Source of the DNA: a virus
Length of the DNA: 64,000 bases
Reading direction: 5' to 3' (one strand)
Virus record (IMG/VR): IMGVR_UViG_3300009509_000014
Location: 9,904 to 73,903 of that record
A model generated the notes under the pieces. That model was not told the origin of the DNA and did not search any database. It worked only from the letters and a program-made list of their open reading frames with translations. Positions 1 through 64,000 of the stretch are shown here, piece after piece. The position numbers and the translations under genes were made by a program. The stretch's first letter is position 1. The number at the start of each line of letters is the position of its first letter.

Positions 1-275
1 TTTTCGGTAACAATGTCGGCATAATTAACAGCGGTCCCAACCTCCTTTGCGAAAACCTCTGGCCGAGCGTCTTCTAGGAGCTTTAGACTTTGTATCACAA
101 GGTCAAGATATACCACTGCACTGCATGTTGCAATAATCCCTTTAGACGCAGGGTTCTTTACAAGGACTCCCTTCGTGGGGGCAAACACTGTGGATTTGTC
201 ACTTGAATACGAAAAGTAGGACGAAGGACTTATCCAACCTAGATCATACAGCAGTGGCTTCTGTGTCGTTTCCAT
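1..275 (-). CDS. Hypothetical protein, runs off the window edge (METTQKPLLYDLGW...); next gene of the Ubl operon
   Basis: Manual translation gives a frame open from ATG 275 to base 1. GGAGGTG SD upstream; overlaps the stop of the protease gene. Not in the ORF track. Confidence 0.7.
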   Translation of the reverse strand, partial: METTQKPLLYDLGWISPSSYFSYSSDKSTVFAPTKGVLVKNPASKGIIATCSAVVYLDLVIQSLKLLEDARPEVFAKEVGTAVNYADIVTE

Positions 276-1848
276 CACCATCACCTCCAGTGTCTATTTC
301 TTCGGCTATTGCATTGTCGGCCCCATTGTCTTTTCCAGCCGCCTGTGTATCCGCAGGTTTCTTGCCGTCATTAAACTCCCTGATCTGTGTTATTAATCCC
401 TTTGGGTGAGTCTCTTCATTTTTAACGTATGTCAAAAGTTCCCGCCTTTGCACAAATAAACATTCGGGACACACATAATTATACCCCCCTCCCGCTTGAT
501 AGAAGTACAAGGGGACATTGTGCTTGGAACAGATAAAATACGTTGACTCTACGTGCAGCCTTGCATTGAACCCGCATGAGCTATCAATACATATTCCATT
601 GGCTAGAGCCGAGTAACACATTGGGCAAACTTCCGAAATGCCTGCCTGTACTTCTTCTTCAACCTCAAACCAATCGCAGGCCAAACAATATGCTGTTCCG
701 TCAAGCTCTACAACCATGCCTCCGCACTTCCCACAGGCGGTGGATCTCCTTACCGCAGTAGACGTACTTTTTGAACTTTGGACAGTGGTGGCCGGAGTAA
801 CTTCTTGCCTATGAACGGCGCTGGTCGCAGCATTCTTGGCCGTCCTTCTTGCATTGTCCCAGGCATTCAGCGTTTTACCTCCAACACGCGATGACCAGAT
901 AGAGAATTTCCTTTGGACAGAACTTGTTTCTTTCGACTCTCCTGGGAATGCCACTTTTGCGTTTGAGTATCTGTTAATAGACACCCCATTTACTTCATTG
1001 TATTCAGCTAGAGGTCCAAGCTGAAACGCAATCTTCCAGTTTTTAGGAACTGAGTCTCTTGGACCAATAAAGTCTGCATGGCCCACTCCACTTGTCGTTG
1101 AAGACCATTGACCCTTTACTGTAGTCCCACCAGATTTTTTCACCTGGGCAGAACTTGACATCATAACTACGCATGGGACCATTGGTGGTTCGTCAACAAA
1201 CTCAAACCGGAGAGTGTCACGAATCATCTTCGCTTCTGGACCGTTTGGATCAAAACCCATAGCGTCTATGAAGTCATCATTCGATGCGCCGTAAGTTTGC
1301 AGTGCCAGTGGATTTATTCCCAATGCTTGTGCAAATTCCTTTAGCTGATCTCCAAGAGTTGACATCTTTGGAACATAAACCTTGGTAATTCCCTTGCCCC
1401 AAGGGACTGCAAGCCCGTGAGCGACAGCCAGAACATTTGCCTTGTTAACTCCATCAGAGTTCACCCTTGGGTGCTGCTCAAACCAATACTTGTCTCCAGG
1501 GGTGAGTGTCCCAAGGCCAAGTGCCTCCAGGTACTTTTTCGTGGCGTCATATACACAACTATTCACATGATAATGATATGTTGTTGACGTAAACCCATCT
1601 CCCCCTGGATCGACCTTCCATACCGGAAGCTTCTTGTCTCCGGTTGTCATTTCTGGCTCTACGTTCCCAAGAAGGGATTCGGCGGCAAATTCACTAATTT
1701 CGTGCATTGTGCCATTATTGTCGATCAGGTAACCTCCTGGCTCTTTTTTGACCGTGCCAGCAGTTGCTTTGAAAAATTGTTTTGCCACAACCGGAACAAG
1801 TCCGGTTTGCCCCTTGCCATCACCTTTACTTGTCGGAATTAGGGACAT
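244..1848 (-). CDS. Putative papain/OTU-like cysteine protease (candidate Ubl-deconjugating enzyme) with three C-terminal zinc ribbons
   Basis: Cys motif HVNSCVYDA and downstream His motif SGVGHADF (H-x-D). C-terminal CGKC/CLAC, CPMC/CIDSSC, CSKH/CPEC pairs. Start moved to ATG 1848, which has an AGGAGG SD. Confidence 0.55.
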   Translation of the reverse strand: MSLIPTSKGDGKGQTGLVPVVAKQFFKATAGTVKKEPGGYLIDNNGTMHEISEFAAESLLGNVEPEMTTGDKKLPVWKVDPGGDGFTSTTYHYHVNSCVYDATKKYLEALGLGTLTPGDKYWFEQHPRVNSDGVNKANVLAVAHGLAVPWGKGITKVYVPKMSTLGDQLKEFAQALGINPLALQTYGASNDDFIDAMGFDPNGPEAKMIRDTLRFEFVDEPPMVPCVVMMSSSAQVKKSGGTTVKGQWSSTTSGVGHADFIGPRDSVPKNWKIAFQLGPLAEYNEVNGVSINRYSNAKVAFPGESKETSSVQRKFSIWSSRVGGKTLNAWDNARRTAKNAATSAVHRQEVTPATTVQSSKSTSTAVRRSTACGKCGGMVVELDGTAYCLACDWFEVEEEVQAGISEVCPMCYSALANGICIDSSCGFNARLHVESTYFICSKHNVPLYFYQAGGGYNYVCPECLFVQRRELLTYVKNEETHPKGLITQIREFNDGKKPADTQAAGKDNGADNAIAEEIDTGGDGDGNDTEATAV

Positions 1849-2566
1849 CAGAAACCTCCTTCTGGCCACTTGTTCCTGTTATGCACCGTGCCGTTGTATT
1901 GATTCTGCCGTCGCCAATACCAACTACCCAATTCACCATGTCTCCGTTCTCGGCAACCCTTCCGCGATCTTGATAGACGATTCCGACAGGATCGTGACCA
2001 CTGATATAGATGAAGATTGATATTGCAGCACATTCTGTCACCAAGGCAGAAAACACCCGCGTTGCAACAAGCGCACAGGCAGGTTCCTTTTCCTCAGACA
2101 CCTTGTAGTCCTTCGCGATTCCTGTAAATGGCATGGTTACAACGTCTCCGTGCGACCACGACACAACCCCTCCAACCTGTGATAGACCAAGGTCGATGTA
2201 TGGAATGCCATATTCTTGCGACGCCTGTAGGAGTAGCTGCCTTGATGGAACATTGTCAAGCGCACCAACAATCAGCGTATGACCCTTCACGATCCACAGG
2301 TTCTTCTCTGTGATTCTCACTCTCTGGACCTTGACATTAAGACCAGCGGCTTCATAGACAGGCGCAAGGATGTCAGCCTTGTTCTTGCCGATGCTCGCGG
2401 GAACTCCGAGATTCCCTGGCGAGTTCCGTTTCTCAACCTTGTCAAAGTCAACAAGGGTTACTCCAAACGGAACATCGAGAGAGGTCGAGAAAGCGCATAG
2501 AGGGCTAGCGATCATGGAGCCTAACAATCCAGCGCCTACTATCAAAATGTTGTTCCCATTTACCAT
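1826..2566 (-). CDS. ThiF/MoeB/E1-family adenylyltransferase
   Basis: ILIVGAGLLGS nucleotide-binding loop, LVDFDKVEKRN, GKNKA, GALDNVPSR, IPYIDLG, and candidate catalytic Cys in EPAC. Confidence 0.92.
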   Translation of the reverse strand: MVNGNNILIVGAGLLGSMIASPLCAFSTSLDVPFGVTLVDFDKVEKRNSPGNLGVPASIGKNKADILAPVYEAAGLNVKVQRVRITEKNLWIVKGHTLIVGALDNVPSRQLLLQASQEYGIPYIDLGLSQVGGVVSWSHGDVVTMPFTGIAKDYKVSEEKEPACALVATRVFSALVTECAAISIFIYISGHDPVGIVYQDRGRVAENGDMVNWVVGIGDGRINTTARCITGTSGQKEVSDVPNSDK

Positions 2567-2567
2567 A

Positions 2568-3758
2568 TCATCCTCCTATCGTAATTGGCGGGTATAGTTG
2601 GCCAATCTGTTTAGACTTCGACCCAGGACTGACGCCATGAACCAGTGCGTACATTTGCTTCTTGTGGAGCGACACACCCATCGTCTGATATTTTGGAGAT
2701 TCGCAAGTGCATCCATAGACCGAATATGGGCAGTACGGATCGCCACATTCGCATACATTTTGAACGGACTTTCCACATTTCACGCACATATTTTTCCCCG
2801 CTATGTCGTATGTAGAATTTGTACTACTGCACTTTGCGACAGGACACTTCCCGTATGGCTCATTTAGCATCATACCACACTTCGCACAGTACAGGCCAAT
2901 CATCCCATACGGAGTTACTCCGGAAATAGCATTGGCCATAGCTGTTAGAATTGGTACGGATGCAAGCGGGTTAGAACTTTTCTTTTCTGGCTTGAATATC
3001 TGTCCAAAATCTCCAAAAACGTCTTTGCCTTGCCGCTTTAGCCAGAACAGCCTCAGTGAAGTCGTTGCCCATGTTCCTACAGTTTGGCCTTGTGTCATGG
3101 ATGCAATTCGGATATCCTTGTTATTGTACGAACCGTACCCTTCGCGCTGGCACCAATACGAACAGACAAATCCAGTTGGATAAGGGAATTCCTTTGGAAT
3201 CTTCCGATATCTTGTATGGAAGCCATCCCACATTGGCTTCGTTAGCCAGTGAACAACATTATACCCTGGGTATAATGGATCAAGTCCCTTGATATCGAAT
3301 ACGGTTGCAACCACAAGCCCCTTGTAGACAAGTGGCTTTCTGAACATTGCGCCGATGGCGTCTGCAGTGTTTTCCATACGACCGTCAGACAGGTAATAAA
3401 TGTACCGAATTGAGTTACCCCTGATAGTAACGGCGTTGCCGAAATAGCGTTGCAGATCTCGCAGGACCATTCGCCGCTCAGCCGATTCGTCCCAAAATTC
3501 CTGTGGCTTGATCACTGGTTTCACCCAGGTATTGTCGTGGTTAACATGGCCAGTTCTAGACCTCATTTCCCTCATAATTCTTAACTGGAGATCTTTATCA
3601 TACGTCACAAACTTTTGCGAAGCATCGCCAGTATTAGGGTCGTATACATGAAGCCTTAGTCCATGACGCCCCCCAAAAACGGTTACGTTATCAAGCACCT
3701 TGTTTTTCTCTGTATCGTAAAGCCTTGTTGTTGGCCCATCATTCAATGTGACAAGCAT
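2568..3758 (-). CDS. Putative E2 (UBC-fold) conjugating enzyme with C-terminal Cys-rich zinc-binding region
   Basis: LDPLYP..VVHWLTKP...FH...TGFVCS parallels the E2 pattern PxxYP..P.v.F.T..fHPN...G.iCl. Eleven Cys in the C-terminal ~65 aa. AGGAGGTAAG SD. Confidence 0.55.
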   Translation of the reverse strand: MLVTLNDGPTTRLYDTEKNKVLDNVTVFGGRHGLRLHVYDPNTGDASQKFVTYDKDLQLRIMREMRSRTGHVNHDNTWVKPVIKPQEFWDESAERRMVLRDLQRYFGNAVTIRGNSIRYIYYLSDGRMENTADAIGAMFRKPLVYKGLVVATVFDIKGLDPLYPGYNVVHWLTKPMWDGFHTRYRKIPKEFPYPTGFVCSYWCQREGYGSYNNKDIRIASMTQGQTVGTWATTSLRLFWLKRQGKDVFGDFGQIFKPEKKSSNPLASVPILTAMANAISGVTPYGMIGLYCAKCGMMLNEPYGKCPVAKCSSTNSTYDIAGKNMCVKCGKSVQNVCECGDPYCPYSVYGCTCESPKYQTMGVSLHKKQMYALVHGVSPGSKSKQIGQLYPPITIGG

Positions 3759-3777
3759 ATCTTACCTCCTGGATAGA

Positions 3778-3813
3778 ATAAAAAAGGCCGAGAGTGGCAG
3801 TCCACTCTCGGCC
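3778..3813 (-). terminator. Intrinsic terminator after the Ubl gene
   Basis: Perfect 12-bp stem GGCCGAGAGTGG/CCACTCTCGGCC with a 4-nt loop, followed by TTTTTT on the minus strand. Confidence 0.85.
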
Positions 3814-3854
3814 CTTGTGCTGTGTGTTCTGCCGCAGGCTCAGGTCAACTGCGT

Positions 3855-4313
3855 CTAGCCAAACGGCGCAGCGGCCAGCACATGCCATTCCACCCCGTCG
3901 TTCGGGATCACCACCATCTGCGGAGTGAGGTCGCCAGCCGCGATGTAGAAGTGGTCTGTCCCAGGGTCCTGATCGCTGATCACGAAGCTGTGTTCCTTCA
4001 CCAAGTAGTTGCAGGTCGCGTCCACGATCCGCTGAGGGAGCGGCTTCGAGCTTGATGCCAGAAGATCGGCGGTGAGCTTCCCCATCGCTGCCTGCAGCTT
4101 CGCCGCGTTACCAGCCGCGCCGAGAGCTTTCAGTTCGTCAAAGTTTGGCGGAGCAACGTCTGCGACCTTCTCGCCATACTTGTCCAGGAACTCTGCCAAC
4201 CCGCCGCGATAGTCAACCTGCCGTGTTGCGCGGCCTCCAGCACTCGTTGTCTTCGCGCCCGAAATAATAACCGAAATCTGATCGGACGCTCCTACTGTCA
4301 ATTCTTTTGCCAT
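3855..4313 (-). CDS. Putative ubiquitin-like beta-grasp protein (MoaD/ThiS/CysO/SAMP-like) with an internal helical insertion and C-terminal Gly
   Basis: N-terminal ISVIISGAKTTSAGGRATRQVDYRGGLAEFLD and C-terminal PNDGVEWHVLAAAPFG* resemble the two ends of CysO/MoaD (e.g. DGDSVTILPAVAGG). Same operon as E1. GGGAGGT SD. Confidence 0.65.
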   Translation of the reverse strand: MAKELTVGASDQISVIISGAKTTSAGGRATRQVDYRGGLAEFLDKYGEKVADVAPPNFDELKALGAAGNAAKLQAAMGKLTADLLASSSKPLPQRIVDATCNYLVKEHSFVISDQDPGTDHFYIAAGDLTPQMVVIPNDGVEWHVLAAAPFG

Positions 4314-4384
4314 GTTGTACCTCCCGTATACAGGAATTTTTGACGGGCCGAATCACAAAATGTCTGTGACCCGCCCGACTGTAT

Positions 4385-4413
4385 ATTATACTGGAATTGT
4401 CTAACTTTGTTGA
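4385..4413 (-). promoter_or_regulatory. Conserved phage promoter, copy 1 (drives Ubl)
   Basis: TCAACA-AAGTTAGACAATTCCAG(17)-TATAAT. Confidence 0.8.
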
Positions 4414-4940
4414 GAATTACTGCGGATCACCTTGTAAAAGATTGGATGATCTTTTCCAACATACCACCTGTAAGTACTCCCCAATTTGCCATAATCCATT
4501 ATATATTCTGGATAAGACTCTGTAAGTCTTTTATAGGAAATTGTGCCTTCTGTGGTGTTGATCCTTTTACATAATTCCCACGGTACAAGGTAAGCTTCCG
4601 CACTCATACGCCCCATTATTTTTTGTCTATTCCAGTCTAATTTCATACTTGGCATGTCAAGAAATCCTATAGCTACCCATGAAGACATTGGAGCTAGATT
4701 TTCTACAAAATCTAATGCGCGAATTTGATGATCTCTAAATACAGACATTGGCATTGTCCATCCAGAAGCCTTTTTAGCTTCTATGGCGACAAACCTGAGA
4801 ATTTTCCCGCCATTTACAGTAAGCGGAATTCCAACCACGTAGTCGAATGGCTTTAGCGATCTCCCGCAGTCTGGTATTTTTATAGAGAACCCAAGTTTCC
4901 TGAAAGCTAGCTTGCGTTCAAACTTGCTCTTAACGCTCAC
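4401..4940 (-). CDS. RecU-like Holliday junction resolvase (PD-(D/E)XK)
   Basis: KPFDY...AIEAKK...FRDHQIRAL pattern of the RecU family. Confidence 0.75.
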   Translation of the reverse strand: MSVKSKFERKLAFRKLGFSIKIPDCGRSLKPFDYVVGIPLTVNGGKILRFVAIEAKKASGWTMPMSVFRDHQIRALDFVENLAPMSSWVAIGFLDMPSMKLDWNRQKIMGRMSAEAYLVPWELCKRINTTEGTISYKRLTESYPEYIMDYGKLGSTYRWYVGKDHPIFYKVIRSNSQQS

Positions 4941-5431
4941 ACTATAATACGACCTTTCTTATCGACGGAATATACAAGAGCGCCATCCTGTCTGCCACCG
5001 CCGCTAAAAAACACCACTATAGACGGAAATGGTGCTTGATCTTTCTCGCCAACAAATCTTAACCTTCCCTTTATTATAAGTATTGCGAAAGCATGTTTCA
5101 ATATTATGTCATGAAACCATCTGGTATCTGTTCTGGCAGGAAGAAGCATACAAACAAACGATCCATGTTTCACAGATTCGTGATACCCCTTCTTTACCCA
5201 TTTAGGAGTAATGTACTTCCCATACGGAGGATTAACCCATACGGTTCCTTTCCAGTCTTGGGAAAGTGCATCGTCCTCTTTTGTGTAAAACACTTCACAC
5301 TTTGCGTTCTTTGGTGTTGCTGCCGCATCTAGTGTAAAATGGAACATTTCGTTAAATGTGTCAAAAAGGTCTTGTGGAGTTTCGTACTCATCTTTTTTGG
5401 AGGACATCATAGCCCCCTTCATGTCAACCAC
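4937..5431 (-). CDS. Phage DNA N6-adenine methyltransferase (Dam/T1-like)
   Basis: DEYETP, FTLDAAA, VWVNPPYG, LLPARTDTRWFH, GRLRF, APFPS. Confidence 0.92.
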   Translation of the reverse strand: MVDMKGAMMSSKKDEYETPQDLFDTFNEMFHFTLDAAATPKNAKCEVFYTKEDDALSQDWKGTVWVNPPYGKYITPKWVKKGYHESVKHGSFVCMLLPARTDTRWFHDIILKHAFAILIIKGRLRFVGEKDQAPFPSIVVFFSGGGRQDGALVYSVDKKGRIIV

Positions 5432-5439
5432 TCTGTCTC

Positions 5440-6540
5440 CTAGCCAGCGAAATACATTGGCATAATGCCATACTTATAATTATCAGAGTCGCTTAAAACA
5501 ATTAGTGCAGTTGGTGCATTTACGCTGAATGTAATTATGTCACTTTTTAGTTTTATCAATGCGTCTTTTAGGTATTTGATTGACGCCCCGAACCTTTTTG
5601 GAGGCCCATTAAATTGAAGACAATCAAGGTCACTTGTATGCTTGCCAGAACTTGACGATGCAGAAATCTCAACCTTACCATCATCGTTTACAGAAATCAC
5701 TACAAGGTTTTCAGAATCAAGGGCATCTGTTGTTGCTAAAGAGATAGCTTCGGCTAGCTCGTCGCGACTCACACTGAATGTTGTCTCAAACTCCGTTGGC
5801 ATAAGCGACTTGTAATCAGGGAAGCTGTGATTGATAACAAGTGTTGCGATCACTCCGTCTTGCCAGCTAACTATAAATTTCCCGCCAACCCTATACACGT
5901 AAATCTCTTCAAGCCCGTCAATGGCCTTTGCAATCTTGGCAAGGGAAACTGCTGGAACAAGAGTCTCTTCTTCTACAAGCTTTTCAGTGTTGTATATTGA
6001 TAACCTAGCTCCGTCAGCAGACACAACATCTGTGCCATTCATGAAGATTCCCTCTAGGGCAGGGAATGGGCTTTTAGGATCGGCAGCGGCCATAGTCATT
6101 CTAATGGCTGTTACAAGTTCTTTCCCGTCTATCTTTTTTGCTACCTTGTCGGAGTCAACCATAAATGATCTGTCCAACGTGGGGAATAGGATTGTATCAA
6201 CTGTCGCAAGTTTAGAAGTATGGTTACCTGACTTGATTGTTACAAAATTCCCAAATGTCATAGACAGTTCCCCTGACGCCTTCGCTAGTATCTGCAATTT
6301 AGGGAGTAGTCTGTCTGCAGGAATGCAGACATTAAAGCTTCCTTCTACCCCACTGGCGTCAATGTACATGGAAATGTCCGTTGTTCCACTGTCTATCGCC
6401 GACAGTTCTAAAACACCTTCTTTAAGAGAGAATTTTATACACTGAAGGGCTTGTACAGGGCTTTTCCTAGTAACCCACATAGAAACCTTGGATACAACGT
6501 CAAGAATCTTCTCCGTCTGGAACGTCATCTTTATTGCCAC
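5440..6540 (-). CDS. dnaN: DNA polymerase III beta sliding clamp
   Basis: 366 aa; SADGARLS, FPDYKSLMP, KYLKDAL, C-terminal IMPM. Confidence 0.9.
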   Translation of the reverse strand: MAIKMTFQTEKILDVVSKVSMWVTRKSPVQALQCIKFSLKEGVLELSAIDSGTTDISMYIDASGVEGSFNVCIPADRLLPKLQILAKASGELSMTFGNFVTIKSGNHTSKLATVDTILFPTLDRSFMVDSDKVAKKIDGKELVTAIRMTMAAADPKSPFPALEGIFMNGTDVVSADGARLSIYNTEKLVEEETLVPAVSLAKIAKAIDGLEEIYVYRVGGKFIVSWQDGVIATLVINHSFPDYKSLMPTEFETTFSVSRDELAEAISLATTDALDSENLVVISVNDDGKVEISASSSSGKHTSDLDCLQFNGPPKRFGASIKYLKDALIKLKSDIITFSVNAPTALIVLSDSDNYKYGIMPMYFAG

Positions 6541-7513
6541 TTGTCAGTATTCCTTTCGCCTTATCATACATGGCCGAAAGCACTTCGTCTTTACTTATGT
6601 ATTCATATAGATTTGTGCGACCATGAAACTTCTCCCCGTCTACCTCAAACCACGAACCACTTTGACTTATCAGCCCAAGTGAAATTCCAGCGTCGATAAC
6701 GCTTTCTACCTTGTCAAAGCCAACACCAAAGTTCAATCGCAGATCGGCACTCCTGAATGGAGTAGCTAGGGAGTTTTTCTTTATTGTAACCCTTACAATT
6801 TGTCCGGTTGGATCTCCGCCAGATGTTGTTAATGTTTTTATCCTTCTCATGTCTATACGGAGTGATGCGTTATGCCGAAGCGCCCAACCTCCAGGTTGTG
6901 TTTGTTGTGGCCCCATAGCCAAACTCCCCATGCCGCCAATCTTTGAGCGTATTTGGTTCACAAAAATAACAGTTGCGTCATTTGCCTTCATAGAGTGAAC
7001 CATTTGTCTTAGGTTTTGCGACAAGATTCTAGCTAGTAGTCCAACAAATTGATCTCCGGTAACACCCTCCCATTCTGCCTTTGGGACAAGGGACGGAACG
7101 CTATCTATTACAACTAGCCTCACTCCGCCTTTTATTAGTGCGTGGCAGACATTTAGTGCGGCTTCCCCATACGGCGGTTGTGTAAAATACATTCTGTCAA
7201 GATCGACCCCAAGCGTTTCCGCCCATACAGGATCGATACGATGTTCCATATCAATGTACGCAGTCTCCAATCCGTGACGCTGAGCCTGCGCTATAAGCTG
7301 CAAGCATAGCGTTGTTTTCCCGACACCTTCCGGTGAGTAAACTTCTACAAAATACCCAAGCGGAATTCCACCAATTCCTATTGCAAGGTCTAGTTGCAGT
7401 AGGCCAGTGGGGATATAAGGCACTTGGGCGACTTCATTATCACCCAAATGCCCTATAAAGATGTCGTATTTCTTGGCAAGTTCGCTTGCCACGGCATCTA
7501 TCCCTTTTGCCAT
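6500..7513 (-). CDS. recA: RecA recombinase
   Basis: IPTG..LDLAIGIGGIP, SPEGVGKTTL, VVIDSV, IFVNQIR.KIG, PGGWAL. Confidence 0.97.
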   Translation of the reverse strand: MAKGIDAVASELAKKYDIFIGHLGDNEVAQVPYIPTGLLQLDLAIGIGGIPLGYFVEVYSPEGVGKTTLCLQLIAQAQRHGLETAYIDMEHRIDPVWAETLGVDLDRMYFTQPPYGEAALNVCHALIKGGVRLVVIDSVPSLVPKAEWEGVTGDQFVGLLARILSQNLRQMVHSMKANDATVIFVNQIRSKIGGMGSLAMGPQQTQPGGWALRHNASLRIDMRRIKTLTTSGGDPTGQIVRVTIKKNSLATPFRSADLRLNFGVGFDKVESVIDAGISLGLISQSGSWFEVDGEKFHGRTNLYEYISKDEVLSAMYDKAKGILTSGNKDDVPDGEDS

Positions 7514-7524
7514 TTACCTATCCT

Positions 7525-7911
7525 TTACAGAGGAAAATCGTCGTCTTCAAAAACATCCGTGCTTGAACTTACAAGACTTTCATCCACTGATGATTCAGAA
7601 CTGCTACCTTTTGGATCAAGGAAGATAACGCTATTAGCAATAATCTTTAGAGTTGTTCTGCGCTTCCCATCATCGCCAACCCAGTCATCCTGATCGATGC
7701 GTCCGGTAACAGCGACGCGAGAACCTTTCTTTGTGTACTTGTTTACTAATTCTGCCAACTTGCCCCAAACAGAAACGTCAAACCACAATGTCTTCTCTGG
7801 TGCAACTTGTACAGCAAATCGAAAAGACGTTACCGCACTTTCATTAGACAGAAACTTCATTGACGGATCGACTCCCAACCGTCCGGTAAAACTAACTGCA
7901 TTTAAGTCCAT
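7525..7911 (-). CDS. ssb: Single-stranded DNA-binding protein
   Basis: GRLGVDP, WF.V..WGKLAE, KG..V.V.GR, acidic tail EDDDFPL. Confidence 0.95.
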   Translation of the reverse strand: MDLNAVSFTGRLGVDPSMKFLSNESAVTSFRFAVQVAPEKTLWFDVSVWGKLAELVNKYTKKGSRVAVTGRIDQDDWVGDDGKRRTTLKIIANSVIFLDPKGSSSESSVDESLVSSSTDVFEDDDFPL

Positions 7912-8141
7912 TCTATGTCTCCATTTATAATTGTTAATCTTAAATCTATCATATCTATTGAAGCCTTTGAGTAGAACAATGGCGACTGCCCTGCTGGCTT
8001 CTCGGCACGACAGTTGCTATAATACTTACATGGAATTATACTATTATATCTTCTGCATGTCAAACATGACTTTGCTGAGATTGCTTCCGCTATGCTGCTG
8101 TAGGCCACAATTGGCCTGCCATTTAGATATCCAAGGCGCAT
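7902..8141 (-). CDS. Hypothetical Cys-containing protein
   Basis: Overlaps both neighbours in the operon; CxxC..C...C. Confidence 0.6.
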   Translation of the reverse strand: MRLGYLNGRPIVAYSSIAEAISAKSCLTCRRYNSIIPCKYYSNCRAEKPAGQSPLFYSKASIDMIDLRLTIINGDIEWT

Positions 8142-8428
8142 TTTGCCTCTCCGTCGTATTCATATCCATACATTTTTTGTAATTTTGAAAGCAGTTCTTT
8201 CCGGCCAGCATCGTTATGTACTTCCCCGTGGCACTTTCTGCACAGGCATACCCTATTTTTGATTGCGAATAGCTCTAACCGTCGCAGTGGCCCAAAGTGA
8301 GACTTAGGAATTATCTCATGAACGTCATCCGCGAGTCTACTGCACCGAACGCACCGGACTTTACCTTCAAGGTCGGTGTCTCTTGCTATTACCAGATAAT
8401 AAGTCGCTGCATCTTCTGGCTCTCTCAC
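8123..8428 (-). CDS. HNH endonuclease
   Basis: CVRC...DVHEI...N...LCRKCH..VH. Confidence 0.85.
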   Translation of the reverse strand: MREPEDAATYYLVIARDTDLEGKVRCVRCSRLADDVHEIIPKSHFGPLRRLELFAIKNRVCLCRKCHGEVHNDAGRKELLSKLQKMYGYEYDGEAKCALDI

Positions 8429-8691
8429 AAATATTCGCTCTCTATGCCAAACCTGCCAATTACTTCTCTTGCCCTTGCGGCAGGATGAAGTTTCTCCGAT
8501 CTGTCAAGCATTTTATATAATAACGCACATGATTCAAGATGCTCACATTCAACACAGAATGTGCTACCTATAAACTCTTTCGTAGAAATTCCTAGCCAGC
8601 AATTCAAGAGGCGTATATTGGCAACTGCTATCTTCCTTGCCGCCTCTTGCTCTGCAATCGGTAATAAGAGTTGTTTATTTTCATCATCCAC
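8425..8691 (-). CDS. Hypothetical protein (CxxC)
   Basis: Probable GTG start overlapping the nrdJ stop; stop overlaps the next ATG. Confidence 0.6.
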   Translation of the reverse strand: MDDENKQLLLPIAEQEAARKIAVANIRLLNCWLGISTKEFIGSTFCVECEHLESCALLYKMLDRSEKLHPAARAREVIGRFGIESEYL

Positions 8692-10726
8692 ATTTACTGT
8701 ATCCGCAGATTGCACAAGTAGAACATCCTCCCTGATAGTTTAGCTCTCCACTGCACTCTGGACACTTTGCTGCTGTTGTTTCGTACCTGCTAAGTGTTTG
8801 CGCTATAAGCGCGGGAATGCTAGTGACCGATTGCCCCTCAATCTTTCTCAGTTGTTCGATTATCTTTTCCAGTGGCGCACCAACACGCAGGGCCAAACTG
8901 GAGAGCCTTGTGACTGCTGTAACCAATTGCAATTCTTTTAGCGACCTTATATAAGGAGTGTTTACAAATACTTCCCACGGTCGCTTGCCATCTATTGTAT
9001 TTACAGTTATGTACAAATTTGTACTTTCACCTTCAATATTGCCAACTACCTTGTATGTATCGCCAGATAGAACCGCAGGTCTTGCTAACAACTCTGCCTC
9101 TTCAACGCGGGATGTGTATTCGGACGACAAAACTTGCCGAGTCCTAGAACCGTCTCTGTACACAGTACATCCATTACACCCCTTATCGTAAGCATAAAAC
9201 AGTACATTAAGAACATCTTCTACCGTTGCGTTGTTTGGCAAATTAACCGTGTAAGATATACTGGTATCGACGTATTCAGAAAATGCGGCAACCGTGTCAA
9301 TAACTGCTGACCAGGGAAGATCGTATAGTGTTACAAATCCATCTGCTCCAGCAAGATTGTGTAAGATTGTGTATTCGCCTGTCCTATCACTCCGCTTTGT
9401 TATTGCACTAAAGATTGGTTCTATGCCAGCCGAACAACCGGCTAGAAGGCTAATCGTGCCAGTTGGAGCAATTGATAACAAGGCATTATTTCTCCTACCG
9501 TTAAAGTCTCCATGTGTTCCCGATCCCTTTTCCATCATTAGGGTTTTGCTTTCGTCTTCTGCGACTTTCATCAGCAGTTGCGCGATCCAGCCAGCCTTCG
9601 CTACGGCCTCAACAGAACCATACTTGTGTCCCATCTTAATAAGAGCATCAGCGAATCCCATAATGCCTAGCCCTATTGACCTGTTCCTGTACGACCAAGC
9701 CGCCGTTGCCGATGTCGGGAATTCGTTTAATGTAATCATGTTGTCAAGAAATCTAACTGCTACCCTTATAACTCTCTTAAACTCTTCAATGTCAATATAT
9801 CCTAGCTCATCGACGAATTCCGATATATTTATGCTCCCAAGACAGCAACTCCCGTTTGGTGGAAGTGGTTGCTCACCACACGGATTCGTGGCCTGAATCA
9901 ATGACGGATCATATTTTGTGCGCCTGCGAATCGTGTCAATAAACAGAACACCAGGCTCTCCATTCTCCCACGCCCCGTTTGCAATAGCTGTTAGAGTTTC
10001 CCGTTCTTTAGTGTCTATATGTGAAGCATTTTGCATAAACTCGTCAGAAGCCAACACGCTCATGTTAAAGTTTGACAGATATGTCTCCGATGCGGCTAGG
10101 ATTGCACGGTCCTGCAGTAGTTGTTCGGCAACACCTTTTGGGTTGTCTGTAATCCTATTGAGATTTAGTAATTCGATTACGGAGTTTACTGGGGACTTTG
10201 CGGTAATGAAATCCACAATATCTTTATGGGAAGCATCCATAGTTGCCATACAGGCAGCGTCACGGAATCCACCCTGCGTCATCGTAAGCATGTCGTATGA
10301 AAATGTCTTCCAGAATCCAACAGGCCCTCCAGCGATACCGTGGGTTGAACCGCGGACTGGAGATCCAGCAGGCCGAAGGTTTGAAAGGCCAATGCCCCAA
10401 CCCCCTCCAGATTTCGTGATTGCCATAGCGGTAGCCTTGGCCTCTGCGATTGAATCCAGGTTATCTTCTAGTCCTATAACAAAACACGCGAACAAACCCC
10501 CTCCGTGTCCAGCGTTTACAAGGCATGGGCTATTCGGCAGAAATTTACCAGACGCCATTACTTCGCGGAATATTAGCTTCCAGTCAGAACGTAGTCCATC
10601 CTCTTCTGTCTCTGCGGAAGCTATAAATGACGACACTCTATCAAGGAGTTCGTCTGGTGTGCTTTCGCCATTACGGTAATATCTTTTTGCAAGAATGCTC
10701 TTTGCCATTTCTGTTTCAGCGAACAT
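8684..10726 (-). CDS. nrdJ: Class II (adenosylcobalamin-dependent) ribonucleotide reductase with TSCPD-like C-terminal domain and zinc ribbon
   Basis: FLPNSP, ACFV, GGGWG, NFNMS, GEPG, TNPCGE, IAPTGTIS, TVYRDGSR, terminal CPEC...C..CGYSKC. No beta-subunit gene nearby. Confidence 0.93.
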   Translation of the reverse strand: MFAETEMAKSILAKRYYRNGESTPDELLDRVSSFIASAETEEDGLRSDWKLIFREVMASGKFLPNSPCLVNAGHGGGLFACFVIGLEDNLDSIAEAKATAMAITKSGGGWGIGLSNLRPAGSPVRGSTHGIAGGPVGFWKTFSYDMLTMTQGGFRDAACMATMDASHKDIVDFITAKSPVNSVIELLNLNRITDNPKGVAEQLLQDRAILAASETYLSNFNMSVLASDEFMQNASHIDTKERETLTAIANGAWENGEPGVLFIDTIRRRTKYDPSLIQATNPCGEQPLPPNGSCCLGSINISEFVDELGYIDIEEFKRVIRVAVRFLDNMITLNEFPTSATAAWSYRNRSIGLGIMGFADALIKMGHKYGSVEAVAKAGWIAQLLMKVAEDESKTLMMEKGSGTHGDFNGRRNNALLSIAPTGTISLLAGCSAGIEPIFSAITKRSDRTGEYTILHNLAGADGFVTLYDLPWSAVIDTVAAFSEYVDTSISYTVNLPNNATVEDVLNVLFYAYDKGCNGCTVYRDGSRTRQVLSSEYTSRVEEAELLARPAVLSGDTYKVVGNIEGESTNLYITVNTIDGKRPWEVFVNTPYIRSLKELQLVTAVTRLSSLALRVGAPLEKIIEQLRKIEGQSVTSIPALIAQTLSRYETTAAKCPECSGELNYQGGCSTCAICGYSKCG

Positions 10727-11184
10727 TACCTGTTAATCCCTCCTGATGTTCCGCGATCGGTGTTAAGGTTGACCTGGGTTATTTTCGTCAGTGGAATATT
10801 GAGGGCGAGAACAGGAACCATTTGGGCTATCATATCACCAGCGTTAAATAGGAGGATTTCATCTGTGGGGTTGTATACTTTTATCTTTACTTCGCCACGG
10901 TACTCTACATCAATAACGCCTGCCAAAATTGCATGTTCACTTCGGCCCTTTGGCCACACCAATGTTCCAACTCCGGTAACATCTATACCAAATAGCAATC
11001 TCCAAATAAATCTTTGGAGCTTTGTAAATTGCGGAAACTCAAATGAGAGTCCAGTGTTGATTGTTTTAACATCTCCAGGCTTAATTATATGGACGCCACA
11101 TGCAGGCATGTCTATTCCAAGGTCTGACTCACGACCCCTTTCGGGGTTATATTCGATTGTACTAAACTTAATCTCTTTAGCCAT
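10726..11184 (-). CDS. dut: dUTPase (trimeric family), divergent
   Basis: GIDMP, GVIDVEYRGEVK, GDMIAQMV, TDRG.SGG. Confidence 0.85.
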   Translation of the reverse strand: MAKEIKFSTIEYNPERGRESDLGIDMPACGVHIIKPGDVKTINTGLSFEFPQFTKLQRFIWRLLFGIDVTGVGTLVWPKGRSEHAILAGVIDVEYRGEVKIKVYNPTDEILLFNAGDMIAQMVPVLALNIPLTKITQVNLNTDRGTSGGINR

Positions 11185-11713
11185 TAGTTATGCCAACGCA
11201 CCCCTTATATTTATCAACTGTGATTCCAACGTCTATCGCATTATCGGAACCGTCAACGGTATCAAACAACACAGTTCCGTTATAGATTATAGTTACTGCT
11301 ACTGGACCTCTCATGTTATGCCGCACGGCAGTTTTATAGTCTACATCAATAACTCTATTCTTGTCAAGCCCAATACTGTAATGCTTTTTGGAGACAACAT
11401 CTATGGCTATATATGGGCCATCAATTGTTCCGTCAGGCCACAAGATATGAACATCTTTACCTTTGTCGCCCAACCTATATACTGCAACAGCACCGATATA
11501 CCCTGCCCCTTCAAGCCACGCAGAGTAGTCACTTTTAGAATCTATATATCCTAATATAGTAGCCGTAGTCTCCATTCTTCCTTTTGAATAAAAAGCAGCA
11601 CACCCACTCATTGACATAGCAGACGATTCTTCCTCCCACGGAATATATCCCGTGTGAGAAAATGGCACGGCAATATTAACAATTATCAAAATTACGTGAA
11701 ATATCCACCACAT
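11177..11713 (-). CDS. Membrane-anchored or secreted protein with RlpA/3D-like double-psi beta-barrel
   Basis: Hydrophobic N-terminus; A.FY..G, GPYIAIDV, RVIDVDYKTA. Confidence 0.55.
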   Translation of the reverse strand: MWWIFHVILIIVNIAVPFSHTGYIPWEEESSAMSMSGCAAFYSKGRMETTATILGYIDSKSDYSAWLEGAGYIGAVAVYRLGDKGKDVHILWPDGTIDGPYIAIDVVSKKHYSIGLDKNRVIDVDYKTAVRHNMRGPVAVTIIYNGTVLFDTVDGSDNAIDVGITVDKYKGCVGITNG

Positions 11714-11734
11714 AAAAATACCTCCTTAGAGAAC

Positions 11735-11988
11735 AGAACTAGCCCTGTTTCCAGGGCTAATGCTGTTTGATATGCGTCCTATCCAGAGCGTCATATCTCT
11801 TCGGTCAGGTTGCAACGGAGTTCACCGTAATCGTTGCCACTAAAACAGCTTCACCACTCCTTCGGCGTAAGAGGTTGGTCCGTGCAGGCCAATCGTTGCC
11901 TGCACGGACCGAGTACCACACCAAAAAGGAGGTAAGTTGCGAAGACACCGAAGCACCCCGAAGCTCAACCCTATGCTATCGCTGTCGT
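11735..11988 (-). ncRNA. Structured RNA or 5' leader (~250 nt), family unknown
   Basis: No credible ORF. Perfect 13-bp stem 11877-11910, extended helices with minus-strand G-U pairs, a multi-stem junction and a terminal GAAA hairpin. Starts just after promoter copy 2. Confidence 0.65.
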
Positions 11989-11994
11989 CTAGCT

Positions 11995-12023
11995 ATTATA
12001 CTGGAAGATGTTAACTTTGTCAA
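11995..12023 (-). promoter_or_regulatory. Conserved phage promoter, copy 2
   Basis: TTGACA-AAGTTAACATCTTCCAG(17)-TATAAT. Confidence 0.88.
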
Positions 12024-12043
12024 TAAATCTTCAAAAGATTGTA

Positions 12044-13186
12044 CTATGTGCTGAATGTTAATTGCTCTGCCATTCCGTCATCTATTGCCGAAGCTTTTAG
12101 AATCTCATCCACGTCATTCCCATACTTATTTGCCATTTGCATCCACCACTCGGCCCTATTCCTGCCAGCGTTAGCATATTCGTGTGTTTTTTCAACACTG
12201 ACGATATGTTCCCAACCAGCCAGAATCGCACCTATTGATTCGCTCATAACTCCACCGAATGGCACAAGAAGTCTTCTTGGGCTGTACACGCCAGGCGGAA
12301 GCAGGAGCTTCGCAAGCCACACATTTAGGGAAATAGGTTTTATGGTTGGGTGGTTTATTCCGCCCAATTCTATCTCTCTCTCTGGCCCTAACGACTTCTT
12401 ATTGTAATAAAGATTTACACCCTCTAAAAAGTCTGGCCCCCAAGAAAATGTTGGGAAGTACGCATTGTCGAAATTCCCATTATGAAGATTACACGTTGGG
12501 TGGCATTTTGCCTTTGTACAAAGTGGGTGGTGAGAGATAACGACATTCGTGGGCCACTTGCCTCCTTCGTACTTGCAAGCTTCTATATGTAATGCTCCAG
12601 AACCATACTCTCTTATTGAGTCAACCTTTTTACCTTCGTATGGTTTCTGGAAAAGGATGATCGGCTCAACGGCAGGTCTCAATGCCTGTATTCCATACCT
12701 ATACTCCCACCATGCGAGAGCCTCTTTCGATGCTGGCCTGGTCACAAAATGATCTTTGTTCCAACGCTCTCCAGATCGTTGATACCCATAAGTTGCAGTA
12801 CTCTTTTCAAGTACCTCTCGTTCGTCGTACACACCTTTTTCTTTATCAATAGCTGTATCAATTCTCGCCGCTTTGTGCAATCCGGTTGCATAGGCCCAAC
12901 AGAATATTGAAGGGTGAATTATAAAGCCTGCATCTTCAATTGCGGTTGCGATCCTGTGCCAAGTTCTAGCGCCGCCGTATGTCATTCCAAACGCGCCAGG
13001 AAGGAGATGTTTCCCAAGTGCGGCCCATGTATCGGGCAAAAAGCTAACTCCAGACGAATCCCAAGACTTTCCCATGAATCCGTACTCGTATGGGCAGTCT
13101 GTGAAAAGTGCGTGAAAAGGTGGTCCGCTGTATTCTTTACTCCATTTGTTTATATCTTCGTTGTAAATTTCTAAGGTAGTTTCCAT
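12044..13186 (-). CDS. DNA N4/N6 methyltransferase (beta class) with variant motifs
   Basis: TDCPYEYGFMGKSWD, EDAGF, HPTIKP, LLVPFGG. Start moved to the ATG overlapping the upstream gene end. Confidence 0.85.
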   Translation of the reverse strand: METTLEIYNEDINKWSKEYSGPPFHALFTDCPYEYGFMGKSWDSSGVSFLPDTWAALGKHLLPGAFGMTYGGARTWHRIATAIEDAGFIIHPSIFCWAYATGLHKAARIDTAIDKEKGVYDEREVLEKSTATYGYQRSGERWNKDHFVTRPASKEALAWWEYRYGIQALRPAVEPIILFQKPYEGKKVDSIREYGSGALHIEACKYEGGKWPTNVVISHHPLCTKAKCHPTCNLHNGNFDNAYFPTFSWGPDFLEGVNLYYNKKSLGPEREIELGGINHPTIKPISLNVWLAKLLLPPGVYSPRRLLVPFGGVMSESIGAILAGWEHIVSVEKTHEYANAGRNRAEWWMQMANKYGNDVDEILKASAIDDGMAEQLTFST

Positions 13187-13941
13187 TTTGCCGATGTCGG
13201 ACTCCAATCGTTTTTCCAACGCCAGATTACTAAGCAGCATTTGAATATATCAAACAGCCCTTTTATGTTGTCTGCGACTTCAATCTCAACAGTGTTGCCG
13301 TCCTTCGGTATGCGAATAACAGCAACTTTGGTAATGTCTATGCCAAGCTCTTCCTCAAGGGCCTTTGCATATGCAGCACTCTGAACAAGGTATTCAGGAT
13401 AAATCCCCTTGCTAGTCTTAAAATCAGCGGCGACGATATTCCCATTTATCTCTATTACAATGTCAACTGTACCAGAATACATATATCTTTTGGAAAACAG
13501 TTTGCGTTCACTGTAATGATATTTAATGTCTGTATATCGTTTCTCCCAATCAATGTATGACATAACTGCTGCAAGCACCGGAGGATATTCTGGCAAGTCT
13601 GGCGCTGGAGTAGATAATATCTGAGCCTTAATGTATCTTTCCAGCCAGTCATGGGCCTCAGAACCTATATTCAACGCCTTTTTTGACTGCCTAAATCTTG
13701 CATCTTTTGAATCGCGCAAGATGAAATCAAGTTGCTCTTGTGTATATAACGTTCCAGGCTTTAATGTTTTTCTAAGATTATCGACGGTTTCGTTTACCGC
13801 CCAAGGAATCAGGGCAGGTTTGTCTATAACCCCAAGGATACGTGTAACACTTGGAACAATTACACCGTCAACGGAATACAAATGCTCTGTTTCGTTGAAT
13901 AGAAGCTCAACCTCCCCATTATAAAGTTTTCGTGTTGCCAC
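13171..13941 (-). CDS. PD-(D/E)XK exonuclease (Cas4/RecB-like phage family)
   Basis: PSVT.IL, G...H, YSGTVD, ADFKTS, Q.AAY. Confidence 0.88.
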   Translation of the reverse strand: MATRKLYNGEVELLFNETEHLYSVDGVIVPSVTRILGVIDKPALIPWAVNETVDNLRKTLKPGTLYTQEQLDFILRDSKDARFRQSKKALNIGSEAHDWLERYIKAQILSTPAPDLPEYPPVLAAVMSYIDWEKRYTDIKYHYSERKLFSKRYMYSGTVDIVIEINGNIVAADFKTSKGIYPEYLVQSAAYAKALEEELGIDITKVAVIRIPKDGNTVEIEVADNIKGLFDIFKCCLVIWRWKNDWSPTSAKWKLP

Positions 13942-13949
13942 AGTGTCTC

Positions 13950-14255
13950 CTATTCGAATGTTGCGTATGGGTCTGCAACGGCAATATCTATAAGCTTCCT
14001 CAAGATAGCTTTAAGTTCTTCGGCCTTAAACATTGGCCCTAGTAAAAATTCGGCTACACTTTCAATATCGGCAAGCCTATAAAGATCGACCAACATATAC
14101 CCAAGCGCAGCATCACGTAATTCCGTGGCCGAAAATCCATCCAGGGTGTTGTCTTTGTCTTCTAAAACTTTTACCAGTTCTAGCACTTTGTCTTCTGGTC
14201 CAAATAACATTACTTCGCCAACGCTTTTTGCAATATGTTCCATTTTTATCTCCAA
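13950..14255 (-). CDS. Hypothetical protein
   Basis: Fills the operon gap between co-oriented genes. Confidence 0.65.
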   Translation of the reverse strand: MEIKMEHIAKSVGEVMLFGPEDKVLELVKVLEDKDNTLDGFSATELRDAALGYMLVDLYRLADIESVAEFLLGPMFKAEELKAILRKLIDIAVADPYATFE

Positions 14256-14257
14256 TA

Positions 14258-15001
14258 CTAAAATAACTCTAGTTGTTTTATTCGTTCATTTACTGGTGCC
14301 AATGAGAATAACCTCTCAAGCCTGCTGTCCTTGCCTTCGGTTGTGTGTAAGTCTGTTTTTGTGCCAATCTCAAGGACTTTCTTAAAATCGTGTGGGGCTT
14401 TATATTCTGACACCACTACGTTGTGTCCAAGAGACTCCAATTCTCTAACCCTATTCCAAAATACACCAGTATCAAATGATGGCGTATTCCCGTAATCTGT
14501 TGTTCCAGCATACGGAGGATCGCAATAGATTAGCATTTTAGGTTCGGGGGGAGGTTCTGTTAAAAAATCGGCAGTAAAAAATCTTACACCAGAAAGGTAT
14601 TTTACCTTCCGCAAGATACTCCTTGATCCCTCTCTCGCATAGTTTCGTGACGGATTGGCGTTTCTTGCATACCCGCCAAACCACTTACCTCCAAACGATG
14701 TAGCAAACCCAACAAATGAAACAAGGCTTGGGGGATATTCATCAATGTTGTCTTTTATTTTATTGTAATCATCTTCTGTGATTGTCTCTGGTGGTATCCA
14801 GCCGTTCACAGCCGCTTTCCACATTTCTATAAGATATGGGTTAATGTCGCTGGCATACTTCCTGCCACCACACCGTATCTTTACAAGAACCCATGCCGCT
14901 CCAACGAACGGCTCCCAATATGACTGTTTAGGTTTTATTATAGCATTTATATAGCTGGATATGTCTCCAGCAGTCCGATACTTCCCGCCTAAATACTTCA
15001 C
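14258..15001 (-). CDS. D12-class N6-adenine DNA methyltransferase (Dam-like)
   Basis: KYLGGK, EPFVGA, SDIN, IYCDPPY. Confidence 0.92.
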   Translation of the reverse strand: MKYLGGKYRTAGDISSYINAIIKPKQSYWEPFVGAAWVLVKIRCGGRKYASDINPYLIEMWKAAVNGWIPPETITEDDYNKIKDNIDEYPPSLVSFVGFATSFGGKWFGGYARNANPSRNYAREGSRSILRKVKYLSGVRFFTADFLTEPPPEPKMLIYCDPPYAGTTDYGNTPSFDTGVFWNRVRELESLGHNVVVSEYKAPHDFKKVLEIGTKTDLHTTEGKDSRLERLFSLAPVNERIKQLELF

Positions 15002-15027
15002 ATATTCTATCCCTTCGTTTAGTCTAA

Positions 15028-15101
15028 TCCCCCTGGATGGATTCGAACCATCACTTATACGGGCTTAAGCCGTATGCCTCTGCCAGTTGGGCCACAGGGG
15101 G
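15028..15101 (-). tRNA. tRNA-Leu(TAA), short variable loop, CCA not encoded
   Basis: Acceptor CCCCCTG/CAGGGGG+A, D-loop TGG, anticodon arm TACGG-CTTAAGC-CCGTA, T arm GATGG-TTCGAAT-CCATC. Confidence 0.9.
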
Positions 15102-15107
15102 AGATCT

Positions 15108-15326
15108 TTAAGTTAAACCACCATCCTTGATCTCTTCGGCGTGTACGTGCTTAAGTTCCGAATTGACATTCCAGGTACTGCTAAACCCATTCATCTTTTT
15201 CAGGTCTCTGACTAACTCAAAGATACTTCTTGTTACAAGATCGTTTAACACATTCTCGTTTAGTGCAGTATTCAATATCCATGAGTCTCCATCAAGCGTG
15301 AAATTTGTTGTTATTCTTATTTTCAT
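15108..15326 (-). CDS. Hypothetical protein
   Basis: Start abuts the upstream stop (TAATG). Confidence 0.65.
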   Translation of the reverse strand: MKIRITTNFTLDGDSWILNTALNENVLNDLVTRSIFELVRDLKKMNGFSSTWNVNSELKHVHAEEIKDGGLT

Positions 15327-15778
15327 TAACCAATACCCCTTGGGTCTAATCCTTCCAGTATAGCTATTGCCCTATCGGCGTTTATAGTATGTAATCCGTG
15401 CCTGAAATTTGTTCTTACGCCAAACATTCCAGACGGAAATGCTTCTCGCTCGTCATCTATAACTACAAAGGTGTTATTCATGTCTTGGTAAAATGTACTA
15501 TCTGAGAGCCACCCCATAATCTCCCAACGTCGCTCGTATCCCTTCCAGTCTGGAGTTATATCTATCACATCTCCAGTAACTCCCCACTGTTTCAATATGA
15601 GTGTTATTTTTGGCAACCCGTAATGTTTCCAGGATGATGAAACGACAATCTTTGCACCTGTCCTGTCCGTAATCCTATTCAGTTGTTCAACACAGGCTGG
15701 ATCGGCCATATTAGTGTTTGCGTATTTCTCATTTATCAATACGCCGTCAATGTCAAGAAAGACTACTCTGTCTACCAT
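15326..15778 (-). CDS. HAD-superfamily phosphatase (Swiss-army-knife RNA-repair type)
   Basis: VFLDIDGVL, IVVSSSWK, DITP, FVVIDD. Confidence 0.85.
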   Translation of the reverse strand: MVDRVVFLDIDGVLINEKYANTNMADPACVEQLNRITDRTGAKIVVSSSWKHYGLPKITLILKQWGVTGDVIDITPDWKGYERRWEIMGWLSDSTFYQDMNNTFVVIDDEREAFPSGMFGVRTNFRHGLHTINADRAIAILEGLDPRGIG

Positions 15779-15962
15779 TTTGTTCTAGTAACCTGTTTGT
15801 TACATCGCTTAGTTTCTTTATGGCTTGAAGCACGTCGGTAAATGCCTCTGCAACCTCTGGCCTGAGATTCGGCCCAATATCTGCCGTGTCCATCTTTATA
15901 TCTGTGATAAGTGTATGGCACAGCATGTTCATCCTAAAGTCTCCGCGTGGAAAATCTGCCAT
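15753..15962 (-). CDS. Hypothetical protein
   Basis: Likely start MADFPRG, after the upstream stop. Confidence 0.6.
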   Translation of the reverse strand: MADFPRGDFRMNMLCHTLITDIKMDTADIGPNLRPEVAEAFTDVLQAIKKLSDVTNRLLEQNGRQSSLS

Positions 15963-15976
15963 CTCTATTCCATGTT

Positions 15977-16240
15977 CTAGCTCTTTTTGAGCCTCTCCCT
16001 TTCTCTTTCTATATACCATATAGCCTTTGCCAAGTCCTCATCTGCGCTAACTTTTGGTTTCAAGCCAACGCGCCAGATATATTTCATGGCAGCCCCTATA
16101 TTATAAGGCATATGTTCTATAATGTCAATACATTCAACTCCGGAAGGATGTTTACCATAATGTTCCGGATGATTTATATACTCGTATTCTTGTTGGCCTT
16201 TATTAAAGTGTTCCTCAAAGTGTTCTGTCAATAAAGCCAT
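15977..16240 (-). CDS. DUF3310-family protein (T7 gp1.7 nucleotide-kinase-like)
   Basis: INHPEHY, ECIDII, KYIWR.G.K, EDL.KA.WY. Confidence 0.9.
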   Translation of the reverse strand: MALLTEHFEEHFNKGQQEYEYINHPEHYGKHPSGVECIDIIEHMPYNIGAAMKYIWRVGLKPKVSADEDLAKAIWYIERERERLKKS

Positions 16241-16727
16241 CTATATCCTCTCCTGGCCCATGAAGTTGTGACTGTGGTAGTAGAAATGCTTCACCCCAGC
16301 CAAGATCTCCAAGATTCTTTCCGTTTATGATCTCTGCGGCAGTTGCCCAACCAACATATTTATATTGCGGGAACTTGCCAATAATGAGAACATACACGTC
16401 TGTTCCTGTATCAAATTTGTTTTTTCCAACCAGAAGTTGGCCTGTTGGATAGTGGGTCGTCTTTACGTCGATTGTTACTCCGGAATGGGTTACGCAATCG
16501 TATCCCCCCTTCCTAGCCCCAACCGACAGGTCAGGCCATAGATTCATAATGGCGCAGAATGCAAACTCACCCCCAATCCCCTCCAGGTCAGTTAATTCAT
16601 TAGATTGTGGACCTTTTTTGGCGTTCACAACCCCCGCTTCCCGCGCAGTCTTGAATCTTGCCCTTGCCAACATACGCGCAACTTTCTGAGTGCTTCCGTC
16701 AAGGGTTATAGTATATTTATCGTTCAT
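16215..16727 (-). CDS. Hypothetical protein, possible PD-(D/E)XK fold
   Basis: GEFAF..GGYD...IDVKTT. The ORF-track start lies inside the tRNA; the first ATG outside it is at 16727. Confidence 0.65.
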   Translation of the reverse strand: MNDKYTITLDGSTQKVARMLARARFKTAREAGVVNAKKGPQSNELTDLEGIGGEFAFCAIMNLWPDLSVGARKGGYDCVTHSGVTIDVKTTHYPTGQLLVGKNKFDTGTDVYVLIIGKFPQYKYVGWATAAEIINGKNLGDLGWGEAFLLPQSQLHGPGEDIDGFIDRTL

Positions 16728-16803
16728 GGTGGAGCCAGAGAGACTCGAACTCTCGACCTCCACAGTGCAAGTGTGGCGCTCTCCCAAACTGAGCTACGGC
16801 CCC
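16727..16803 (-). tRNA. tRNA-Ala(TGC) with encoded CCA
   Basis: GGGGCCGTAGCTCAG...CCACA-CTTGCAC-TGTGG...TTCGAG...TGGCTCCACCA; G3:U70 pair. Confidence 0.96.
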
Positions 16804-16810
16804 TTTTTAT

Positions 16811-17180
16811 AGTCCAGCTTCGCTATGCAACTTGCGTTGCATGGATTCTGGTATGTATCTACGCCTTGGGTCAAAATTGATCCTACTCCCCCCTGTCCCA
16901 AAGGAACAGAGAGGAGTTTTGCAAGGCACCTGCCGAAAAAGCAGGGCGATCCAGGTCGTTACGTGGGCGGGTGAATCCCACTAATTTACTCTACCTTGCA
17001 ACTCCCAGCAAAAGCTAACGGACGGGATATGTTGTTCTTGTTTTATATCTAACAAGATTAACTCTGGATTTTTACCCTTCTAAATTGATATCGTTGCTTA
17101 GATCAACGTCAGTTTATAGTTGGGTCAACTGACTCCGAGTTTACGGCAACCTCTACGCACTACATGTGCTGCCTGGGACT
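16811..17180 (-). ncRNA. Large structured RNA (~370 nt) immediately 5' of tRNA-Ala, family unknown
   Basis: Ends pair (AGTCCCAG/CTGGACT). At least 8 internal helices; G-U pairs fix the minus strand. No credible ORF. Confidence 0.7.
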
Positions 17181-17256
17181 TATGGCATAATAATACTATA
17201 TTTGACATTCCAACTGTTTGTCATTGTAAGTGGTGTTTTATATTCTATTGTTGTCT

Positions 17257-17285
17257 ATACTACTGGAAGAAACTTACTTTGTTGA
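17257..17285 (-). promoter_or_regulatory. Conserved phage promoter, copy 3
   Basis: TCAACA-AAGTAAGTTTCTTCCAG(17)-TAGTAT. Confidence 0.7.
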
Positions 17286-17330
17286 GAACTCTTTTTTACA
17301 TTTCAATCCTGGTTGTTGCGATTCGGAATT

Positions 17331-17717
17331 CTACCGAGAAGAGTTTAGCGGAAACCACACAGCCTTGCCTTCTCTTTTTGCTGCCATAACCACAGGGTCT
17401 CCTTCGTCAAAGGCCATTACGCCATCTGCGTTGCTTATCATATACTTCATGTACTCTGGTTTAGTGGTCGATGTTATTGTTATCCCGCTTACAATGTCTA
17501 ATGCCCTTGGTTGAATATTAAGGTCTGGAGCGTACATATGCACCGTTAAGCCAATCTCTGCTGCTATTGATGCAATCTTAACTCCAATAATTGTATATCC
17601 CACAATAACAAGGAGTCCGTCTTTGTACTTATTTTTTGCGGCGATAAGTCCCTTCCTAACAGCGTTATGGTACTCTGGATTCCATTTTATCGCGGTGATA
17701 GCTATTTTTCTCTGCAT
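17331..17717 (-). CDS. SLOG/YspA-like Rossmannoid protein
   Basis: KIAITA...VIVG...G....AAE.GL...YMISNADGVMAF...A...GK.V pattern. Confidence 0.55.
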   Translation of the reverse strand: MQRKIAITAIKWNPEYHNAVRKGLIAAKNKYKDGLLVIVGYTIIGVKIASIAAEIGLTVHMYAPDLNIQPRALDIVSGITITSTTKPEYMKYMISNADGVMAFDEGDPVVMAAKREGKAVWFPLNSSR

Positions 17718-17744
17718 AGTATATTATCCAATATCCCTTTGTAT

Positions 17745-17773
17745 ATTATACTAGAACATGGGTACTTTGTCAA
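17745..17773 (-). promoter_or_regulatory. Conserved phage promoter, copy 4 (leftward member of the divergent pair)
   Basis: TTGACA-AAGTACCCATGTTCTAG(17)-TATAAT. Confidence 0.88.
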
Positions 17774-17796
17774 CAGTTGATTGATGAAAATGTGAC

Positions 17797-17825
17797 TTGA
17801 CAGTTTTTACAATAATTGTTATAAT
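17797..17825 (+). promoter_or_regulatory. Consensus sigma70-type promoter for the morphogenesis arm
   Basis: TTGACA-17-TATAAT, 9 nt before ATG 17835. Confidence 0.88.
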
Positions 17826-17834
17826 AATCACATA

Positions 17835-18545
17835 ATGACAGATAGCTTAGAACTTGTACAGATCGGCGACGAAGAGCGTCTGCCGTCTGAGTTGTTGATA
17901 GATTGGGTTTCTTTAACCGATGGGCTTCCTGACGCATGGGGTGATTGGATGCCTTTCCTTGCATTCGGTGTTCCATATAACCAGATTGCTAAGATTTTTG
18001 GCATTGACAGGAGTACGATCACTCATGCGTTAAATGGAAACAAGGATTTTGCAAGGCGAGTATCTCAAGTCAAGAAGATGATTAAGCGTCAACTGCATTA
18101 TGTTTGGCTTGATCAGAAAGCGGTGACGGCTTGGAAAAATGTTGACTATTTTCTTTCGCTTGACCCTCTTGCAAAAGATGAGGAAGACAAGTATATTATC
18201 AAAAATGAAACAACTCGTAGGATGATGTTCCAGGAAAAGGCCAAAATGACTCGGTTTGTATTGCAGCAGCTTGGGCTTCATGTCCAGCGCCACGAAGTGG
18301 TCCACCATACGCCACAGCCTATGTTCATGGGTGACGAAACTCTTGCCGCTTATGTTGTAGAGCGCGTCAGGAATGTTATGGAGTCTGGCGAAGAACGTGA
18401 TGTTGAAGTTATTGCTGCAAAGTATAAGTATATCGAAGGATATAGTGAGCAGGAGACTTTACCTATGGAGCCTATAGGTGAGGAATTAGACACTGAGGCT
18501 CCGTATGACAAGACCAATAGCGGAAGGCAATTGCGTGTCGAATAA
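17835..18545 (+). CDS. HTH protein, probable terminase small subunit
   Basis: YNQIAKIFGIDRSTITHAL helix-turn-helix; directly upstream of TerL. Confidence 0.65.
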   Translation: MTDSLELVQIGDEERLPSELLIDWVSLTDGLPDAWGDWMPFLAFGVPYNQIAKIFGIDRSTITHALNGNKDFARRVSQVKKMIKRQLHYVWLDQKAVTAWKNVDYFLSLDPLAKDEEDKYIIKNETTRRMMFQEKAKMTRFVLQQLGLHVQRHEVVHHTPQPMFMGDETLAAYVVERVRNVMESGEERDVEVIAAKYKYIEGYSEQETLPMEPIGEELDTEAPYDKTNSGRQLRVE

Positions 18546-20259
18546 TAACGACCTGTCGTTTGCAAGGAATATAGCCGAGATTTCGGAGAAGTCGCCGTTT
18601 GTTTGGGCTGTTAGTTATATAGCCCTCCCGAAGGGTGTTACTTGGACATTTGAAGATAGAAAGTGGCAGATTGACATTCTTGACGATTTGCATCCAAGGC
18701 AGGTAGGCAGGAAGCCTACTCAGATTGGATGGACAACTCTAGGGACTGCGAAGGCGCTGTGGTTTGTTTCGATGAAAAAGTCAAGGGCTATGTATACACT
18801 TCCAAGGCGCGATGATGTTACCGACTACGTTGCCACTACACTTGACCCAATGATAGAGAATAGTGATTATTTGTCTGGCAGGATGGGACGTACTAACAAT
18901 GCAAGAATGAAACGCATTGGGGATTCATTTTACCATGTTATGGAAGCGTCTGTTACTCCGCGTATGCTCCCAGTAGACATATTAATTAATGATGAAGTTG
19001 ATATGTCTGACCAGGATAATATGGAGCAATTTATTGCTAGGTTGGACGCATCTAAGTATAAGTATCACTATCAGTTTTCAACACCTACGGTCGCTGGATT
19101 CGGGATTGATGCAGCATATGAACGTTCTGATATGCGTATATGGATTGTAACCTGCAGTCGTTGCAATACAGATCAAGAGCTTGATTGGGAAGATCAGCTT
19201 GTTAATACTGGAGATGGAGTGTACCTTGCTTGTCGCGGATGTCGCCAGGAGCTTCGTTCTGAGGATATTGTAAGCGGGAAGTGGGTTGTAACTAATCCGA
19301 AGTCTGAGGTTCACGGCTACCATGTATCTCACCTTATGCTGCCATATACAAGACCTCTTGACACATTGTACCAGGAATCTAAGGTTATGGATAAAAAGAC
19401 ATTCTTTAATCTTAGGCTTGGCAGGCCGTGGAGACCAACCGGAGGTTCGATGCCAATGTCGCTGTTTCGGGATCACGCATTTTCAACTGGTCACAATCAT
19501 CAATCCCACAGAGAGAAAGGATATAGGTATTATATGGGGGCTGACCAGGGAAACGAAGTGCATACTATGGTCGGGAGAGTCCCTATAGGCGGCGACAGGA
19601 TTGAAGTTGTGTACGCGGAGCATATCAAGCCATCCCCTGGTGAAGATCAATTCGAAAGACTCGGTGCAATTGCAAGAATGTTTGATATAGACTTTGGGCT
19701 ATGTGATGCGAATCCAAACAGGCAAAGCATTTATAATCTTTGTAAGGATTTTCACGGCAAGCTTGGGGCGGCAGATATTGGCGCATACACATACCCGTTT
19801 AAGTGGAGTGGTTTCCACGGCGCATCTGCCTATAAACTTACATGCAGTAGGACAGATATGCTTGATGGGATTCGTGACGATTTGGCGAATGAACGTATTC
19901 AATTGTGGGGTAGTTGGGATAATCGCACGCAGATAATAAGAGAGATTATATCACAGTGTGGGAGTCTAAAACGTGACACCACAAAGAAAAAGTTACAAGG
20001 TGGCGGCGAGACGGTTGTAGGCGTTTGGAGAAAAACTGGCGCAGACCACTTCGCGTTTGCCCTTGCGCTTTTACGGCTTGCCGTAATCATATCGCCCAAC
20101 AGTATGAATTTTGACTTTGTTGTCGTTGGTGACGATATGCAGCAGTTGATCGATGGCGACAAGGGCGCGAAGATAGAAAAAAGCAAGATTTGGGAGGACA
20201 CATATTATAATGTTGAAGAGGATGGTACAAAAGTACCTCTTGGAACTCGTTTCTTCTAG
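18535..20259 (+). CDS. Terminase large subunit (lambda GpA-like)
   Basis: RKPTQIGWT Walker A variant, LINDEVD Walker B, FSTPT, two CxxC, MGADQG, DHFAFA. Probable GTG start at 18535. Confidence 0.92.
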   Translation: MSNNNDLSFARNIAEISEKSPFVWAVSYIALPKGVTWTFEDRKWQIDILDDLHPRQVGRKPTQIGWTTLGTAKALWFVSMKKSRAMYTLPRRDDVTDYVATTLDPMIENSDYLSGRMGRTNNARMKRIGDSFYHVMEASVTPRMLPVDILINDEVDMSDQDNMEQFIARLDASKYKYHYQFSTPTVAGFGIDAAYERSDMRIWIVTCSRCNTDQELDWEDQLVNTGDGVYLACRGCRQELRSEDIVSGKWVVTNPKSEVHGYHVSHLMLPYTRPLDTLYQESKVMDKKTFFNLRLGRPWRPTGGSMPMSLFRDHAFSTGHNHQSHREKGYRYYMGADQGNEVHTMVGRVPIGGDRIEVVYAEHIKPSPGEDQFERLGAIARMFDIDFGLCDANPNRQSIYNLCKDFHGKLGAADIGAYTYPFKWSGFHGASAYKLTCSRTDMLDGIRDDLANERIQLWGSWDNRTQIIREIISQCGSLKRDTTKKKLQGGGETVVGVWRKTGADHFAFALALLRLAVIISPNSMNFDFVVVGDDMQQLIDGDKGAKIEKSKIWEDTYYNVEEDGTKVPLGTRFF

Positions 20260-20566
20260 TGAGGTTCTTGAGAGGGTTGCTGTTGGGCTTATTGGCACAG
20301 AAGCTATATATAGCCTTATCAGTGACGAAGTTAGATCTGCCCTTGCAAGTAGTCGTATAAAGGCACTTGTAGCAGACGCCGTTAAGGAGGCTGTGAAGGA
20401 CGAAATGGGAAGGGTTGTTATTGTTGTAGATGACAATGATATGCTTGTTATTCCAAGCAGCGGAATCTCTAGTCAGGAATTTGATAAGTTGTCGTCAATG
20501 ATCCCCGCGAATCGCCGCGTTGGGGTTATTGCTGCCGATAATGTTAGAATCTTAAAGTTGTCGTAA
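20210..20566 (+). CDS. Hypothetical protein
   Basis: Co-oriented ORF coupled to its neighbours. Confidence 0.65.
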   Translation: MLKRMVQKYLLELVSSSEVLERVAVGLIGTEAIYSLISDEVRSALASSRIKALVADAVKEAVKDEMGRVVIVVDDNDMLVIPSSGISSQEFDKLSSMIPANRRVGVIAADNVRILKLS

Positions 20567-20567
20567 C

Positions 20568-21302
20568 ATGGCAGAGATTAGCTTGTGTATGATAACGTAT
20601 AACAAATATCCATTTTTACGGAGAACGATTGCTGCGATTTTGGATAGTGTCGATGAATCTAAAGATACTGAGCTATTGATATATAACAACGGAAGTACAG
20701 ATTATACTACTAAATATCTTCCGATGCTCGAACATGCTTGTCCGGAATACATTAAATGCAAGGTCTTTTACGGAGACGAAAACATTGGGCTAAACGCATA
20801 TGGAGTAATTGTTCCGGAGGCTACTGGAGATATTATCGTTACAATAGACGATGACATTTTTGACATTCAGCCGCGTGGATGGGAGAAAATCTTCCGAAAG
20901 GCTTTGCATACAAGGTTTGATGGCAGGCGGTTTGGATATGTTAGCACGGATACAATGAATAAGGATGGAGGCAGATTGCCAGATCAAGCGATAGGGCTTG
21001 CTTCGATAGGTGGGTTAAATATAGAGGTTGGGCCTGCTGGTGGCTGGTTTGCGGCGACTACAAGGGAAGTTGTTGACCTTGTTGGTGGATTCCACACAGG
21101 GAAAGGCAAGATGCACCTTGAGGATTTGGATTTCCAGCGTCGCGTGTGGGAGAAAGGGTTGCTTGTTGGGACTGTGCTAAATATAGAAGTATTTCATGCA
21201 AGATCGCCAGAGGTCTATAAGCGATTTGGCAGGGAAGACACTTACCTAGAAAAAATGAGACTAGCACAACTTGAAGGGATCACTTTAGAGCCACTCGCTT
21301 GA
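20568..21302 (+). CDS. Glycosyltransferase family 2
   Basis: ISLCMITYN, IYNNGSTD, ENIG, TIDDD (DxD), VGGF...EDLDF. Confidence 0.9.
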   Translation: MAEISLCMITYNKYPFLRRTIAAILDSVDESKDTELLIYNNGSTDYTTKYLPMLEHACPEYIKCKVFYGDENIGLNAYGVIVPEATGDIIVTIDDDIFDIQPRGWEKIFRKALHTRFDGRRFGYVSTDTMNKDGGRLPDQAIGLASIGGLNIEVGPAGGWFAATTREVVDLVGGFHTGKGKMHLEDLDFQRRVWEKGLLVGTVLNIEVFHARSPEVYKRFGREDTYLEKMRLAQLEGITLEPLA

Positions 21303-21327
21303 CAGAATAGTACAAAAGAGGTAGAAT
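21299..21327 (+). promoter_or_regulatory. Sigma70-type promoter; leaderless start for portal
   Basis: TTGACA-17-TAGAAT, with ATG 7 nt downstream. Confidence 0.75.
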
Positions 21328-21333
21328 GCTAGT

Positions 21334-22911
21334 ATGAGTGTGAGAATTTTTATTAACGACGGAACTGTTAGGGACAAGGCGAGTGTGACGCAGGTCACTT
21401 CGCGTTTGCCCAGGACAGCTATTGGGAGAAGTTCAAGGGAAGAAGAAATCCTTGACTTAATGGATGCTGTCGCTGTTGTTCCATTCCTAAGTGCCTCTGG
21501 CGCAGTGGTTGGTCGCGGAGTTGTCGGGCCTGGTTTCGACATTGTTGAGGCTGAGCTAGACGGCGGAGGATCGGAGAGGAAAAGGCGAAGAATTCTTGAC
21601 TTCTTTAACTATATTAGCCCTATGCAAGCCAACGTGAAGGATGTTTTTAGCCCTCTGGCGAAGATATACACAACTGCATTTTCTTTTAGGATATTCGGTC
21701 ATGCGGCCTGGGAGATTGTGCGAGATAGGGGGACTGGAGCGCCGTTGGGCTTTGATGTTATTCCAGGGGTTGTAAAACCTAACATTGAGGCTGATGGTAC
21801 ATTCAAAAGACCTGCCTATGTGCAGTACCTGAGAGTTGGTGGAGTAGAATCCAAGTCTGAGTTTAATAGTCCAGAAGATGTGATCTTTTTTGCGGTTCCT
21901 GATTATTCTGGTGGGGTCTATATGGCAGAGTTGTTGGCTCTGACTGAATATACACTCCCAAGTGAGATATATGCTGCGATAGCATATAGGTCACTGCATG
22001 AAAACAGGGACGCCCCTTATTCTGGATTCTGGTACACTCCAAACGACATTGACGATGACACTTTCAATCGTTTTGTCGCTATGGTAAATTCCAGATATAC
22101 AGGCTCTAAGAACTACGGACGCAATCCTATAATTATGAAGGGGGAGGGTGGATTTAAGGCAGTCGCGTCTGTTAAGGATGATGCTCCATATGTCGAAGGT
22201 AGGGAGCTAAATAGAAGTGAGATATCAGCGTCAACGGGTGTTCCAGGTGCAAAGTATGGGATAGAAACCAATACTGACATGCGGGAACTCCGCAGGGAGT
22301 TTTACGAATCGACTCTAAGGCCAATGATGTCGCTGCTGGAAGAGTCGATATATACTAATGTTTGTATAAGGCTGTTCAATGCTCCGGAATGGAAGTTCCG
22401 GTTTAAGCGTCCAGATTTTACAACTGCAATTGAGGATGCTTCGATTGAGTTGCGCCGTATTCAATGGGGTCAGTGGTCGCCAAATGAAGCAAGGGCTTCT
22501 CGCGGAGAGGCTCCAAGAGATAACGGAGATTATTACCTTATCCCGAAAAATATGGACATGGTTGGACCTGACGGGAAACCTGGCCGTCCAGAAAACGAAC
22601 CGATCAATGATGATGAGGGTGACATGGCTCCGTCTGACGAAGACAAGGTTCCTGGAACTCAGCCTCCGGTGCAACCAGATGTTGAAGAGTCTGTGCTGGT
22701 AGACGAGATCAGAAAATGGCGGAAGTTTGCTCTTAGAGTTGCTGGTGGTAAAAGGTTCAAGAGAGACTTTGTTCCTTCTGCCATTGACGAATCTCTTAGC
22801 GGGTATATTTTTAATGTACTAGACGAATTGGGTGACTCTGTAGAAGATATTGCAGAGTTTTTTGACTGGTTGATAGAGGAGGTGGAGAATGTGCGAATGT
22901 TACCAGGGTAG
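21334..22911 (+). CDS. Portal protein (HK97-like)
   Basis: FGHAAWEIVR, EIS...GVP, F....LRP, SPNEARA..GEAP..GD; position after TerL. Confidence 0.9.
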   Translation: MSVRIFINDGTVRDKASVTQVTSRLPRTAIGRSSREEEILDLMDAVAVVPFLSASGAVVGRGVVGPGFDIVEAELDGGGSERKRRRILDFFNYISPMQANVKDVFSPLAKIYTTAFSFRIFGHAAWEIVRDRGTGAPLGFDVIPGVVKPNIEADGTFKRPAYVQYLRVGGVESKSEFNSPEDVIFFAVPDYSGGVYMAELLALTEYTLPSEIYAAIAYRSLHENRDAPYSGFWYTPNDIDDDTFNRFVAMVNSRYTGSKNYGRNPIIMKGEGGFKAVASVKDDAPYVEGRELNRSEISASTGVPGAKYGIETNTDMRELRREFYESTLRPMMSLLEESIYTNVCIRLFNAPEWKFRFKRPDFTTAIEDASIELRRIQWGQWSPNEARASRGEAPRDNGDYYLIPKNMDMVGPDGKPGRPENEPINDDEGDMAPSDEDKVPGTQPPVQPDVEESVLVDEIRKWRKFALRVAGGKRFKRDFVPSAIDESLSGYIFNVLDELGDSVEDIAEFFDWLIEEVENVRMLPG

Positions 22912-23251
22912 TTGGTTATACCTGGCGGCAATTCTCATTTCTGTATCAACTCTTGGAATTTTAATTTGGGCAAGAATAAAATTTAAGAGATTGGGTGCTG
23001 GAATGTGCGGTGTCGCCATGCTAGTTTTTCATATACTGGTGTTTTCTACTGTTAGGATAGTTGGAAAGATGTTAAATATAGATATTGTTGGGAATATTGC
23101 TTCAATGTTTCCATACGATATTGTCAAGTACGTAATTTCATATACAACATGGTGCGCTGCTATTATGATCCAGACACTAATAGAAGTGTTATTGATGACA
23201 CTTTTGGTTGTTAGGAGGCAGCGATGGACGAGAAGCTTATTGACTTCATAA
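22889..23251 (+). CDS. Three-TM membrane protein (holin candidate)
   Basis: Three hydrophobic segments and a basic C-terminus. Confidence 0.6.
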   Translation: MCECYQGSWLYLAAILISVSTLGILIWARIKFKRLGAGMCGVAMLVFHILVFSTVRIVGKMLNIDIVGNIASMFPYDIVKYVISYTTWCAAIMIQTLIEVLLMTLLVVRRQRWTRSLLTS

Positions 23252-23664
23252 CAACCGCTGCTCCAATAATAGTCGCATTTGTCATGTCGATTCCTGGGCT
23301 GCTAAACTATTTTAGGACAAAAAGAAGGGACAAGGTAGAGGGCGTTGCCGTTATAAAAGCGTCAGAGAAGTCAGAGGCCGATGCGACTGGAGTAATTGTT
23401 ACTGCGGCGACTTCTTTAATTGAGCCTTACATTGAACGTGTTAAGTTATTAGAAGCTAGAGATAGTATGAGGGCAAAGGATTTAGACATATTGACAGTTA
23501 GGGTTTCTATAATAGAGAGGAATAACTATATACTTTGCGATGGCGTCAGAAGGTTAATAATGCAAATAATGTCGCTGGGCGCTACTCCGGTATTTGAGAT
23601 TGACGAAAGTCTTTGTAACGAAATGGCAAATGGTGGTAGCGTTGATGGAATCCAAGAAAATTAA
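23224..23664 (+). CDS. Single-TM coiled-coil protein
   Basis: N-terminal TM, basic stretch, heptad region. Confidence 0.65.
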   Translation: MDEKLIDFITTAAPIIVAFVMSIPGLLNYFRTKRRDKVEGVAVIKASEKSEADATGVIVTAATSLIEPYIERVKLLEARDSMRAKDLDILTVRVSIIERNNYILCDGVRRLIMQIMSLGATPVFEIDESLCNEMANGGSVDGIQEN

Positions 23665-23674
23665 CGTTGATCAG

Positions 23675-23704
23675 TTGACATAGGCTGATCTGATGTGGTA
23701 TAAA
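23675..23704 (+). promoter_or_regulatory. Sigma70-type promoter with extended -10
   Basis: TTGACA-18-TATAAA with TGTGG before the -10. Confidence 0.65.
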
Positions 23705-23720
23705 TAGGAGGCGTAAGGTA

Positions 23721-24026
23721 ATGTTTGATTGGTCTAGCGGGAAGGCATATTACAGAACAGGTATCTTCCCTGACGATTCATCTGCGATAGACTTTGTGCT
23801 TGACACAAATGTTGTAAAGAGAATCTATGATGCGTGGGATGAATCTGTATATGGTGAATTAGTTGACTACGGTGGCGGGGTTAAAGCAATCACAACAAGA
23901 ATGCTTCATCTTGCTGGCGAAGAGTTTTTGACTGGGATTAAGAACATAGGTGCAGTTAGGGCAGAGCAAATCTTGAAAGAGGTTGAGCTTGCTCTTGGTG
24001 AGGTTCCTTATGGCAGTGGTGTATAG
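23721..24026 (+). CDS. Small protein with C-terminal helix-hairpin-helix (RNAP alpha-CTD-like)
   Basis: EEFLTGIKNIGAVRAEQI; AGGAGG SD. Confidence 0.6.
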   Translation: MFDWSSGKAYYRTGIFPDDSSAIDFVLDTNVVKRIYDAWDESVYGELVDYGGGVKAITTRMLHLAGEEFLTGIKNIGAVRAEQILKEVELALGEVPYGSGV

Positions 24027-24192
24027 GCACATAGAAGATCGTGGTAGTAAGTACCTTGTGCGTTCTAGGTGCCTGCGGTGTGGAGAGTTGATTATAAGTA
24101 TCGCGATGCACGATTTCTGTTTGGACTGCTCGCTAAAGATGAGAGAGAATGCCAGAGACGACGGAGAATTACCACAGAATCCCTGTAAGTAG
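24010..24192 (+). CDS. Small zinc-finger protein
   Basis: CLRC...CLDC; overlaps both neighbours. Confidence 0.5.
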   Translation: MAVVYRHIEDRGSKYLVRSRCLRCGELIISIAMHDFCLDCSLKMRENARDDGELPQNPCK

Positions 24193-25645
24193 TGGACATA
24201 GTGGACATGAAATAAAAACAATAACCGTTAGTGAGTCAAAAGGCATTAAGGCTTTGTACTGCACCGACTGCAAGGAGATAATGACTTATCTCTTTGACGT
24301 TGATAAGTGGACTATGGACGAAGCCAAGGAATGGGTTGAAAGCCATAAGTCTTATAATGGAGATGTTATGGATAAAAGATTAGATATGCGCTCGAAAGAG
24401 ATAATTAACTCTAGGGTGCGATTCAAGTCTTATGGGACATTTTTGCCAAAGGGTGCAGGTGAAAGTGATACCGACGAAATGATGGTGCGTGGCTTTTTCA
24501 CAAGCGACAAGATGGATGAGGTCGGTGACATTATCACTAAGGAGGCCACAGTTGGGGCTGTAGAAAAATGGCGTCAGTGGGGCAATATCAGAACCATGCA
24601 CAATAATCCGTCTGGTCGTATCGAAAAGATTGGTGAGGCTGACGGACTTGCGTGGAATGAAGTAATAACTGTACCTGTTGAGCAGAATACTAAAGAGCTT
24701 ATTAAGGGTGGTGTTTTGAAGGCTTACTCCGTTGGCATTATACCAAGGGAGTACGAACTAAACCAGTCAGCCCTTGAGGCGATGGGCGATGACGCCGATC
24801 CGTGGTTCTTCCCGCTGATAATCCACTCGTATGACATGGTGGAAATTTCTTACGTAGACCATCCAGCAAATTACGCTGCTACAATTCAAGAAATTGGAAG
24901 CGAGAAGTTCAGTAAAGGTATGTCCCATAGGAATGTGATTTTCAAAAATAGTGAAATTATGGGAGATATTGAAAATATGGACAAAGAAATTGAAGGCGCT
25001 GTCTCTGACGTAGAGGAAGAGGTAGCCGAAGAGGAAGTTATTGACAGCGCGGAGCAGGCCGTAGAGTCCAACGAAACTCCTGTTGAAAAAGAGGAGGAAG
25101 CTGGCAGCGCCTCTGATGTAGTTGCCGAAGAAGAAAAGGCAGATGATGCGTCAGAGGAAGAGACGGTAGAAAAGGCTGAAGAGGAAGATGTTGTTGAGAA
25201 AGAAGAAGAGGAGACCTTTGATGTCGCTTTGGCCGTAAGCGAAGTAAAGGACGCCCTTGGGAATCTTGAGGCTCGCGTATCTGGCCTAGCCGAATCACTC
25301 GATCTGCTTGTAGACCGTGTTGTTGAAAGAATGCTTGATGCGATGTCCGCCAATTCGCCTGAGCCAGACGGCGAAGTAAGTGAAGAGGCGGTTGAAGGTG
25401 AAAAAGTTGGCAAGTTGTTTGACGAAGAAGAATTTGTCGAAAGGGTTGCCAATAAGGTTCTTGCTGGTCTAGTTGATGCACTTGTTCCGACCGCTGTACG
25501 CTCTGCGAGAGTTATCGTAGATGAACCAGAAGATGAGGCTGTAAGTGTTGCAGACAAGACAAAGCAGTATATGGAAATGACGCCGCAAGAGCGTCGTGCA
25601 AGGATGAAAGAAGTTCTTGCTGAAAGTTTAACTAAGAATAAATAA
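24149..25645 (+). CDS. Prohead protease (HK97 family) fused to an acidic scaffold
   Basis: D.VGDII, IRTMH, LKAYSVG, EISYVDHPAN, long Glu-rich C-terminal half. Confidence 0.9.
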   Translation: MPETTENYHRIPVSSGHSGHEIKTITVSESKGIKALYCTDCKEIMTYLFDVDKWTMDEAKEWVESHKSYNGDVMDKRLDMRSKEIINSRVRFKSYGTFLPKGAGESDTDEMMVRGFFTSDKMDEVGDIITKEATVGAVEKWRQWGNIRTMHNNPSGRIEKIGEADGLAWNEVITVPVEQNTKELIKGGVLKAYSVGIIPREYELNQSALEAMGDDADPWFFPLIIHSYDMVEISYVDHPANYAATIQEIGSEKFSKGMSHRNVIFKNSEIMGDIENMDKEIEGAVSDVEEEVAEEEVIDSAEQAVESNETPVEKEEEAGSASDVVAEEEKADDASEEETVEKAEEEDVVEKEEEETFDVALAVSEVKDALGNLEARVSGLAESLDLLVDRVVERMLDAMSANSPEPDGEVSEEAVEGEKVGKLFDEEEFVERVANKVLAGLVDALVPTAVRSARVIVDEPEDEAVSVADKTKQYMEMTPQERRARMKEVLAESLTKNK

Positions 25646-25659
25646 ACAGGTGGTGTATA

Positions 25660-26997
25660 ATGGATTATAAATCTGAACTGAAAAAGGCACTTACCGCAAG
25701 TTCTGCTAGCGGTACTGCGCTTATACCAGAAGACCTCGAACCTATGATCCGTGCCAACCTTCTAGAGCTTTCGCCATTGACGCGCATGGTTCCAGTTGTA
25801 CGCGCAGACGGGAATATCCACAGGGTAGTTCGCCGTACAGCAAATAACACTGGCGCATGGTTTGAAGGTGAAATGACTGATGCTGGATATAACCAAAGCA
25901 CTTATGCACGTAGATCAGTCGAAGTAAAGATTCTGCGCACACATGGGCAGGCATCTGACTTCGCAGTATCTGCTGCACGGTCATTTACGGATGTAATGGC
26001 TGACGAAATTGAGTCAGCCACCGAAGGTCTGGCGGACCTATTCGAGTTCTCAACAATTTGGGGTCATAGTGATGATCTCAGCTTTACCGGAGACGCATAT
26101 CAGTACACTGGTCTTTACGGCTGGCTATTGAATGATTCTCCGACCAATAACGTCGTTGACGCAGATGGCACGATTACGCTGTCCGACCTTGACGACCTGC
26201 TTGATGTAACCATGCACAAGTACAGAAATGTACGTGATATGCAGTGGTTGTTCCTGATGTCTCCTCAAATGAATAGTAAGGTCACTGGACTGCAAACATT
26301 GATTCGCAGAGCAGTGCCGACTATCGGATTTGAGGGTGGTTTTGAGATGGAAACCTATCGTGGTGTTCCTATCCTCAAGAGTGGGTTTGTTCGCCCGTTG
26401 GGTACGACAACTTCGCCTGCTGTGACGGCAGCGGTTGCTGGTACTGGTGGTGGATTCGCCCTTGCTGACGGTCTGTATAGATACAAGATCGCCAGTATCA
26501 CACTTTACGGTGAGCAGGTGGCGGGAACCGCAGATAGCGACACCGTAACAACTGCAACGCACGATACTGTTGATTTGACATGGACTGCAGATGCAACTGC
26601 AAAGCTGTATGCGGTTTATAGAACGCTTGCTGGCGAAGCGGATTCAGACGCAAACTATGACTTGATTGACGTTATCGCTGCAAAAACATATAACTCGGAC
26701 GGTTCGGTAAATACAAATGTTGCCGCATATAGCGACACTGGGCTTACCGGATTGTCAAATATTCACCCGATGGCATCTGGCGACGAGACAATCTTCCTGG
26801 TTGGGCTTGGTCAACGTCAAGGGCTTTCACGCCCCGTGTTGATGCCAGAAGTCGGAGAGCCAATGGACTCGCTGGTGAATTATGTAACTCTGTCAGAGAC
26901 GACAGATAGCCTGCAATTCAGGCTCAAGTCATATCATACTGTGCAGGTTCCGTGGGGTGAGCTTCACGGGGCAATTCGCCGTGTGACTGTAGCATAA
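25660..26997 (+). CDS. Major capsid protein (HK97 fold) with inserted FN3/Ig-like domain
   Basis: Follows the protease; ALIPE.L...I, YTGL, TYRGVPI; followed by a strong terminator. Confidence 0.88.
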   Translation: MDYKSELKKALTASSASGTALIPEDLEPMIRANLLELSPLTRMVPVVRADGNIHRVVRRTANNTGAWFEGEMTDAGYNQSTYARRSVEVKILRTHGQASDFAVSAARSFTDVMADEIESATEGLADLFEFSTIWGHSDDLSFTGDAYQYTGLYGWLLNDSPTNNVVDADGTITLSDLDDLLDVTMHKYRNVRDMQWLFLMSPQMNSKVTGLQTLIRRAVPTIGFEGGFEMETYRGVPILKSGFVRPLGTTTSPAVTAAVAGTGGGFALADGLYRYKIASITLYGEQVAGTADSDTVTTATHDTVDLTWTADATAKLYAVYRTLAGEADSDANYDLIDVIAAKTYNSDGSVNTNVAAYSDTGLTGLSNIHPMASGDETIFLVGLGQRQGLSRPVLMPEVGEPMDSLVNYVTLSETTDSLQFRLKSYHTVQVPWGELHGAIRRVTVA

Positions 26998-27030
26998 TAG
27001 TTGTTTGTTGTGCCTCCTATCCTAGAAAGC

Positions 27031-27061
27031 GCCCACCCACCTGCAGGTGGGTGGGCCTTTT
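27031..27061 (+). terminator. Intrinsic terminator after the capsid gene
   Basis: GCCCACCCACC-TGCA-GGTGGGTGGGC followed by CTTTT. Confidence 0.8.
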
Positions 27062-27097
27062 GGGTTATGGCGGCTACTAGAAGGGGATAGGAACAAT

Positions 27098-29293
27098 ATG
27101 AGTAAACTTGTTGTGAATTTCCAATCAATCCCTGGATTTGGTGAATCGCTTGTCGGAAACTCTGGCATGGAATATGCCTTTGTTATTGACCCGCCAGAAA
27201 CGCCAGTATTCCCAGGTGCAAAAGTAATTGGAAGGACATATATGCCAGACAATGAGGCGAATGCCCTTGTGGCTCAAGGAGCAACTGGCGCGGAACAATG
27301 GTTTAATAGATGGCTGCCTGTATATGAATCAAGATCGTATGTATACGCATGGGAGTCGCCAAATGAACCTCATCCAATGTGGGAGTCATCATTCAGGGTT
27401 GCCTTAAAGGAATTCCTTATAAGGTGGAGTGAGCTAATGCACTCGCGGGGATGGAAAACTGTTGGTGGATGCTTCAGTGTTGGGTGGCCCAATGTTGGGG
27501 ATGCGAAAGACATTGGCTCTGGACTAGCAGCGTGTGATTTCTGGTCGGTTCATGAATATAGTGCGCCTGCCATGTGGGATAGTCAAACGTGGCTGTGCCT
27601 AAGATATCGCAGAACTGTTGCTGAGTTGATTGCTGCTGGATTCCCAGTTAGGCCATTGATTATAACAGAGTGCGGAATAGATGGCGGTGTAATTAGCCAA
27701 GAGTTTGCAAGAACTGGGTATAAAACATTTACCGTTGGCAATCAAGATGAAAAAGAGACACAGTATATGGAACAGTTGGCATGGTATGACGGCGAACTGA
27801 TGAAAGACGATTATGTAATGGCGGCGGCAATCTTTGTCGCAGGTCCAAATATGGACTGGATGGATTTTGAAGTTACAGAGACGTTGGGAGACAAGTTGAC
27901 AGCTTATAGGCTTAGCCATGAAAACCCTGAGCCAGAGCCAGGGCCAGAAGTCAATAAGGCAAATGGCGTAGATGTAAGCCGATGGCAGGGAGACATCAAT
28001 TGGGACAAGGTGAAGGCTGCAGGTTATTCTTTTGCCATTATCAGGGCTTCTGGTCCCAATGATGACAAGACTGCAGTTGTTACTGATCCGTACTTTGTTG
28101 CAAATTATGAACATGCAAGGTCCGCTGGACTTCTTATTGGCGCATATCATGGGCTGCAGGATGGATTCGCTGGACAGGCGTTGCTGTTTGTGAACTCTGT
28201 CGGAGATAGACCTCTTGATCTTGGATACTTTGCAGACCTTGAGGTTAGCACGTTGACAGATGAGAAATGTTTACAGCACGTTAACGCCGTTGACGCTAGA
28301 TTGATAGAACGATTTGGGTGGGCAGAAGGTAAGTATTGTAATATATACACAAGTCCAGGATTTATGTCTGGAAGGGATACAGCGTTTGCCGAAGGCAGAG
28401 GATTATGGCTTGCCCATTGGACGGAAGATGAAAGTGATATAATCATCCCTGAGCCTTGGGACAATTGGGAATTTTGGCAATACAAGGTTGGGGATGCTGG
28501 AACTGTTGACGGTATTAGTACAAGAATTGACTTGGACTATTTTAACGGAACTGAGGAAGAACTTTATGATAAATATAGGCCAGATGATAATAATGGAGGC
28601 ACAGATATGGAGTTGAAGATATGGGGGTTGGCCGAAGACGGCGTAACCTATGTTGAAAAGGATTGGGATTGGGTCGCTACCCGTTATGGAGTGAAGATGG
28701 TTAGTGCCGATCCTCCAAAAGGGGAAACGGTCTTTCGTTTAACAGAGATTCGTCAAAAGGTTGGCCCTGCTGGATTTACAATTAAGGTTGTAGATGAAGC
28801 TGGACAGCCGATGAAGGGTGTTGCCGTTATCCAGGGATGGAAGGATGGTAATCTATTGGCTCCGCAAGATGCACCTAGAATAAGTGCAACTGTATGGGGG
28901 CAGCCGTTTGGACTGCCAAATAATGGTGGCGGCGGAATGACTGACGTTAATGGAGTTTACGGTTGGGGTTGGGGGTCTGGCGAACAATACGACCCTACCG
29001 GAGAATGGGGTGAGGACAAGAAGGTTGGCCCTCACTGGTATTGGGTTCTCCCAGGCGGGAATGAGGTTTACAGTGATGTATTCGCGTTTATCGGATGGTT
29101 ACTTGGAACAGATCACGATACCGTGACACTGACTTATACATGTACGATTGCCGACGATGGTGGAGATCCTGTTGATCCAGAGGAGCCAACAGATGGCGAT
29201 CTTGGGGAAGTAGTCGCAGAGCTAAAGCGAATTGCCGCCGCCCTTGAAGGCATAGCTGGCAAATTCCCAAAATGGGATGTGTCTTATGATTAA
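27098..29293 (+). CDS. Multidomain lysin: clan GH-A-like glycosidase + GH25 muramidase + uncharacterised C-terminal domain
   Basis: NEP, SVHEY, IITECG; PEPEPGPE linker; GVDVSRWQGDINW, FAIIRA, DLE, WQY, IDLDYF. Start corrected to MSKLVV. Confidence 0.85.
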   Translation: MSKLVVNFQSIPGFGESLVGNSGMEYAFVIDPPETPVFPGAKVIGRTYMPDNEANALVAQGATGAEQWFNRWLPVYESRSYVYAWESPNEPHPMWESSFRVALKEFLIRWSELMHSRGWKTVGGCFSVGWPNVGDAKDIGSGLAACDFWSVHEYSAPAMWDSQTWLCLRYRRTVAELIAAGFPVRPLIITECGIDGGVISQEFARTGYKTFTVGNQDEKETQYMEQLAWYDGELMKDDYVMAAAIFVAGPNMDWMDFEVTETLGDKLTAYRLSHENPEPEPGPEVNKANGVDVSRWQGDINWDKVKAAGYSFAIIRASGPNDDKTAVVTDPYFVANYEHARSAGLLIGAYHGLQDGFAGQALLFVNSVGDRPLDLGYFADLEVSTLTDEKCLQHVNAVDARLIERFGWAEGKYCNIYTSPGFMSGRDTAFAEGRGLWLAHWTEDESDIIIPEPWDNWEFWQYKVGDAGTVDGISTRIDLDYFNGTEEELYDKYRPDDNNGGTDMELKIWGLAEDGVTYVEKDWDWVATRYGVKMVSADPPKGETVFRLTEIRQKVGPAGFTIKVVDEAGQPMKGVAVIQGWKDGNLLAPQDAPRISATVWGQPFGLPNNGGGGMTDVNGVYGWGWGSGEQYDPTGEWGEDKKVGPHWYWVLPGGNEVYSDVFAFIGWLLGTDHDTVTLTYTCTIADDGGDPVDPEEPTDGDLGEVVAELKRIAAALEGIAGKFPKWDVSYD

Positions 29294-29474
29294 GAAATTA
29301 GTAATTGTTGTTCTGGTGTTTTTGATTTTGTTTGTCGCTGTTACCCCCGTCCTTGCTGGCGGAGACAAGGTACATGGTGACAAGGCCAAGGGACCTGCGT
29401 CACAGAATGGCGATTGCCCATTTGGGCATGAAGATGCTAATATGTTCCATGCAGGTGATGGGCCACATAATTAA
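29286..29474 (+). CDS. Small secreted protein
   Basis: Signal peptide MIKKLVIVVLVFLILFVAVTPVLA. Confidence 0.6.
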   Translation: MIKKLVIVVLVFLILFVAVTPVLAGGDKVHGDKAKGPASQNGDCPFGHEDANMFHAGDGPHN

Positions 29475-29484
29475 TAATATGGGT

Positions 29485-29513
29485 TTGACCGAATTGCCCA
29501 TATGTGGTAATAT
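29485..29513 (+). promoter_or_regulatory. Sigma70-type promoter with extended -10
   Basis: TTGACC-17-TAATAT with TGTGG before the -10. Confidence 0.6.
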
Positions 29514-29568
29514 ATAAAAAGAATCACTATCTCTAGGTCAGGGATTTGTGAATAACGGAGGAATCTAA

Positions 29569-30054
29569 ATGGCTGCAACTGTAACGATTAGAGTAAATAC
29601 AGGAGCTAGCGCAGGCACGCAGTCGGGTGCGGTTAGTGGTATTGACCTTATTAGTGCTGATAATGCAACTAATTCGACAACCAATAGACAAACATATCCG
29701 ATTACTGCAGGCGGGAAATCATACGAAAAGTGGATTACGGCAAGGGTTGATGTCGCTCCAGATAACTATGTGAACAACTTTGAGTTGTGGGGAGATGGTG
29801 CGGTTCAGTCGTCAACGGCATTGTATGTCGGAAAGACTGCTTCCGGTGTAACGCCTACTAATTCAGACAGCACGGTTGCCACGAACGCTTGGACTGGTTA
29901 TCTAACTGGATCGAGATTCGCATGGCACGCAACGAATATGACTGGAATTGGTAGCGTGACTGACTTTGCGGTATTCCAGCTTGACGTGAACGCAGATGCT
30001 GCTGCTGGTAACTGGACTCAGGAAACTATTAACTATAGTTTCGATGAGGCTTAA
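29569..30054 (+). CDS. Probable abundant virion structural protein (beta-rich)
   Basis: Own promoter, GGAGG SD, 3' stem-loop; Ala/Thr/Gly-rich. Confidence 0.6.
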   Translation: MAATVTIRVNTGASAGTQSGAVSGIDLISADNATNSTTNRQTYPITAGGKSYEKWITARVDVAPDNYVNNFELWGDGAVQSSTALYVGKTASGVTPTNSDSTVATNAWTGYLTGSRFAWHATNMTGIGSVTDFAVFQLDVNADAAAGNWTQETINYSFDEA

Positions 30055-30063
30055 GTGTAGTGT

Positions 30064-30093
30064 GCGGGGGAGAGGATATACCCTCTCCTCTGC
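30064..30093 (+). terminator. Stem-loop after the structural gene (no U-tract)
   Basis: GCGGGGGAGAGG-ATATAC-CCTCTCCTCTGC. Confidence 0.55.
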
Positions 30094-30128
30094 CAATGTT
30101 ATAAAAATATAGGATAGGATATGGAGGC

Positions 30129-31589
30129 ATGATGGGCAAGGCTGTTTTTGTTGTAGGTACTGGAAGGTCTGGCACGTCTATGCTTGCTGGTATGCTCCAC
30201 AAGCTAGGTGTGTATATGGGCGACGAATTTGCAAAGGCAGAGCAAACGTGGCTTCATAAGGACTTTTTTGGGACGTATGAAGAAAGAGAGATTTTCGACT
30301 TCCATAGATCGATGAAGCCTTGGGACGATCTTGGCGAATGGATCGATGGATATATTGCAAAAAGAAGTGAGGGTCACGATCTGTGGGGTGTGAAAGACCC
30401 TGTGCTGGTAAGGTCATTCCCGTACTTTACAGAGCGAGTTGACGGAGATGTTAAAGTCATTGTCGCAAGGCGGAATAAAATCCCAACAATTAGCTCATAT
30501 GTATATGCGTATCATTCCAAGCTTGGCGACGCACAAGATTGGTACAAAAGGGAAACTGGCTATCTTAAAGAATCGCTAGAGAAGTATGATGGCACAATTC
30601 TGTATGTTGATTACGACGATCTTTTTGAGAATCCAAGAAGAGAGTTGTCTAGGGTTATAGAGTATGTGTTTGACGGAGAGAGCGTAGATCAGGGACTTGT
30701 AGAATATGCAATCTCTCACGTAAATGTAAAGGGTCGAAGATTTGACCGTGACGGAAAATGGCTTGGGGGTATTAGCAAGCCAGTTGACGGATGGGGAAAT
30801 GTTGCCATAGGCGTTAGGGTCGCAAAGTATCCTGAGTATCATTTCTTTAACAGTTGGACAAAGCTATTAACCGGAGGCGTTCGTGGTGGAGATACTGTTT
30901 TAATGCCTGCTGGCTGGATGCCTGCCCATTGGGCTTCAAACGCCTTGGCTAGAGACTTTCTTAGAACAAACAAAGATAGTCTCCTGATGATTGACGACGA
31001 CATGGTATTTGAACAAGATGACCTGGAAAGGTTGAGGACAAATATCAAGAATTACGACTACGATGTTATATCTGGCTTTTGCACTCATAGAAGATGGCCA
31101 CCAAAGCCTATCGTTATGAGGGAAATGGAAGTGCAACCAGAGGAGCCATATTCCCTGTATGGCAGATCATACGAATATGTACACGATGAGATCAAGGATG
31201 GAGACATTGTTGATGTTGACGCAACAGGTCTTGCGTTTACGCTTATCAAGCGTTATGTTTTAGAGTCTATGACCGAAGAGTATGGGCCTATGTTTACATC
31301 ATATTTCTCATACGGCAAAGGTGTAGAATCTGATGATATACCATTTGCTCAGAAGGTAAAAGAGCTAGGTTTTAAGATTGGGATAGATACGTCTGTGAAG
31401 ATTGGGCATATCGGGCAGGCTGTGTTTGGATGGGGTGATTATAAGCAGTGGATGCGCGAACATAACTCACCCAATGTTGTAGAATTTAACGCTGGAGATC
31501 TTGTTCCGATCCTTGAGGAGGCGATCCCTCTTCTTGGCAAGAATAAAAATGCAGCCCAAAATGTATTAAAGTGGATAGGCGGCGAATAG
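30129..31589 (+). CDS. Sulfotransferase-like P-loop domain fused to a GT-A glycosyltransferase domain
   Basis: VVGTGRSGTSM, WGVKDP, YDDLFENP; then LMIDDDM, DATGLAFTLIKR, SDDIPF, DTSVKIGHIG. Confidence 0.85.
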   Translation: MMGKAVFVVGTGRSGTSMLAGMLHKLGVYMGDEFAKAEQTWLHKDFFGTYEEREIFDFHRSMKPWDDLGEWIDGYIAKRSEGHDLWGVKDPVLVRSFPYFTERVDGDVKVIVARRNKIPTISSYVYAYHSKLGDAQDWYKRETGYLKESLEKYDGTILYVDYDDLFENPRRELSRVIEYVFDGESVDQGLVEYAISHVNVKGRRFDRDGKWLGGISKPVDGWGNVAIGVRVAKYPEYHFFNSWTKLLTGGVRGGDTVLMPAGWMPAHWASNALARDFLRTNKDSLLMIDDDMVFEQDDLERLRTNIKNYDYDVISGFCTHRRWPPKPIVMREMEVQPEEPYSLYGRSYEYVHDEIKDGDIVDVDATGLAFTLIKRYVLESMTEEYGPMFTSYFSYGKGVESDDIPFAQKVKELGFKIGIDTSVKIGHIGQAVFGWGDYKQWMREHNSPNVVEFNAGDLVPILEEAIPLLGKNKNAAQNVLKWIGGE

Positions 31590-32014
31590 TGACAACACCG
31601 GAGTTTTTGTACAAAATTATACTAATAGAAGATGGAGTTACCAGTGCTGTTATAGATTGGGGAAACGAACCTGGGTGGATTGACAAATATAAGGCCGAGC
31701 TTGAACGCGCAACTAGAATTTGGCTTGTGCCAAAGGCTAACGGGTCGCCACTAAGAAGTGTTTCGGTCAAGCTTGACAATGACAAAAGGTGGATTCTTTT
31801 TAGTCGTGTGTATGGGAAAAGCGATCTTGGCTTTGGGCATCTGGTAAGAATATATGCCCTTGGTTGGCAAGACACGCGAGATAAAATTAACAGAAAGAGC
31901 ATGATGTGGATTTATCCAAGTGGTGAGGTTGAGATAGCAGAAGAACCTTCATTTGGCCCGTTACTTTTGAATATTGCAGACGGGATAATAAAGTCTCACA
32001 GCAGGAGTGGTTAA
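31589..32014 (+). CDS. Hypothetical protein
   Basis: GTG start overlapping the upstream stop. Confidence 0.65.
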   Translation: MTTPEFLYKIILIEDGVTSAVIDWGNEPGWIDKYKAELERATRIWLVPKANGSPLRSVSVKLDNDKRWILFSRVYGKSDLGFGHLVRIYALGWQDTRDKINRKSMMWIYPSGEVEIAEEPSFGPLLLNIADGIIKSHSRSG

Positions 32015-32307
32015 TGTATGACGATAGATGCTTCGGTCCTGGTGAGCGATTTGCTTTCACACTCTTTATGGGGGTTTTTGGGGTTGCCATTAGCCTTCTG
32101 GTTGACGTGGATCATATCGTCGCAATTATTGAACATTGTGGCTGGCCGCTTACAATTTTCAAGCTCTTGGCCTGCACGTCGGGTAGGCCGTATCATTGGC
32201 CTTCTGTCATTATCAGTGGCGGTGTTCTTGGTATTGCTATTACACTCTTTGCAGGATTTTTATTGGGGGCCGTTGTTTCACGTTACCGTAGTAATAAAGT
32301 AAGTTAA
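32014..32307 (+). CDS. Small membrane protein with DxDH motif (YdjM-like metal hydrolase?)
   Basis: Two hydrophobic segments; LVDVDH...R..H. Confidence 0.5.
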   Translation: MYDDRCFGPGERFAFTLFMGVFGVAISLLVDVDHIVAIIEHCGWPLTIFKLLACTSGRPYHWPSVIISGGVLGIAITLFAGFLLGAVVSRYRSNKVS

Positions 32308-32383
32308 TAAAAATATAACCGCCGCAATTCAATGCTGGCTCTCCGTATCCCTCAATACAATGAATAGGGATATCGTTGCATAC

Positions 32384-32416
32384 ACAGCCAGGGTTGACTC
32401 CTGGCTGTTTTATTTT
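32384..32416 (+). terminator. Intrinsic terminator
   Basis: ACAGCCAGG...CCTGGCTGT followed by TTTATTTT. Confidence 0.75.
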
Positions 32417-32426
32417 ATGGAGAATT

Positions 32427-32759
32427 ATGGCACAGACACTTACGCTTCAATTTGCATCGTTTGGTGATGGACAGGTTGTTATTGAATATGACATACGCGA
32501 TAACAATTGGACCGTCACGCAGTTGCGCTGCATAAACAATAGTCAATACCCCGCCATTGGCAGTATATACGAGGCGGGAGAACTTGTGTTCACCGCTGTA
32601 GCACCTCCAAATCAGACTACAAGCTGGAACATGGTTGGTATTCAACTTAGCTGGCAACCTGACTATTGGAATGATATTACTGAAACATGGGAGCCTAGTG
32701 GGATTGAGATGGGCGACTATGTATTCGTGGCTACATGGCCCTGGACATCGGAGACATAG
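32427..32759 (+). CDS. Hypothetical beta-rich protein
   Basis: Start MAQTL with GGAG SD. Confidence 0.7.
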   Translation: MAQTLTLQFASFGDGQVVIEYDIRDNNWTVTQLRCINNSQYPAIGSIYEAGELVFTAVAPPNQTTSWNMVGIQLSWQPDYWNDITETWEPSGIEMGDYVFVATWPWTSET

Positions 32760-32762
32760 CGC

Positions 32763-34577
32763 ATGGCGATAACAATAACTCCCTGGGGAACGGCAAACGA
32801 TTATAAGTCAAGCTCATATCTCACTTCTGGAAGTACAATCTTGTGGAGTAGCTTTGAGGTTGGCGATGTCATTGTTGTTGCGCTGGCCGACGATCAGTTA
32901 ACTGCGTCAAGCGCTGTACAATGTTCGCGAGACAACACAAATTGGGATAGTGCTGGCAATCCAAGTGTAATTTCGACCGCAAGCAACACTGGTAATGTTA
33001 TTTGTTCTATTGGTTATGTAGTAATAAACCAAACAGCTTATGACAATATAGAAGCGGGGTCTTCTGGAACAAATCTATACATTAGACAGTTAAACAACAG
33101 TGCAACGGCAAGCGCAGTTGCGTTTTATCACATCAAGGGACTAGAGTCCTCCCCACATGACAAGTCTGGAAATACCACAGGTTCAGGAACTACGCACTCT
33201 GCTGGATATACAGGAACTTTGTCGCGGTATACCCAAATCGTTATTGCCGCTATTGGTTCAGAACATAAAATAACAGAGCTTGCTGGAAGCTGGACTTCTG
33301 GAGGTCCATATGTTTCTGGGAACGAGCTAAGTGACGGAACCAATGCCAATGGTTCTACGGCAAACCAAACGATAAGAACTGCTGCCAAGACTGTAACCTG
33401 GCTCACCGGAATGTATGGTGAGATAACCAGTGAGGGTTCCTCTGATTACGCTGGTTGTATTGCGTCATTTAAGGCTGAACTTGCAACAACGGAGTCATCG
33501 GTAACGGCAGATGCATATATATCCACTGGCGGAACAACAGAGGATTCGGTTACAGCCGATGCTATTATTGAGAAATCTATAAGTCAGTCTGTTAATGCAA
33601 AGGCGGTAGTGGAAAAGTCTATTCCGCAATCTGTGATCGCAGACGCCTTAATAGTCAAGACTACAAGTGATTCCATTACTGCCAGTGCGGTCATATTTAA
33701 GACGACTGAGCAGTCAATTACTGCTGATTCTGTTGTACAAAAAAGCATATCACAGTCCATATCTGCCGATGCGTCAATTGTGTCTACCGTAGAAGATTCT
33801 TTTGTCATCGACGCGACAATATTTAAGTCTACGCAACAGGCTGTTAGCGCAGACGCTATTGTAAAAAAGGCTTTGTCGGGTTCTTTTAGCGCAGACGCCT
33901 CTATCTCAAATTATATAGAACAAGACTTTACCGCCGATGCAACAATAAAGAGGTCCACGGAGTCATCATTTACCGCAGGAGCGACTGTTACAAGGTCTAT
34001 AGAGTCTTCTATAAGTGTTGATGCCATTGTTGCAAAGGCTTTTGAGGATTCCATACTTGCCGACGCGACAATTTTCAAGGCTTCGTCTGGCTCTGTAGCC
34101 GCAGATGCAATAGTATTGGCAAGTAACAGTGGCTCTATAACTGCCAACGCAACGATTGTAATTACAAACCCTGGAAGTATTACTGCTGATGCCGTTGTGG
34201 AAAAGTACACAACTGGTTCTGTCGCTGTAGACGCTACAATTGTTGAGGTAGGGAATCCAGTGTGGGTGTCTCCAGCCGACACTGTTCCAATTAGCTCTAC
34301 GCCTATATTGGTATTCCAGATGCCAGAGTCTACAGGTAATATGCATTTTCACATGCAACTTGACACGGCGAATACATTTGATACTGGTGACTTGCGTGAG
34401 TATAAAACCAGCGAGAGTCAAACGAATTGGGAGTACTGGAATGGAAGTGATTGGGTTGCTGTTCCGTCTGGAGGAGTATCTAATGTGTACTCTGGAAATA
34501 ACTGTCGCTATACTGTAACAACTCCTTTATCGGCTACTACATGGTATAGGCGTGTTAGGGGAGGGTTGGTGCCATGA
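32763..34577 (+). CDS. 14-aa-repeat fibre-like virion protein 1
   Basis: Unique N-terminal domain, about 18 S(I/V)TADA repeats, conserved C-terminal domain (PVWVSP...MHF...WEY...CRYTV...WYR). Confidence 0.75.
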   Translation: MAITITPWGTANDYKSSSYLTSGSTILWSSFEVGDVIVVALADDQLTASSAVQCSRDNTNWDSAGNPSVISTASNTGNVICSIGYVVINQTAYDNIEAGSSGTNLYIRQLNNSATASAVAFYHIKGLESSPHDKSGNTTGSGTTHSAGYTGTLSRYTQIVIAAIGSEHKITELAGSWTSGGPYVSGNELSDGTNANGSTANQTIRTAAKTVTWLTGMYGEITSEGSSDYAGCIASFKAELATTESSVTADAYISTGGTTEDSVTADAIIEKSISQSVNAKAVVEKSIPQSVIADALIVKTTSDSITASAVIFKTTEQSITADSVVQKSISQSISADASIVSTVEDSFVIDATIFKSTQQAVSADAIVKKALSGSFSADASISNYIEQDFTADATIKRSTESSFTAGATVTRSIESSISVDAIVAKAFEDSILADATIFKASSGSVAADAIVLASNSGSITANATIVITNPGSITADAVVEKYTTGSVAVDATIVEVGNPVWVSPADTVPISSTPILVFQMPESTGNMHFHMQLDTANTFDTGDLREYKTSESQTNWEYWNGSDWVAVPSGGVSNVYSGNNCRYTVTTPLSATTWYRRVRGGLVP

Positions 34578-34897
34578 CAGAATTAACCATTCATGGTATT
34601 ACATTTATACGCAGTGGTTCTTGTAATCGGTGTGGTGCTTGCGGTTGTGAGAAGATGGACTGTCCACATTTTTCATATGCTGGCAGATACGCCACATGTG
34701 ATGTTTATGACACGCGGAACGATATGTGTGAACAGTGCGGAATTAGTCACGACAATTGTGTTGGCTTTCCAGACAATCCCTGGGTACGTGTTGTACGTGA
34801 AGGCATTTGTGGGTATACATTTAACAGAAAAGACGGTGGTAGTATGGATGACCTACCATTCCTGAATGGCGAATCATGGTTTAGGGGCAGAGGATAA
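34574..34897 (+). CDS. Cys-cluster protein (YkgJ-like Fe-S/Zn binder)
   Basis: CNRCGACGC..CPH..CDVYDTR..C..C..C..FP..C. Confidence 0.7.
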   Translation: MTELTIHGITFIRSGSCNRCGACGCEKMDCPHFSYAGRYATCDVYDTRNDMCEQCGISHDNCVGFPDNPWVRVVREGICGYTFNRKDGGSMDDLPFLNGESWFRGRG

Positions 34898-37092
34898 TGG
34901 CGATAACCCTTGGGAATACAACTTCATCTGGCACTCAAATAAATGCCAATACGTCATTTTCATTCTCGCACACAACACACGCAGACACAGACCTCCTTAA
35001 CATTACGATTGTAGCACAGGACACCGTTACGTCAGATCGTAACGTAACAGGGGTTACGTTTAACGGCGTAGCTGCAACAGAGGTTGTTGCCATTGAAACA
35101 GGCTCAACGAATATGACCGTTGAGATATGGCGTCTAACAGAAACATCTTACGGCACTAATCTTGGTGGAGTAACCGCAAACGTTCAGGTTACATTTGCTG
35201 GGAAGACAAGTACTTCTGTTGCCTGGAGTACAGATCTTATAGGTGTAAATCAAACAACGCCTGTACAAAATTCTAATACGGCATACGGAACAAGCAGTAC
35301 ACCGTCTGTAACAGTTTCCGGTGCTGTTGCTGGCAGTATGACAATAGGCGGCCTTGGCACAGCACAGGGTGATTCAACGCTTGTTAGTGTTACGACAGGA
35401 ACACAACTTGCAGAAGAAGACGCTGGTCCAGTTGTGTTTGCCGCAGCATATAATTCTGGCAATGGTACATTAGCGTGGTATATAACAAGTAGTTTTCAGT
35501 GGCACATTGCCGCCGCAAATTATAATGAGGCTGCTACTGGCGGGAGTGGTAGTGTTACCGCAGACGCAATTATCGAAAAGTCTATATCGCAAAGTGTTAG
35601 CTCTGACTCCGTTATAGAGAAAAGCGTACAGCAGTCTGTTTCATCTGACGCAATAGTCATGGTATCGGAGTCTGGATTGGTGAGCGCAGACTCTACTATT
35701 AAGTCACAGCAGCAGCAGTCAGTATCGGCTGACTCTGCCATTTTGAGATCTTTTTCACAGTCTGTAACCGTTGATGCAGTTGTAGAGTCTAGAGTAGAGG
35801 CGAGTTTCACAGCCGACGCATATATTTACGCAGAGGCAGTTACGTGGTATTACTGGAGCGAGATTTGGAGTAACCCTGTATCGACAGCGTACTCGGTCAC
35901 AGCAGACGCAGTAATTCTAAGACAGGTATCTGACAGTATAATTGCTGACGCAATTGTTAAAAAGACCATATCTGGTTCTGTTACTGCAGATTCTACTATA
36001 AAGAAGGCGGTAGAGCAATCTATCGCTGGCGATGCGGTTGTCAAGAAGTCAAATTCGCAGTCGGCTACTGTAGATGCGACTATCCGCGTTTTAACAGAGC
36101 AGTCAGTAGTCGCAGACGCGACGATTGAAAGCTCTGTTACCCAAAGCGTAAATGCAGACGCAATTGTTTTACGTGCAATATCGCAGAGCATGATCGCAGA
36201 CTCTATTGTAAAGAGTAGTGCTGAACAGTCAGTAAGTGCCGACGCATATATTCTTTCACAGGCAACAGAAGACTCTATAACGGCTGACGCCATAATCAAA
36301 ACTTCTGTATCGCAAAGTATAAGCGCAAACGCATACATTTTTGGTACAACGGTTCAGGATATAACCGCTGATGCTGTAATCAAGAAGGGTGCTAGCCAGT
36401 CTGTAACCGCAGATGCCGTTGTAGAAAGTGCGGTGTCGCAATCTATAAGTGCTGATGCCGTAATTCAAGCAACGGTCGAACAATCTATAAGTGCCGATGC
36501 TGTAATTGAGAAATCTATATCTCAAAGCATTTCCGCTGATGCGACCATACTTGTATATAACGAGCAGAGCGTAGTCGCAGATGCTGTTGTAGAACGGTCT
36601 GTAGATTCGTCAGTGACCGCAGATGCCATTGTAGAAAGTACAGTATCTCAAAGCATAACTTCTAACGCCGTTGTTGAAACGACAGTTGAAAGCTCTATAG
36701 CGGTAGACGCCGTTATTGAACGTTCGTGGCAACAGTCTGTAACGCTAGACGCGACAATTGTATGTGTTGGTACTCCAGTATGGGTTTCGCCGCCAGATAC
36801 TTCTGCGAGTGGCACGTTGCCAGTGTTTGTATTTGAGATTCCAGAGTCGGTAGGCGGTATGCACTTTAAGCTAGAACTTGACAAAGTGAATACCTTTGAC
36901 GGTCCAGATTATAGGTTGATCGAAACTTGGATAAGTACAACTGGTTGGGAATACCATGACGGTGTTGGGTGGCAACCATTCCCGTCAAGCGGTGTCTCAA
37001 ATGTATACTCAGGGAATGAGTGTAGGTATACGGTGCAGGTAGAATTGACAAGTGGCGTCTGGTATAGGAAGATCACAGGAGGTGTTGCATAA
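34897..37092 (+). CDS. 14-aa-repeat fibre-like virion protein 2
   Basis: About 28 repeats; same C-terminal domain as protein 1. Confidence 0.75.
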   Translation: MAITLGNTTSSGTQINANTSFSFSHTTHADTDLLNITIVAQDTVTSDRNVTGVTFNGVAATEVVAIETGSTNMTVEIWRLTETSYGTNLGGVTANVQVTFAGKTSTSVAWSTDLIGVNQTTPVQNSNTAYGTSSTPSVTVSGAVAGSMTIGGLGTAQGDSTLVSVTTGTQLAEEDAGPVVFAAAYNSGNGTLAWYITSSFQWHIAAANYNEAATGGSGSVTADAIIEKSISQSVSSDSVIEKSVQQSVSSDAIVMVSESGLVSADSTIKSQQQQSVSADSAILRSFSQSVTVDAVVESRVEASFTADAYIYAEAVTWYYWSEIWSNPVSTAYSVTADAVILRQVSDSIIADAIVKKTISGSVTADSTIKKAVEQSIAGDAVVKKSNSQSATVDATIRVLTEQSVVADATIESSVTQSVNADAIVLRAISQSMIADSIVKSSAEQSVSADAYILSQATEDSITADAIIKTSVSQSISANAYIFGTTVQDITADAVIKKGASQSVTADAVVESAVSQSISADAVIQATVEQSISADAVIEKSISQSISADATILVYNEQSVVADAVVERSVDSSVTADAIVESTVSQSITSNAVVETTVESSIAVDAVIERSWQQSVTLDATIVCVGTPVWVSPPDTSASGTLPVFVFEIPESVGGMHFKLELDKVNTFDGPDYRLIETWISTTGWEYHDGVGWQPFPSSGVSNVYSGNECRYTVQVELTSGVWYRKITGGVA

Positions 37093-39356
37093 TGCCTAGT
37101 TACGCAAGACCTTCAAGTGATATTGCAGTAAGTACGTGGTATAAGTCAACTGGTCCTTCGCAAACTGACATTTATTTAGACATAGCCGAAGTGACACGCG
37201 ATGACAACGACTATATTTACTCTACTCCAGATGGCACTGTAGATTCAGCGCCGTGTGAAATAGGGTTGTCGTCACTGACCGATCCTCTCAGTTCTAGTGG
37301 TCATATCGTTCGCTATACATACAGACGTACAAAGACGAACAAAGACCTTACACTGGTTGTAAGGTTAAGGCAAGGATCGTCTACAACAATTGCTTCGTGG
37401 ACACACACGAATCCGTCTGACGTTCTTGCACTTGCAGAACAAACGCTTACAAGTGGTCAAGCAGACAGTATAAGTGATTATACAGACCTTCGCTTGCAGT
37501 TTGAAGTAACCGTAAACGCTGGCGGAGGTGGTCACGCAGAGGTTACTTGGGCCGAGTTTGAAGTGCCTGGTGCTACGAGTGTTTCTGATTCTGTCACGGC
37601 AGACTCTACAATAAAAAGGTCTGTAAGTCAAAGCGTAAACGCAGACGCAATTGTGCTATGGGCTGGAATGGCTGGAGACTTAACCGCCGACGCCATTGTA
37701 AAGAAGGGCGTTTCCAGTTCGGTTACAGCAGATTCCACGATACTGAGTACAAATTCTGACAGTGTTGTTGCAGATGCCGTTGTAGAAGTTTCTGTAGATC
37801 AATCTGTGAGTGCTGATGCATACATTCAAACTGGTGGGCCTGTTCAGGACAGCATAACAGCAGATGCAACTGTACTGGTTGGACGTAGCGACTCCGTACT
37901 TGCTGATGCCATTGTTGAAAGATCGGTTAGCCAATCTGTCATCGTAGATTCTACAATTGAGAAAACCGTAGAGCAAAGTATTTCGGTAAACGCTATTATT
38001 TATGGTGTTGGTGCAGGTTCTATTGTTGCCGATGCCGTTGTTAAATCAAGCGTGTCTAATTCTGTACTTGTAGATGCTGTGATTGAACAATCTGTTAGCC
38101 AGTCTATCACAGTAAATTCTGTTATAGAGAAGTTAATAGAACAAAGTGTAACCGCAGGTGCCATGATCTCTGCTGGTGGCACTGGACTTATCACGGCAGA
38201 CGCAACAGTTAAGGCTTCTAATGTTGGTTCTGTAACAGTGGACGCCCGTATTGCAGGGAGTGTATCAAGCTCGCTAACCGCAGATGCGGTCATTGATCCT
38301 CCATGTTTTGGATACCCAAGTAGTATATGGAGTATCAATGTAACAGAGGCGCTGTATATTACAGCAGATGCCGCAATTAAAAAGAGCATCGCTTCAAGCA
38401 TAGCCGCCGACGCCATAATTGAAAAGTCGATAAGTCAGGATATATCAGCAGACGCAATTGTAAAACACTCTATTTTAGAAAGTGTTACAGTTAATGCCGT
38501 TGTTGAAAAGGCTGTGTCTGGTAGTATAACTGCAGATGCTTATATAAGCAAGGTTGTTAGCGGATCAATAACCGCAGACTCCGTAATAGAAAAGGCAATA
38601 GATCAATCTGTAACGGCTGATGCATTTATTTCTGTAACTGGCGCGGATATTATCCTTGCTGATGCTATTATCAAGAAGGCGCAGTCTCAGTCTATAACCG
38701 CTGATGCGTGGATTGTAGAAACAATCAGTGATTCTGTTACACTTGACGCTGTAATAGAAAGATCTGTTTCTCAGGGTGTGTTGCTTGACGCTATTATCAA
38801 GACTAGAGTTGAGAGCAGTATAGCTGTAGATGCTATTATATACTCAAGCCAATCTGATTCCGTTGTCGTTGACGCCATAATAGAATCGTCGTCAACTGGT
38901 GCAATAAGTGTAGACGCAGTTATTATCACAACAATAACGGATTCGTTTGTTGTAGACTCCATTATAAAGTCAACGGCGCTGAATTCCATCACAACTGATG
39001 CTATAGTGAAGGGCGCTGTTAGCAATTCTATATTTGCAGATGCTGTTGTTGAGAAGAACCTGCCTCAGTCCGTGACAGCAGATGCACGGATTGTTATTGC
39101 AGGTGCAGACAATTTCTCTGCCGATGCGTGGATTGTTATTGCAAGGGTTGGGAGTCTAACGATAGATGCTATAATAAGACTGGCTCCTTGCCCCGATGTA
39201 ACCGTGAATGTTATAGCCGATGCTATATTGTATAATACAGAAGATGATGAAGTATCTGTCAATCAGTCTTTTTACAATATCACTTGCAATATTTTGAGAA
39301 GTAGTGTAGAATGTGACTGTATAGTTGACAGTATTACATTTAATGAGAGATGCTGA
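37092..39356 (+). CDS. 14-aa-repeat fibre-like virion protein 3
   Basis: About 38 repeats; different, Cys-containing C-terminus. Confidence 0.75.
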   Translation: MPSYARPSSDIAVSTWYKSTGPSQTDIYLDIAEVTRDDNDYIYSTPDGTVDSAPCEIGLSSLTDPLSSSGHIVRYTYRRTKTNKDLTLVVRLRQGSSTTIASWTHTNPSDVLALAEQTLTSGQADSISDYTDLRLQFEVTVNAGGGGHAEVTWAEFEVPGATSVSDSVTADSTIKRSVSQSVNADAIVLWAGMAGDLTADAIVKKGVSSSVTADSTILSTNSDSVVADAVVEVSVDQSVSADAYIQTGGPVQDSITADATVLVGRSDSVLADAIVERSVSQSVIVDSTIEKTVEQSISVNAIIYGVGAGSIVADAVVKSSVSNSVLVDAVIEQSVSQSITVNSVIEKLIEQSVTAGAMISAGGTGLITADATVKASNVGSVTVDARIAGSVSSSLTADAVIDPPCFGYPSSIWSINVTEALYITADAAIKKSIASSIAADAIIEKSISQDISADAIVKHSILESVTVNAVVEKAVSGSITADAYISKVVSGSITADSVIEKAIDQSVTADAFISVTGADIILADAIIKKAQSQSITADAWIVETISDSVTLDAVIERSVSQGVLLDAIIKTRVESSIAVDAIIYSSQSDSVVVDAIIESSSTGAISVDAVIITTITDSFVVDSIIKSTALNSITTDAIVKGAVSNSIFADAVVEKNLPQSVTADARIVIAGADNFSADAWIVIARVGSLTIDAIIRLAPCPDVTVNVIADAILYNTEDDEVSVNQSFYNITCNILRSSVECDCIVDSITFNERC

Positions 39357-39703
39357 TGGGGAAAACAATTGTTGGGATTATAGACGATTTCTTTGCTGGT
39401 GAAACTGTAGAGATAACTGTGCTGTGCAAAAAAGAAGGTGTTGCACAAGACATTACCTCCGACACTGTTACTTTGACGATTAAAGAGAACAAGTCTGACG
39501 CAGATGCTGCGGCAGTTTTGCAAGACGATGCAGACGTTGTAACGTATGGAGTTACTGGAACAGCGTACTGGAATCTTACGCCAGCGCAGACGGACATAGA
39601 TTCTGGAACATATTACGTTGATATAGTCTGGTACGATGGCGCAAAAGAACACGTTGTTTATGATGGAACAATAACAATCATGGAAAGAGTAAGTGACGTA
39701 TAG
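39350..39703 (+). CDS. BppU N-terminal-like Ig-fold adaptor
   Basis: GET..I.V...DIT...V.LTIK...G....LTP.QT....GTYY.DI...G.ITI. Confidence 0.65.
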   Translation: MLMGKTIVGIIDDFFAGETVEITVLCKKEGVAQDITSDTVTLTIKENKSDADAAAVLQDDADVVTYGVTGTAYWNLTPAQTDIDSGTYYVDIVWYDGAKEHVVYDGTITIMERVSDV

Positions 39704-39712
39704 GAGGATATA

Positions 39713-40024
39713 ATGTCAGAGCTTACGACAGCACAGGGATTCCTTGTGTGGCTTACATCAACCGCAGGTCTTGGGGTTGGTGTCACATTCATTGTTGGTC
39801 TAATTAAGAAAGTGTGGCCAGCACTTGAAGGATGGGTTGCGATGGCGGTTACTATTGGAGTCGCCATCCTTTTAGGAGCCGGTGGCACACTGGTTCTTGA
39901 ACTTGGCCTATTCAAATACATTGAGCCTTATTGGGGAGTCATTATAGCAATTGCTACTGTCGTTGGAGGATTTGGTACATCGCAGATATTGTACCACAAG
40001 GCTCCAGTTAGTAGCAATCGGTAA
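39713..40024 (+). CDS. Holin-like membrane protein
   Basis: Three TM segments; IVGLIKK, SQILY. Confidence 0.65.
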   Translation: MSELTTAQGFLVWLTSTAGLGVGVTFIVGLIKKVWPALEGWVAMAVTIGVAILLGAGGTLVLELGLFKYIEPYWGVIIAIATVVGGFGTSQILYHKAPVSSNR

Positions 40025-40047
40025 TTATTAGGGTGGGAGGCACCATA

Positions 40048-40743
40048 ATGAATATCGAATTTATAGAACGTGTGTATCCGGATAGAGATATGCGCGATGC
40101 CCTTCTCCACGCCAGGGAAGCTTTTGTTCTCATGGTAGATGGAGGCGCTGGTGACAGTGAGGAGTTAGTTAGCGAGATTAGTTATATATATCCCAAACTG
40201 CGATTTGCGTGGCTTAGTATGCAAAGGTATGAATTTGCGGCAAGATATTTGCGGGATGATGATTTCGTTTTAGACGCTCCGTGCGGAACTGGATTTGGGT
40301 CTGCAATTTTAGCAAGGAATGGGAATAAGGTATTGGGGATTGACATTGATGGCGATTCTATTGCTTATGCGTCCGATATGTATAGATACCCGAATGTACA
40401 ATTTGAAGTTGCCGATATGATGGTTGACAACCTTCCAGGTGTTGACTTTATTACCTGCCTTGACGGGTTGGAACACGTTACACCAGGGCATGTCTTAATA
40501 GAAAGATTTGTTAGTTCGTTAAGCGACAGGGGGATTCTTGTTGTTAGCGTTCCGATAAACGAATTAAAAATAACTGGCGGGGAACGCAATCCGTACCATA
40601 AAGAGGATTACGATCCAGAAAGTCTTTACGATTTACTGTCTCCATACTTCAAATGTGTTTCGATGTATGGGCATGACCTTAGTGGGTCGATCTCTGGAAT
40701 TGGGAATGCGTTTGATGGAATTACCGCTGTGTGTGAGGTCTAA
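40048..40743 (+). CDS. Class I SAM-dependent methyltransferase (glycan-associated type)
   Basis: RYEFA, VLDAPCGTGFGS, GIDID, LEHV, NPYH. Confidence 0.9.
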   Translation: MNIEFIERVYPDRDMRDALLHAREAFVLMVDGGAGDSEELVSEISYIYPKLRFAWLSMQRYEFAARYLRDDDFVLDAPCGTGFGSAILARNGNKVLGIDIDGDSIAYASDMYRYPNVQFEVADMMVDNLPGVDFITCLDGLEHVTPGHVLIERFVSSLSDRGILVVSVPINELKITGGERNPYHKEDYDPESLYDLLSPYFKCVSMYGHDLSGSISGIGNAFDGITAVCEV

Positions 40744-41346
40744 ATGTGGAAGTATTGTACAAAAAGTGAGGTTGCTGGATTTTCTGGTTTAGCGGAATCG
40801 ACATTCGCCGACGCATGGAGCCAGATGGTAGAAGAGTATATAGATGAATACACTGGTGAAAGTTACTCTGGAGCTGCGACATATACAGAATCGGTTGATG
40901 GCGATGGAATAAATGACACTATTATTTTGTCACACACTCCAATAATTTCCGTAACGTCAGTTTCAATTGACGGAGTTGCTCTTCAGTCAACTGATTATAA
41001 GGTTTATAACAGCGGTTATATAAAGCTAGTAAGTTCTGTTGGGAGCGCAATTGACAGGGCAACGGGTACTGCCGGAGCGGCATTTCCAGAGGGACAGCAA
41101 AATGTGGTTATTGTATACTCTGGTGGAGTTGTATCAGTGCCAGCGTATGTAAAACTGGCTGCCATGTTATGCCTTGCGGAAATTAGTGTGTATAGTGAAA
41201 AGGCTGGAGCGAATGCTTCTCTTGCGGTTTCAAGGGCCTCACAAAGAGCAGGCGATGGAGCTAATTATGCCACATCAGCAGCGCTTGCAACTAAACTTAG
41301 GTCGATTATCCGGAATACAATAGGACAAAAGTGGAGATTTAAGTAG
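40744..41346 (+). CDS. Head-tail adaptor
   Basis: IDEYTG, DGDG, PIISVTSV, FP.G..NV.I.Y..G...VP..VKLA. Confidence 0.8.
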   Translation: MWKYCTKSEVAGFSGLAESTFADAWSQMVEEYIDEYTGESYSGAATYTESVDGDGINDTIILSHTPIISVTSVSIDGVALQSTDYKVYNSGYIKLVSSVGSAIDRATGTAGAAFPEGQQNVVIVYSGGVVSVPAYVKLAAMLCLAEISVYSEKAGANASLAVSRASQRAGDGANYATSAALATKLRSIIRNTIGQKWRFK

Positions 41347-41900
41347 TGTATACAATTCGCGTTACTGGTGCAGACTGGTGGGAAAGGCGTGTGTACTATC
41401 TATCGTCTGGTGGAATCGAAAGAGAAGGGACTTCGCCAGCCCTTAAGAAACTTGATAAAAAGTTCAGGGAAACTCTGACGGAGTTGTTTAAGCCTGGGGC
41501 TGGTGGACCTCAAGTTACATATAGACACGGTGATAAAGGAGCATATCTTCGCGGACTCCATAGTGTTGTGACTCCAGACACCTTGCAAATTATAGAAAGT
41601 AATCCAACCGGAGGCAAACAGATTCGCGAAGGCGGAAAGGTTGGTTCTTGGCACGATCTTGTTTTTTGGGCAGAGCGTAAACTGGGACTTAGTATAGAAA
41701 TGTACCAGGCTCAGGAATTTGCAGATGCTATGGTAAAACGTGGGTATGTTGGCGGGAAAAACTCTCCAATACAGAGTGAGTATCCAGAAGGTGGATCGAC
41801 GTTTAAGTTTCCAGAATGGATAGTAAAGTATAAGAATGCAAGGGATATAGATGACTGCTCTAGGACAATGGAAACGATGATTGTGAGGTATTTAAGTTAA
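41346..41900 (+). CDS. Neck/tail completion protein (putative)
   Basis: Synteny between the adaptor and the tail terminator. Confidence 0.5.
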   Translation: MYTIRVTGADWWERRVYYLSSGGIEREGTSPALKKLDKKFRETLTELFKPGAGGPQVTYRHGDKGAYLRGLHSVVTPDTLQIIESNPTGGKQIREGGKVGSWHDLVFWAERKLGLSIEMYQAQEFADAMVKRGYVGGKNSPIQSEYPEGGSTFKFPEWIVKYKNARDIDDCSRTMETMIVRYLS

Positions 41901-42376
41901 TGGGTGTATATGATTTTGCAGGTAACATTCGCACGGTTTTGCTTGCAGATTTAGATCAACTCCAGTATGATGACGCTGGTGCGAATCTTGGGGTCGGCTA
42001 CTCCGGTTGGGACTCCGCGCTATCGTATGCGAGAGCGAATGATTTAGATTACTTTGGGACAGTTATGCCTGCTATGGGCGACGACAGAGCGCCGAAGGCA
42101 TTTCAGTATAGTATGTGGCAGTGGTCATTCTATATTAGGCTTCACGTGAAGTTTGAAGTTGATGCAAACCCATCTTCTGATGAGTTGGTTGCTAACCTTG
42201 CAGACGATTTATTTAGTGCGCTTATAAATCCAGATAATATTAGAACAATTACACCGACAGGGGCAGTAAAAGTAACTGCATTTAACTATATGGGCGATCC
42301 GGAAAACATAAACGACGTTACATATTTGACGCTGGAATGCCTTGTTGCAGTTACGGCGCAAATAGATAGGACATAG
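41900..42376 (+). CDS. Tail terminator (putative)
   Basis: Size, acidity and synteny. Confidence 0.5.
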   Translation: MGVYDFAGNIRTVLLADLDQLQYDDAGANLGVGYSGWDSALSYARANDLDYFGTVMPAMGDDRAPKAFQYSMWQWSFYIRLHVKFEVDANPSSDELVANLADDLFSALINPDNIRTITPTGAVKVTAFNYMGDPENINDVTYLTLECLVAVTAQIDRT

Positions 42377-42377
42377 G

Positions 42378-42653
42378 ATGGAAGAGAAAATAGACGATGG
42401 TTTCTTGACTTGTATGCAAGCATGTGATACAATCTCCTTGATGCTTGGAATGGACATTAACAGCTTGATCGCGAATGGCCTTGAATTTACTAAGGCAATT
42501 GCGATAGTATTAAACACAGATATTAAGAAACTGCCAGTTGGTATGGTGAAACCTATTGCAAATGTTCAGAGTGCAATACTTGAGTTTCTGGAAGGAAATA
42601 GAGAGAATGAAGATTTTAACAGTGGCCCCTGGGCCAAAATTCTCAACGTATGA
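42378..42653 (+). CDS. Hypothetical protein
   Basis: Co-oriented coupled ORF. Confidence 0.6.
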   Translation: MEEKIDDGFLTCMQACDTISLMLGMDINSLIANGLEFTKAIAIVLNTDIKKLPVGMVKPIANVQSAILEFLEGNRENEDFNSGPWAKILNV

Positions 42654-43683
42654 TACATTTATGTATTATACCAGGGCATTTGCTAGTTTAGGGCATGAAG
42701 TTTCAGCATTTAACTATCACGACCATTATGCGTATCATGCAACTGCGCTGGCTTACGTTGAAGACGAAGACCCCGAAGATCAGGGGTTGCAGGCTAGGGC
42801 AATTATGCTGGCTGCCGAAGACTTAATATCTAGGATAGCCAGGAAGGGACCTGAGTTTATCTTTGTGGTTTCTGGACTTGCATTACCACCTGGGGTGTGG
42901 GACTGGCTTGATACATTTAACGGAATGTTAAAGAATCGGTTTAAGACAATGGTTCTGTTTACGGAGTCTCCGTATATAGATGAGAGCCAATACCCAATCC
43001 TTGAAAGGGTTGATATTGCGGCTACAACTGATAAGGCAAGCCTTGACAGCTTCTTATCGGTAAACAAAAACTCTATATATGTTAGACACGCATACGAACC
43101 GACGGTACACAAGCCGATGCCAATGTCTGAAAGGCATATGGCTGACGTGTTCATGGTTGGGACTGGATTCCCTGAGAGGATCAATCTCCTAACAAGCGTT
43201 AATTGGGACGGTATTGACTTGAGATTGTTCGGTGGGAATTGGGGCGACCTAGGCGAAGAACTGGACAAGTATTATGTACCAGAATTTTTGTCCAACGAAG
43301 AGGAAGTCCCGTATTACTACACGAACTCAAAGATAAACCTTAACATTTACAGAACGGCCAAGTGGCCTGGAAAAAATGTGACACACATTGATCCAGAACT
43401 TGCTTATAGCGTGTCGCCGCGCTGCTATGAGATTTTAGGATGCGGCGGGTTCCTTCTAACCGACTCACGGCCAGAGTTGTTAGAACTCTTTAGGGATGGA
43501 AGGGACTTGGTAGTTTTTGACGGGGCAGATGACCTATCAGAGAAGATAAGGTATTATCTGAACCGTCCGCGCCAGAGGGAGAGAATCTCTGCGTCTGGCA
43601 TGAGAGCCGTTGCGGAGCATACATATATGAATCGTGCGGCAGAAATTTCAAAATACTTAGATAATAACTGGAGGGTGTTATAA
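42607..43683 (+). CDS. GT-B glycosyltransferase (CgeB/DUF3880-like)
   Basis: TESPY, DVFMVGT..PER, SKINLN, R.YE..GCGGFLLTD, F.DG, HTY..RA. Confidence 0.9.
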   Translation: MKILTVAPGPKFSTYDTFMYYTRAFASLGHEVSAFNYHDHYAYHATALAYVEDEDPEDQGLQARAIMLAAEDLISRIARKGPEFIFVVSGLALPPGVWDWLDTFNGMLKNRFKTMVLFTESPYIDESQYPILERVDIAATTDKASLDSFLSVNKNSIYVRHAYEPTVHKPMPMSERHMADVFMVGTGFPERINLLTSVNWDGIDLRLFGGNWGDLGEELDKYYVPEFLSNEEEVPYYYTNSKINLNIYRTAKWPGKNVTHIDPELAYSVSPRCYEILGCGGFLLTDSRPELLELFRDGRDLVVFDGADDLSEKIRYYLNRPRQRERISASGMRAVAEHTYMNRAAEISKYLDNNWRVL

Positions 43684-44084
43684 TGGCAAAGGTAGTATGT
43701 ATAGACGCCCTGGTATACTTCAATGGGGATGTTTTGGCAGAGCGTTCGGACGCAACTATTAGTTGGGATACCGATATCGCCGAAGCTCGTCCATTTAAGG
43801 CTTCTGCAGCGGAAGCGTTCGCCGACAAGTCACCGACTTGGAAGAGCTGGACTGCATCCCTGGAAGGCTTTTATGATGACAGCGACGACGCGCTTGTAAC
43901 TGCTGCTATTGCCAACACTCGCGGAATGTTGATTGTATATCCGACACGCGCCAATATGACGAATTATTGGTACGGATATGCCTACATCGCGAACGTTGAG
44001 CATGGCATCAATTCGGAAGACTTCTCAAGCCTCAGTGGTGAGGCCGAAGGTGACGGGACTCTTAAGTGGGTAAATAACGCATAG
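43683..44084 (+). CDS. Tail tube (major tail) protein
   Basis: KSWTASLEGFYD, G.AYI, EGDG.L; followed by a stem-loop and chaperones. Confidence 0.8.
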   Translation: MAKVVCIDALVYFNGDVLAERSDATISWDTDIAEARPFKASAAEAFADKSPTWKSWTASLEGFYDDSDDALVTAAIANTRGMLIVYPTRANMTNYWYGYAYIANVEHGINSEDFSSLSGEAEGDGTLKWVNNA

Positions 44085-44096
44085 ACGTAAAACCCT

Positions 44097-44122
44097 GGCG
44101 GGGAGGTTTGCGCCTCCCCGCC
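44097..44122 (+). terminator. Stem-loop after tail tube
   Basis: GGCGGGGAGG-TTTGCG-CCTCCCCGCC; no U-tract. Confidence 0.6.
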
Positions 44123-44167
44123 TAGTACAAAATTATACGAACAAATATAGGAAGGATACATAATAGC

Positions 44168-44620
44168 ATGGCGAATTACAGATGGGACGAAGAAAATCCT
44201 CTTGTTCTCTATATCGAAGACGAAGAGGTAAATCTTGAGACTAAGGGTGTGGAGTATGCAAGGCAGTTTGGTCGGCTAACTTCATGGCTTGGTCGATATG
44301 CACTTCCTGCGCTTGCGAGTGCGCTGGATGCTGGAGACATTGAACAGGGCGATGATTATAGCGTTGCCTTCAACCTCTTGGCGAACTTTATGGACCTTGG
44401 GTTCTCGCCAGAGTCACTCGTAGAGCTTTCTGGAATTCTGATCAATCGCGATGATGCGTTTGTTGAAGAATACTTTGATCCAGGATGGTTTGTAGAAGCA
44501 CTCCTGAGATCGTTTGATTACCGGCCTGGAGTTAAGTCTGCGTTTGTGAGTTTGTATCAACGGTTTTTTCTGGCAATACGCACCAACTCCGATGATGCAG
44601 AGGATCAAGCATCAGATTAG
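44168..44620 (+). CDS. Tail assembly chaperone (G-like)
   Basis: Between tube and tape measure; T6C run near the 3' end. Confidence 0.7.
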   Translation: MANYRWDEENPLVLYIEDEEVNLETKGVEYARQFGRLTSWLGRYALPALASALDAGDIEQGDDYSVAFNLLANFMDLGFSPESLVELSGILINRDDAFVEEYFDPGWFVEALLRSFDYRPGVKSAFVSLYQRFFLAIRTNSDDAEDQASD

Positions 44621-44975
44621 ACAGGCTTATGGATACACTGACGAACAGATATTAAGCCATATTCAGGAATATAGTGAGGAGTGGGCTTATGACTCTTATC
44701 AGTTTATCATGGAAGATAAGGTAACTCATTGGCAGACATTAATGGCAGTAATGCCATTGGCCAGAACGCCATCTGATAAAAAGTTCTCAAAGTCCTTGAT
44801 AAAATACACAAAGGACTTGAGAAAGTCGATAGAATTAACATTTGCGCCTTGGATGGAGCAAAAGAGAATAGAGGCTATCAAAAAGAGGTTGGCAAAACCT
44901 CCAGAGGGTGTAATGGTAGATGAAACTGGCAAGAAGATCGACCTTAGCGATCCGGAGTGGTGGAAAAAGTTATGA
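44592..44975 (+). CDS. Tail assembly chaperone (T-like), probably reached by frameshift
   Basis: Overlaps the upstream ORF in the +1 frame; no SD before its ATG. Confidence 0.65.
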   Translation: MMQRIKHQIRQAYGYTDEQILSHIQEYSEEWAYDSYQFIMEDKVTHWQTLMAVMPLARTPSDKKFSKSLIKYTKDLRKSIELTFAPWMEQKRIEAIKKRLAKPPEGVMVDETGKKIDLSDPEWWKKL

Positions 44976-45760
44976 GTAGGGATAAGTTTATAGTCCTTGA
45001 CGATAGAGTAGAAGTAAGGTGGTCGTCCAGAACGAAGACACATTATGAATCACTAGGTTATGACTACACAATGATGGGTGACTCGTTCAGGGTTGACGTT
45101 ACAGACCTTCCGCCTAAGTCAAAGATGAAGGTTCTTGTACAGTGTCCGGAATGTGGGGCTACAAGAAGGGTAGCTTGGCAATCTATCGTTGATAAGGATG
45201 ATACATATTGCCAGAAGTGCGCTTCTAAAGTTGCAAACTTTGAGGATTTGACCGGACGAACATTTGGGCGGCTATTTGTTATAGCATTAGCAGATCGCCG
45301 TGGAGCTAGAGGGCAGTATTATTATACTTGCCAGTGTGACTGTGGGAATATCACAGAAGTTGAGGGCGGGTCCCTCTCTTTCGGCGCGACTCAATCTTGC
45401 GGATGTTTACAGAAAGAGATTTCTAGTGAGCGTATGAGCCAGATGACGGGCGAGAAAAACGCGATGTGGGATGCAACGAAAAGTGACGAAGATCGGTATA
45501 GTAGGCATACAGAAGCCGATCATAAAAGATGGCGCGATGAAGTCCTTGAACGTGATGGATATGCTTGCAGAAGATGTGGGTCTGAGAAAACCCTTCATGC
45601 ACACCACATATTCCCGTATACTGCACATCCAGAGCTTAGAACGGACATAGATAACGGAATAACTCTATGTAATAAATGTCACTCTGCGTTTCACGGCGGG
45701 TATGGCGCGAATGCAACCAATGTGGAGCTTGAGGAATTTATGGAGGAGTATATTAGTTAG
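44972..45760 (+). CDS. HNH homing endonuclease (free-standing)
   Basis: CPECG..CQKC, DLTGRTFGRL..C.CDCGN..SCGC, RDGY.C..CG...HAHH...NGITLC..CH. Confidence 0.9.
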   Translation: MSRDKFIVLDDRVEVRWSSRTKTHYESLGYDYTMMGDSFRVDVTDLPPKSKMKVLVQCPECGATRRVAWQSIVDKDDTYCQKCASKVANFEDLTGRTFGRLFVIALADRRGARGQYYYTCQCDCGNITEVEGGSLSFGATQSCGCLQKEISSERMSQMTGEKNAMWDATKSDEDRYSRHTEADHKRWRDEVLERDGYACRRCGSEKTLHAHHIFPYTAHPELRTDIDNGITLCNKCHSAFHGGYGANATNVELEEFMEEYIS

Positions 45761-48700
45761 TGGCGACTCCAGTAATCATTGAAGTAAAGGCAAACGCCTC
45801 ACAAGCCAAGCGCGAACTTAATAGCATTGGCGCATCAATGAAATCATTTGGCTCCAGTATACGGTCTGTTATAGCTATGTCTTCACAGGCCGTTACTGGT
45901 GTTCGCCAGATGGCACAGGGATTGCAAAACCTTGGTTTTACCATGTCTGCCATGATTGGCTTGCCAGTCGCAGCCGCTATGAAGAATATTGCTGAGGAAG
46001 CAACATCATTCGAAAAGGCTATGGTTGAGGTTGAAAAGACCACTGGTATTGCCAAGAAAGAGATTATGGATTTGGGCGAGCAGATTCGTGATCTCGCCAT
46101 GACAACGCCAACATCTGCAAGGGAACTTGCAAATCTCGCTGCAGAAGCAGGCCGCGCAGGTGTTGGACTTGGTAACACTCTTGCTGGGAATATTGAGGGT
46201 GCAAAGGCTGAGATTCTGGAGTTTGTCCGTGTTATGGACATGATGCAGGTGTCTACAACGCTTACTGGAACGGAGTCGGCTAAAGCATTTTCAAGAATCA
46301 TAACACTGTTTGACGAGATAGACACAACTAATATTGAGAATTTGGGTTCGGCAATCAACGAGCTAGGTCAGGCTACTTCCGTTTCTGAGGATGAGATCGT
46401 TGGGGCTATGTTGCGTATTGCGCCTGCGGCTGTAACCCTTGATATGACGGCGGCGCAGGTTGCTGGCCTTGCAACTGCAATTACCCAAATGTCAGAAAGT
46501 ATGTCTCGCGGTGGTACAAGTGTTCGCGTTGCCCTTGACCAGATGGCTATCAATTATGAGGAAGCAGCCAAGCTGATCGGGGTAAGTACCGAAGAGATGA
46601 AGAGCCGCATGAATGACGAAGCGTTGCCTGTCTTCATGGAGCTTGTCTATGCTATGGGGCAAATAGACGATGCGACAACGGCAACTGCCGTTGCGGTAGA
46701 TATTTTCGGTACAACTGGTGGCAAGGCTGTAAGGAGATTCGCTGAAGCCTATCCAGAGCTACTAGAATTGATGGCATTGTCAAGCTACGCATTTGAAGAA
46801 GGCACATCACTTCAAACAGAGTTTAATCGTGCGTTAACGGCAACTGCTAGTCAATTTGATATCCTCAAGAATGCAATTACAGAGGCGGGGTTAAGATTTG
46901 CTGATGACCTGCTCCCAATCGCGCAGGAGATAATCTCTGCATTGATACCAGCCGTCCAAGAACTAGCCGATTGGGTTGGGAACCTGACAGTGGAGCAGAA
47001 AATGCTTGCCGTTGGGATTGCAGCCTTGGTAACAGTCGGGCTTCCACTTTTGGCCCTGCTAGGTTCAATAGGTTTTGGGTTCTCAATGATCATCAACGGT
47101 GCTGTGAATTTAATAGGTGGTATCGTTGGATTAACCGCGACTGTTCTTACTTTTGGCGGGGGCCTTGCTTCGTTAAGCACAATAATAACAGCACTCGCTG
47201 CACTTGTCGGAGGAGTACTTGTAGCGAAACTCATTGATGGCGGGAAGGGATTTGATGTCATCATGGAAAAGTTGCGCGAAGTTGCAAGTGGGGCATTTGA
47301 TTGGGGCGAAAATTTAATCGCTAATATTGCAGAAGGTATAGTCTCTAGTGCGGCAACTGTGCTAGTGAATGCCCTGGAGTTTGTTGGGAATATAATCTCA
47401 AGTTTCTTGGAAGGTCACTCGCCTCCAGATGTTGGACCTCTTAGCACGATTGGTGAATGGGGTGCTAGACTTATAGACACTTATCTGCGGGGGTTCTTTA
47501 ACGCAGATTTTAGTGTGCTGAAAAAAGTTTCTGGCATAATATCAGATGTACTACAAACATTTGTCGATATTGGCAGAATTCAAGATATAGATTTTGGGCC
47601 AATGCTTGCAAGCGCAAGAACATTCGTTGCAGAGTTTATTAACACATTTAATAAAACTGGTGTGATATCCGAAAGCATATTAAGTAAAATCTCTAGTATG
47701 CTTGGGGAAACTGGCGACGAAATAACTAAACTATTGCGACTGCAAATGCAATACAACCAGGCTGTAAAAGAACTTGACAGAATTCGCCAAAGCATGACCG
47801 ACATAGAAGAATCTTACAGCGCAGAAGCCAGGGCAATCGCTGCGCGTACAGACCTTACAGAAGCAGAGAAGATGGTTGCGATTCGCTCTGCAAAGAAACG
47901 TCGCGATCTTGCCCTTACAAATGCGGCAACAGAACGCGATGTGGCCCAGGATAATGTTGATAGCCTTAAAGATGAGGTTAGTTGGCAAGAACAATACATT
48001 GGCGCGATGCAGGATCAGGATGATGTTCTTACGGATCACATGAAGGTTATTAACAAGCTGACAAAGGCCATAAAGAGTGTTGGGAATGCTGTAAAGTCGC
48101 TTGCAGATAAGATTCGCGACTTGATAGCTGATCTTCTAAAACAGCTTGCATTGAACGAAAGGCTCAAAGAGCTTTATGAAAGCAAGGGAATGGACACAAC
48201 TCCGCTACTTAGAGAAGAGTTGAGTCTTCGCAAAAGACTGGTTAAAGCCCTGATGGAAAAGAAGCTTATGTTCGAAGAAATGAACAAAGAGCTTCCAGAG
48301 TCAGACTGGCTTAGCCTTTCGGCAGAAGAAGAAGCTATGATTAGCACCAATCTGGATCGCATACAAGAACTTGAAAGCTATCTTGACTCTCTTTCTGGAG
48401 CAAAGTCGGTCAAGATTCCATCAATTGATACGTCGGACGCCGATAAGGCGAAGGATGCAATAGACGACACAATCTCTCAGCTTTCAAGGCTTGGGAGTAC
48501 AGTGTCAAATGTTTTGGCAGAAGGTCCAAAGTTTTGGGAGGCCTTCAAGGCTGGGTTAACCGGAGGTACAATTGAGCCAATTGTAGCTGGGATTGATCCG
48601 AAAGATGCCAAGGGTGGCCTTCAAGAGTTTGGACAGATGTTTATCCCTGAGCTTGATTCTACATCTGCCAAGTTCTATGAGTGGGGACAGAAGATAAAAG

Positions 48701-51585
48701 AAGTCATTGATAAAGTCAAGACGAAAATTGAGGAGTTGACAACAGCTTGGGAAACTGCAAAAACTAAAATAACTACAACTATTGACAATCTCAAGGGTTC
48801 GGTAGATAGAATCTTTAGCGGTGGGAAGGTTGGTGCTACCGCAGGCGACATAGTTCCTGGCATACAGGAATTTGGGCAACAGTTCATTGTGGCCGAAGAT
48901 GCCACTATGGGATTTGGAGAGAAGATTAAGAAGCTGCTCCCAATCCTTGCTGCCGGTGGAGCAGCACTGTTTGTGCTTCGTGGACCGTTGCTAAAACTGC
49001 TAGGATTGCTTGCAGGAACAGGTGTTGTTGGAAAGTTTGGTTCAGCAATAGGGGGGCTTGTTGGTCCTAATGGGCCACTTGGAAGTTTGGCAGAATGGGC
49101 AACTGAGAGCCTTGGGATATTCCCGAAGATGAAGAGTGGTTTGGGGGCATTGACTGGGGTTGCTGGTAAGGCGAAGTCTGGATTTGTTGGTATGGGAGAG
49201 GGGCTTGCCAGGATTCTCGGTGTGGCATCAAAGAAGGTTGTAACCTTCATCAACCTGTTTGGCGCTAAGGGTGGCATAAAGGGTGCCGTTGCTCAGTTCG
49301 GCGGATTGTTAAAAAGCGGTGTCGGGAAAGGTCTTACTGGAGTATTGTCTCTCGCTAAAGGTGGAATTGGGACACTTATTGGGAGTATTGCATCTTCAAT
49401 CGGCCCGATTGTTGCTACAATTGTAAAATTTATTGGCGCATTTACTGCAATTGGAGGCGCTGTTATTGCGGCCATAATTGCTGTAGTCGCAACCATTAAG
49501 TATATGAAGGATCATTGGGAGGACTTTAAGGATTCCTTTATAGAAATATGGGATAACATAAAATCTGCCATTAAAGGGTTCGTTGACAGCTTTAAGAAAG
49601 CTCTTGGTATCACCGGAGAGAAAGGTATAGATTTTAAGAAAATCCTTGATGACATTTATAAAAAGGCAGAGCCTGTTGCTAAATTCTTAGCTGGCGCATT
49701 TACAAAGGCACTCCTTGTTATTAGCGGACTCCTTAAAACAGTATTGCCTGCTGTTGGCAAGGCCATTGGTGGGATATTCAAGGGCATTACCTGGGTTGCG
49801 TCTGGAATCTTAGATGTGCTTAGTGGTATTTTCAAGTTCTTTGAGGGATTATGGCACGGAATTTCTGATGGTGATTGGTCAATGCTTACAGACGCCTGGG
49901 AAAAGATTAAAGAGGGTGCCAAAGAAATCTTCGGCGGGATTGCCGTTGCAATTGGTGGTGTCTTTTCAGGTATATATGATGTTGTTGTCGGCGTTGTAAG
50001 GAATATCATAGACAGCATTAAGAAGGCAATTAGCGGAAACAAATTCCTGTCTTCGCTGTTTGGCGGTATAGGCGAATGGTTTAATAAAGTCAAGCAGTCG
50101 TTCCAGCCTGTAATTGATACGGTTAAAAATGTAATAGCCTATGTGAAGAAGGCATACAAGATTGTTAAAAGTGCATTTAGTTTTGGTGGAGCAGTAAAAG
50201 GCTTTGCCGCCTTGGCTAATGTTATTAAGCCACTAAAGAAGGTGCTAGGGCCAGTTTTGGAAGTATTCTGGAGGCTGTGGAAGGTTGTCAGCCCACTCAT
50301 TGAAGCATTTAAGTCTGGATTTGCAGAGGGTGGATTTAAGGGTGCGTTTGAGAAAATTAAAGAGATATTGCCAGAGGTACTAGGGAATTTGTGGAAATTA
50401 CTTGGCAGTCTTGTAACGATGGTTCCGAAGATGCTCTCAGGAATAGCCCAAATGCTATGGCCTTGGATTCAGAATACACTAATTCCTTGGGTAATGGGGG
50501 TTGTAAATACTGTTTGGGAATATCTAAAAACGAATGTTCCAATTTGGGTAACGGCAATCTTAGCAGCCCTTGGAGTACTTGTTGCGAAGTTATGGTTGTG
50601 GATAACAGAAACGCTAATTCCTTGGGTTACTGGCATGATTTCACAGGTTTGGACATATATAAAAGATAACGCGCCAGTTTGGCTGAAGGCAATTATGGCC
50701 GTTCTTGAAACCGCAGCCGTTGCGATGTGGGGGTGGGTTTCTGGAACATTGATTCCTTGGGTGGTAGATGTAATTAAGAAAGTTTGGGATTATCTAAAAG
50801 AGCATGGACCTGACTGGATAGCCAAATTCCTAGAGATATTGGCGACAGTAGCAGTTGCAATATGGGGCTGGATAACAGAGACACTTATTCCGTGGATTGT
50901 AGATGTTATAAGAACAGTTGCAGATTATATAGCAACGAATGGACCAAAGTGGCTAGCAAAACTCGCAGTTGTATTAAGGAGTCTTGCCGTGAAACTTTGG
51001 AACTGGATAACTACGACAGTAGTGCCGTGGCTGAAAGATATAATTGACAAGGGTAAAGAATGGCTTGGGAAGATTGCAACAGAGTGGTGGGAAAAAGTTA
51101 AGACTGGACTTAATAAGATAAGGGAAAAGTTCAGGACTATATTTGAGTCTATAAAAACAATCATAGCGTCTGCACTCAAGACTGCGATCAACGGAATGAT
51201 TAGCGCACTTGAGAGAGGTATAAACAAGGTTGTTGATGGAATAAACGACTTTATCAAGAAAATAAACACTATCCTTACAAAGATGGGGATTGGTGAAATT
51301 GGGCTTCTTGGCAAGATCAGTATCCCAAGACTTGCAAAGGGTGGTATTGCCATACAAGAACAATTGGCAATAGTTGGCGATGTTCCAGAGGCAATTATAC
51401 CGCTTGACAGATTGCCTGACTTTATGGGTGTAGCGAACCAGGCACAGCAGCCAGTGCATATCGAAATAAGGGACAACACCGTGCGGAGTGAGGACGACTT
51501 GCAGCAAATAATCCGCGCCGTAGAAAGGCAGTTGGGGATTAGCCTTGGAGCAAAAAGAAGGATGCTGTCTAGGAGCTTTGGATAA
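45760..51585 (+). CDS. Tape measure protein (TP901-type core)
   Basis: 1941 aa, helical; FEKAM..V.KT core, TM segments, Trp-rich repeats, LAKGGI...IVG...PEAIIPL. Confidence 0.93.
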   Translation: MATPVIIEVKANASQAKRELNSIGASMKSFGSSIRSVIAMSSQAVTGVRQMAQGLQNLGFTMSAMIGLPVAAAMKNIAEEATSFEKAMVEVEKTTGIAKKEIMDLGEQIRDLAMTTPTSARELANLAAEAGRAGVGLGNTLAGNIEGAKAEILEFVRVMDMMQVSTTLTGTESAKAFSRIITLFDEIDTTNIENLGSAINELGQATSVSEDEIVGAMLRIAPAAVTLDMTAAQVAGLATAITQMSESMSRGGTSVRVALDQMAINYEEAAKLIGVSTEEMKSRMNDEALPVFMELVYAMGQIDDATTATAVAVDIFGTTGGKAVRRFAEAYPELLELMALSSYAFEEGTSLQTEFNRALTATASQFDILKNAITEAGLRFADDLLPIAQEIISALIPAVQELADWVGNLTVEQKMLAVGIAALVTVGLPLLALLGSIGFGFSMIINGAVNLIGGIVGLTATVLTFGGGLASLSTIITALAALVGGVLVAKLIDGGKGFDVIMEKLREVASGAFDWGENLIANIAEGIVSSAATVLVNALEFVGNIISSFLEGHSPPDVGPLSTIGEWGARLIDTYLRGFFNADFSVLKKVSGIISDVLQTFVDIGRIQDIDFGPMLASARTFVAEFINTFNKTGVISESILSKISSMLGETGDEITKLLRLQMQYNQAVKELDRIRQSMTDIEESYSAEARAIAARTDLTEAEKMVAIRSAKKRRDLALTNAATERDVAQDNVDSLKDEVSWQEQYIGAMQDQDDVLTDHMKVINKLTKAIKSVGNAVKSLADKIRDLIADLLKQLALNERLKELYESKGMDTTPLLREELSLRKRLVKALMEKKLMFEEMNKELPESDWLSLSAEEEAMISTNLDRIQELESYLDSLSGAKSVKIPSIDTSDADKAKDAIDDTISQLSRLGSTVSNVLAEGPKFWEAFKAGLTGGTIEPIVAGIDPKDAKGGLQEFGQMFIPELDSTSAKFYEWGQKIKEVIDKVKTKIEELTTAWETAKTKITTTIDNLKGSVDRIFSGGKVGATAGDIVPGIQEFGQQFIVAEDATMGFGEKIKKLLPILAAGGAALFVLRGPLLKLLGLLAGTGVVGKFGSAIGGLVGPNGPLGSLAEWATESLGIFPKMKSGLGALTGVAGKAKSGFVGMGEGLARILGVASKKVVTFINLFGAKGGIKGAVAQFGGLLKSGVGKGLTGVLSLAKGGIGTLIGSIASSIGPIVATIVKFIGAFTAIGGAVIAAIIAVVATIKYMKDHWEDFKDSFIEIWDNIKSAIKGFVDSFKKALGITGEKGIDFKKILDDIYKKAEPVAKFLAGAFTKALLVISGLLKTVLPAVGKAIGGIFKGITWVASGILDVLSGIFKFFEGLWHGISDGDWSMLTDAWEKIKEGAKEIFGGIAVAIGGVFSGIYDVVVGVVRNIIDSIKKAISGNKFLSSLFGGIGEWFNKVKQSFQPVIDTVKNVIAYVKKAYKIVKSAFSFGGAVKGFAALANVIKPLKKVLGPVLEVFWRLWKVVSPLIEAFKSGFAEGGFKGAFEKIKEILPEVLGNLWKLLGSLVTMVPKMLSGIAQMLWPWIQNTLIPWVMGVVNTVWEYLKTNVPIWVTAILAALGVLVAKLWLWITETLIPWVTGMISQVWTYIKDNAPVWLKAIMAVLETAAVAMWGWVSGTLIPWVVDVIKKVWDYLKEHGPDWIAKFLEILATVAVAIWGWITETLIPWIVDVIRTVADYIATNGPKWLAKLAVVLRSLAVKLWNWITTTVVPWLKDIIDKGKEWLGKIATEWWEKVKTGLNKIREKFRTIFESIKTIIASALKTAINGMISALERGINKVVDGINDFIKKINTILTKMGIGEIGLLGKISIPRLAKGGIAIQEQLAIVGDVPEAIIPLDRLPDFMGVANQAQQPVHIEIRDNTVRSEDDLQQIIRAVERQLGISLGAKRRMLSRSFG
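50458..51040 (+). repeat. 135-bp (45-aa) tandem repeats in the tape measure protein
   Basis: WxWITETLIPW units begin at 50458, 50593, 50728, 50863 and 50998. Confidence 0.85.
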
Positions 51586-53744
51586 TGAGTTATAAGTTAG
51601 GGATTGCAAACAACAGATATAATTTTACAACATTTGTGGAAGAAGACTACAGGGACTATATCATCCTTGATGGCAAAGGTACTGACAGAATAGTGGTCCC
51701 TACATTTAGCGGAATCACCAGTATACCTACCACGACAACCAAATCAATTGAAGGATGGTTTAGGTTTGACGGGTTTGGAGTAACTTCATCGCCCGTTATT
51801 ATGTCAAAAGGCAGCTGGAAAATTCAGATGCACCCGTCTTATTGGCAGCGGATAAGGGCAACAGCAGATTATTCTGTTACAGACTATTACGTCTACGAAG
51901 ATGCAGAAACTCTTGGGTTTGCTCCTGGCGACTGGTTCCATATATACTTTACATCTGACTTTGGGTATATGAGCATGGCGGTGAATGGTGTATGGACTGG
52001 TGGTAGTGCAGGAAGTGGTACATATACCAGCGATACCAGCGATGATTTAGTTATAGGGAATTACAAGTCGCCGTATGCTTACCCATTCAATGGGGCGATT
52101 GGTTGGGTTAGGGCGACCAGTGGGACGGTAAGAAGGACTCCTGGAGTTCCTTTTACACCACCTTCAAGGACATCTCCGCCTGCATGGGACGCCAACACCG
52201 CACTTCTTTTATGGCTGGATGAAGGCACTGGCACGAACATAGATGATCGCGCCACAGGCGATAATGACGGAACGCTTACTGGTGGTGCGTGGGCCAAGGA
52301 AACCGCGTATTGTATAGTTAGTGACGGAGGACTCAGGATTGATAAGCCTTCAATAAGATCGGTAGAATCCTATGGAACTGGCCGTGGAGGAACAAGTATC
52401 AGCGAGACAAATTATGGCAAACGGAACATCTCGATTGAGTTTGAAATTATCGGTGACACATTTTCTGACATAATGCAAACTAAAGCGGAGATAGCGGCGA
52501 TGATTGATTCTTGGTCCACTTCTGGATCTGCGGTAAATGTTCCAGGATCAACCCTTGTGTATTCCAACGATGGACTTGATGATTCTGTTCAGTTTGATAT
52601 ATTGCGTGGGTGGGTAACACTCCCTGAAGATTTTATGTCGCTAGAGAAGCAGTCGTGGACGAAAGGAGACGGTGCCAAGACGGTGAAGGGCTGTATGCTT
52701 GATTTAGAGTGCAGGCCATTCGCAAGGGGCTTGGAGTATCAAGTGGCATCTGATAACGCAAACTTTTCTACAGATGGCTATTATGAAAACTCTATATCCT
52801 TTAAGGCGACAAAAGGAGATGTGCAAAGCCCAGCAAGAATAAGGTTTTACTCCTACACAAGTGGGTGGGACTATGAGGAGTTGTGGGTAGGAATACGTGA
52901 CACTGGCCTTGTTGACAATTTCGTATCAACTGTTGAGGCAGAGGACGGTGTATACTCTGGACACGGAGGAACACTATCATCAAAAAGCACATCATATTCT
53001 GGAGACTCTGGTGACGCTACCGGAGGCTACCGTGTTAACTATAGTGTTACTGGCACGACTGCTAGAACATTGTTGTGGGAATCTCCCGCAAGCCCCGATG
53101 TAGAATCTGTATATGATATTGGGCAGTACATTAGGGTAATTGCAACTGGTAGCTTCCAAGATAAGGGAGTATACCAGATGGCCGTTGACAACGCCAATTC
53201 GTCAGAGATACAATACTTTAGGGGAGTCAGAGCGTCAGCCGCAACTGTTCCTGTTCTAGACCTTGGAACTTTGCCATGTATCCCTGGTGACGCAGTATGG
53301 GACGATTTCGTGATCCCTCAATACTCTGAGTTGGAGCTTTACTATACACCGGATGATGCTAGCGAAACAACTACAATTAACCTAGACTGCTTTGTGTTTA
53401 TACCAGTCGGGGATTATAAATACAAAAGAATCGGTGGCGATGGGTTTGAAATGTCCGGTAGTAATAATCCAGGAGCTACCCCAAGAACAGAATACATGGA
53501 AGACGCCGTAAATGGCAGAGTTGTCATGCTTTACAACGACGTGAACATTCCATACGACGGGGAATATGACTACACAATTGCCATGAATATTGACTATAGT
53601 GGGATGCCAATATACCTAACGCCAAACATAAACTCAAAATTGTTTATTACTGCGTATGATACAAGTGGACTTTGGGTTGCTGGGAGAACCATTGGTTTAT
53701 GGATATATTCCACCCCGTACTACATAGAAATACCACAGGAGTAA
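51585..53744 (+). CDS. Distal tail (Dit-like) protein with LamG/ConA-type insertion
   Basis: Follows TMP; SIEGWF..W.H....VNG...L.IG...FNG.I LamG pattern; YGKRNISIEF, LECRPFA. Confidence 0.7.
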   Translation: MSYKLGIANNRYNFTTFVEEDYRDYIILDGKGTDRIVVPTFSGITSIPTTTTKSIEGWFRFDGFGVTSSPVIMSKGSWKIQMHPSYWQRIRATADYSVTDYYVYEDAETLGFAPGDWFHIYFTSDFGYMSMAVNGVWTGGSAGSGTYTSDTSDDLVIGNYKSPYAYPFNGAIGWVRATSGTVRRTPGVPFTPPSRTSPPAWDANTALLLWLDEGTGTNIDDRATGDNDGTLTGGAWAKETAYCIVSDGGLRIDKPSIRSVESYGTGRGGTSISETNYGKRNISIEFEIIGDTFSDIMQTKAEIAAMIDSWSTSGSAVNVPGSTLVYSNDGLDDSVQFDILRGWVTLPEDFMSLEKQSWTKGDGAKTVKGCMLDLECRPFARGLEYQVASDNANFSTDGYYENSISFKATKGDVQSPARIRFYSYTSGWDYEELWVGIRDTGLVDNFVSTVEAEDGVYSGHGGTLSSKSTSYSGDSGDATGGYRVNYSVTGTTARTLLWESPASPDVESVYDIGQYIRVIATGSFQDKGVYQMAVDNANSSEIQYFRGVRASAATVPVLDLGTLPCIPGDAVWDDFVIPQYSELELYYTPDDASETTTINLDCFVFIPVGDYKYKRIGGDGFEMSGSNNPGATPRTEYMEDAVNGRVVMLYNDVNIPYDGEYDYTIAMNIDYSGMPIYLTPNINSKLFITAYDTSGLWVAGRTIGLWIYSTPYYIEIPQE

Positions 53745-53747
53745 ACA

Positions 53748-55832
53748 GTGTCTAACATTAGTGTGAAATTGTATAACTCTACAGACGGGAGCGAACCGCT
53801 ATTTGCTGGAACACACTATACTGAGGACTGGTCACGAATAGTTAGTAACCTGTCATTCTCCACAAAGAACCCTGGAGGGTTTAGCGAATGTGGATTTAGC
53901 ATTACAACGGCTAGCCTTGAAGCATTCTCTGAGTATGCCGACTCTCTGTATAGGTGGGTTTCTGTAGAGGATGGGCTTGGACACGTACTGTGGCGCGGAA
54001 GGATCGAAGAGGTTTCTTATGAGCCTGGTCAAGTGTCGTTTGTTTGCGCGGGATCGTGGTCGTCAGCATTTGACACATTCTATGACGACGGATCATTTTC
54101 TGGCAATCCTGGAGCAGAACACTCTATCCTTAATGCAGATAGCACAAGAGAATTAGATACAACCTATGTATATCTGGCGCAGAGTTTTCAATTGTCTGAA
54201 CCTCTTGCGGTTAGGGATATTGGAATTCGATTGACAAATGATGGGCTGGCGAGTCGTGGAAGTTATATAAAAGTATACTTGTGCGAAGACAATAGCGGTA
54301 GCCCTGAAAATGTTAATTACGCATTGGCAACTGCAAGTATCCAGGTGGCGACAATAGGTAGCGAAGAAACTATATCTACAGGATTAACCACTTCGTATAG
54401 ATTAAACGCTGACACTCCATATTGGATTGTAATAGGTGCAGGGGCTTCGACCGTGACAACATCTACGGTTGGATGGAGATATGACAGCACTCAGGGCTAC
54501 ACTGGCGGAGCGATGAAATACTACACATCGTCATGGAATGCGTTTACCGGAGATGCTATATTTTATGTATGGACACATCCAAGATTCTATTATTACAGTA
54601 TTGACGTTTCGAATGGAGACTTTGAGGAAACCGCTGGCGCTGGAACATTTGATGATTGGACAGACAATGCTGGAACTGGTGCAATCGCAATTGAGACTTC
54701 TAGTGTGTACGAAGGTACAAATGCGGCGAAGTTAACAGCAGGTGTTAGTGTAGACACATATATATATCAAGATATTCCGGTCGTTATGGGAAGTGACTAT
54801 ACGCTATCGTTCTACACAAGGGGCGATGGCACTTATGCTGGCAGGTATAGGATATACGATGTGACGAATTCTGCTGATATTGTAGCAACTACAGCCACCG
54901 GAGTAACTGGAACAACTTATACACTGGTTGAGGACGCTTTTACAGTTCCAGCAACTTGCGAAAGCGTAAGGATATATTTGTACTGCCCAGGAACAAATGG
55001 TGGAATAGCATACTTCGACGCCGTTGCTGTTGATGGCGATTATGCTTCTGCGGCAGATGTAATTGCCAATGCTGCTGCGGCGACAACATTTCTGGTCAGC
55101 GACGAGTCATTCTTAGAGATCGACGGACCAGCCGTGAATCCTATCGCGTTTACAAATAACGAAAAGCCAGGAGATGTAATTAATAAAGTGTTGAGCTTTG
55201 GCTCCGGTGACGCTACGCCACTCCCAGTGTTCTTTGGTCTTTATGAAGGAGAGTATACAGAGTTTAGGTCGATGCCTGGAGGACGTGTATGGTATATAGG
55301 TACTGGGAACCTTGCATATGGACAGCAGGGGCTTGCGCTTACTACATCGGCAAAGTCTGCAAAGACAAGGGTTGGAACCCTGTATAGCGGAGTTGTTGGT
55401 GAAAGAAACAAAACAGAGTGGGTCATAAACTCCGATCTGTATAATCACCTTGGATTCCACGTTGAAGGGCTTTACAGTATAGCAGGCGCAAATGAAGCGG
55501 TGGCTGATATTGTCGCTGGTGTTGTCGCATCGGCATATGCAGGACACGCTGCATCTATAACGCTACTGGTGGAGGGCAACGCATCAGTAAACAACCACTT
55601 TAGCCTGCCAACTAGGTTGATTAGGGCAGGGGATTCTGTAAATGTTTCAAAGGCAATCCCTGCTTCGTCAATATCGCAGGGGGTAGGTATAAATATCGAA
55701 AATCTAAACGTACAAGAAACATCCTATGATGTTGGGACAGGGAGAATGTCAGTAGTTGTTACAGGAGAGGCATTTACAGTTGTGGATGTCATCCTTGCCC
55801 TTGCAGGGCTTAGTGGTGGGAGTATGATATAA
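53748..55832 (+). CDS. Baseplate hub/Tal-like protein with carbohydrate-binding insertions
   Basis: LSFST..PGG, LWRGRI; AQSF..YWIV module; NGDFE...YTLSFY...YFD.V CBM-like module. Confidence 0.65.
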   Translation: MSNISVKLYNSTDGSEPLFAGTHYTEDWSRIVSNLSFSTKNPGGFSECGFSITTASLEAFSEYADSLYRWVSVEDGLGHVLWRGRIEEVSYEPGQVSFVCAGSWSSAFDTFYDDGSFSGNPGAEHSILNADSTRELDTTYVYLAQSFQLSEPLAVRDIGIRLTNDGLASRGSYIKVYLCEDNSGSPENVNYALATASIQVATIGSEETISTGLTTSYRLNADTPYWIVIGAGASTVTTSTVGWRYDSTQGYTGGAMKYYTSSWNAFTGDAIFYVWTHPRFYYYSIDVSNGDFEETAGAGTFDDWTDNAGTGAIAIETSSVYEGTNAAKLTAGVSVDTYIYQDIPVVMGSDYTLSFYTRGDGTYAGRYRIYDVTNSADIVATTATGVTGTTYTLVEDAFTVPATCESVRIYLYCPGTNGGIAYFDAVAVDGDYASAADVIANAAAATTFLVSDESFLEIDGPAVNPIAFTNNEKPGDVINKVLSFGSGDATPLPVFFGLYEGEYTEFRSMPGGRVWYIGTGNLAYGQQGLALTTSAKSAKTRVGTLYSGVVGERNKTEWVINSDLYNHLGFHVEGLYSIAGANEAVADIVAGVVASAYAGHAASITLLVEGNASVNNHFSLPTRLIRAGDSVNVSKAIPASSISQGVGINIENLNVQETSYDVGTGRMSVVVTGEAFTVVDVILALAGLSGGSMI

Positions 55833-56395
55833 TGCCAATAAAAGATGAAATTATTATTCCAAGGAAGGGCGATCAGTCACTTGATGGAGATTTTTTACCA
55901 GGGACAGATGGAAGATGGAATGTTGGTTCCCTTGTAAAAAGATGGAGAGGAATCTTTGCTAAAAATATAACAGCAGAGTCGTATAGTGCAGCTTATGGCA
56001 GTGCAATAACACCAGGAATGATAATGGTAGGATATGCTGGAGGCGGGACTGCCTCTACACCGTCCATAGGGACATCGGAGACAACTATATGCACACTTGC
56101 AGTTACTGTTGATCAGCCATGTATCGCCCATGTCTTCGGAAGGGGTGCAGCTCAATGTTCTACATACACTGCAGTTCAGGACATTATTTTTAATCTAAAA
56201 AAGGGTTCGACAATTATAGATCAGGGATATTCAACAACCGGATTTCAATACTACCGTCATGCGGTCCCGCTTGAACATATAACAACAGTAGATACAGGAA
56301 CAACGACATTTTATATCAGGGCATATAAATCCAGTTCGTCTAATACAGTAGGAGGTTCTGGTACATCGCAAATATGGGTTGTGCTGTATTCTTAA
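55832..56395 (+). CDS. Short tail fibre or receptor-binding protein (putative)
   Basis: P.TDG..NVGS..KRW..IFA fibre motif; last structural gene. Confidence 0.55.
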   Translation: MPIKDEIIIPRKGDQSLDGDFLPGTDGRWNVGSLVKRWRGIFAKNITAESYSAAYGSAITPGMIMVGYAGGGTASTPSIGTSETTICTLAVTVDQPCIAHVFGRGAAQCSTYTAVQDIIFNLKKGSTIIDQGYSTTGFQYYRHAVPLEHITTVDTGTTTFYIRAYKSSSSNTVGGSGTSQIWVVLYS

Positions 56396-56401
56396 ATTGA
56401 C

Positions 56402-56430
56402 TTGACATCAATAAATGCCTGTACTATAAT
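56402..56430 (+). promoter_or_regulatory. Consensus sigma70-type promoter
   Basis: TTGACA-17-TATAAT. Confidence 0.85.
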
Positions 56431-56461
56431 TAGGCATAGGCATTTTATTTAGGAGGGTTTT

Positions 56462-57373
56462 ATGGGTGGTTGGAAAGACTTACCTTACAAAGTTAGAGAT
56501 AGATTGCTTGCACAGAAAATCGCTGGAGTGCCAGTTGAAGAGCTTGCAGAGGGCATTGGTGTTAGACCTACAACTCTTGACAGAAGACTCAGGGAATGGG
56601 CAAAAGTGAATGATACGCGCAAGTTGAGAAGGCCAAAGAACGAATATACAAAATGGAATGAGCCGCCAGTGTTTAGCGGAGATGCTACAATCGCTGGCGA
56701 TTTTCATTTGCCATACCTTGATTACAAATTCGCAGAGATCATGTTGGCAACATCAGCTATACTACTACCAGAACCAAGGCGACTTATTATTGCAGGCGAC
56801 CTATTTAATATGGATGCCTTTAGCTCATTCGGGGCTATGGAGATAGCCCCATCATTTAGAGATGAACTTGACGCTGCAGCTAGGTTCCTAGAGGATGCCT
56901 TGAAGGTCTATGACTCAATAGAGGTATTTCTTGGCAACCACGAATTGAGGTTTGTTTATAAACTACTTGGGCAGGTTGGAGGGGCAGAGCTTGGGAAGCT
57001 TGTTGGGGTAGATAAGGTGAGATTCCACGAATACTCGCATTGTATATTGTCAACGGTCACTGGAGAGTGGAGGATTACACACCAAAGGAATTTTAGTGTA
57101 AACTCTCAGGCAGTTGGCAGGAAGCTGGCACACAAATTCAGGCAGCATATAATCACTCACCACCAGCACAAGGTAAGCAAGGGGTTCGACGATTCTGGCA
57201 AAAGTATTATTATTGACAACGGATGCCTGGCAGATCAGTCATACTTCGATTACGTGAACAGGATTGACAACACATCTCCGTTAATGATGCAGAGTTTTGT
57301 CATTGTCAGGAATGGTGTTGGCAATTTGTTTGCAAATGATAAAGGATTCACGGACTACTCATTTTTAGGATAG
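56462..57373 (+). CDS. Calcineurin-like metallophosphoesterase with N-terminal HTH
   Basis: GDFH, AGDLFN, GNHE, THQ, HHQH; ELAE.IGV...TL.RRL. Confidence 0.88.
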   Translation: MGGWKDLPYKVRDRLLAQKIAGVPVEELAEGIGVRPTTLDRRLREWAKVNDTRKLRRPKNEYTKWNEPPVFSGDATIAGDFHLPYLDYKFAEIMLATSAILLPEPRRLIIAGDLFNMDAFSSFGAMEIAPSFRDELDAAARFLEDALKVYDSIEVFLGNHELRFVYKLLGQVGGAELGKLVGVDKVRFHEYSHCILSTVTGEWRITHQRNFSVNSQAVGRKLAHKFRQHIITHHQHKVSKGFDDSGKSIIIDNGCLADQSYFDYVNRIDNTSPLMMQSFVIVRNGVGNLFANDKGFTDYSFLG

Positions 57374-57375
57374 AA

Positions 57376-57424
57376 TAAAAAAAGGCACAGGGCTTACTCA
57401 AATCGCTTCGGCCCTGTGCCTTTT
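57376..57424. terminator. Bidirectional terminator at the convergence of the two arms
   Basis: A7-GGCACAGGGC...GCCCTGTGCC-TTTT. Confidence 0.85.
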
Positions 57425-57958
57425 CGGTTCCTGGCGTATTGCGCGATCTGGCTAAACCTGATAGACTTCAGTTTGCCTGGAACCTTATATTATCCGCGTC
57501 CACCCGTTCGTTCAGTCGCGACATATAAGTCCTACTAGGGCAGACGCACGTAGGACTTTTTTCGCGAAGCTGGTTTTGTGGCCCCCCGATTCGCACCCTA
57601 GAGTAACCAAATCTGCAGTTGGTCTACACCACGCGCCGCTTGATTCATTTATATAACGCCGAGTGCGTGTATTCCCTTTCGTTGCTTGAGGTATCACCCT
57701 CACCACAACGAATTTCGCGCGATCTTGTTACAGGTGCCGAGAAGGTCTCATTTTCCAAGGTCGGACCTATTTACCCGTTTATTCCTGTGCAGTGTCTGTC
57801 CTCAACAGTTCATTCCGCTTCCCCTGGGGACTTATGCGATTCCGCTGCCAGGGGCTTTTGGACTTTCCTGTCGATTCATCCAGCACAAATTAAGCCCAGG
57901 CTTCAACGGGAGCCTAGCGTTACCCTGCTAAAACCATCACCCCGCTTTTGCCCTACGC
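57425..57958 (-). ncRNA. Large structured RNA (~540 nt), family unknown
   Basis: Bounded by promoter copy 5 and the terminator. Many helices and long-range complementarities; no credible ORF. Confidence 0.72.
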
Positions 57959-57960
57959 AT

Positions 57961-57989
57961 ATTATACTGGAGTAACTGTACTTTGTTGA
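57961..57989 (-). promoter_or_regulatory. Conserved phage promoter, copy 5
   Basis: TCAACA-AAGTACAGTTACTCCAG(17)-TATAAT. Confidence 0.8.
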
Positions 57990-57992
57990 GAA

Positions 57993-58760
57993 TTATTCAA
58001 CTTTTGATCCCAATCTCTTTGTGAACCAATCAATAACTTGATCTGGCCAGTTTCCGTCTAGTACGAATTTGTACTCTTCCAAAACATACTGATCGCCACC
58101 GTCCTCCGTGTATTCTCTGTACACAATCCCAGTTCTAGCGGCGACATCAAACGATGATGTGATCTTCGTCTCGCGGAGTACGTCGTATTTTATATACTCC
58201 AACGCACCGGACTTTGAACCCGTGTCTAGTGCTTTGTTGACCGTATCTTGCCATGAGTTGTTTTCAAGTGCTAGGTTATCGCTACCCTCATCGGCAGACG
58301 CCAACTTCGATGCTGCGCCAGAGCTTAAAAGCAATAACTTGAAGGCAGACTCTGGTATAACTTCCCTATCGTCACAAAGTACACGATACACTTTTAGCCT
58401 ACTGAATAACGTCTGCCTACTTTTCCCTGTCATGTCTGCGACATATGACAAGTACGCCTCTAGTGTTGGATATACAGGGATATCAGAAACACTTAGTGTT
58501 CCACCACCACACTTCGGGCAAGTATCATCTGCGCCGTCAAATACAAACCCGCAAGAATTACACTTTGACTCTGGCGACGTTAGCTGGAGGAAGAGCTTGG
58601 AACGCCAGACCATATATAGCCTGGCCATTCCACGCTCAACCACAAAATTCCCGACAGCAAGCTCTCCGATGATAGTATCGGTATCTTCTACTATGTCGCC
58701 AGTTAGCGTTGGGAATGACGCATCCTGAATGATCAGGTCTTTAGCTCCCATCTTCTTCAT
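57993..58760 (-). CDS. Hypothetical protein with zinc ribbon
   Basis: CNSCG...CPKCG. Confidence 0.75.
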   Translation of the reverse strand: MKKMGAKDLIIQDASFPTLTGDIVEDTDTIIGELAVGNFVVERGMARLYMVWRSKLFLQLTSPESKCNSCGFVFDGADDTCPKCGGGTLSVSDIPVYPTLEAYLSYVADMTGKSRQTLFSRLKVYRVLCDDREVIPESAFKLLLLSSGAASKLASADEGSDNLALENNSWQDTVNKALDTGSKSGALEYIKYDVLRETKITSSFDVAARTGIVYREYTEDGGDQYVLEEYKFVLDGNWPDQVIDWFTKRLGSKVE

Positions 58761-59643
58761 TCTTTTCGGAGGCTGCTATAAATTCAGCAAGTGCTACCTC
58801 CCACGTTTTTTCACCAAGGGACCCTGTAATCTCTAGTGCCTGTTTCCAGGTAACCTCCCCTGCTGAGATCGTCTTGGCAACATTGTTAAGTAGAAGCAAC
58901 TGCCGAGCAGACAGATTCTCAATGGACTTCACTTTTTTGTCACCAACAATAGCTTGCAGGCTATTACTCACAAACTCTGAAAGTCCTGCAGTCTTAATCG
59001 CCGTTTTAATTTGTGCAACAAGACCTTTCCGGTGGGCTGCGGCAAGTTCATTCTCTTTTGCAATAGCATCATAGGTATCCGGAGCCTCAAGGAGCATTTT
59101 CTTCATCAACAGCTTGATAAGATTAGATTCGTCGGCGGGGGTTGCCCCACTATCGCTTTTCAGAACAATCTCCCCATCACTTGTCGCCAGATTCCCTTTA
59201 TAGGCGTCTATACCAACCCCCATTCTGGAAGCTGCCTTGCCCAGTGCATTACTGATAGCACTTTTCTGTGCATCTGATACGGGGACGCTTCCACTCCCCT
59301 TTGCATTTCCACCAACCCCATATATAGGCTCCGACCACACAGAACTAGCATCTTGTAATGGAGCAAATGTTTCTTGCATTGGGTCCCAAACAAAAGGTTT
59401 CGTACCTTTATCTGTAACTCTATATTGCAGTGCAACCTCTGTAACAATTTCCTTGCCGTGTTCTACAAACGGTGAGTGAGAGTATCTCCACCCCATTCCC
59501 AGTAGGCCAAATACATTATTTAGTCGCTCTATAACAAACGCACCACGGATTCCAATAAGCGGGAATCCACGGCTCTTGTCTGTATTATAAGCGTTTTGAG
59601 GAAACTCGGCTGATAGTGCCGTGTAAATCTCTTTCGTGTCCAT
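58741..59643 (-). CDS. Rad52/Sak-family single-strand annealing protein
   Basis: VIERLN.VFG..GW, DA.KSA.SNAL.KAA..MGVG.D.Y. Confidence 0.88.
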   Translation of the reverse strand: MDTKEIYTALSAEFPQNAYNTDKSRGFPLIGIRGAFVIERLNNVFGLLGMGWRYSHSPFVEHGKEIVTEVALQYRVTDKGTKPFVWDPMQETFAPLQDASSVWSEPIYGVGGNAKGSGSVPVSDAQKSAISNALGKAASRMGVGIDAYKGNLATSDGEIVLKSDSGATPADESNLIKLLMKKMLLEAPDTYDAIAKENELAAAHRKGLVAQIKTAIKTAGLSEFVSNSLQAIVGDKKVKSIENLSARQLLLLNNVAKTISAGEVTWKQALEITGSLGEKTWEVALAEFIAASEKNEEDGS

Positions 59644-59644
59644 T

Positions 59645-60043
59645 TTATTCTACCTGTAAGCTCCTTAAAAAATCTTCTTTTGTAATATTGAACGCCGTTT
59701 TGTCGGCATATTCCCACACCTTTAGTGGGCATTGTGGGGTTAAGAGAAGGGGCGTAACTATCGTATAATCCTTCTCGTCTCTTTTCCCAGGCCATATCAT
59801 AAAATGATCGCCTGCAAAACACCTCCAACACTTCTGATCCGATACGATATATCCGTCCGATTGCGAAAGCATTTTTATAATGTAGTTTTTTGCTGTATCT
59901 TCGCCATACATCGGAGGCGCATCAGTCTCTACAGGCTCCAACTTTGCACTACTGCACTTTGGGCAGGCGTCTAGTGCATATCCCAGGTTATTCCAAAGGA
60001 TTTCACATTCTGGACAGTACCACTTGGTAATTTTCTTAGTCAT
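59645..60043 (-). CDS. Hypothetical zinc-ribbon protein
   Basis: CPEC...CPKC; CWRC..H..C. Confidence 0.7.
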   Translation of the reverse strand: MTKKITKWYCPECEILWNNLGYALDACPKCSSAKLEPVETDAPPMYGEDTAKNYIIKMLSQSDGYIVSDQKCWRCFAGDHFMIWPGKRDEKDYTIVTPLLLTPQCPLKVWEYADKTAFNITKEDFLRSLQVE

Positions 60044-61409
60044 ACCGATCTCCCGCAGTAAATTGCCCTCTATCGTTTGTGAGCCTGAAATAGACAGGCT
60101 CGTACCTAAATACTCCCCAAAATTGTCTACCAGTCCTCCTATTCTTTGTTACCTGCAATACAGTATGATTCAAATATGAGTAGTCTTGCACCATTGTTCC
60201 GGTTTCGGCGTCCTGAACAATACCAGAGTGCTTACACCCCATTATACCATAGTCCATAGCGTTTCGCAAGCCCCTGCTACCACGAAAATCCTTGTTATAC
60301 ACAACCATATTGTTTTGCAGAAGCTCTTGTTCTACCTCAAACGGAACCTGGCTATACGCCGCAAGCGGCACGTTGTTTTTCTGAGCTAGGCTAACAAGCG
60401 AGTAGGCCATAGATTCTAGTTCGGCCCACTCTCCACGGCCTTCACGGTCACTCCTTCTGACAATGCCAAGATGGTCAACCTCATTCAGTATGGGGACACC
60501 GCCGAACTCAGCCTTGTGCCTTCTAATACGCCTCTCTATTTCCACGGCATTTGCTGGCGTGTCATAGACACGAACCCATGCGTCTAACAAAGCCTCAGCG
60601 AATCTCACCCTGTCAAGTTCGTCTTCGCTTGAGGCTCTTCCGCCTGGGTTCTCAGCAACATCAAGGGAGACATTCGCAAGATCGCAAAGCATCCTGAACA
60701 ATAAATCCCTTGCTGGCATTTCCATAGAATGTATTATGGTTGGTTGACCAGCCTCACATCTCCTACTTGCGAAGTTACAACACAAACTTGTTTTCCCGTG
60801 ACCGCTAGGCATACCTATTATGTAGAACTTGGAAGGTATCCAACCGCCGTCTATTGCCACGTCAAGTCGTGGGAATCCTGTGCTTTCGGGGGTGTTTAGC
60901 TTTTGCAACCTTGCAGCTTCTAAAATATCTCGCGGCCTTCCAGTTGACTCGCCACCAATAAGCATTCCAGAAATTGTGTCAGATAGCTCTACGAAGCTTT
61001 TACTGATAGCACCACCAACCTGCCCACTCTTTACGCCAGCAAGCCAATCTTCAATCGCAGAACTCACGCGGCGTCTGTCAAACTCTTCAGCTAGGGCATT
61101 TGCAACATCCTTCTGTAATGATATTGCTGGCTGCTCCATTTGATCTATTCTACTAGCCCATCCGTTTGCAATTTCCGGAGAGGATAACTTCTCTATTTCC
61201 AGGACCACATCAGCTATACCAGGGATAGCCCCTTGCGGAGCCATTCTTGCATAACTTTTTGCAGCAGCGATATATAAAATCCTTGCGTGTGCGTTCGGGA
61301 TAGAGTCTGCTTGAAAATCTCTTGTGTCAACAAGCCACTTCACATACGTAAAGTCTGACTTCACACTCCACATTAACGACTTTGTAAAATAAACAACTTT
61401 ATTTTCCAT
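60036..61409 (-). CDS. DnaB-like replicative helicase
   Basis: TGF..LD...GG, GMPSGHGKT, SMEMP, VDHL, SQ, FRGS, KNR.G. Confidence 0.9.
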   Translation of the reverse strand: MENKVVYFTKSLMWSVKSDFTYVKWLVDTRDFQADSIPNAHARILYIAAAKSYARMAPQGAIPGIADVVLEIEKLSSPEIANGWASRIDQMEQPAISLQKDVANALAEEFDRRRVSSAIEDWLAGVKSGQVGGAISKSFVELSDTISGMLIGGESTGRPRDILEAARLQKLNTPESTGFPRLDVAIDGGWIPSKFYIIGMPSGHGKTSLCCNFASRRCEAGQPTIIHSMEMPARDLLFRMLCDLANVSLDVAENPGGRASSEDELDRVRFAEALLDAWVRVYDTPANAVEIERRIRRHKAEFGGVPILNEVDHLGIVRRSDREGRGEWAELESMAYSLVSLAQKNNVPLAAYSQVPFEVEQELLQNNMVVYNKDFRGSRGLRNAMDYGIMGCKHSGIVQDAETGTMVQDYSYLNHTVLQVTKNRRTGRQFWGVFRYEPVYFRLTNDRGQFTAGDRYD

Positions 61410-61421
61410 TGTGACGAATCA

Positions 61422-61449
61422 CGCTAGGGCAGCTTCCGCCGCCCTAGCG
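61422..61449 (-). promoter_or_regulatory. 12-bp GNRA hairpin just upstream of the helicase start
   Basis: CGCTAGGGCGGC-GGAA-GCTGCCCTAGCG. Confidence 0.6.
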
Positions 61450-61467
61450 CATATCTCCAATCTAATG

Positions 61468-61824
61468 TTATGCAACACGTAGAGGGACTGCGTTATCCTT
61501 CGCCAAGTCTGTTGCAAACGAATCCCATACGGGAAATAGCGTTGGTGCCGAATATGTATACCAGTCCTTTGACCGATCAGGCGATCTCCACTTTACTGCG
61601 TGAGGGGTGTCAACGATAATTCCGTTGGCCCTCATTGTCAAGATTGCTCGCTTCACAAGCGAAAGGTCATAACCGTCTCGCTTGAGGAGCTTCGCCTTTG
61701 CCATAATCGTCCTAAACGCAGAAGACTTAACATCTACGTCTGCCTTGGTCTGCGGTTGGCTAAACCACCACACCGCAAACATGAATATGTCATTTACTCT
61801 TCTTTTTTGTTCCAGTGTTCCCAT
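61468..61824 (-). CDS. Hypothetical protein
   Basis: Co-oriented, overlaps the upstream gene. Confidence 0.6.
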   Translation of the reverse strand: MGTLEQKRRVNDIFMFAVWWFSQPQTKADVDVKSSAFRTIMAKAKLLKRDGYDLSLVKRAILTMRANGIIVDTPHAVKWRSPDRSKDWYTYSAPTLFPVWDSFATDLAKDNAVPLRVA

Positions 61825-62612
61825 GTTCGTCTGGCGACTTCCTGCCTCCTTCCTAACAGTGATCGGCTAATACCAGATTTTCTGGCGACGATTGACCGCC
61901 AGCCAGTTCCATCCCTTTCCTGGTACGCCTCCACCGCTAGATCGTAAATGCTAATATCAGCATACTCTCCGTTCAGGACAGTTGACACATAGCCAAAGAC
62001 CTTCCTTGCCAGTGTCGCCATCATTCTGAACCTTACCTTTTCCTCTGCAGCTATCAAATCCTCTGCGCCGAATGTATACCCAAGGACCGTTTCTATCATC
62101 AGGCCATCATCATCGCCTCCACCAACCGTGTCAAGACTAAAGGCTAGATTCCTGTTTTCCGTTGCGTCTGCCTTGGCTGCATCAGCTAGTGCATTCTTTA
62201 CGATAGTTATGGCCCATGTTCTGAACGACCCCTTTCGTTGGTCGTACTGTTTGAAATTCTTTACCATGCTGAACAAGGCTTCGGCCAGCGCGTCTTCTAC
62301 AAGATGAAGCGGCAGGTTATGTCCGGACGCATAAGAGTAAGCATACCTCCGGATTATGTCGATATTCTTATGGCCCCTTGGCCCCGCATCTTCGAATAGC
62401 TTCTTTACGATCATGCGGTTGTAGATAACGGTTGATCTCTTCCTCCCGCATTTGCACTTCGAAGACTCAACAACAATCTCCCCGCACATGTCACATTTCC
62501 AGGATGATACCCTTTCTGCCTTACAGTTCGGGCAGTCCGAATAGGCCGTTACTGGTGACCTGCACTTCGGACACCACCAGACAACCTTCTTTGCCACACC
62601 CCTTTCATTCAT
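61794..62612 (-). CDS. Sigma70-family factor with N-terminal double zinc ribbon
   Basis: CPKC/CPNC/CDMC/CKC; region 2 EDALAEA..YD..KGSFRTWA...VKN.L.D; C-terminal HTH VARKSGISRS. Start moved to MNERG (GGAG SD). Confidence 0.75.
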   Translation of the reverse strand: MNERGVAKKVVWWCPKCRSPVTAYSDCPNCKAERVSSWKCDMCGEIVVESSKCKCGRKRSTVIYNRMIVKKLFEDAGPRGHKNIDIIRRYAYSYASGHNLPLHLVEDALAEALFSMVKNFKQYDQRKGSFRTWAITIVKNALADAAKADATENRNLAFSLDTVGGGDDDGLMIETVLGYTFGAEDLIAAEEKVRFRMMATLARKVFGYVSTVLNGEYADISIYDLAVEAYQERDGTGWRSIVARKSGISRSLLGRRQEVARRTWEHWNKKEE

Positions 62613-62614
62613 GG

Positions 62615-62755
62615 CTATAACACTCCGAAGATCAGGGCTGCTGCCCCAATCACAACTATAAACGGTGCAGCTACAAGTAGCAATCCACCTACAATCGCCA
62701 CTAACAGAATTGCCGACGCCAACCATACAAGTAGCCTAATTGTTATATTTAGCAT
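62615..62755 (-). CDS. 46-aa hydrophobic membrane peptide (not in the ORF track)
   Basis: MLNITIRLLVWLASAILLVAIVGGLLLVAAPFIVVIGAAALIFGVL; exactly fills the gap between recombinase and sigma genes. Confidence 0.7.
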   Translation of the reverse strand: MLNITIRLLVWLASAILLVAIVGGLLLVAAPFIVVIGAAALIFGVL

Positions 62756-62758
62756 TTC

Positions 62759-63580
62759 CTACCCCCTTGAAATCGCGATGGATTGTATTGCTTCCCTCAT
62801 GGAACCACGATCAGGATGAATGTAATTCATTGTGGTTGTTACATTCGCGTGTCCCATAAGGGCAGATATCTTCGGCAGCGACAGGCCAGCTTCGTCAAGC
62901 CTGTTAGCGAACGTATGACGCGCACTATGGGGAGTTACACCAACAATACCCGCCTTTTCCGCTAGCCGACGGAAGGTGTTTAGTACAAAATTGTACGAAA
63001 CTGGCTCCTTCCCCCCGTTTGTGAAAACATAGCTGTCTCCAGCAGCCGCCAAGGTTTCTTGCAGCTTTTTTGACAAGTCTCTCATTTCCTGAGTTGTAAA
63101 AACTTCAATCTCACGGTCGTTCTTTACCACTAACTTGAACGACTCGGCGGAAAGGTCCTTATACCTGATCATTGGAATTGATCCAGCCCTTAACCCTGTA
63201 TCGAACAGGAGTATAGTAACAAGTCTGTCTTCGACTGTCTCAGCCGCCGCAACGAACGCCTTAAGCTCTTCTAAGGTAAACGCTCTTCGTTTCTTTGGAG
63301 GCCTTCCAGCCGGTACGGAGATTGTGTCAAGAAGCGTTGGGGAGTTACATTCTCCAATAGATACCTTGTACTTGACAAGTCTGCGAAGGGCTGACATTCT
63401 GATCGTTATTGTCGATCTTGAAAGCTCTCCCCAGGTAGCGACTATCTTCTGTACATTCGTGGCCGTAAGCTCTATTCCAACAAAGTCAGACAGCGCAGAA
63501 CGATATGTCTCTACCGTGTGTATATTATACAGGAAGTTGACAACTTTGTCAACATCGTCATTGGAGACAATCGACATCAC
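62759..63580 (-). CDS. Tyrosine recombinase/integrase (XerC/D-like)
   Basis: TGLR, K, HSARHTFA, MGHA..TT.NY catalytic residues. Confidence 0.93.
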   Translation of the reverse strand: MMSIVSNDDVDKVVNFLYNIHTVETYRSALSDFVGIELTATNVQKIVATWGELSRSTITIRMSALRRLVKYKVSIGECNSPTLLDTISVPAGRPPKKRRAFTLEELKAFVAAAETVEDRLVTILLFDTGLRAGSIPMIRYKDLSAESFKLVVKNDREIEVFTTQEMRDLSKKLQETLAAAGDSYVFTNGGKEPVSYNFVLNTFRRLAEKAGIVGVTPHSARHTFANRLDEAGLSLPKISALMGHANVTTTMNYIHPDRGSMREAIQSIAISRG

Positions 63581-63879
63581 GGCCTCCAGTCTCGATCAGG
63601 ATCGTGTTTGGATTCTTGCTCAATCGGGACGCGAACCATTTCTGTTGCAAGGAATCCTGAAACCCCAGGATCGTCTGGACTTACAGCCGCCTTCTTGACA
63701 CTCACGTTGCGGCTGTTCGTAAGATTTGTGACATAAGCCTTCGCGGAAATCTCTTCCCGCCGAGTGGGTGCCTCCCTGACCCACGCACGCATTGAAGCTC
63801 CATCTGCAAATTCTACAACGTCAACCAGGCGTCCGTCCTTGAGAAAGTTTCCTTGTCCAAACTGCACGCCGTACTTCAT
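63577..63879 (-). CDS. Hypothetical protein
   Basis: Start MKYGV with GGAGG SD; stop overlaps the next start. Confidence 0.7.
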   Translation of the reverse strand: MKYGVQFGQGNFLKDGRLVDVVEFADGASMRAWVREAPTRREEISAKAYVTNLTNSRNVSVKKAAVSPDDPGVSGFLATEMVRVPIEQESKHDPDRDWRP

Positions 63880-64000
63880 GACCAACCCTCCTTGTTTTGA
63901 TGATGTACCCAATACACATTGATTCTGACATGGAAGCGGCTCGGCAAGTTCACGTTGGCCTCCACGCGATTAGGCCAAGATTTCAACCTTGTCCCTCGTC

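Follow-up and report, generated by a model that had tools for sequence, protein, structure and literature searches.

A phage gene cassette with a ThiF-family E1 and the features of a candidate ubiquitin-like tagging pathway

Introduction

Studies of ubiquitin-like (Ubl) protein conjugation in prokaryotes have until now treated it as a function of the cell, in most cases anti-phage defence (Bil, CBASS Cap2/Cap3 and Bub). The eukaryotic Atg8/Atg12 and UFM1 pathways combine a non-canonical E1 with a divergent E2 that lacks the HPN motif and a Cys-protease that exposes the terminal Gly of the tag. Sulfur carriers and their activating enzymes form the pairs ThiS-ThiF, MoaD-MoeB, TtuB-TtuC and Urm1-Uba4.

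Among the prokaryotic systems, the Bil operons (BilABCD) encode bacterial ISG15-like conjugation for anti-phage defence (10.1101/2023.09.04.556158; PMC10557695). In type II CBASS, Cap2 is an E2-E1 fusion and Cap3 is a JAB (PMC10097602). Oxyester (Ser) intermediates, peptidase-E1 fusions and a Ser-His protease are described for Bub types I and II (Ye et al. 2024, 10.1101/2024.11.21.623953).

Here, a four-gene cassette encoding an E1 and three linked proteins is analysed in the DNA of a virus. The carrier is an uncultured sediment phage of 74 kb or more. A search for a published description of this cassette found none.

Results

Organization and conservation of the cassette

The window, that is, the whole stretch of 64,000 nucleotides under analysis, carries on its minus strand a cassette of genes for proteins of 152, 396, 246 (ThiF/E1) and 534-541 aa (Table 1). 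The initial annotation had described four consecutive co-oriented genes, the last three abutting or overlapping and a fifth running off the edge. All four ORFs are present with every motif quoted for them, and the junctions agree with this description: the stop of the 396-aa gene and the start of the E1 gene are separated by 1 nt, the E1 and 534-aa genes overlap by 23 nt, and the 534-aa gene overlaps by 41 nt with the fifth gene, which leaves the window.

Table 1. Positions of the genes and putative signals of the cassette in the window
Feature	Position	Strand	Basis and remarks
Promoter-like site (TCAACA, 17 nt, TATAAT)	4385-4413	-	Consensus scan; upstream of the tag gene
Putative imperfect 5'-leader hairpin, then GGGAGG ribosome-binding site	4345-4376	-	Read from the sequence
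152-aa tag candidate (Ubl-like) gene	3855-4313	-	ORF, ends AAAPFG-stop
Terminator-like hairpin, 15 pairs (9 G-C), with T-run	3783-3816	-	3' of the tag gene, before the enzyme genes
396-aa Cys-domain gene	2568-3758	-	ORF; candidate carrier, E2-like role
246-aa minimal E1 gene	1826-2566	-	ORF; ThiF-family adenylating enzyme
Cys/His gene, 534 aa from ATG	244-1848	-	Form on record; candidate processing/removal peptidase
Cys/His gene, 541 aa from GTG	244-1869	-	Longer ORF version
Fifth co-oriented gene, 5' part	3-284	-	Runs off the window; 475 aa in the full record

The gene order is conserved in two close relatives (L003 and L004) and in a very distant 194-kb phage (locus L008, genome G001), in which the order of tag, Cys-domain protein, E1 and Cys/His protein recurs. 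Searching with a profile of the 396-aa family led to G001, where three of the four proteins were confirmed as homologous. Its E1 is 29% identical to the window E1 (1e-22), and its Cys-domain, present as three tandem paralogues, is related to the 396-aa family by profile only. The recurrence of the gene order in this distant phage is the strongest new evidence. Since the order is conserved in L003, L004 and L008, the gene set is more than a chance arrangement. The genes outside the cassette differ between G001 and the window's phage. The window's phage is much smaller than the 194-kb phage and differs from it in its single Cys-domain gene, in the zinc-ribbon tails that both partner proteins carry and in the additional fifth gene. 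The product of the fifth gene has no match in Pfam, NCBIfam or PHROG. The gene is conserved in L003 and L004 and was not found in G001, and is therefore probably not part of the core cassette.

Metagenome and viral scans returned L003 and L004 as the only two close relatives, and metagenomes of sediment, mangrove and sludge, obtained in several studies, contain the cassette. Searches of deposited phage genomes by megablast with window positions 1-8000 and by tblastn with the 396-aa protein gave nothing, and tblastn with the E1 gave only two ThiF matches of ~31% identity. Profile searches of genome contigs gave no more than two remote ThiF genes with the E1 and nothing with the 396-aa family. 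The phage ThiF loci L012-L019 proved to be different systems without the partner families.

The 246-aa E1

The 246-aa protein matches the Pfam ThiF family PF00899 with 62.4 bits against a cut-off of 28.1 (E 4.7e-17), and the E1 of the distant phage scores 66.6 bits on the same model. It is the only cassette member in a recognised family. The assignment is solid, in agreement with the clear ThiF/E1 enzyme seen initially. Among the PADLOC models, BilD is the best match (1e-7), and the Cap2 'E1-E2' models follow at 1.5e-4 and weaker. Comparison with the NCBIfam equivalogs ThiF, MoeB, PRTRC-ThiF, SAMP-E1 and TcdA gave at best 38 bits against cut-offs of 144-647 (159-450 bits for ThiF/MoeB), and the nearest PDB match is TcdA (1.2e-5).

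Comparison of four E1s, one of them 28% identical, showed that G11-x-G13-x-x-G16, D40, R47-N48, K63 and D104-N105 are invariant; these residues presumably have the ATP/Mg-binding and catalytic roles of their counterparts in MoeB and ThiF. P-x-C164, about 60 residues after D104, is also invariant, the distant phage included, and we take the position of C164 to be that expected for ThiF C184 and MoeB C187. The 246-aa protein has no recognisable E2-docking domain and no CxxC zinc site.

The tag candidate and its transcription unit

The 152-aa ORF was recovered with the C-terminal sequence given for it in the initial annotation. The protein is folded, with a helical insert of about 60 aa. AAAP[F/Y]G at the C-terminus is invariant in 19/19 homologues, of which 14 stop at the terminal Gly and five carry a tail of 1-3 aa; a tailed form, with the end PFG-HAA, occurs in L003. 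The window copy itself ends on Gly, and conservation among the homologues ceases exactly at this residue. The family thus shows the conserved C-terminal Gly of Ubl modifiers, which is often masked by a short extension. An invariant Gly at which conservation ends, followed in some members by a short tail, is the hallmark of E1 substrates that are synthesised as precursors. Over its whole length the tag of the distant phage can be aligned with the window tag, but without significance (hhalign E 0.06). The tag ends on P-F-G in the window's phage, whereas that of the 194-kb-phage type of cassette ends on W-G.

A single promoter for all four genes, as read initially, is doubtful: a terminator-like hairpin splits the tag gene from the enzyme genes. 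Equivalent hairpins with T-runs follow the tag gene in L003 and L004, leader hairpins are equally placed in both, and TATAAT-type boxes also precede their tag orthologues. The promoter-like site and the terminator suggest that the tag gene forms a transcription unit of its own. From promoter to terminator, this unit is covered at a depth of 9-14 by RNA contigs from four metatranscriptomes of two studies. The contigs start at 4366-4370, just downstream of the promoter-like site, and end at 3810-3833; being assembled contigs, they do not give true RNA levels or transcript ends. Elsewhere in the 8 kb the contig cover is nearly nil, and the E1 and 534-aa genes are without any RNA contig, which in data of this kind does not imply silence. 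RNA cover of the tag unit almost alone fits a stoichiometric tag in excess over its enzymes.

The 396-aa Cys-domain protein

The 396-aa protein has a small beta domain at the N-terminus, an alpha/beta domain in its centre and a double zinc ribbon at the C-terminus. Alignment of 13 homologues showed that Y-x-S-D-G, P-L-x-Y-x-G, N167 and W-C203-Q-R-x-G are invariant in the central domain. The initial annotation had called the protein an E2 with a zinc module. The motifs quoted and the zinc ribbon are present, and members of the family give Pfam zinc-ribbon matches. However, no UBC match was obtained, and the Cys of 'GFVC' is not the invariant one: most homologues have Ala in place of C199, and it is C203 that is invariant, kept within W-C-[QE]-R-x-G in the close group, the distant group and the three G001 paralogues. 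H181 of the 'FH' motif is lost in distant homologues. The HPN motif, which in E2s stands some 8-10 residues ahead of the catalytic Cys, is absent from the family, H181 lying 22 residues and N167, the only conserved Asn, 36 residues before C203. Taken as a whole, the initial interpretation is partly supported.

About 20 distant homologues that retain the Cys motif came out of an exhaustive profile search, and the reverse profile recovers the 396-aa ORF at 1.2e-18. Sequence and structure comparisons gave no match of the protein to an E2 family or a known fold. A profile search of PDB sequences with the family returned zinc-ribbon noise only, and the ESM Atlas gave no usable match, the Atlas model being poor (pLDDT 0.34). 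None of 401 Bacillota genomes yielded Prok-E2_B (PF14461), and a search with the Cap2 model gave two plausible E2-E1 fusions only, too few for an E2 profile.

The 534-aa Cys/His protein

The 534-aa protein consists of an N-terminal domain of about 300 aa, four Cys-pair zinc-ribbon motifs and an acidic tail. C98 and H257 of the N-terminal domain (C105 and H264 in the 541-aa numbering) are invariant in 10 homologues, in the order Cys then His of papain-like (clan CA) peptidases. Residues 69-309 align with the 798-aa protein encoded beside the E1 in the distant phage at an hhalign probability of 99.5%, with the Cys and the His kept. The protein has no Pfam or PDB sequence match, the profile search of the PDB returning zinc-ribbon noise. 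ESM feature leads to C39, C39_2 and IpaJ are weak, at only 0.89-0.90, and hhalign comparison with a 27-sequence C39 alignment was negative (probability 0.06%). Of the Cys protease proposed initially, the motifs, the zinc ribbons and an invariant Cys/His pair are borne out.

Discussion

A proposed tagging pathway

The observations argue, with a confidence somewhat better than even, for a phage-encoded E1-dependent tagging pathway that is ubiquitin-like in its working and built of mostly unrecognised parts. The 152-aa protein would be produced in large amounts from its own unit, as the RNA contig cover suggests, and its tailed forms would be trimmed to expose the invariant C-terminal Gly. Judging from the family chemistry and the conserved residues, the E1 would adenylate this Gly with ATP and may take the tag onto Cys164 as a thioester. 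Next, the 396-aa protein, by its linkage a candidate carrier/ligase replacing an E2 or E2/E3, could receive the tag on its invariant Cys203 and hand it over to an amine of a phage or host target. The three tandem Cys-domains of G001 could represent a family of carriers/ligases working with a single E1. The 534-aa protein, with its invariant dyad and its linkage to the set, may trim the precursors, strip the tag or do both, and the zinc-ribbon tails of the window's branch may serve docking.

Alternatives to conjugation

A sulfur-carrier function is unlikely. The 152-aa protein would in that case be of the ThiS/MoaD/TtuB/Urm1 type, its Gly being adenylated and then thiocarboxylated to provide sulfur for tRNA, DNA or a cofactor. 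Near the cassette, the window's phage encodes a large set of tRNAs and a CCA-adding enzyme, as would suit such a role. However, the distant phage does not share this tRNA neighbourhood, and tRNA thiolation, considered for the adjacent tRNA array, was ranked below conjugation. Rhodanese, cysteine desulfurase and PP-loop thiolase (PF00581, PF00266, PF01171) were found in neither viral record (G000 and G001, 60% and 84% complete), with controls for these family searches found in 13-14 of 14 genomes; in records so incomplete, the lack of such partners carries little weight, and enzymes of the host could take their place. The partner proteins are without a conserved SGGxDS motif. The precursor tails, the linked Cys/His protein and the three Cys-domain paralogues suit conjugation better, and the very high transcription of the tag would be unusual for a catalytic carrier.

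About as improbable is an E1 that serves another chemistry, joining the Gly to a lipid (as in Atg8-PE), a cell-wall amine or a nucleotide, or carrying out MccB/PaaA-type amidation or cyclisation with the Cys/His protein as a leader-type peptidase. ThiF-like enzymes do serve such non-protein or peptide chemistries, both partners belong to no known E2 or deubiquitinase family, and the ESM lead is to peptidases of the C39 (bacteriocin leader) type. However, the C39 similarity is unconfirmed by hhalign, the substrate is a folded 152-aa protein and not a short peptide, and the neighbouring genes include none for a transporter, for immunity or for another natural-product function.

That the genes are unconnected neighbours, with the E1 acting on a host substrate and the 152-aa protein being an abundant early protein of unrelated role, is very improbable: although the tag gene is its own unit with a strong terminator before the enzymes, and three of the four proteins have no known fold or family, phages with E1s of only 29% identity and with different genes elsewhere share the order of the four genes, an invariant terminal Gly is precisely what activation by an E1 requires, and the three enzyme genes are translationally coupled.

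Implications of a phage-encoded pathway

The tagging pathway can be extended to a wider proposal, which is tentative and falls rather short of an even chance. Tailed phages of very different sizes would run their own Ubl conjugation; the W-C-x-R carrier/ligase and the Cys/His peptidase would be new families unrelated to E2s, JABs and known deubiquitinases; and the tag would flood the cell and modify host or phage proteins for takeover or for blunting host Ubl immunity. If true, a complete virus-owned pathway would mean that phages use the same chemistry for themselves. The pathway would also contribute two candidate enzyme families (a carrier-like and a peptidase-like one), which would seem to have reached the E2 and deubiquitinase roles independently. 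Because the system is compact (four genes, a minimal 246-aa E1), its tag is apparently transcribed abundantly in nature and it occurs in several metagenomes, it is tractable for reconstitution.

Comparison with known systems

As in Bil, four linked genes would provide a Gly-ended tag, a catalytic-Cys carrier, an E1 and a removal peptidase. However, Bil is the defence of a host bacterium, whereas the present cassette is carried by a phage; its E1 is a bare 246-aa adenylation domain, its tag differs by the helical insert of about 60 aa, its carrier is not a recognisable E2, and JAB (Prok-JAB) is absent from both viral records at their 60% and 84% completeness. The BilA, BilB and BilC models gave no match, and the three non-E1 proteins hit no PADLOC model. 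A Bil defence system was rejected, since only BilD matched, weakly (1e-7), and JAB was found in neither viral record. With CBASS Cap2 the proposed pathway shares E1-type activation of a protein C-terminus and transfer via an E2-type Cys. It differs in having no E2-E1 fusion, CD-NTase or JAB and in using a dedicated small protein as the tag. An assignment to type II CBASS was likewise rejected, on the separate genes, the lack of a JAB in the two viral records and the lack of a CD-NTase-like neighbour.

The sulfur-carrier pairs resemble the cassette in combining a ThiF-family E1 with a small Gly-ended protein, and the E1 is close in size to ThiF and MoeB. In contrast to these pairs, two extra Cys enzymes are linked here, and sulfurtransferase partners were not found. 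The proposed parts list is the same as that of Atg8/Atg12 and UFM1, with a candidate Cys peptidase and not a JAB, a single terminal Gly that is sometimes masked by a tail, and a carrier in which the canonical UBC motif is not kept. However, the host here is prokaryotic and the comparison is works-like only, no sequence or fold relation of the cassette proteins to Atg3, Atg10, UFC1, Atg4 or UfSP having been detected. With Bub, the proposed pathway shares a diverged prokaryotic E1/E2/Ubl set and a non-JAB peptidase of a new family (BubE in that system). It differs in that the genes are separate and the E1 and both partners keep an invariant Cys. Bub shows that unfamiliar enzymes can serve in such pathways.

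Genomic setting and gene layout of the cassette

The source of the window is a 73.9-kb IMG/VR viral record (bases 9904-73903) with an estimated completeness of 60%. The virus is a tailed phage. Its plus-strand arm encodes the large terminase, the portal and the major head protein, and its minus-strand arms form a replication module (sliding clamp, UvsX/RecA-like recombinase, ribonucleotide reductase, DnaB-like helicase and DNA methyltransferases). The cassette occupies the left end of the window on the minus strand, and its nearest upstream neighbours are a resolvase-like gene, a methyltransferase, the clamp and the recombinase. RecU/Holliday-junction resolvase models give only weak matches to the 179-aa gene that immediately precedes the cassette (4401-4940; PHROG 0.012, Pfam 0.12). 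Past the window edge lie the remainder of the fifth gene, a CCA-adding tRNA nucleotidyltransferase and 12 tRNA genes. In this part of the record (L002:1-8378), the tRNA genes, with small ORFs between them, are directly downstream of the fifth gene, the anticodon of one ARAGORN call (L002, 2192-2277) is undetermined, and the nucleotidyltransferase has 487 residues with a PolyA_pol head (9e-28) and an HD domain. The fifth gene and this enzyme are separated by a 380-bp gap, where the close relatives L003 and L004 have an additional gene of 314-324 aa (L003:13101-14045, L004:13082-14056).

All four co-oriented ORFs of the initial annotation, with the motifs quoted there, are present on the minus strand. 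The enzyme genes are tightly packed, as had been noted, with a 1-nt gap, a 23-nt overlap and then a 41-nt overlap with the fifth gene, which continues off the window. The tag gene is set apart from them. A single promoter had been proposed for all four genes; a promoter-like site does precede the tag gene, but a hairpin with a T-run splits the tag gene from the enzyme genes. The same promoter, hairpin, gene and terminator arrangement of the tag unit is found in the two closest relatives (L003 and L004). The G+C content of the tag gene exceeds that of the genome by 10-14 points in all three phages (59% vs. 45% here), possibly owing to its richness in Ala and Gly or to selection acting on a gene with high expression. 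Its GC3 is 69% in the window (orthologues at L003:7428-7880 and L004:7456-7911).

Features of the cassette in the window
Feature	Position	Strand	Remark
Tag gene	3855-4313	minus	152 aa
Cys-domain protein gene	2568-3758	minus	396 aa
E1 gene	1826-2566	minus	246 aa
Cys/His protein gene	244-1869	minus	541 aa from GTG; 534 aa from ATG at 1848 (form on record)
Promoter-like site	4413-4385	minus	TCAACA-17-TATAAT, before tag gene
Leader hairpin and strong ribosome-binding site			before tag gene
G+C-rich hairpin with T-run	3816-3783	minus	15 bp, after tag gene

Transcription of the tag unit

Fourteen DNA runs of six studies (marine sediment, mangrove, sludge and unspecified metagenomes) contain 98-100% of the words sampled from the stretch, and four metatranscriptome runs of two studies contain 11-14%. 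Within window 1-8000, RNA contigs at 3810-4366, 3817-4370 (with library adapter directly after 4370), 3833-4344, and 3841-4172 plus 4195-4355 span the tag unit, beginning shortly past the -10 box and ending at the terminator foot; three of the four runs have a word depth of 9-14. Apart from these, a 216-nt contig (depth 2.2) maps within the 396-aa gene and ~170 nt of the SSB gene are covered, and no other RNA pieces occur there. The SSB contigs (7521-7705), which come from two runs of a single study, fall in the 3' portion of this SSB-like gene (7525-7911) and are the sole RNA contigs outside the cassette in this region. The contigs give neither levels nor true ends and may include DNA carry-over; however, since in both studies the patchy cover is confined to a single promoter-to-terminator unit, it is a fair hint that the tag mRNA is abundant and monocistronic, with the enzymes expressed at a lower level by read-through.

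Conservation of the cassette in other phages

The synteny sought in other viruses was found in L003 (a 37-kb IMG/VR contig) and L004 (a 22.8-kb metagenome contig), where all five genes recur in unchanged order within the same replication module. A more informative case is L008, a locus on the distant 194-kb viral contig G001, where the gene order recurs around P0062, a distant homologue of the Cys-domain protein. Directly downstream of P0062 is a 246-aa ThiF gene, 29% identical to the E1 of the window (E 1e-22) and retaining P-x-C. It is followed by a 798-aa protein, of which residues 340-574 match the N-terminal domain of the 534-aa protein (hhalign probability 99.5%) with both Cys and His kept. 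Directly upstream of P0062, a 163-aa protein ending in A-V-W-G-K can be aligned with the tag over the full length, Gly matched to Gly, without reaching significance (hhalign E 0.06). Two further Cys-domain paralogues of 311 and 216 aa, with D-Y-C-E-R and T-W-C-Q-R, are located in tandem just upstream of the tag gene (L008:7789-9364); the shorter may represent a minimal Cys-domain. The observation holds, and the genes stay linked far beyond what chance would give. As no counterpart of the fifth gene was found in G001, the core of the cassette is probably four genes.

A tmRNA-like gene (ARAGORN, L008:1924-2272; tag peptide DKSYAFLG) lies ~8 kb upstream of the G001 cassette. In eight further ThiF-bearing viral contigs, the partner families were not found. 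Two ThiF-like genes about 1 kb apart occur on each of three large viral contigs of 105-149 kb (L014:4000-6864, L015:4000-6864 and L018:3988-6867), with no tag, Cys-domain or Cys/His homologues; they seem to belong to another phage E1 system.

The E1 and the tag protein

The E1 is the sole cassette protein in a catalogued family (Pfam ThiF, 4.7e-17). The glycine-rich loop, D40, R47-N48, K63, D104-N105 and a P-x-C164 motif do not vary, even in a 28%-identical homologue. A CxxC zinc site and an additional domain are both absent. PADLOC models of BilD and Cap2 type match weakly, as do the NCBIfam models ThiF, MoeB, PRTRC-ThiF and SAMP-E1, all far under curated cut-offs, and the closest solved relatives are TcdA, UBA6, UBA1 and SAE2 (1e-5 to 1e-2). 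By these matches, the protein is a divergent, minimal E1 that cannot be assigned to a functional subfamily.

A profile search yielded 19 tag homologues of 143-152 aa, all metagenomic. Conservation terminates at A-A-A-P-[F/Y]-G in all of them; Gly is the last residue in 14, and the other five have one to three unconserved residues beyond it (HAA, A, A, SGA and AN). A terminal Gly at which conservation stops, with short tails now and then, is the pattern of E1 substrates made as precursors, and the tag resembles these. The AlphaFold model of the tag (pLDDT 82) has a long β-hairpin (12-38), a helical stretch of three to four helices (39-108), two short strands, a second hairpin (130-147) and a five-residue tail. 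The predicted activation of an abundant Gly-ended small protein by the E1 is well supported.

The Cys-domain and Cys/His proteins

In the 13 close homologues of the 396-aa protein (40-63% identity), Y-x-S-D-G, P-L-x-[YF]-x-G, N167, W171 and W-C203-Q-R-x-G are invariant, as are two zinc ribbons of four Cys each at the C-terminus. The cysteine of the previously noted GFVC motif is Ala in most members. When 1.84 billion representatives were searched exhaustively with a profile, 12 close relatives were recovered, together with about 20 distant ones (330-615 aa) that have only the central domain in common with them. The distant ones keep Y-x-S-D-G, a Gly and W-C-[QE]-R and have lost H181; all are unnamed metagenome proteins, none with a Pfam domain. 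In the reverse test, the profile of the distant group matches the 396-aa ORF at 1.2e-18.

Ten homologues of the 534-aa protein keep N96-x-C98, G-H257-A-D-F and many further residues of an N-terminal domain of ~300 aa, which is followed by four Cys-pair motifs. Pfam and PDB sequence searches gave nothing beyond zinc-ribbon noise. In a language-model search, clusters of peptidase C39, C39_2 and IpaJ came up as leads with 0.89-0.90; shuffled sequences score as high in a few of every hundred cases. Comparison of the N-terminal domain profile with 27 C39 domains from Bacillota genomes was negative (hhalign probability 0.06%). The support for the candidate peptidase role thus comes from the invariant pair, Cys then His, and from the context. 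The names E2 and Cys protease in the initial annotation denote roles assigned by context, not family memberships.

Alternative roles and comparison with known systems

Sulfur-carrier chemistry is the classical job of ThiF-type enzymes, and a tRNA array adjoins the cassette; a sulfur-carrier role of the tag and the E1 is therefore the main alternative. However, rhodanese, cysteine desulfurase and PP-loop thiolase were not found in the window's phage record or in G001 (60% and 84% complete), in a search whose controls were detected in 13-14 of 14 genomes. Nor is the tRNA neighbourhood conserved, and the precursor tails, the linked Cys/His protein and the paralogous Cys-domain family fit conjugation better. 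With lower probability than conjugation, the tag may be joined to a non-protein acceptor or take part in another adenylation-driven reaction.

The Bil, CBASS Cap2/Cap3 and Bub operons share the parts list of the cassette (PMC10557695; PMC10097602; 10.1101/2024.11.21.623953), which nonetheless belongs to none of them. No JAB peptidase was found in either viral record. The cassette differs from Bil in having no BilA, BilB or BilC matches and no JAB, and from CBASS Cap2/Cap3 in having no gene fusions, JAB or CD-NTase. Bub is reported to use Ser where the cassette proteins have an invariant Cys (10.1101/2024.11.21.623953). The literature describes Ubl domains of phage TAPI in tail assembly (PMC1779556) and E1 homologues in Asgard viruses (10.1101/2021.07.29.454249). 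Literature searches did not find a phage cassette of such composition described. No homology of the cassette proteins to the Atg8/Atg12 or UFM1 systems was detected. In those systems, a Cys protease exposes a single terminal Gly and the carrier is without HPN. By analogy, they would be functionally nearest to the cassette, with its minimal E1, HPN-less candidate carrier and putative Cys protease exposing a single Gly.

Follow-up and report, generated by a model that had tools for sequence, protein, structure and literature searches.

The protein P0001, encoded on the minus strand of the 64,000-nucleotide stretch of viral DNA analysed here (the window; positions 9,904 to 73,903 of IMG/VR record IMGVR_UViG_3300009509_000014), is proposed to be a cysteine-dependent transfer enzyme that would do the work of an E2 in a ubiquitin-like (Ubl) pathway encoded by the phage, with C203 as the carrier residue, a reading to which we give a probability of about one half. 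The family of P0001 is unnamed and characterised by an invariant W-C-x-R motif, and the P0001 gene is located between the gene for a candidate Ubl tag with a conserved glycine end and the gene for a minimal ThiF-type E1. A first-pass annotation of the same DNA had described P0001 as an E2-like domain fused to a possible E3 tail. Its candidate active-site cysteine is now replaced by another, four residues further on, its possibly RING-like tail is now predicted to be a double zinc ribbon, and the label "E2-like" rests on gene context and not on homology. The gene is divided as follows.

2568-3758, minus strand: P0001, the open reading frame under study, with an ATG start and 396 amino acids; unnamed family, invariant W-C-x-R motif.
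3552-3758, minus strand: beta-rich N-terminal domain, residues 1-69, present in the close clade only; in the full-length model residues 1-70 form a block with pLDDT 75-95.
2973-3551, minus strand: conserved core, residues 70-262, modelled as a helix, an antiparallel beta-meander, a Cys loop and a helix.
3162-3164, minus strand: codon of C199, the catalytic candidate of the first-pass annotation; not conserved, inside a beta-strand in the model.
3150-3152, minus strand: codon of C203, the candidate active-site residue; Cys in 36 of 36 aligned sequences, in a loop three residues after strand 196-200.
2745-2888, minus strand: conserved part of the Cys-rich tail, C291 to C338, with two four-Cys sites predicted to form a double zinc ribbon (alignment; Pfam DZR, DZR_2 and Zn_Ribbon_1).
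2703-2744, minus strand: three extra cysteines, C343, C350 and C352, in the closest clade only.

The open reading frame, its ATG start, its strand and its length of 396 codons are as first described, the codon at 3162-3164 does encode C199, and the spacing of the tail cysteines was reproduced verbatim (C291xxC294-x10-C305-x4-C310-x14-C325xxC328-x7-C336xC338-x4-C343-x6-C350xC352). The gene is real, as it has relatives in the databases and encloses one contig from an RNA library. Among 1.84 billion cluster representatives a profile search found only 35 related proteins, 12 of them close and full-length and about 20 more distant. In the distant relatives similarity is confined to residues 70-250 or so and is carried by the motifs SDG..TPDAI, P.IY.G.AW and SDWC(E/Q)RNG, and their N-termini differ from that of P0001. 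The core of P0001 has the motifs Y122-x-S124-D125-G, P142-x4-G147 and W202-C203-x-R205. The family is rare, derived from metagenomes and viral in every locus inspected. P0001 falls into no named family of Pfam, PHROGs, PADLOC or NCBIfam, and no Pfam domain was detected in the 10 distant members scanned. Nucleotide and protein searches of 50,697 phage records gave no match to the cassette DNA, to P0001 or to one distant relative, pattern scans of viral and genome collections for the distant group found nothing, and the ESM Atlas, whose models of P0001 and of the tag P0004 are poor, gave no usable lead for either protein.

In an alignment of 36 sequences, which includes relatives of about 20% identity, C203, R205 and G147 are invariant and Y122, S124, D125, P142, W202 and W230 are nearly so. 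The cysteine previously favoured as catalytic, C199 in the segment TGFVC, is not supported by this alignment: among 20 full-length members position 199 is occupied by Cys in 9, Ala in 9 and Phe in 2, and in the distant W-C-x-R group it is Ser. In the model C199 lies within a strand and not in the loop that follows it, and thus away from the position of a UBC active site, whereas C203 is an invariant cysteine in the loop into which the final strand of the meander leads, as would be expected of an E2. The HPN motif is absent from P0001, as is the conserved His found near the Cys in E2s of the bacterial type; the conserved neighbours of C203 are W202 and R205. H32 and H181 are nearly invariant, but within the close clade only, and neither the 36-sequence alignment nor the distant group contains a His conserved family-wide, which argues against reading P0001 as a Cys/His hydrolase. 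A Cys loop of the rhodanese or PTP type was also considered and rejected, as the residues that follow the Cys are wrongly spaced for it and no fold of that kind turned up.

The full-length structure model of P0001 is mediocre (pLDDT 72), whereas the core model built on the 36-sequence alignment is confident (pLDDT 87.6, pTM 0.84). It begins with a short strand and a helix of 18 residues, after which come two very long strands; another short strand, an inserted helix and a further strand lead to the Cys loop, which is followed first by a short and then by a long helix. In this model the order helix, beta-meander, Cys loop, helix appears to match that of UBC-type proteins; compared with UBC domains, however, the modelled strands are far longer and a helix seems to be inserted before the last strand. 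Foldseek searches with the P0001 models gave no match at E<=0.001 in PDB or BFVD, and in the fold comparison of the core, proteins of the cystatin-like and NTF2-like types, built on the helix-plus-meander layout as well, come out level. At the sequence level P0001 did not match E2 profiles at E<=1 in Pfam (including UQ_con and Prok-E2_A-E), at E<=0.1 in PADLOC (E2s of the BilB and Cap2 type) or at E<=0.1 in NCBIfam, and none of the 36 family members matched an E2 model at E<=10. An E2-like nature can therefore not be read from the sequence, as had been attempted. Because a true UBC domain that is so well modelled should score clearly higher, membership of the core in the UBC superfamily is unproven and rather unlikely, the modelled layout staying compatible with an E2-like arrangement. 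The broader proposal, that P0001 is a cysteine enzyme working with an E1 and a Ubl, draws support from a gene order kept across very distant phages, but it gains none from sequence or fold matches to E2s.

The first eight of the 11 tail cysteines are conserved among the 20 full-length members, C291, C294, C310, C325, C328 and C336 being invariant and C305 and C338 present in at least 90%. Zinc-ribbon models of Pfam (DZR PF12773, DZR_2 PF18912 and Zn_Ribbon_1) are matched by 10-11 of the 36 members with a best E-value of 4.2e-4, while P0001 itself does not match the double zinc-ribbon models at E<=1. It had been remarked earlier that the spacing is not that of a canonical RING, and this holds; the idea of a RING-like domain does not, and the tail is predicted to be a double zinc ribbon, an accessory module outside the catalytic core. 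A RING was rejected because the tail has no His ligand and no cross-brace spacing: its ligands are cysteines only, arranged in successive CxxC/CxnC pairs, and the matches in Pfam are to zinc ribbons instead. Among the 25 of 50 Pfam families listed there was no match of the zf-RING or zf-C3HC4 type, and two members match PHD weakly. A profile search of PDB sequences with P0001 returned zinc-ribbon noise only, the weak tail rows being ribosomal or RNA-binding ribbons. Most distant relatives are devoid of such a tail; two of them (P0027 and P0043) terminate in a Cys-rich segment.

The record is a 73.9-kb virus contig estimated to be about 60% complete. Long open reading frames on the plus strand occupy 18-57 kb of the window, one of them coding for 1941 amino acids, and are taken to be structural genes. 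On the minus strand, 0.2-17 kb holds a block for replication and nucleotide metabolism in which a sliding-clamp-like protein, RecA, SSB, HNH, a class II ribonucleotide reductase, dUTPase and DNA methylases were recognised from the translations. At the end of this block four tightly packed minus-strand genes form a cassette in the order P0004, P0001, P0002, P0003. The cassette and its surroundings comprise the following features.

4385-4413, minus strand: sigma-70-like promoter match upstream of the tag gene, 10 of 12 positions.
3855-4313, minus strand: P0004, candidate ubiquitin-like tag, 152 amino acids, with the invariant end ...AAAPFG and G152 in 15 of 15 sequences.
3783-3816, minus strand: terminator-like hairpin between the tag gene and P0001, a 15-bp GC-rich stem followed by a T-run.
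1826-2566, minus strand: P0002, minimal ThiF-type E1, 246 amino acids (Pfam ThiF 4.7e-17; PADLOC BilD 1e-7).
244-1869, minus strand: P0003, candidate Cys/His peptidase, 541 amino acids, with invariant C105 and H264.
1-284, minus strand: 5' end of a gene for a 475-amino-acid protein of no known family, located after the cassette and extending beyond the window (positions 8760-10187 of the full record, G000).

The order tag, W-C-x-R protein, ThiF protein, large Cys/His protein is found in the window and in three other loci, L001 (a 37-kb IMG/VR contig), L002 (a 22.8-kb metagenome contig) and L003 (a 194-kb jumbo-phage contig), and the W-C-x-R protein of L003 is a distant relative with only about 20% identity over the core. 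Gene order itself is known from these four loci; in seven further cases, judged from contigs of identical size, the W-C-x-R protein and the E1 were placed on one contig, in two of them together with the tag. Directly upstream of its cassette, L003 possesses two extra, shorter paralogues of the Cys domain at 7789-8724 (TDYCERE) and 8714-9364 (STWCQRC), recognised with hhalign probabilities of 95% and 89%, and both retain the Cys. One genome can carry several E2s, and for this reason the expansion is counted in favour of an E2 role. The 475-amino-acid gene is conserved in L001 and L002 and not in L003, and its product could be the target or an additional, fifth component restricted to the clade. 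Beyond it, upstream of the window, the translation indicates a CCA-adding enzyme or poly(A) polymerase-like gene with an HD domain (G000 6915-8378, minus strand). When the E1 served as sole query, two distant ThiF genes were found in phage records. The ThiF locus of Virus Rctr197k (L006) was examined as a possible instance of the cassette and rejected, its gene set being different and including no W-C-x-R protein; the ThiF gene there adjoins a tRNA cluster.

The conserved glycine at the end of P0004 is followed by 1-3 extra residues in 3 of the 15 tag homologues, the L003 protein ending in ...AVWG-K and the precursor of the L001 type in ...PFG-HAA. An invariant Gly with or without a short extension is the pattern of a Ubl that is made mature or needs trimming. 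P0004 gave no match to ThiS or ubiquitin, a ThiS-family match is absent from the whole phage record, and the tag would be expected to adopt a beta-grasp fold. P0002 is an E1 consisting of a single adenylation domain with a Gly-rich loop and the conserved residues D40, D42, R47-N48, K63 and D104-N105..R109. Its C164 is invariant and aligns with the Cys of the PxCT motif of UBA1 and UBA6, whose adenylation domains are its best solved relatives; it scores equally well against ThiF, MoeB, Uba4 and TcdA. A complex prediction for the E1 and P0001 returned "no answer" with a score of 0.00, which is neutral on binding.

In P0003 and its relatives an invariant Cys opens a helix-like segment and an invariant G-H-A motif is present, which fits a papain-like peptidase as a candidate function. 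The protein matched no family in Pfam, PHROGs or NCBIfam and nothing in a profile search of PDB sequences, and for this reason we infer the peptidase activity from these residues. There was no JAB/JAMM match among the cassette proteins, the place of such a peptidase being taken by P0003. Its listed GTG start overlaps the E1 gene by 44 nt (1826-1869), and translation may in fact begin eight codons further on, at an in-frame Met near 1848. P0003 has three zinc ribbons at its C-terminus, together with an acidic tail. In the window, L001 and L002 both P0001 and P0003 possess ribbons of this kind, and in L003 neither does; this joint presence and absence across loci, the sole basis of the proposal, suggests that the two proteins may bind a common partner through their ribbons. 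A BLASTP comparison of the P0001 tail with the P0003 tail gave no significant similarity.

Equivalents of the hairpin between the tag gene and P0001 stand at the corresponding place, just past the tag gene and ahead of the gene for the W-C-x-R protein, in the other loci as well (L001 5881-5994, L002 5912-6000 and L003 9949-10000), and the hairpin has the look of a conserved attenuator that would keep the tag in large excess over the enzymes. In metatranscriptome assemblies from four runs of two studies, contigs for the tag gene are confined to 3810-4370, a span made up of this gene and its leader: they begin at 4344-4370, about 15-40 nt downstream of the promoter-like site, and end at 3810-3841, at the hairpin, and one of them has an Illumina adapter at 4370. 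One low-depth RNA contig lies inside P0001 (3422-3637). The rest of P0001 and the whole of the E1 and peptidase genes had no RNA cover in the four runs, which is not evidence of silence. As the data are contigs and carry-over of DNA is possible, this layout is only a weak hint that the tag comes from a short, abundant transcript and the enzymes from read-through. All or nearly all of the phage DNA (share 0.97-1.00) was recovered in DNA runs from six studies, whose samples are recorded as marine sediment, mangrove, sludge and unspecified metagenomes.

In the pathway that we propose, P0004 would be made in excess from its own short transcript and would either end in a free Phe-Gly or be trimmed to Phe-Gly by the Cys/His peptidase P0003. 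P0002 would then adenylate the terminal Gly of the tag and probably load the tag onto C164. From there the tag would move to C203 of P0001, placed within W-C-x-R in the loop after the last core strand, and P0001 would hand it to a target. The double zinc-ribbon tail might serve as an accessory module that binds the tag, the target or nucleic acid. A more far-reaching version can be offered tentatively and with clearly less confidence than the transfer role itself: the W-C-x-R core would be a non-UBC fold that arose independently as a Ubl carrier and represents a second, virus-borne class of "E2", the phages would tag host or phage proteins and possess a papain-like eraser, and the zinc ribbons of writer and eraser would bind the same partner.

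Two other interpretations of the cassette are improbable to a similar degree. According to the first, it is a sulfur relay in which the Gly-ended protein is adenylated by the E1 and thiocarboxylated, as in the cases of ThiS, MoaD, TtuB and Urm1, while C203 carries a persulfide or thiolates a tRNA, a DNA base or a small molecule and the ribbons bind nucleic acid. The E1, being as near to ThiF, MoeB, Uba4 and TcdA as to UBA1 and UBA6, would suit such a relay, as would the CCA-adding enzyme gene close to the cassette and the fact that zinc ribbons commonly bind nucleic acid, the ribosomal and RNA-binding ribbons among the weak PDB rows pointing in the same direction. However, no rhodanese, PP-loop thiolase or cysteine desulfurase was found in the 74-kb record, which is about 60% complete and could draw on host enzymes. 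Known sulfur carriers have about 70-100 amino acids and a Gly-Gly end, unlike the tag with its 150 amino acids and Phe-Gly end, and the conservation of a large Cys/His protein in the gene set also speaks against a relay.

According to the second interpretation, the E1 transfers the tag directly and P0001 is not a carrier but a preferred target, a scaffold or a specificity adaptor in which C203 has a structural or regulatory role. Some E1/Ubl systems do work without an E2, for example archaeal SAMP/UbaA and Thermus TtuB/TtuC; P0001 has no detectable relationship to E2s, and its N- and C-terminal domains vary by clade in the manner of binding modules. Against this, a single Cys and a nearby Arg are invariant in 36 very divergent sequences, which indicates chemistry and not scaffolding, the conserved S-D-G and P-x4-G motifs of the core likewise point to chemistry, and the paralogues of the L003 expansion retain the Cys. 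Least probable is that P0001 is another kind of cysteine hydrolase or transferase acting on the tag or its conjugates, such as a second deconjugase, an amidase or a transglutaminase-like cross-linker: the invariant Cys does adjoin the conserved D125 and R205, and the close clade has its nearly invariant H32 and H181, but no His is kept family-wide, neither sequence nor fold gave a papain-like or transglutaminase match, and the cassette already contains a better Cys/His candidate in P0003.

To our knowledge, ubiquitin-like conjugation in prokaryotes has so far been characterised as anti-phage defence of bacteria (Bil, Bub and type II CBASS). Here such a kit is owned by a phage, and the proteins in the carrier and peptidase positions belong to no named family. 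Judging from the contigs of RNA libraries, in which carry-over of DNA is possible, the tag is apparently expressed in nature. If C203 carries the tag, the range of E2 chemistry would extend to a protein that has no recognisable UBC signature, and a tractable system of four proteins would become available in which the targets of a viral tag could be sought. Should C203 turn out not to carry the tag, the family remains a conserved and uncharacterised partner of a minimal E1.

A literature search found no paper describing this cassette. The closest known systems include Bil (BilABCD), bacterial operons for ISG15-like conjugation that correspond to class 6d of Iyer et al. (2006) (PMC1779556; PMC11601596), and type II CBASS, in which Cap2, an E2-E1 fusion, is accompanied by Cap3. 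For phages, the account of Iyer et al. (2006) is limited to the lambda-type TAPI/TAPK pair (PMC1779556). It has been proposed that the E2s of Bil recognise targets themselves and need no E3 (PMC11601596). The cassette resembles Bil in having four genes, a Gly-ended tag, a ThiF-type E1 that matches the PADLOC model BilD at 1e-7, a Cys protein in the place of the E2, a peptidase candidate and no separate E3. It differs from Bil in that it lies in a phage replication module and not in a bacterial defence island, in that the E1 is a single 246-amino-acid adenylation domain with neither an inactive domain nor a mobile Cys domain, in that the peptidase candidate is of the Cys/His type and not a JAB protein, and in that the middle protein matches no BilB or E2 model. 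With Bil, Bub and type II CBASS together the cassette has in common that a ThiF-type E1 adjoins a Gly-ended tag and a Cys protein with a predicted carrier role, whereas its peptidase candidate is neither a JAB/JAMM enzyme nor, as in Bub, a DUF6527 serine protease, and its genes lie on a virus contig, among those for RecA, clamp, SSB, RNR and dUTPase, and not in a bacterial genome or defence island.

The tail of P0001 has the successive CxxC...C-x(2-4)-C and CxxC...CxC sites of Pfam DZR and DZR_2, to which, unlike these models, the clade of P0001 adds three more cysteines. Ubiquitin-like pathways of the Atg8, Atg12 and UFM1 type combine tags with aromatic- or aliphatic-Gly ends with small non-canonical E1s, atypical E2s and papain-like processing peptidases. 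An aromatic-Gly tag, sometimes with a short tail, is shared with UFM1/Uba5/UFC1/UfSP and with Atg8-Atg12/Atg7/Atg3-Atg10/Atg4, and by analogy the small E1 with a Cys inside its adenylation domain, the carrier-position protein that has no HPN motif and the papain-like processing candidate might be likened to these pathways as well. A functional analogy may also be drawn to the E2/E3 hybrids UBE2O and BIRC6, since in P0001 a carrier Cys and a substrate-binding part would share one polypeptide; unlike these, P0001 has no UBC match and no RING, HECT or RBR element. What sets the cassette apart from its closest relatives among known systems is its location in a phage genome, its minimal E1, its non-JAB peptidase candidate and a protein in the carrier position that is devoid of an E2 signature.

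Follow-up and report, generated by a model that had tools for sequence, protein, structure and literature searches.

Among the closest described systems, phage T4 encodes two stable RNAs, species 1 and 2 (rnaC and rnaD), which are non-coding, are co-transcribed with the phage tRNAs and are excised by the tRNA-processing enzymes of the host; they are of about 120-140 nt, and their function is not known. Phage HK022 has cis-acting antitermination elements, the put RNAs, a pair of simple stem-loops of about 70 nt that lie early in a long operon, where terminators are read through. ROOL and GOLLD are large, multi-helix, pseudoknotted phage ncRNAs that are often found beside tRNA genes or joined to them, and neither their protein partner nor their function is known (10.1101/2024.12.08.627333).

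We analysed a 64,000-nt stretch of DNA (hereafter the window) from a 73.9-kb record of an uncultured phage that is about 60% complete; terminase and structural genes in the window identify the context as phage. A preliminary description of the window had flagged positions 16811-17180 on the minus strand as a new or divergent large ncRNA fused upstream of a tRNA-Ala gene. We conclude from comparative sequence analysis that this stretch is a real structured non-coding RNA of the minus strand, and not a chance fold, a coding sequence or a DNA signal. As with ROOL and GOLLD, the RNA belongs to a phage, has a complex fold and is followed directly by a tRNA gene in four of six loci. However, its helix layout is different and neither its sequence nor its structure matches theirs; the likeness is one of setting. 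The RNA is also smaller than GOLLD, with a core of about 310 nt common to all six sequences and a total length of about 450-640 nt across the family, compared with "many members exceeding 800" for GOLLD.

The six sequences comprise five close ones (the window, L003, L004, L005 and L013) and a distant one (L016). An IMG/VR search with the terminase returned L003, L004 and L005, whose large terminase subunits (TerL) are 79-86% identical to that of the window phage. These three loci carry tRNA-Ala and tRNA-Leu at the same places as the window, and each has 67-74% nucleotide identity with its non-coding stretch. Scanning metagenome contigs with an invariant two-block pattern gave a single new locus, L013. 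L016 was found with a profile of 20 TerL relatives on viral contigs (TerL 63% identical), and its intergenic region matched an nhmmer profile of the RNA with E = 1e-22. Covariance models were built for the 3' domain (R1) and the 5' domain (R2), and these aligned it at 100 bits and 43 bits, respectively. Some 15 other TerL relatives (P0005-P0023, 57-83% identity) have contigs that lie outside the homologue set. On the loci of distant TerL relatives the two models found nothing credible, and a match in L020 (17 bits, E = 0.07) was judged to be noise.

Wider searches did not enlarge the set. The invariant-block pattern and a relaxed version of it, run on viral contigs, recovered only contigs already known, and two pattern scans of genome contigs yielded nothing. 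Protein searches with P0001 (the gene product encoded upstream of the RNA), P0002, a three-sequence TerL alignment and a P0001 alignment revealed no further homologue either. Among GenBank phages, the DNA-level search gave tRNA matches only and TerL relatives were at most 28% identical; in E. coli genomes, blastn found no match. Near-identical DNA was present in marine-sediment, mangrove, sludge and soil metagenomes from seven studies, and a further diverged relative was visible in a 15.7-kb sludge contig. The only RNA run with words of the phage, metatranscriptome X20, contained a 194-nt contig in a downstream HAD gene (15282-15475) and pieces of foreign tRNAs, with none on the RNA, and weighs neither way. 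As far as the collections searched reach, the RNA family does not reach beyond a single small clade of uncultured tailed phages, which come from sediment, soil and sludge. Between these phages, the RNA core is 73-79% identical in nucleotide sequence, which equals the conservation of the TerL gene (about 75%) and exceeds that of the neighbouring P0001 gene (64-66%).

The RNA extends from about 17250 to 16804 on the minus strand (about 450 nt) and begins about 70 nt upstream of the flagged start. The preliminary boundaries were too narrow at the 5' end, where a further hairpin (17223-17203) and, upstream of it, a promoter-like site were found. The elements of the RNA are as follows.

17203..17223, minus strand: P1, the 5' hairpin UGACA-11 nt-UGUCA, with compensatory changes, outside the coordinates first flagged
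17170..17187, minus strand: hairpin H0 (UGCC/GGCA) with the conserved 10-nt loop AUAAGNCCCA; covariation
17157..17169, minus strand: hairpin H1 (GCAC/GUGC); the loop is of GNRA type in L004 and L005, and L016 has an insertion of 34 nt
17135..17156, minus strand: joining strand GUAGAGGUUG followed by hairpin H2 (CCG/CGG, 17146-17135)
17133-17108, minus strand: H3 (GUCAGUU/AACUGAC), 13-nt loop with an invariant CUAUA, four of seven pairs compensatory
17107-17093, minus strand: H4 (GUUG/CAAC), 7-nt loop AUCUnnn, three of four pairs compensatory
17061..17092, minus strand: X strand, nominally unpaired, with GGGU at 17077-17074 and AUCCAG at 17069-17064
17036..17057, minus strand: hairpin H5 (UCUUGUU/AACAAGA), variable in sequence and length
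17032-17019, minus strand: Y strand ACAUAUCCCGUCCG, with CCCGUC invariant in all six sequences
17018-17005, minus strand: hairpin H6, rich in G-U pairs
16919..17001, minus strand: core three-way junction closed by H7, with compensatory pairs and invariant strands
17001-16992 with 16928-16919, minus strand: H7, 10 bp, UUGCAAGGUA/UGCCUUGCAA, five of ten pairs compensatory
Inside the junction, minus strand: H8 (GUGGG/CCCAC), loop containing ACCC at 16972-16969, three of five pairs compensatory
Inside the junction, minus strand: H9 (CCUGC/GCAGG), two of five pairs compensatory
Inside H7, minus strand: junction strands J7/8 GAGUAAAUUA and J8/9 GUAACGACCUGGAUCG, the latter with CUGGAU at 16954-16949
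16885..16917, minus strand: H10, a 12-bp hairpin rich in G-U pairs, ACUCCUCUCUGU/ACAGGGGGGAGU, eight of twelve pairs compensatory including L016
16804..16884, minus strand: 3' part of lower conservation, containing H11, H12 and the 12-nt spacer that precedes the tRNA
16842-16825, minus strand: H11 (AUGCAAC-GCAA-GUUGCAU), GNRA loop, covarying in the five close sequences
16824-16816, minus strand: hairpin H12, covarying in the five close sequences

The core opens with five hairpins on its 5' side; a variable hairpin follows, and then a helix of 10 bp that closes a three-way junction, in which the long joining strands are invariant. All of the helices listed in the preliminary description are present in the sequence, and seven of the nine (H3, H5, H7, H8, H9, H10 and H11) are borne out by compensatory changes in the homologues. 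The other two are not. The supposed closing helix, AGUCC(C)AG/CUGGACU, has a 3' half (16817-16811) that is not conserved and a 5' half that belongs to H0, and the closed architecture with paired ends was wrong. UUGAU/AUCAA gives way to the covarying GUUG/CAAC of H4.

The stems change in sequence between phages. The P1 stem GACA/UGUC becomes GAUA/UAUC in L003 and CAACA/UGUUG in L004, and the H0 stem becomes AGCA/UGCU in L016, with two pairs changed on both sides. Compensatory changes occur in three of the four pairs of H2; in L016, H3 and H4 read GCCGGA/UCCGGC and CCUC/GAGG. At the H5 site, read directly, every homologue has a hairpin of unrelated sequence. In H10, six pairs are C-G in some of the close sequences and U-G in others. 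The joining regions are highly conserved. The H0 loop AUAAGNCCCA is invariant apart from N, which is U, G or A. The joining strand GUAGAGGUUG and the X-strand sequence AGAAGGG...UAAAAAUCCAGAGU do not vary in the five close sequences, the latter reading GGAAGGAU...AAAAAUCCCAGAGC in L016, and GUAAAUUAG, CGUAAC, ACCUGG and CGCCCU of the junction are identical in all six. At 2405-2660 and 2880-2990 of its contig (minus strand), L016 carries the H1 insertion, a 14-nt insertion in the X strand and a structured 3' extension.

On all three counts that the preliminary description had named for checking, namely folding energy against dinucleotide shuffles, covariation in homologues and a conserved open reading frame, its claim of an RNA stood. 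The flagged 370 nt had a minimum free energy z score of -4.43, and a 442-nt version with the 5' hairpin had one of -4.45; none of 100 shuffles folded as well, and the reverse complement gave z = -3.03. RNAalifold on four sequences found compensatory changes in 17 of 71 pairs. In a plain MAFFT alignment of the five close sequences, 94.4% of the proposed cells pair, compared with 35-42% after the partners have been displaced by 1-3 columns; both sides have changed in 20 pairs, compared with 0-3 in the displaced controls, and the covariation score was reached by none of 500 shuffles. The six-sequence alignments fitted to R1 and R2, which are biased towards structure, contain 19 of 36 (3' domain) and 13 of 23 (5' domain) compensatory pairs. 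In a formal sense these statistics are weak, because there are six sequences and five of them are close. No open frame shared by the homologues explains the region, none runs past 67 codons in the N-free sequences, and the indels in the alignment are not multiples of three.

The strand could also be assigned. H10 and H6 use many G-U pairs, which are functional only as minus-strand RNA; the earlier claim that the G-U pairs are strand-specific was correct, as the C-G/U-G switches work on the minus strand alone. Compensatory changes through such one-strand pairs indicate selection on RNA and not on DNA. This bears on a reading of the stretch as a DNA signal, such as a packaging site or a replication origin. 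The RNA lies 650 nt from a terminase small-subunit-like gene and adjoins a switch of transcription direction and GC skew, as might be expected of such a signal. However, the compensatory changes argue against it, no repeats or iterons were found, and we regard it as close to excluded.

Two long-range pairings may add to this secondary structure. GGGU of the X strand is complementary to ACCC of the H8 loop, and AUCCAG of the X strand to CUGGAU of J8/9, in all six sequences. The strands of both pairings never vary in the five close sequences. In L016, GGGU:ACCC becomes GGAU:AUCC, and AUCCAG:CUGGAU becomes CCCAG:CUGGG with U:A replaced by C:G, giving one compensatory change in each case. We tentatively propose two pseudoknots in the core, each resting on this one lineage. 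A 4-nt palindrome in J8/9 also stays a palindrome in L016 (GAUC to GGCC), and an intermolecular contact is therefore an equally good reading of the J8/9 change. As a hint of a ROOL- or GOLLD-like cage built of RNA alone, the kept palindrome is weak, as it would arise by chance about 1 time in 4. Other pairings were rejected: GAAGGG with CCC of the Y strand, as drawn by RNAalifold, fits L016 less well than GGGU:ACCC; the H0 loop CCCA with UGGG behind H6 is broken in L005; and UAAAUU with AAUUUA is not conserved.

We then compared the RNA with known families. A search of the whole window with Rfam 15 at gathering scores returned two tRNAs only, and at E<=10 no family matched the RNA in 16400-17700 or in the five homologous loci. 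None of the homologues has an Rfam match, so that GOLLD, ROOL, RNase P, tmRNA and group I introns are excluded as its identity. The ROOL model (RF03087) found nothing in either search, and the GOLLD model (RF01998), including its universally conserved 3' region, was unmatched in the window and the homologues. Of the earlier suggestion of a new or divergent large ncRNA, the first part is retained and the second, a divergent GOLLD or ROOL, is dropped. With no Rfam family and no GenBank phage match, the RNA is by its sequence a new family within the loose kind of large structured phage RNAs near tRNAs.

A resemblance to bacterial RNase P RNA deserved attention, since the RNA studied here is likewise large and lies next to a tRNA, and the candidate pseudoknots extend the likeness. 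We take AUAAGUCC near the 5' end, together with CACG-6 nt-CCUGGAU, to recall CR-I and CR-V/P4 of RNase P. The bacterial models (RF00010/RF00011) gave no match at E<=10. The CR-I candidate AAGNCCCA is the loop of hairpin H0, and its "bulged U" position, where the P4 helix of RNase P universally conserves a U, is U, G or A. A P4-like pairing of GUCCCAGG with CCUGGAU was rejected as H0 covaries and the change of CCCAGG to CCCAUG in L016 breaks the pairing. The order of helix strands is unlike P2/P4, and no S-domain or L15-like elements were recognised.

The RNA may alternatively be a ribozyme whose active site is built from the conserved unpaired nucleotides of the junction and the pseudoknots; it might, for example, process its own RNA-tRNA transcript or act on another RNA. 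The long invariant strands GUAACGACCUGGAUCG, GAGUAAAUUA, CCCGUC and GUAGAGG of the putatively pseudoknotted core would suit such a site, and many large bacterial RNAs of this size and complexity are catalytic. AAGUCC and CACG-6 nt-CCUGG also superficially recall RNase P, by our own reading. However, none of the six sequences matches an Rfam ribozyme family at E<=10, the RNase P-like motif is the variable loop described above in a different helix order, and no cleavage-site signature could be recognised. A catalytic role is accordingly quite improbable in our estimate.

Further candidates were set aside. ARAGORN finds ordinary tRNAs and no tmRNA, and weak tmRNA_permuted matches of 12-27 bits (gathering 47) fall outside the RNA, on the T-arm of the tRNA and in the downstream gene. 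The group I intron model (RF00028) had no match; H8 and two long strands stand where P7 and P3 should abut, and with 0-1 nt between H9 and H7 there is no J8/7. A decayed fragment of a host rrn operon, comprising the 16S 3' end and a spacer tRNA-Ala, was considered because bacterial rrn operons carry tRNA-Ala(UGC) as their spacer tRNA and, by our own reading, CCCGUC, GGGAGU, UUGCAA, CGUAAC and GGAUC follow the order of the 16S 3' minor domain. Yet the alignments are no better than chance. The local alignment with E. coli 16S scored 20 against a shuffle mean of 21.2 (155 of 200 shuffles scored at least as high), 103 of 200 shuffles scored at least as high with 23S, and no Rfam SSU model matched. 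A remnant of this kind is, like the DNA signal, close to excluded.

The genomic setting is constant on the upstream side of the RNA. The features that define it are as follows.

17745..17825, diverging near 17750: back-to-back promoters, both perfect consensus TTGACA-17-TATAAT
17773-17745, minus strand: promoter of the early operon, perfect consensus
17717-17331, minus strand: gene of P0001, a 128-aa SLOG/YpsA/DprA-like protein by Atlas structure matches (TM 0.77-0.85)
17257..17285, minus strand: predicted sigma-70-like promoter, -35 TCAACA (17285-17280), 17-nt spacer, -10 TAGTAT (17262-17257)
16727..16803, minus strand: tRNA-Ala(UGC), with G3:U70 and an encoded CCA

The divergent pair near 17750 serves a terminase operon to the right and an early operon to the left. 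Rightward lie the terminase small-subunit-like gene, the large terminase gene (18505-20259) and structural genes. The leftward operon is co-oriented over about 17 kb and includes genes for RNR, RecA, a sliding clamp, methylases and a Cas4-like nuclease; its order is P0001, the RNA, tRNA-Ala(UGC), DUF5843, DUF3310 and HAD_SAK_2, tRNA-Leu, then methylases onward. The RNA always occupies the second position in this early (replication) operon, directly behind the SLOG-like gene. P0001 homologues are found upstream in every locus where that flank is present, and the order terminase / SLOG-like gene / RNA is common to the RNA-bearing contigs. The gene 3' of the RNA or tRNA is not constant, being a DUF5843 protein in the window and an unrelated 190-aa protein in L016; this difference between lineages argues against a gene-specific leader.

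Several other observations were made in the window. The ATG of the gene behind tRNA-Ala overlaps the final A of the encoded CCA (16724-16730, minus strand) and has no Shine-Dalgarno sequence, an arrangement likewise seen in L003 and L004; tRNA 3' processing may create the 5' end of this mRNA, in which case the message would be leaderless or nearly so. Between the two phage tRNA genes, 15326-15778 (minus strand) encodes a protein with a HAD domain of the type found in "Swiss Army Knife" RNA-repair proteins (PF18143, E = 1.7e-22), a hint that the early operon may have a theme of RNA repair or tRNA defence. A third perfect TTGACA-17-TATAAT promoter lies at 16128-16100 on the minus strand, and a ThiF/E1-like gene at 1826-2566. 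The stretch 57425-57958 (minus strand) has no Rfam match and no sequence similarity to the RNA or to the 3' extension of L016.

The promoter-like site upstream of P1 keeps its position in all close homologues. The match is weak in the window (8 of 12, below the threshold of the consensus scan); the site is TTGACA-17-TATAAT in L004, and its -10 element is TATAAT in L005 and L013. From this we infer a transcription start near 17250 at an own sigma-70-type promoter.

As the preliminary description stated, 7 nt separate the flagged stretch from tRNA-Ala(UGC) at 16803-16727. RNase P processing at tRNA 5' ends is established knowledge, and for the window and three homologues it is reasonable to infer that cleavage at the 5' end of tRNA-Ala makes the RNA 3' end; the tRNA is likely the 3' processing signal in the window phage. 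This would be the same maturation route as that of T4 species 1 and 2, which are simpler and much smaller. A tRNA-Ala lies behind the RNA in four of six loci (the window, L003, L004 and L005), 0-12 nt downstream of the RNA and about 12-20 nt from H12. In L013, it is reduced to the T-arm and the 3' acceptor strand, joined directly to H12 (868-905, minus strand); ARAGORN calls no tRNA there, and an assembly fault is possible as the contig is short with two Ns. No tRNA occurs within 10 kb of the RNA in L016, where about 240 nt of different structure (z = -3.57) and a strong intrinsic terminator, GCGGUGGGGA...UCCCACCGC followed by a U-run, take the place of the 3' part. Unlike the T4 RNAs, this version needs no tRNA. 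Since the tRNA end and the terminator end both give a discrete RNA, the tRNA is a convenient processing signal outside the definition of the family. The fusion upstream of tRNA-Ala that was originally proposed therefore describes the adjacency in the window and does not define the RNA.

The L016 terminator abuts the ribosome-binding site of the next gene, about 30 nt before the start codon, and no promoter would fit in between. Expression downstream must therefore depend on read-through there, as would also be expected of a cis-acting element. In such a role, the RNA would be a leader of the early leftward operon that modifies the polymerase as the HK022 put RNAs do, or that senses a signal, with read-through into the replication genes. 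The position of the RNA near the start of the co-oriented operon of about 17 kb is consistent with this possibility, and the L016 layout resembles that of the put RNAs, although the present RNA exceeds them five- to eightfold in size; to our knowledge, antitermination RNAs are far smaller and simpler than the RNA core. On the other hand, the window group has no terminator behind the RNA, and its sole terminator-like match, H10, lacks a conserved U-run. The perfect consensus promoter at 16128-16100 lies further downstream, and terminators of sRNAs commonly leak in part, making a special mechanism unnecessary. Taken together, a cis-acting leader appears rather unlikely.

The best explanation, which we hold to be probable, is that the locus encodes a trans-acting ncRNA that is discrete, stable and highly structured and that forms a new family of one uncultured phage clade. 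Transcription would start at its own sigma-70-type promoter near 17250 and would also arrive by read-through from the operon promoter at 17773-17745; the 3' end would be made by RNase P at the 5' end of tRNA-Ala in the window phage and by the intrinsic terminator in L016. The X strand would then fold back on the H8 loop (GGGU:ACCC) and on J8/9 (AUCCAG:CUGGAU), docking the 5' domain on the three-way junction, so that the core would be compact and doubly knotted. Invariant nucleotides left unpaired may serve as a binding or catalytic surface for a partner in trans, for which a host or phage protein, another RNA or the RNA's own copies are candidates; in this the RNA would resemble ROOL and GOLLD. 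A search for antisense targets in the window found 22 complementary 11-mers against 14 expected, none of them in a conserved block. More ambitiously, the RNA could be the first known example of its own class of large functional RNAs in phages, either a ribozyme or a particle formed with itself or the SLOG-like protein that acts early on the host, with a core fold unseen in solved RNAs; this is an unlikely outcome.

Large, intricately folded ncRNAs are rare, and earlier cases have turned out to be ribozymes, ribonucleoprotein scaffolds and, recently, self-assembling RNA cages. The practical value of the present RNA is limited for now, as the family is small. For structural biologists, this new family, whose core of about 310 nt combines long invariant strands at the junction with two likely pseudoknots, would offer a fresh fold, and for phage biologists it is predicted to be a new early-expressed factor. 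The RNA also adds to the evidence that many uncatalogued structured RNAs lie beside phage tRNA genes.

Follow-up and report, generated by a model that had tools for sequence, protein, structure and literature searches.

A free-standing, structured RNA gene in an uncultivated sediment phage, apparently of a new large RNA family

What does a phage encode in a stretch of more than 500 nucleotides that holds no credible ORF and is framed by signals for transcription? The question is raised by a locus in the DNA analysed here (hereafter the window), a 64-kb segment from the right-hand end of a 73.9-kb IMG/VR virus record whose estimated completeness is 60%. The source is an uncultivated tailed phage from sediment that stands far from cultured phages, its large terminase being only ~25% identical to the nearest one. 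Two minus-strand modules (1-17.7 kb and 58-64 kb) carry genes for a sliding clamp, a RecA/UvsX-like protein, SSB, ribonucleotide reductase, dUTPase, exonuclease and methyltransferases, together with a DnaB-like helicase, a sigma-like protein and a tyrosine recombinase, and the plus-strand block from 18 to 57.4 kb holds the structural genes. The locus lies where the minus-strand and plus-strand modules converge, bounded by the stop codons of two ORFs, a 255-aa one on the minus strand (57993-58760) and a convergent 303-aa one for a metallophosphoesterase (56462-57373). A sequence-only reading had proposed that it encodes a stand-alone RNA of ornate structure. We find that the gene-free stretch is a free-standing minus-strand RNA gene with its own promoter and terminator, and we are highly confident that this is a genuine structured noncoding RNA gene.

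Both transcription signals that had been read from the sequence stand. The promoter, sigma-70-like (TCAACA-17-TATAAT) and called at 57989-57961, belongs to a longer motif, TTGACA/TCAACA-AAGT-N11-CCAGTATAAT, which occurs in six minus-strand copies (at 4383, 11993, 17255, 17743, 57959 and 63522); the core pattern matches seven times in the window, against 0.5 matches expected. Other copies precede replication and nucleotide-metabolism genes, and this common promoter type suggests that the RNA is co-expressed with them. The same phage also has a second candidate structured RNA behind this promoter type, at 16804-17250 and adjoining a tRNA. At the opposite end, the terminator hairpin is bidirectional, since on the plus strand it is followed by TTTT and thereby also ends the convergent late operon. 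The extent given earlier for the unit needs one correction: the stretch itself is real, but its end had been placed at 57425, which leaves the terminator outside, and the unit reaches ~57377, some 45 nt further (Table 1). GC content is 0.515 in the unit versus 0.45 for the window, and the minus strand folds at -209 kcal/mol (z = -4.0), a value that none of 100 shuffled sequences equalled.

Table 1. Positions of the RNA unit and its structural elements in the window
Feature	Position	Strand	Description
Promoter	57959..57995	-	-35-like TCAACA 57989-57984; conserved AAAGT box; 11-nt spacer; CCAGTATAAT, with the -10 element at 57966-57961
Predicted transcript, ~575 nt	57377..57954	-	Start inferred ~7 nt past the -10 element; 3' end in the U-run after the terminator; RNA-library contigs lie within 57386-57948
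Intrinsic terminator	57377..57420	-	Hairpin GGCACAGGGC...GCCCUGUGCC 57420-57384, then U7 57383-57377
P1	57552..57954	-	AGGGC 57954-57950 pairs with GUCCU 57556-57552; anchors the 5' end at the base of the fold
P2, 14 bp, 2-nt bulge	57564..57945	-	P2a 57945-57939 with 57570-57564; P2b 57936-57930 with 57577-57571
Domain I arm	57756..57927	-	P3 57927-57922 with 57761-57756; P3b 57910-57905 with 57779-57774
J3/4, conserved A-rich single strand	57745..57755	-	GAAAAUGAGAC in the window, CAAUAAGAC in relatives; from the alignment
Domain II arm	57582..57744	-	P4 57744-57737 with 57589-57582; P5 57736-57733 with 57597-57594
3' domain	57495..57548	-	P6 57548-57538 with 57505-57495
Extra hairpin GGUUCC...GGAACC	57426..57484	-	This phage only; in relatives P6 runs straight into the terminator

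Homologous loci were reached through the flanking genes. There are three, all syntenic, and two of them carry a full RNA, namely L002 (also L015; IMG/VR 3300009509_000068), with an RNA of ~470 nt, and L017 (metagenome contig Ga0180438_10055245), with one of ~465 nt, the latter being the sole new locus from a metagenome scan. The third (L003/L010; IMG/VR 3300010413_000201) is partial and provides the 3' 200 nt only, where its contig ends. With ~460-475 nt in the relatives versus ~575 nt in the window, the RNAs differ in size, and they have diverged far more than the flanking proteins, which are 63-75% identical between loci: nhmmer links the RNAs at E = 0.017 only, and nhmmer and blastn barely connect even true homologues. 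The signals at both ends are shared. The promoters of L017 and L002 have identical AAAGT-N11-xxGTATAAT spacing, and the AAAGT box, the 11-nt spacer, the TATAAT element and a hairpin-plus-U-run end are kept in all three full loci; for L017 and L002 this was established by reading the sequence, a simple promoter/terminator scanner having made no call in either, where the -35 hexamers are weak and the terminator loops long. The L002 RNA is likewise unusually stable in folding (z = -3.6).

Beyond these loci, the RNA family is rare. A blastn search ('distant') with the RNA region and a tblastn search with the 255-aa neighbour, each against 50,697 GenBank phages, gave no match; three DNA-pattern scans of IMG/VR returned the two known relatives and otherwise chance matches (L004-L009, L011-L014 and L016); and both a pattern scan and a protein scan of GTDB genomes came back empty. 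Two further candidates, L019 and L020, were rejected as homologues, their pattern matches lying inside coding sequence. As single queries against IMG/VR, the helicase and the 255-aa protein found no matches. A more distant phage (G001, 90% complete), whose phosphoesterase is 32% identical, has neither the RNA core (model R1) nor the 255-aa protein, so that the RNA is dispensable for that lineage. In the distant relative L023, a spacer of ~130 nt suffices for the same convergence.

The comparison of the full RNAs reveals a conserved secondary structure. In a MAFFT alignment of the three sequences (A3), made without structural input, five helix segments fall in perfect register. The 39 base pairs of four helices (P2, P3, P4 and P6) are 98.3% paired on this alignment and 19 of them change on both sides, which none of 500 shuffles matched; when the 3' partners were slid by 1-3 columns, pairing fell to 33-49% and at most 3 pairs covaried. 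The comparison as a whole draws on three full RNAs (the window, L017 and L002) and one partial RNA, a set of four sequences that lies below R-scape-grade statistics. Enforcing the consensus helices costs only 3-6 kcal/mol relative to the free MFE. By our own tally of the per-pair table, G.U pairs make up 26 of the 117 paired cells; on the opposite strand these would be A.C, which identifies the minus strand as the functional RNA.

The resulting fold is a three-way junction with two arms, followed by a 3' domain. P1 links the 5' end to a segment ~400 nt downstream and is predicted independently in the unconstrained MFE of each of the three homologues, with the pairs AGGGC/GUCCU, GAGG/CCUC and GGGGC/GCUCC; its support is moderate because its register is not fixed in the MAFFT alignment. 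P2 joins segments ~350 nt apart and closes the junction, and 8 of its 14 pairs change on both sides (97.6% of cells paired). Its inner part, P2b, reads UGGUUUU/AAAACCA in the window, UAUACAC/GUGUAUA in L002 and UGAUUUU/AAAAUCA in L017. Domain I is closed by P3 and P3b; two of the six P3 pairs are compensatory, and the arm carries a conserved GGGCUUAAU (57897-57889) as well as a window-specific inserted branch of ~90 nt extra that is absent from L017 and L002. Domain II is closed by P4 and P5; the eight pairs of P4 are 100% paired, two of them compensatory and three of them invariant G.U pairs. A conserved CGAA bulge (57593-57590) separates P5 from P4, the inner hairpins of the arm are variable, and its large loop carries AAAUGA(G)AAU (57655-57641). 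P6 is again 100% paired, with seven of 11 pairs compensatory, and once the fourth, partial sequence is included, all six core pairs differ on both sides. It encloses the most invariant block of the family, a loop of ~32 near-invariant nucleotides (UAG-UAGGRCU-UAUAU-GYC-GCGAC-GAACGAA, 57537-57506), in which a 3-bp mini-hairpin, P7 (57531-57529 with 57522-57520), holds in the partial homologue as well; in the window its stem has gone from G-C to A-U, with the loop UAUAU unchanged. The best-conserved nucleotides of the RNA are formally unpaired: the GGGCUUAAU of domain I, AAUNAGAC in J3/4, the CGAA bulge, the domain-II loop AAAUGAGAAU and the P6 loop, UAGGGCUAUAUGCC..GACGAACGAA. The tips of both arms vary and take insertions; applied to just these two arms, RNAalifold yielded no common inner structure that could be trusted, and a scan with 4- and 5-mers for further conserved pairings found nothing above permuted controls, and no tertiary contact.

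The helices that the sequence-only reading had listed fare unequally under this comparison. All of the complementary strings are present, and one long-range match, UGGUUUU with AAAACCA, is P2b itself, the sole pairing of that list backed by the homologues. The hairpins CCCCUGG/CCAGGGG (in the inserted branch of domain I), UUCGUUGU/GCAACGAA capped by UGAGG/CCUCA, and GGUUCC/GGAACC are real in the window but belong to parts that the relatives lack or replace. The proposed pseudoknot between the 5' UAGGGCA and UGCCCUA, along with UCGCGA/UCGCGA and AAGUCCUAC/GUAGGACUU, is not kept in the relatives: 60% of cells pair, most of them supplied by the window itself, and 73 of 500 shuffles do equally well. 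The strands of these three pairings overlap those of the covarying P1, P2a and P6, with which they compete.

Nothing in the unit looks like a coding sequence or a known RNA. As read earlier, the minus strand between the two flanking ORFs offers no credible ORF, only short unconserved frames. A cross-comparison of all stop-to-stop frames among the homologues gave short matches only, in several frames and on both strands, at blocks conserved at the nucleotide level, and the indels between homologues are large and not in threes. Rfam 15 gave no match to the 751-nt region around the unit or to L017, L002 or L010, at gathering scores or at E<=10, except terminator look-alikes, and ARAGORN found no tmRNA or tRNA at the locus. 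Several specific candidates were rejected. A string resembling CR-I of bacterial RNase P RNA, whose conserved regions CR-I to CR-V form P4, occurs as GGAAAGUCC at 57868-57860 but lies by chance in the insertion that L017 and L002 lack, and no RNase P model matched; a group I or group II intron, which would split a host gene into exons that join in frame, is contradicted by the absence of a model match, by the unit's own promoter and terminator and by its place between a stop codon and a convergent gene; tmRNA matched in neither Rfam nor ARAGORN; and a relation to diversity-generating (DGR) or repeat elements was tested and discarded.

The locus also surfaces in environmental RNA libraries. Of the words in the 3.3 kb surrounding it, 90-100% occur in DNA runs (metagenomes of marine sediment, mangrove, sludge and other sources) and 15-20% in four metatranscriptome runs from two studies. 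In each of the four RNA runs, the main matching contig (467-557 nt) is 100% identical to the window and lies wholly inside the RNA unit (57426-57943, 57477-57943, 57418-57948 and 57386-57942). None of them shows a loose end or a joint, and each ends at 57942-57948, slightly inside the predicted start. The flanking ORFs are touched by three short contigs of low word depth (182-261 nt; depth 2-3), all of them separate from the RNA contig. Word depth is 15-33 on the RNA contigs versus 0-3 beside them, a difference that is uninformative on the silence of the flanks or on relative level. As assembled contigs give neither the strand, the true ends nor the level of an RNA, they are a weak hint of a discrete transcript in environmental RNA libraries, and of the RNA existing as such in nature. 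Taken together, compensatory changes, the lack of a conserved ORF, transcription signals and presence in RNA libraries characterize the locus as a conserved structured noncoding RNA gene, and the earlier proposal of a stand-alone large RNA of a new class survives the covariation, reading-frame, RNA-library and Rfam checks.

How might such an RNA act? The account that we consider somewhat more probable than its negation is that of a free-standing large noncoding RNA gene whose product acts in trans as a stable, compactly folded particle. P1 and the terminator would lock both ends of the RNA in helices, an arrangement that suits a stable RNA. The invariant unpaired nucleotides (J3/4, the CGAA bulge, the domain-II loop AAAUGAGAAU and the P6 loop) could build a tertiary core or a binding surface. 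Presumably made together with the products of the replication and nucleotide-metabolism genes, the RNA might sequester or scaffold a macromolecule of host or phage, or might self-assemble as ROOL, GOLLD and OLE do, ROOL and GOLLD forming homo-oligomeric nanocages of RNA only. Binding or scaffolding as the mode of action is proposed by analogy with ROOL, GOLLD, OLE and 6S RNA, and we hold it tentatively, with rather less than even confidence. Base pairing with a target, priming of DNA synthesis and coding for a peptide are less likely. A search for antisense targets in the rest of the window found nothing beyond chance (best 14 nt, E = 0.11), which argues against an antisense role.

The main rival to a binding particle is a new large ribozyme, whose catalytic centre would consist of the invariant unpaired nucleotides of the P6 loop, J3/4 and the CGAA bulge and would cleave, ligate or alter RNA in some other way, in cis or, as RNase P does, in trans. 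Its appeal is that conservation is strongest in unpaired regions framed by covarying helices, as is typical of catalytic cores, and that the unit's own promoter and terminator permit action in trans. The same pattern of conservation fits binding surfaces equally well, however, no Rfam ribozyme family matches, and the RNA-library contigs run unbroken over 57386-57948 with no joint or internal end; we judge a ribozyme unlikely. Less probable still is a role in replication or maintenance, as a pre-primer or copy-control RNA working with the replication module and the 255-aa DNA-binding-like protein. The ColE1 RNA II pre-primer is a structured transcript of ~550 nt with its own promoter, beside replication functions, and the phage RNA is similar in length and sits at the end of a minus-strand module with a DnaB-like helicase, an exonuclease-like gene, a sigma-like factor and a recombinase. 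The neighbouring protein, a zinc-ribbon/helix-turn-helix ORF, precedes the RNA in all four loci (close relatives only), and both are absent from G001. It is weakly ParB/Spo0J/KorB-like in structure (Z = 4-6), but these matches are within the noise level of the method. VIA-align gave middling rows only, of TAL repeats and Spo0J/ParB/KorB (Z = 4-6.6), Foldseek found no PDB match for the confident model (pLDDT 87), a PDB profile search returned zinc-ribbon noise only, no Pfam or PHROG family was found, and the Atlas matches are viral hypothetical proteins, with DUF3102 at 0.89. Twenty further homologues of the protein were found, on contigs outside the RNA homologue set. In ColE1, the pre-primer continues into an origin with no terminator, and a conserved antisense transcript, RNA I, overlaps its 5' part. 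The phage RNA ends at a strong intrinsic terminator and not at an origin; neither the window nor the relatives have a conserved antisense promoter or partner, no iterons or repeats occur in or beside the unit, and no AT-rich tract was seen in the sequence read. Its terminator, a strong one, and the absence of repeats speak against a primer of the ColE1 kind, and long-range covarying helices with invariant loops exceed what a primer needs.

The position of the unit, at the exact point where the modules converge and with a bidirectional terminator shared between them, would also fit an RNA that is no independent gene: a long, structured trailer at the 3' end of the upstream operon, or a buffer that stabilises mRNAs or blocks read-through. 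Yet each of the three homologues has a full copy of the promoter motif, with conserved spacing, between the stop codon of the ORF and the RNA, the ORF and the RNA are not linked by any RNA-library contig, L023 handles the same convergence with its ~130-nt spacer, and a covarying architecture spanning 400 nt is unneeded in a trailer, all of which makes this reading very improbable. We give scarcely more than nominal weight to a very divergent ROOL or GOLLD missed by the Rfam models: the RNA is phage-encoded, of similar size and 'ornate', with a conserved 3' part and more variable other parts as in GOLLD, but neither the 751-nt query nor the homologues matched these families even at E<=10, and the nearest tRNA is ~40 kb off. 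Just as remote is an element acting at the DNA level (att, pac or ori) or a set of hidden small protein genes. Two related contigs do end at or inside the locus, and the plus strand has a 118-aa frame; against this, compensatory changes preserving G.U pairs make sense on a single strand only, no frame is conserved, and the repeats or inverted-repeat arrays typical of such sites are missing. Readings of this kind, including the replication origin or conserved coding sequence that the sequence-only reading had itself named as refuting outcomes, are largely refuted.

With the folded particle as the preferred account, it remains to place the RNA among known large RNAs. ROOL (RF03087) is an elaborately folded RNA of ~580 nt that phages and prophages encode, often, though not obligatorily, beside tRNA islands, and that is not known to have a protein partner (PMC12286853). 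The phage RNA is like it in being large, elaborately folded, phage-encoded and a stand-alone transcription unit. It differs in that neither the window nor L017, L002 or L010 matches the RF03087 covariance model, in that no tRNA is nearby (the window's only tRNAs, at 15.0 and 16.7 kb, are ~40 kb from the unit) and in its three-way junction clamped by P1 and P2, with a 3' loop domain. GOLLD (RF01998) measures at least 800 nt, has a conserved 3' part and more variable other parts, and rises during phage lysis (PMC12286853). Here the likeness lies in the phage origin, the large size and the well-conserved 3' part, together with the promoter type that the phage RNA shares with replication genes; however, the RNA is shorter, does not match RF01998 and has no tRNA inside or beside it. 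Like OLE and 6S RNA, stable protein-binding RNAs that act in trans, it is stand-alone and highly structured, with conserved unpaired nucleotides that could form a protein-binding surface, but it has no sequence or model similarity to either and is encoded by a phage, not a cell. The failure to match the ROOL and GOLLD models, along with the lack of a tRNA neighbourhood, points to a new family and not to a member of either, so that the RNA appears to represent a new large phage RNA family that is unrelated to ROOL and GOLLD and resembles them in kind. An earlier IMG/VR catalogue of csRNAs ('DNAVirus_X', 2023) drew on the same type of data, requiring covariation in at least three intergenic regions, and lists elements of 29-151 nt (PMC10690425). 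The present family just reaches the three-region minimum, and at the lengths catalogued at most a fragment of the RNA could be listed.

To our knowledge, there are few large RNAs whose folds are elaborate and conserved and for which no function is known, and nobody had foreseen protein-free RNA assemblies before the cryo-EM work on such molecules. That work revealed quaternary assemblies formed without protein by ROOL, GOLLD and OLE (PMC12286853). The RNA described here is open to experiment: its promoter, terminator, helices and invariant loops are mapped, and its length is within reach of in-vitro transcription and cryo-EM. It indicates that phages of anoxic sediments carry ornate RNAs of their own, and the second candidate behind the same promoter type hints that such RNAs may be a regular part of this phage's early programme. 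It is tempting to speculate, though we regard this as doubtful, that the RNA is the first representative of a previously unseen class of large phage RNAs working independently of protein, either as a ribozyme or as an RNA-only assembly (a dimer or cage). If so, the invariant P6/P7 loop and the A-rich junctions would be an active site or contacts between subunits, and the phage would use the RNA together with its replication genes, either to take over a host process or to protect one.

We searched the window for the promoter motif that precedes the predicted RNA of ~575 nt, TTGACA/TCAACA-AAGT-N11-CCAGTATAAT, and found six copies, exclusively on the minus strand. None of the six lies upstream of the plus-strand structural block, which may rely instead on the phage's own sigma-like protein. 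The stretch that follows another of these copies spans ~450 nt, its sole ORF of at least 40 aa is one 40-aa GTG frame, and its fold reaches z = -4.6; a tRNA-Ala (16803-16727) starts right where it stops. This stretch matched no family in Rfam and shows no kinship with the core of the RNA at 57954-57377. Taken together, these observations suggest that the phage may encode two large structured RNAs.

Features discussed in the text, with positions in the window
Feature	Position	Strand	Remark
Candidate structured region	16804-17250	minus	downstream of promoter copy 17255-17291
Promoter copy	4383-4419	minus	motif family
Promoter copy	11993-12029	minus	motif family
Promoter copy	17255-17291	minus	motif family; ahead of candidate RNA 16804-17250
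Promoter copy	17743-17779	minus	motif family
Promoter copy	57959-57995	minus	motif family; ahead of ~575-nt RNA
Promoter copy	63522-63558	minus	motif family
255-aa protein gene	57993-58760	minus	immediate neighbour of RNA
Sigma-like protein gene	61794-62726		

Every locus that bears the RNA also has the 255-aa protein gene in front of it, and the distant relative G001 lacks both. The protein combines a zinc ribbon (CxxC...CxxC) with a helix-turn-helix-like motif (GKSRQTLFxRL), and its 20 homologues are metagenomic without exception; no Pfam or PHROG family was found for it. With AlphaFold the protein gave a confident model (pLDDT 87), for which no clear PDB match was found; the ParB/Spo0J/KorB-like hits were all weak. 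L023, a distant relative whose phosphoesterase is 32% identical, lacks the RNA; a spacer of ~130 nt and a 64-aa ORF occupy its convergent junction (3356-3750). Two related IMG/VR contigs break at the RNA locus: L003/L010 stops inside the RNA, and L015 starts 70 nt ahead of the 257-aa gene. The breaks could be fortuitous, could stem from difficulty in assembling variable or structured sequence, or could mark a genome end.

Within the RNA, GGAAAGUCC at 57868-57860 matches the CR-I core of RNase P exactly. Kinship with RNase P was rejected, given that relatives lack this branch and that no RNase P model matched, and we judge the likeness to be due to chance. Elsewhere in the window, a 38-nt motif recurs four times with a 135-nt period (50456-50898) inside the 1941-aa ORF at 45760-51585, which points to a 45-aa repeat in a probable tail or tape-measure-like protein.

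Finally, 90-100% of the words sampled from 56400-59700 are present in metagenome runs from several studies, whose labels include marine sediment, mangrove and sludge. Three of the runs are not marked as a sample from which the sequence may have come. On this evidence, either the phage or its host seems to be widespread across sediment-like habitats.
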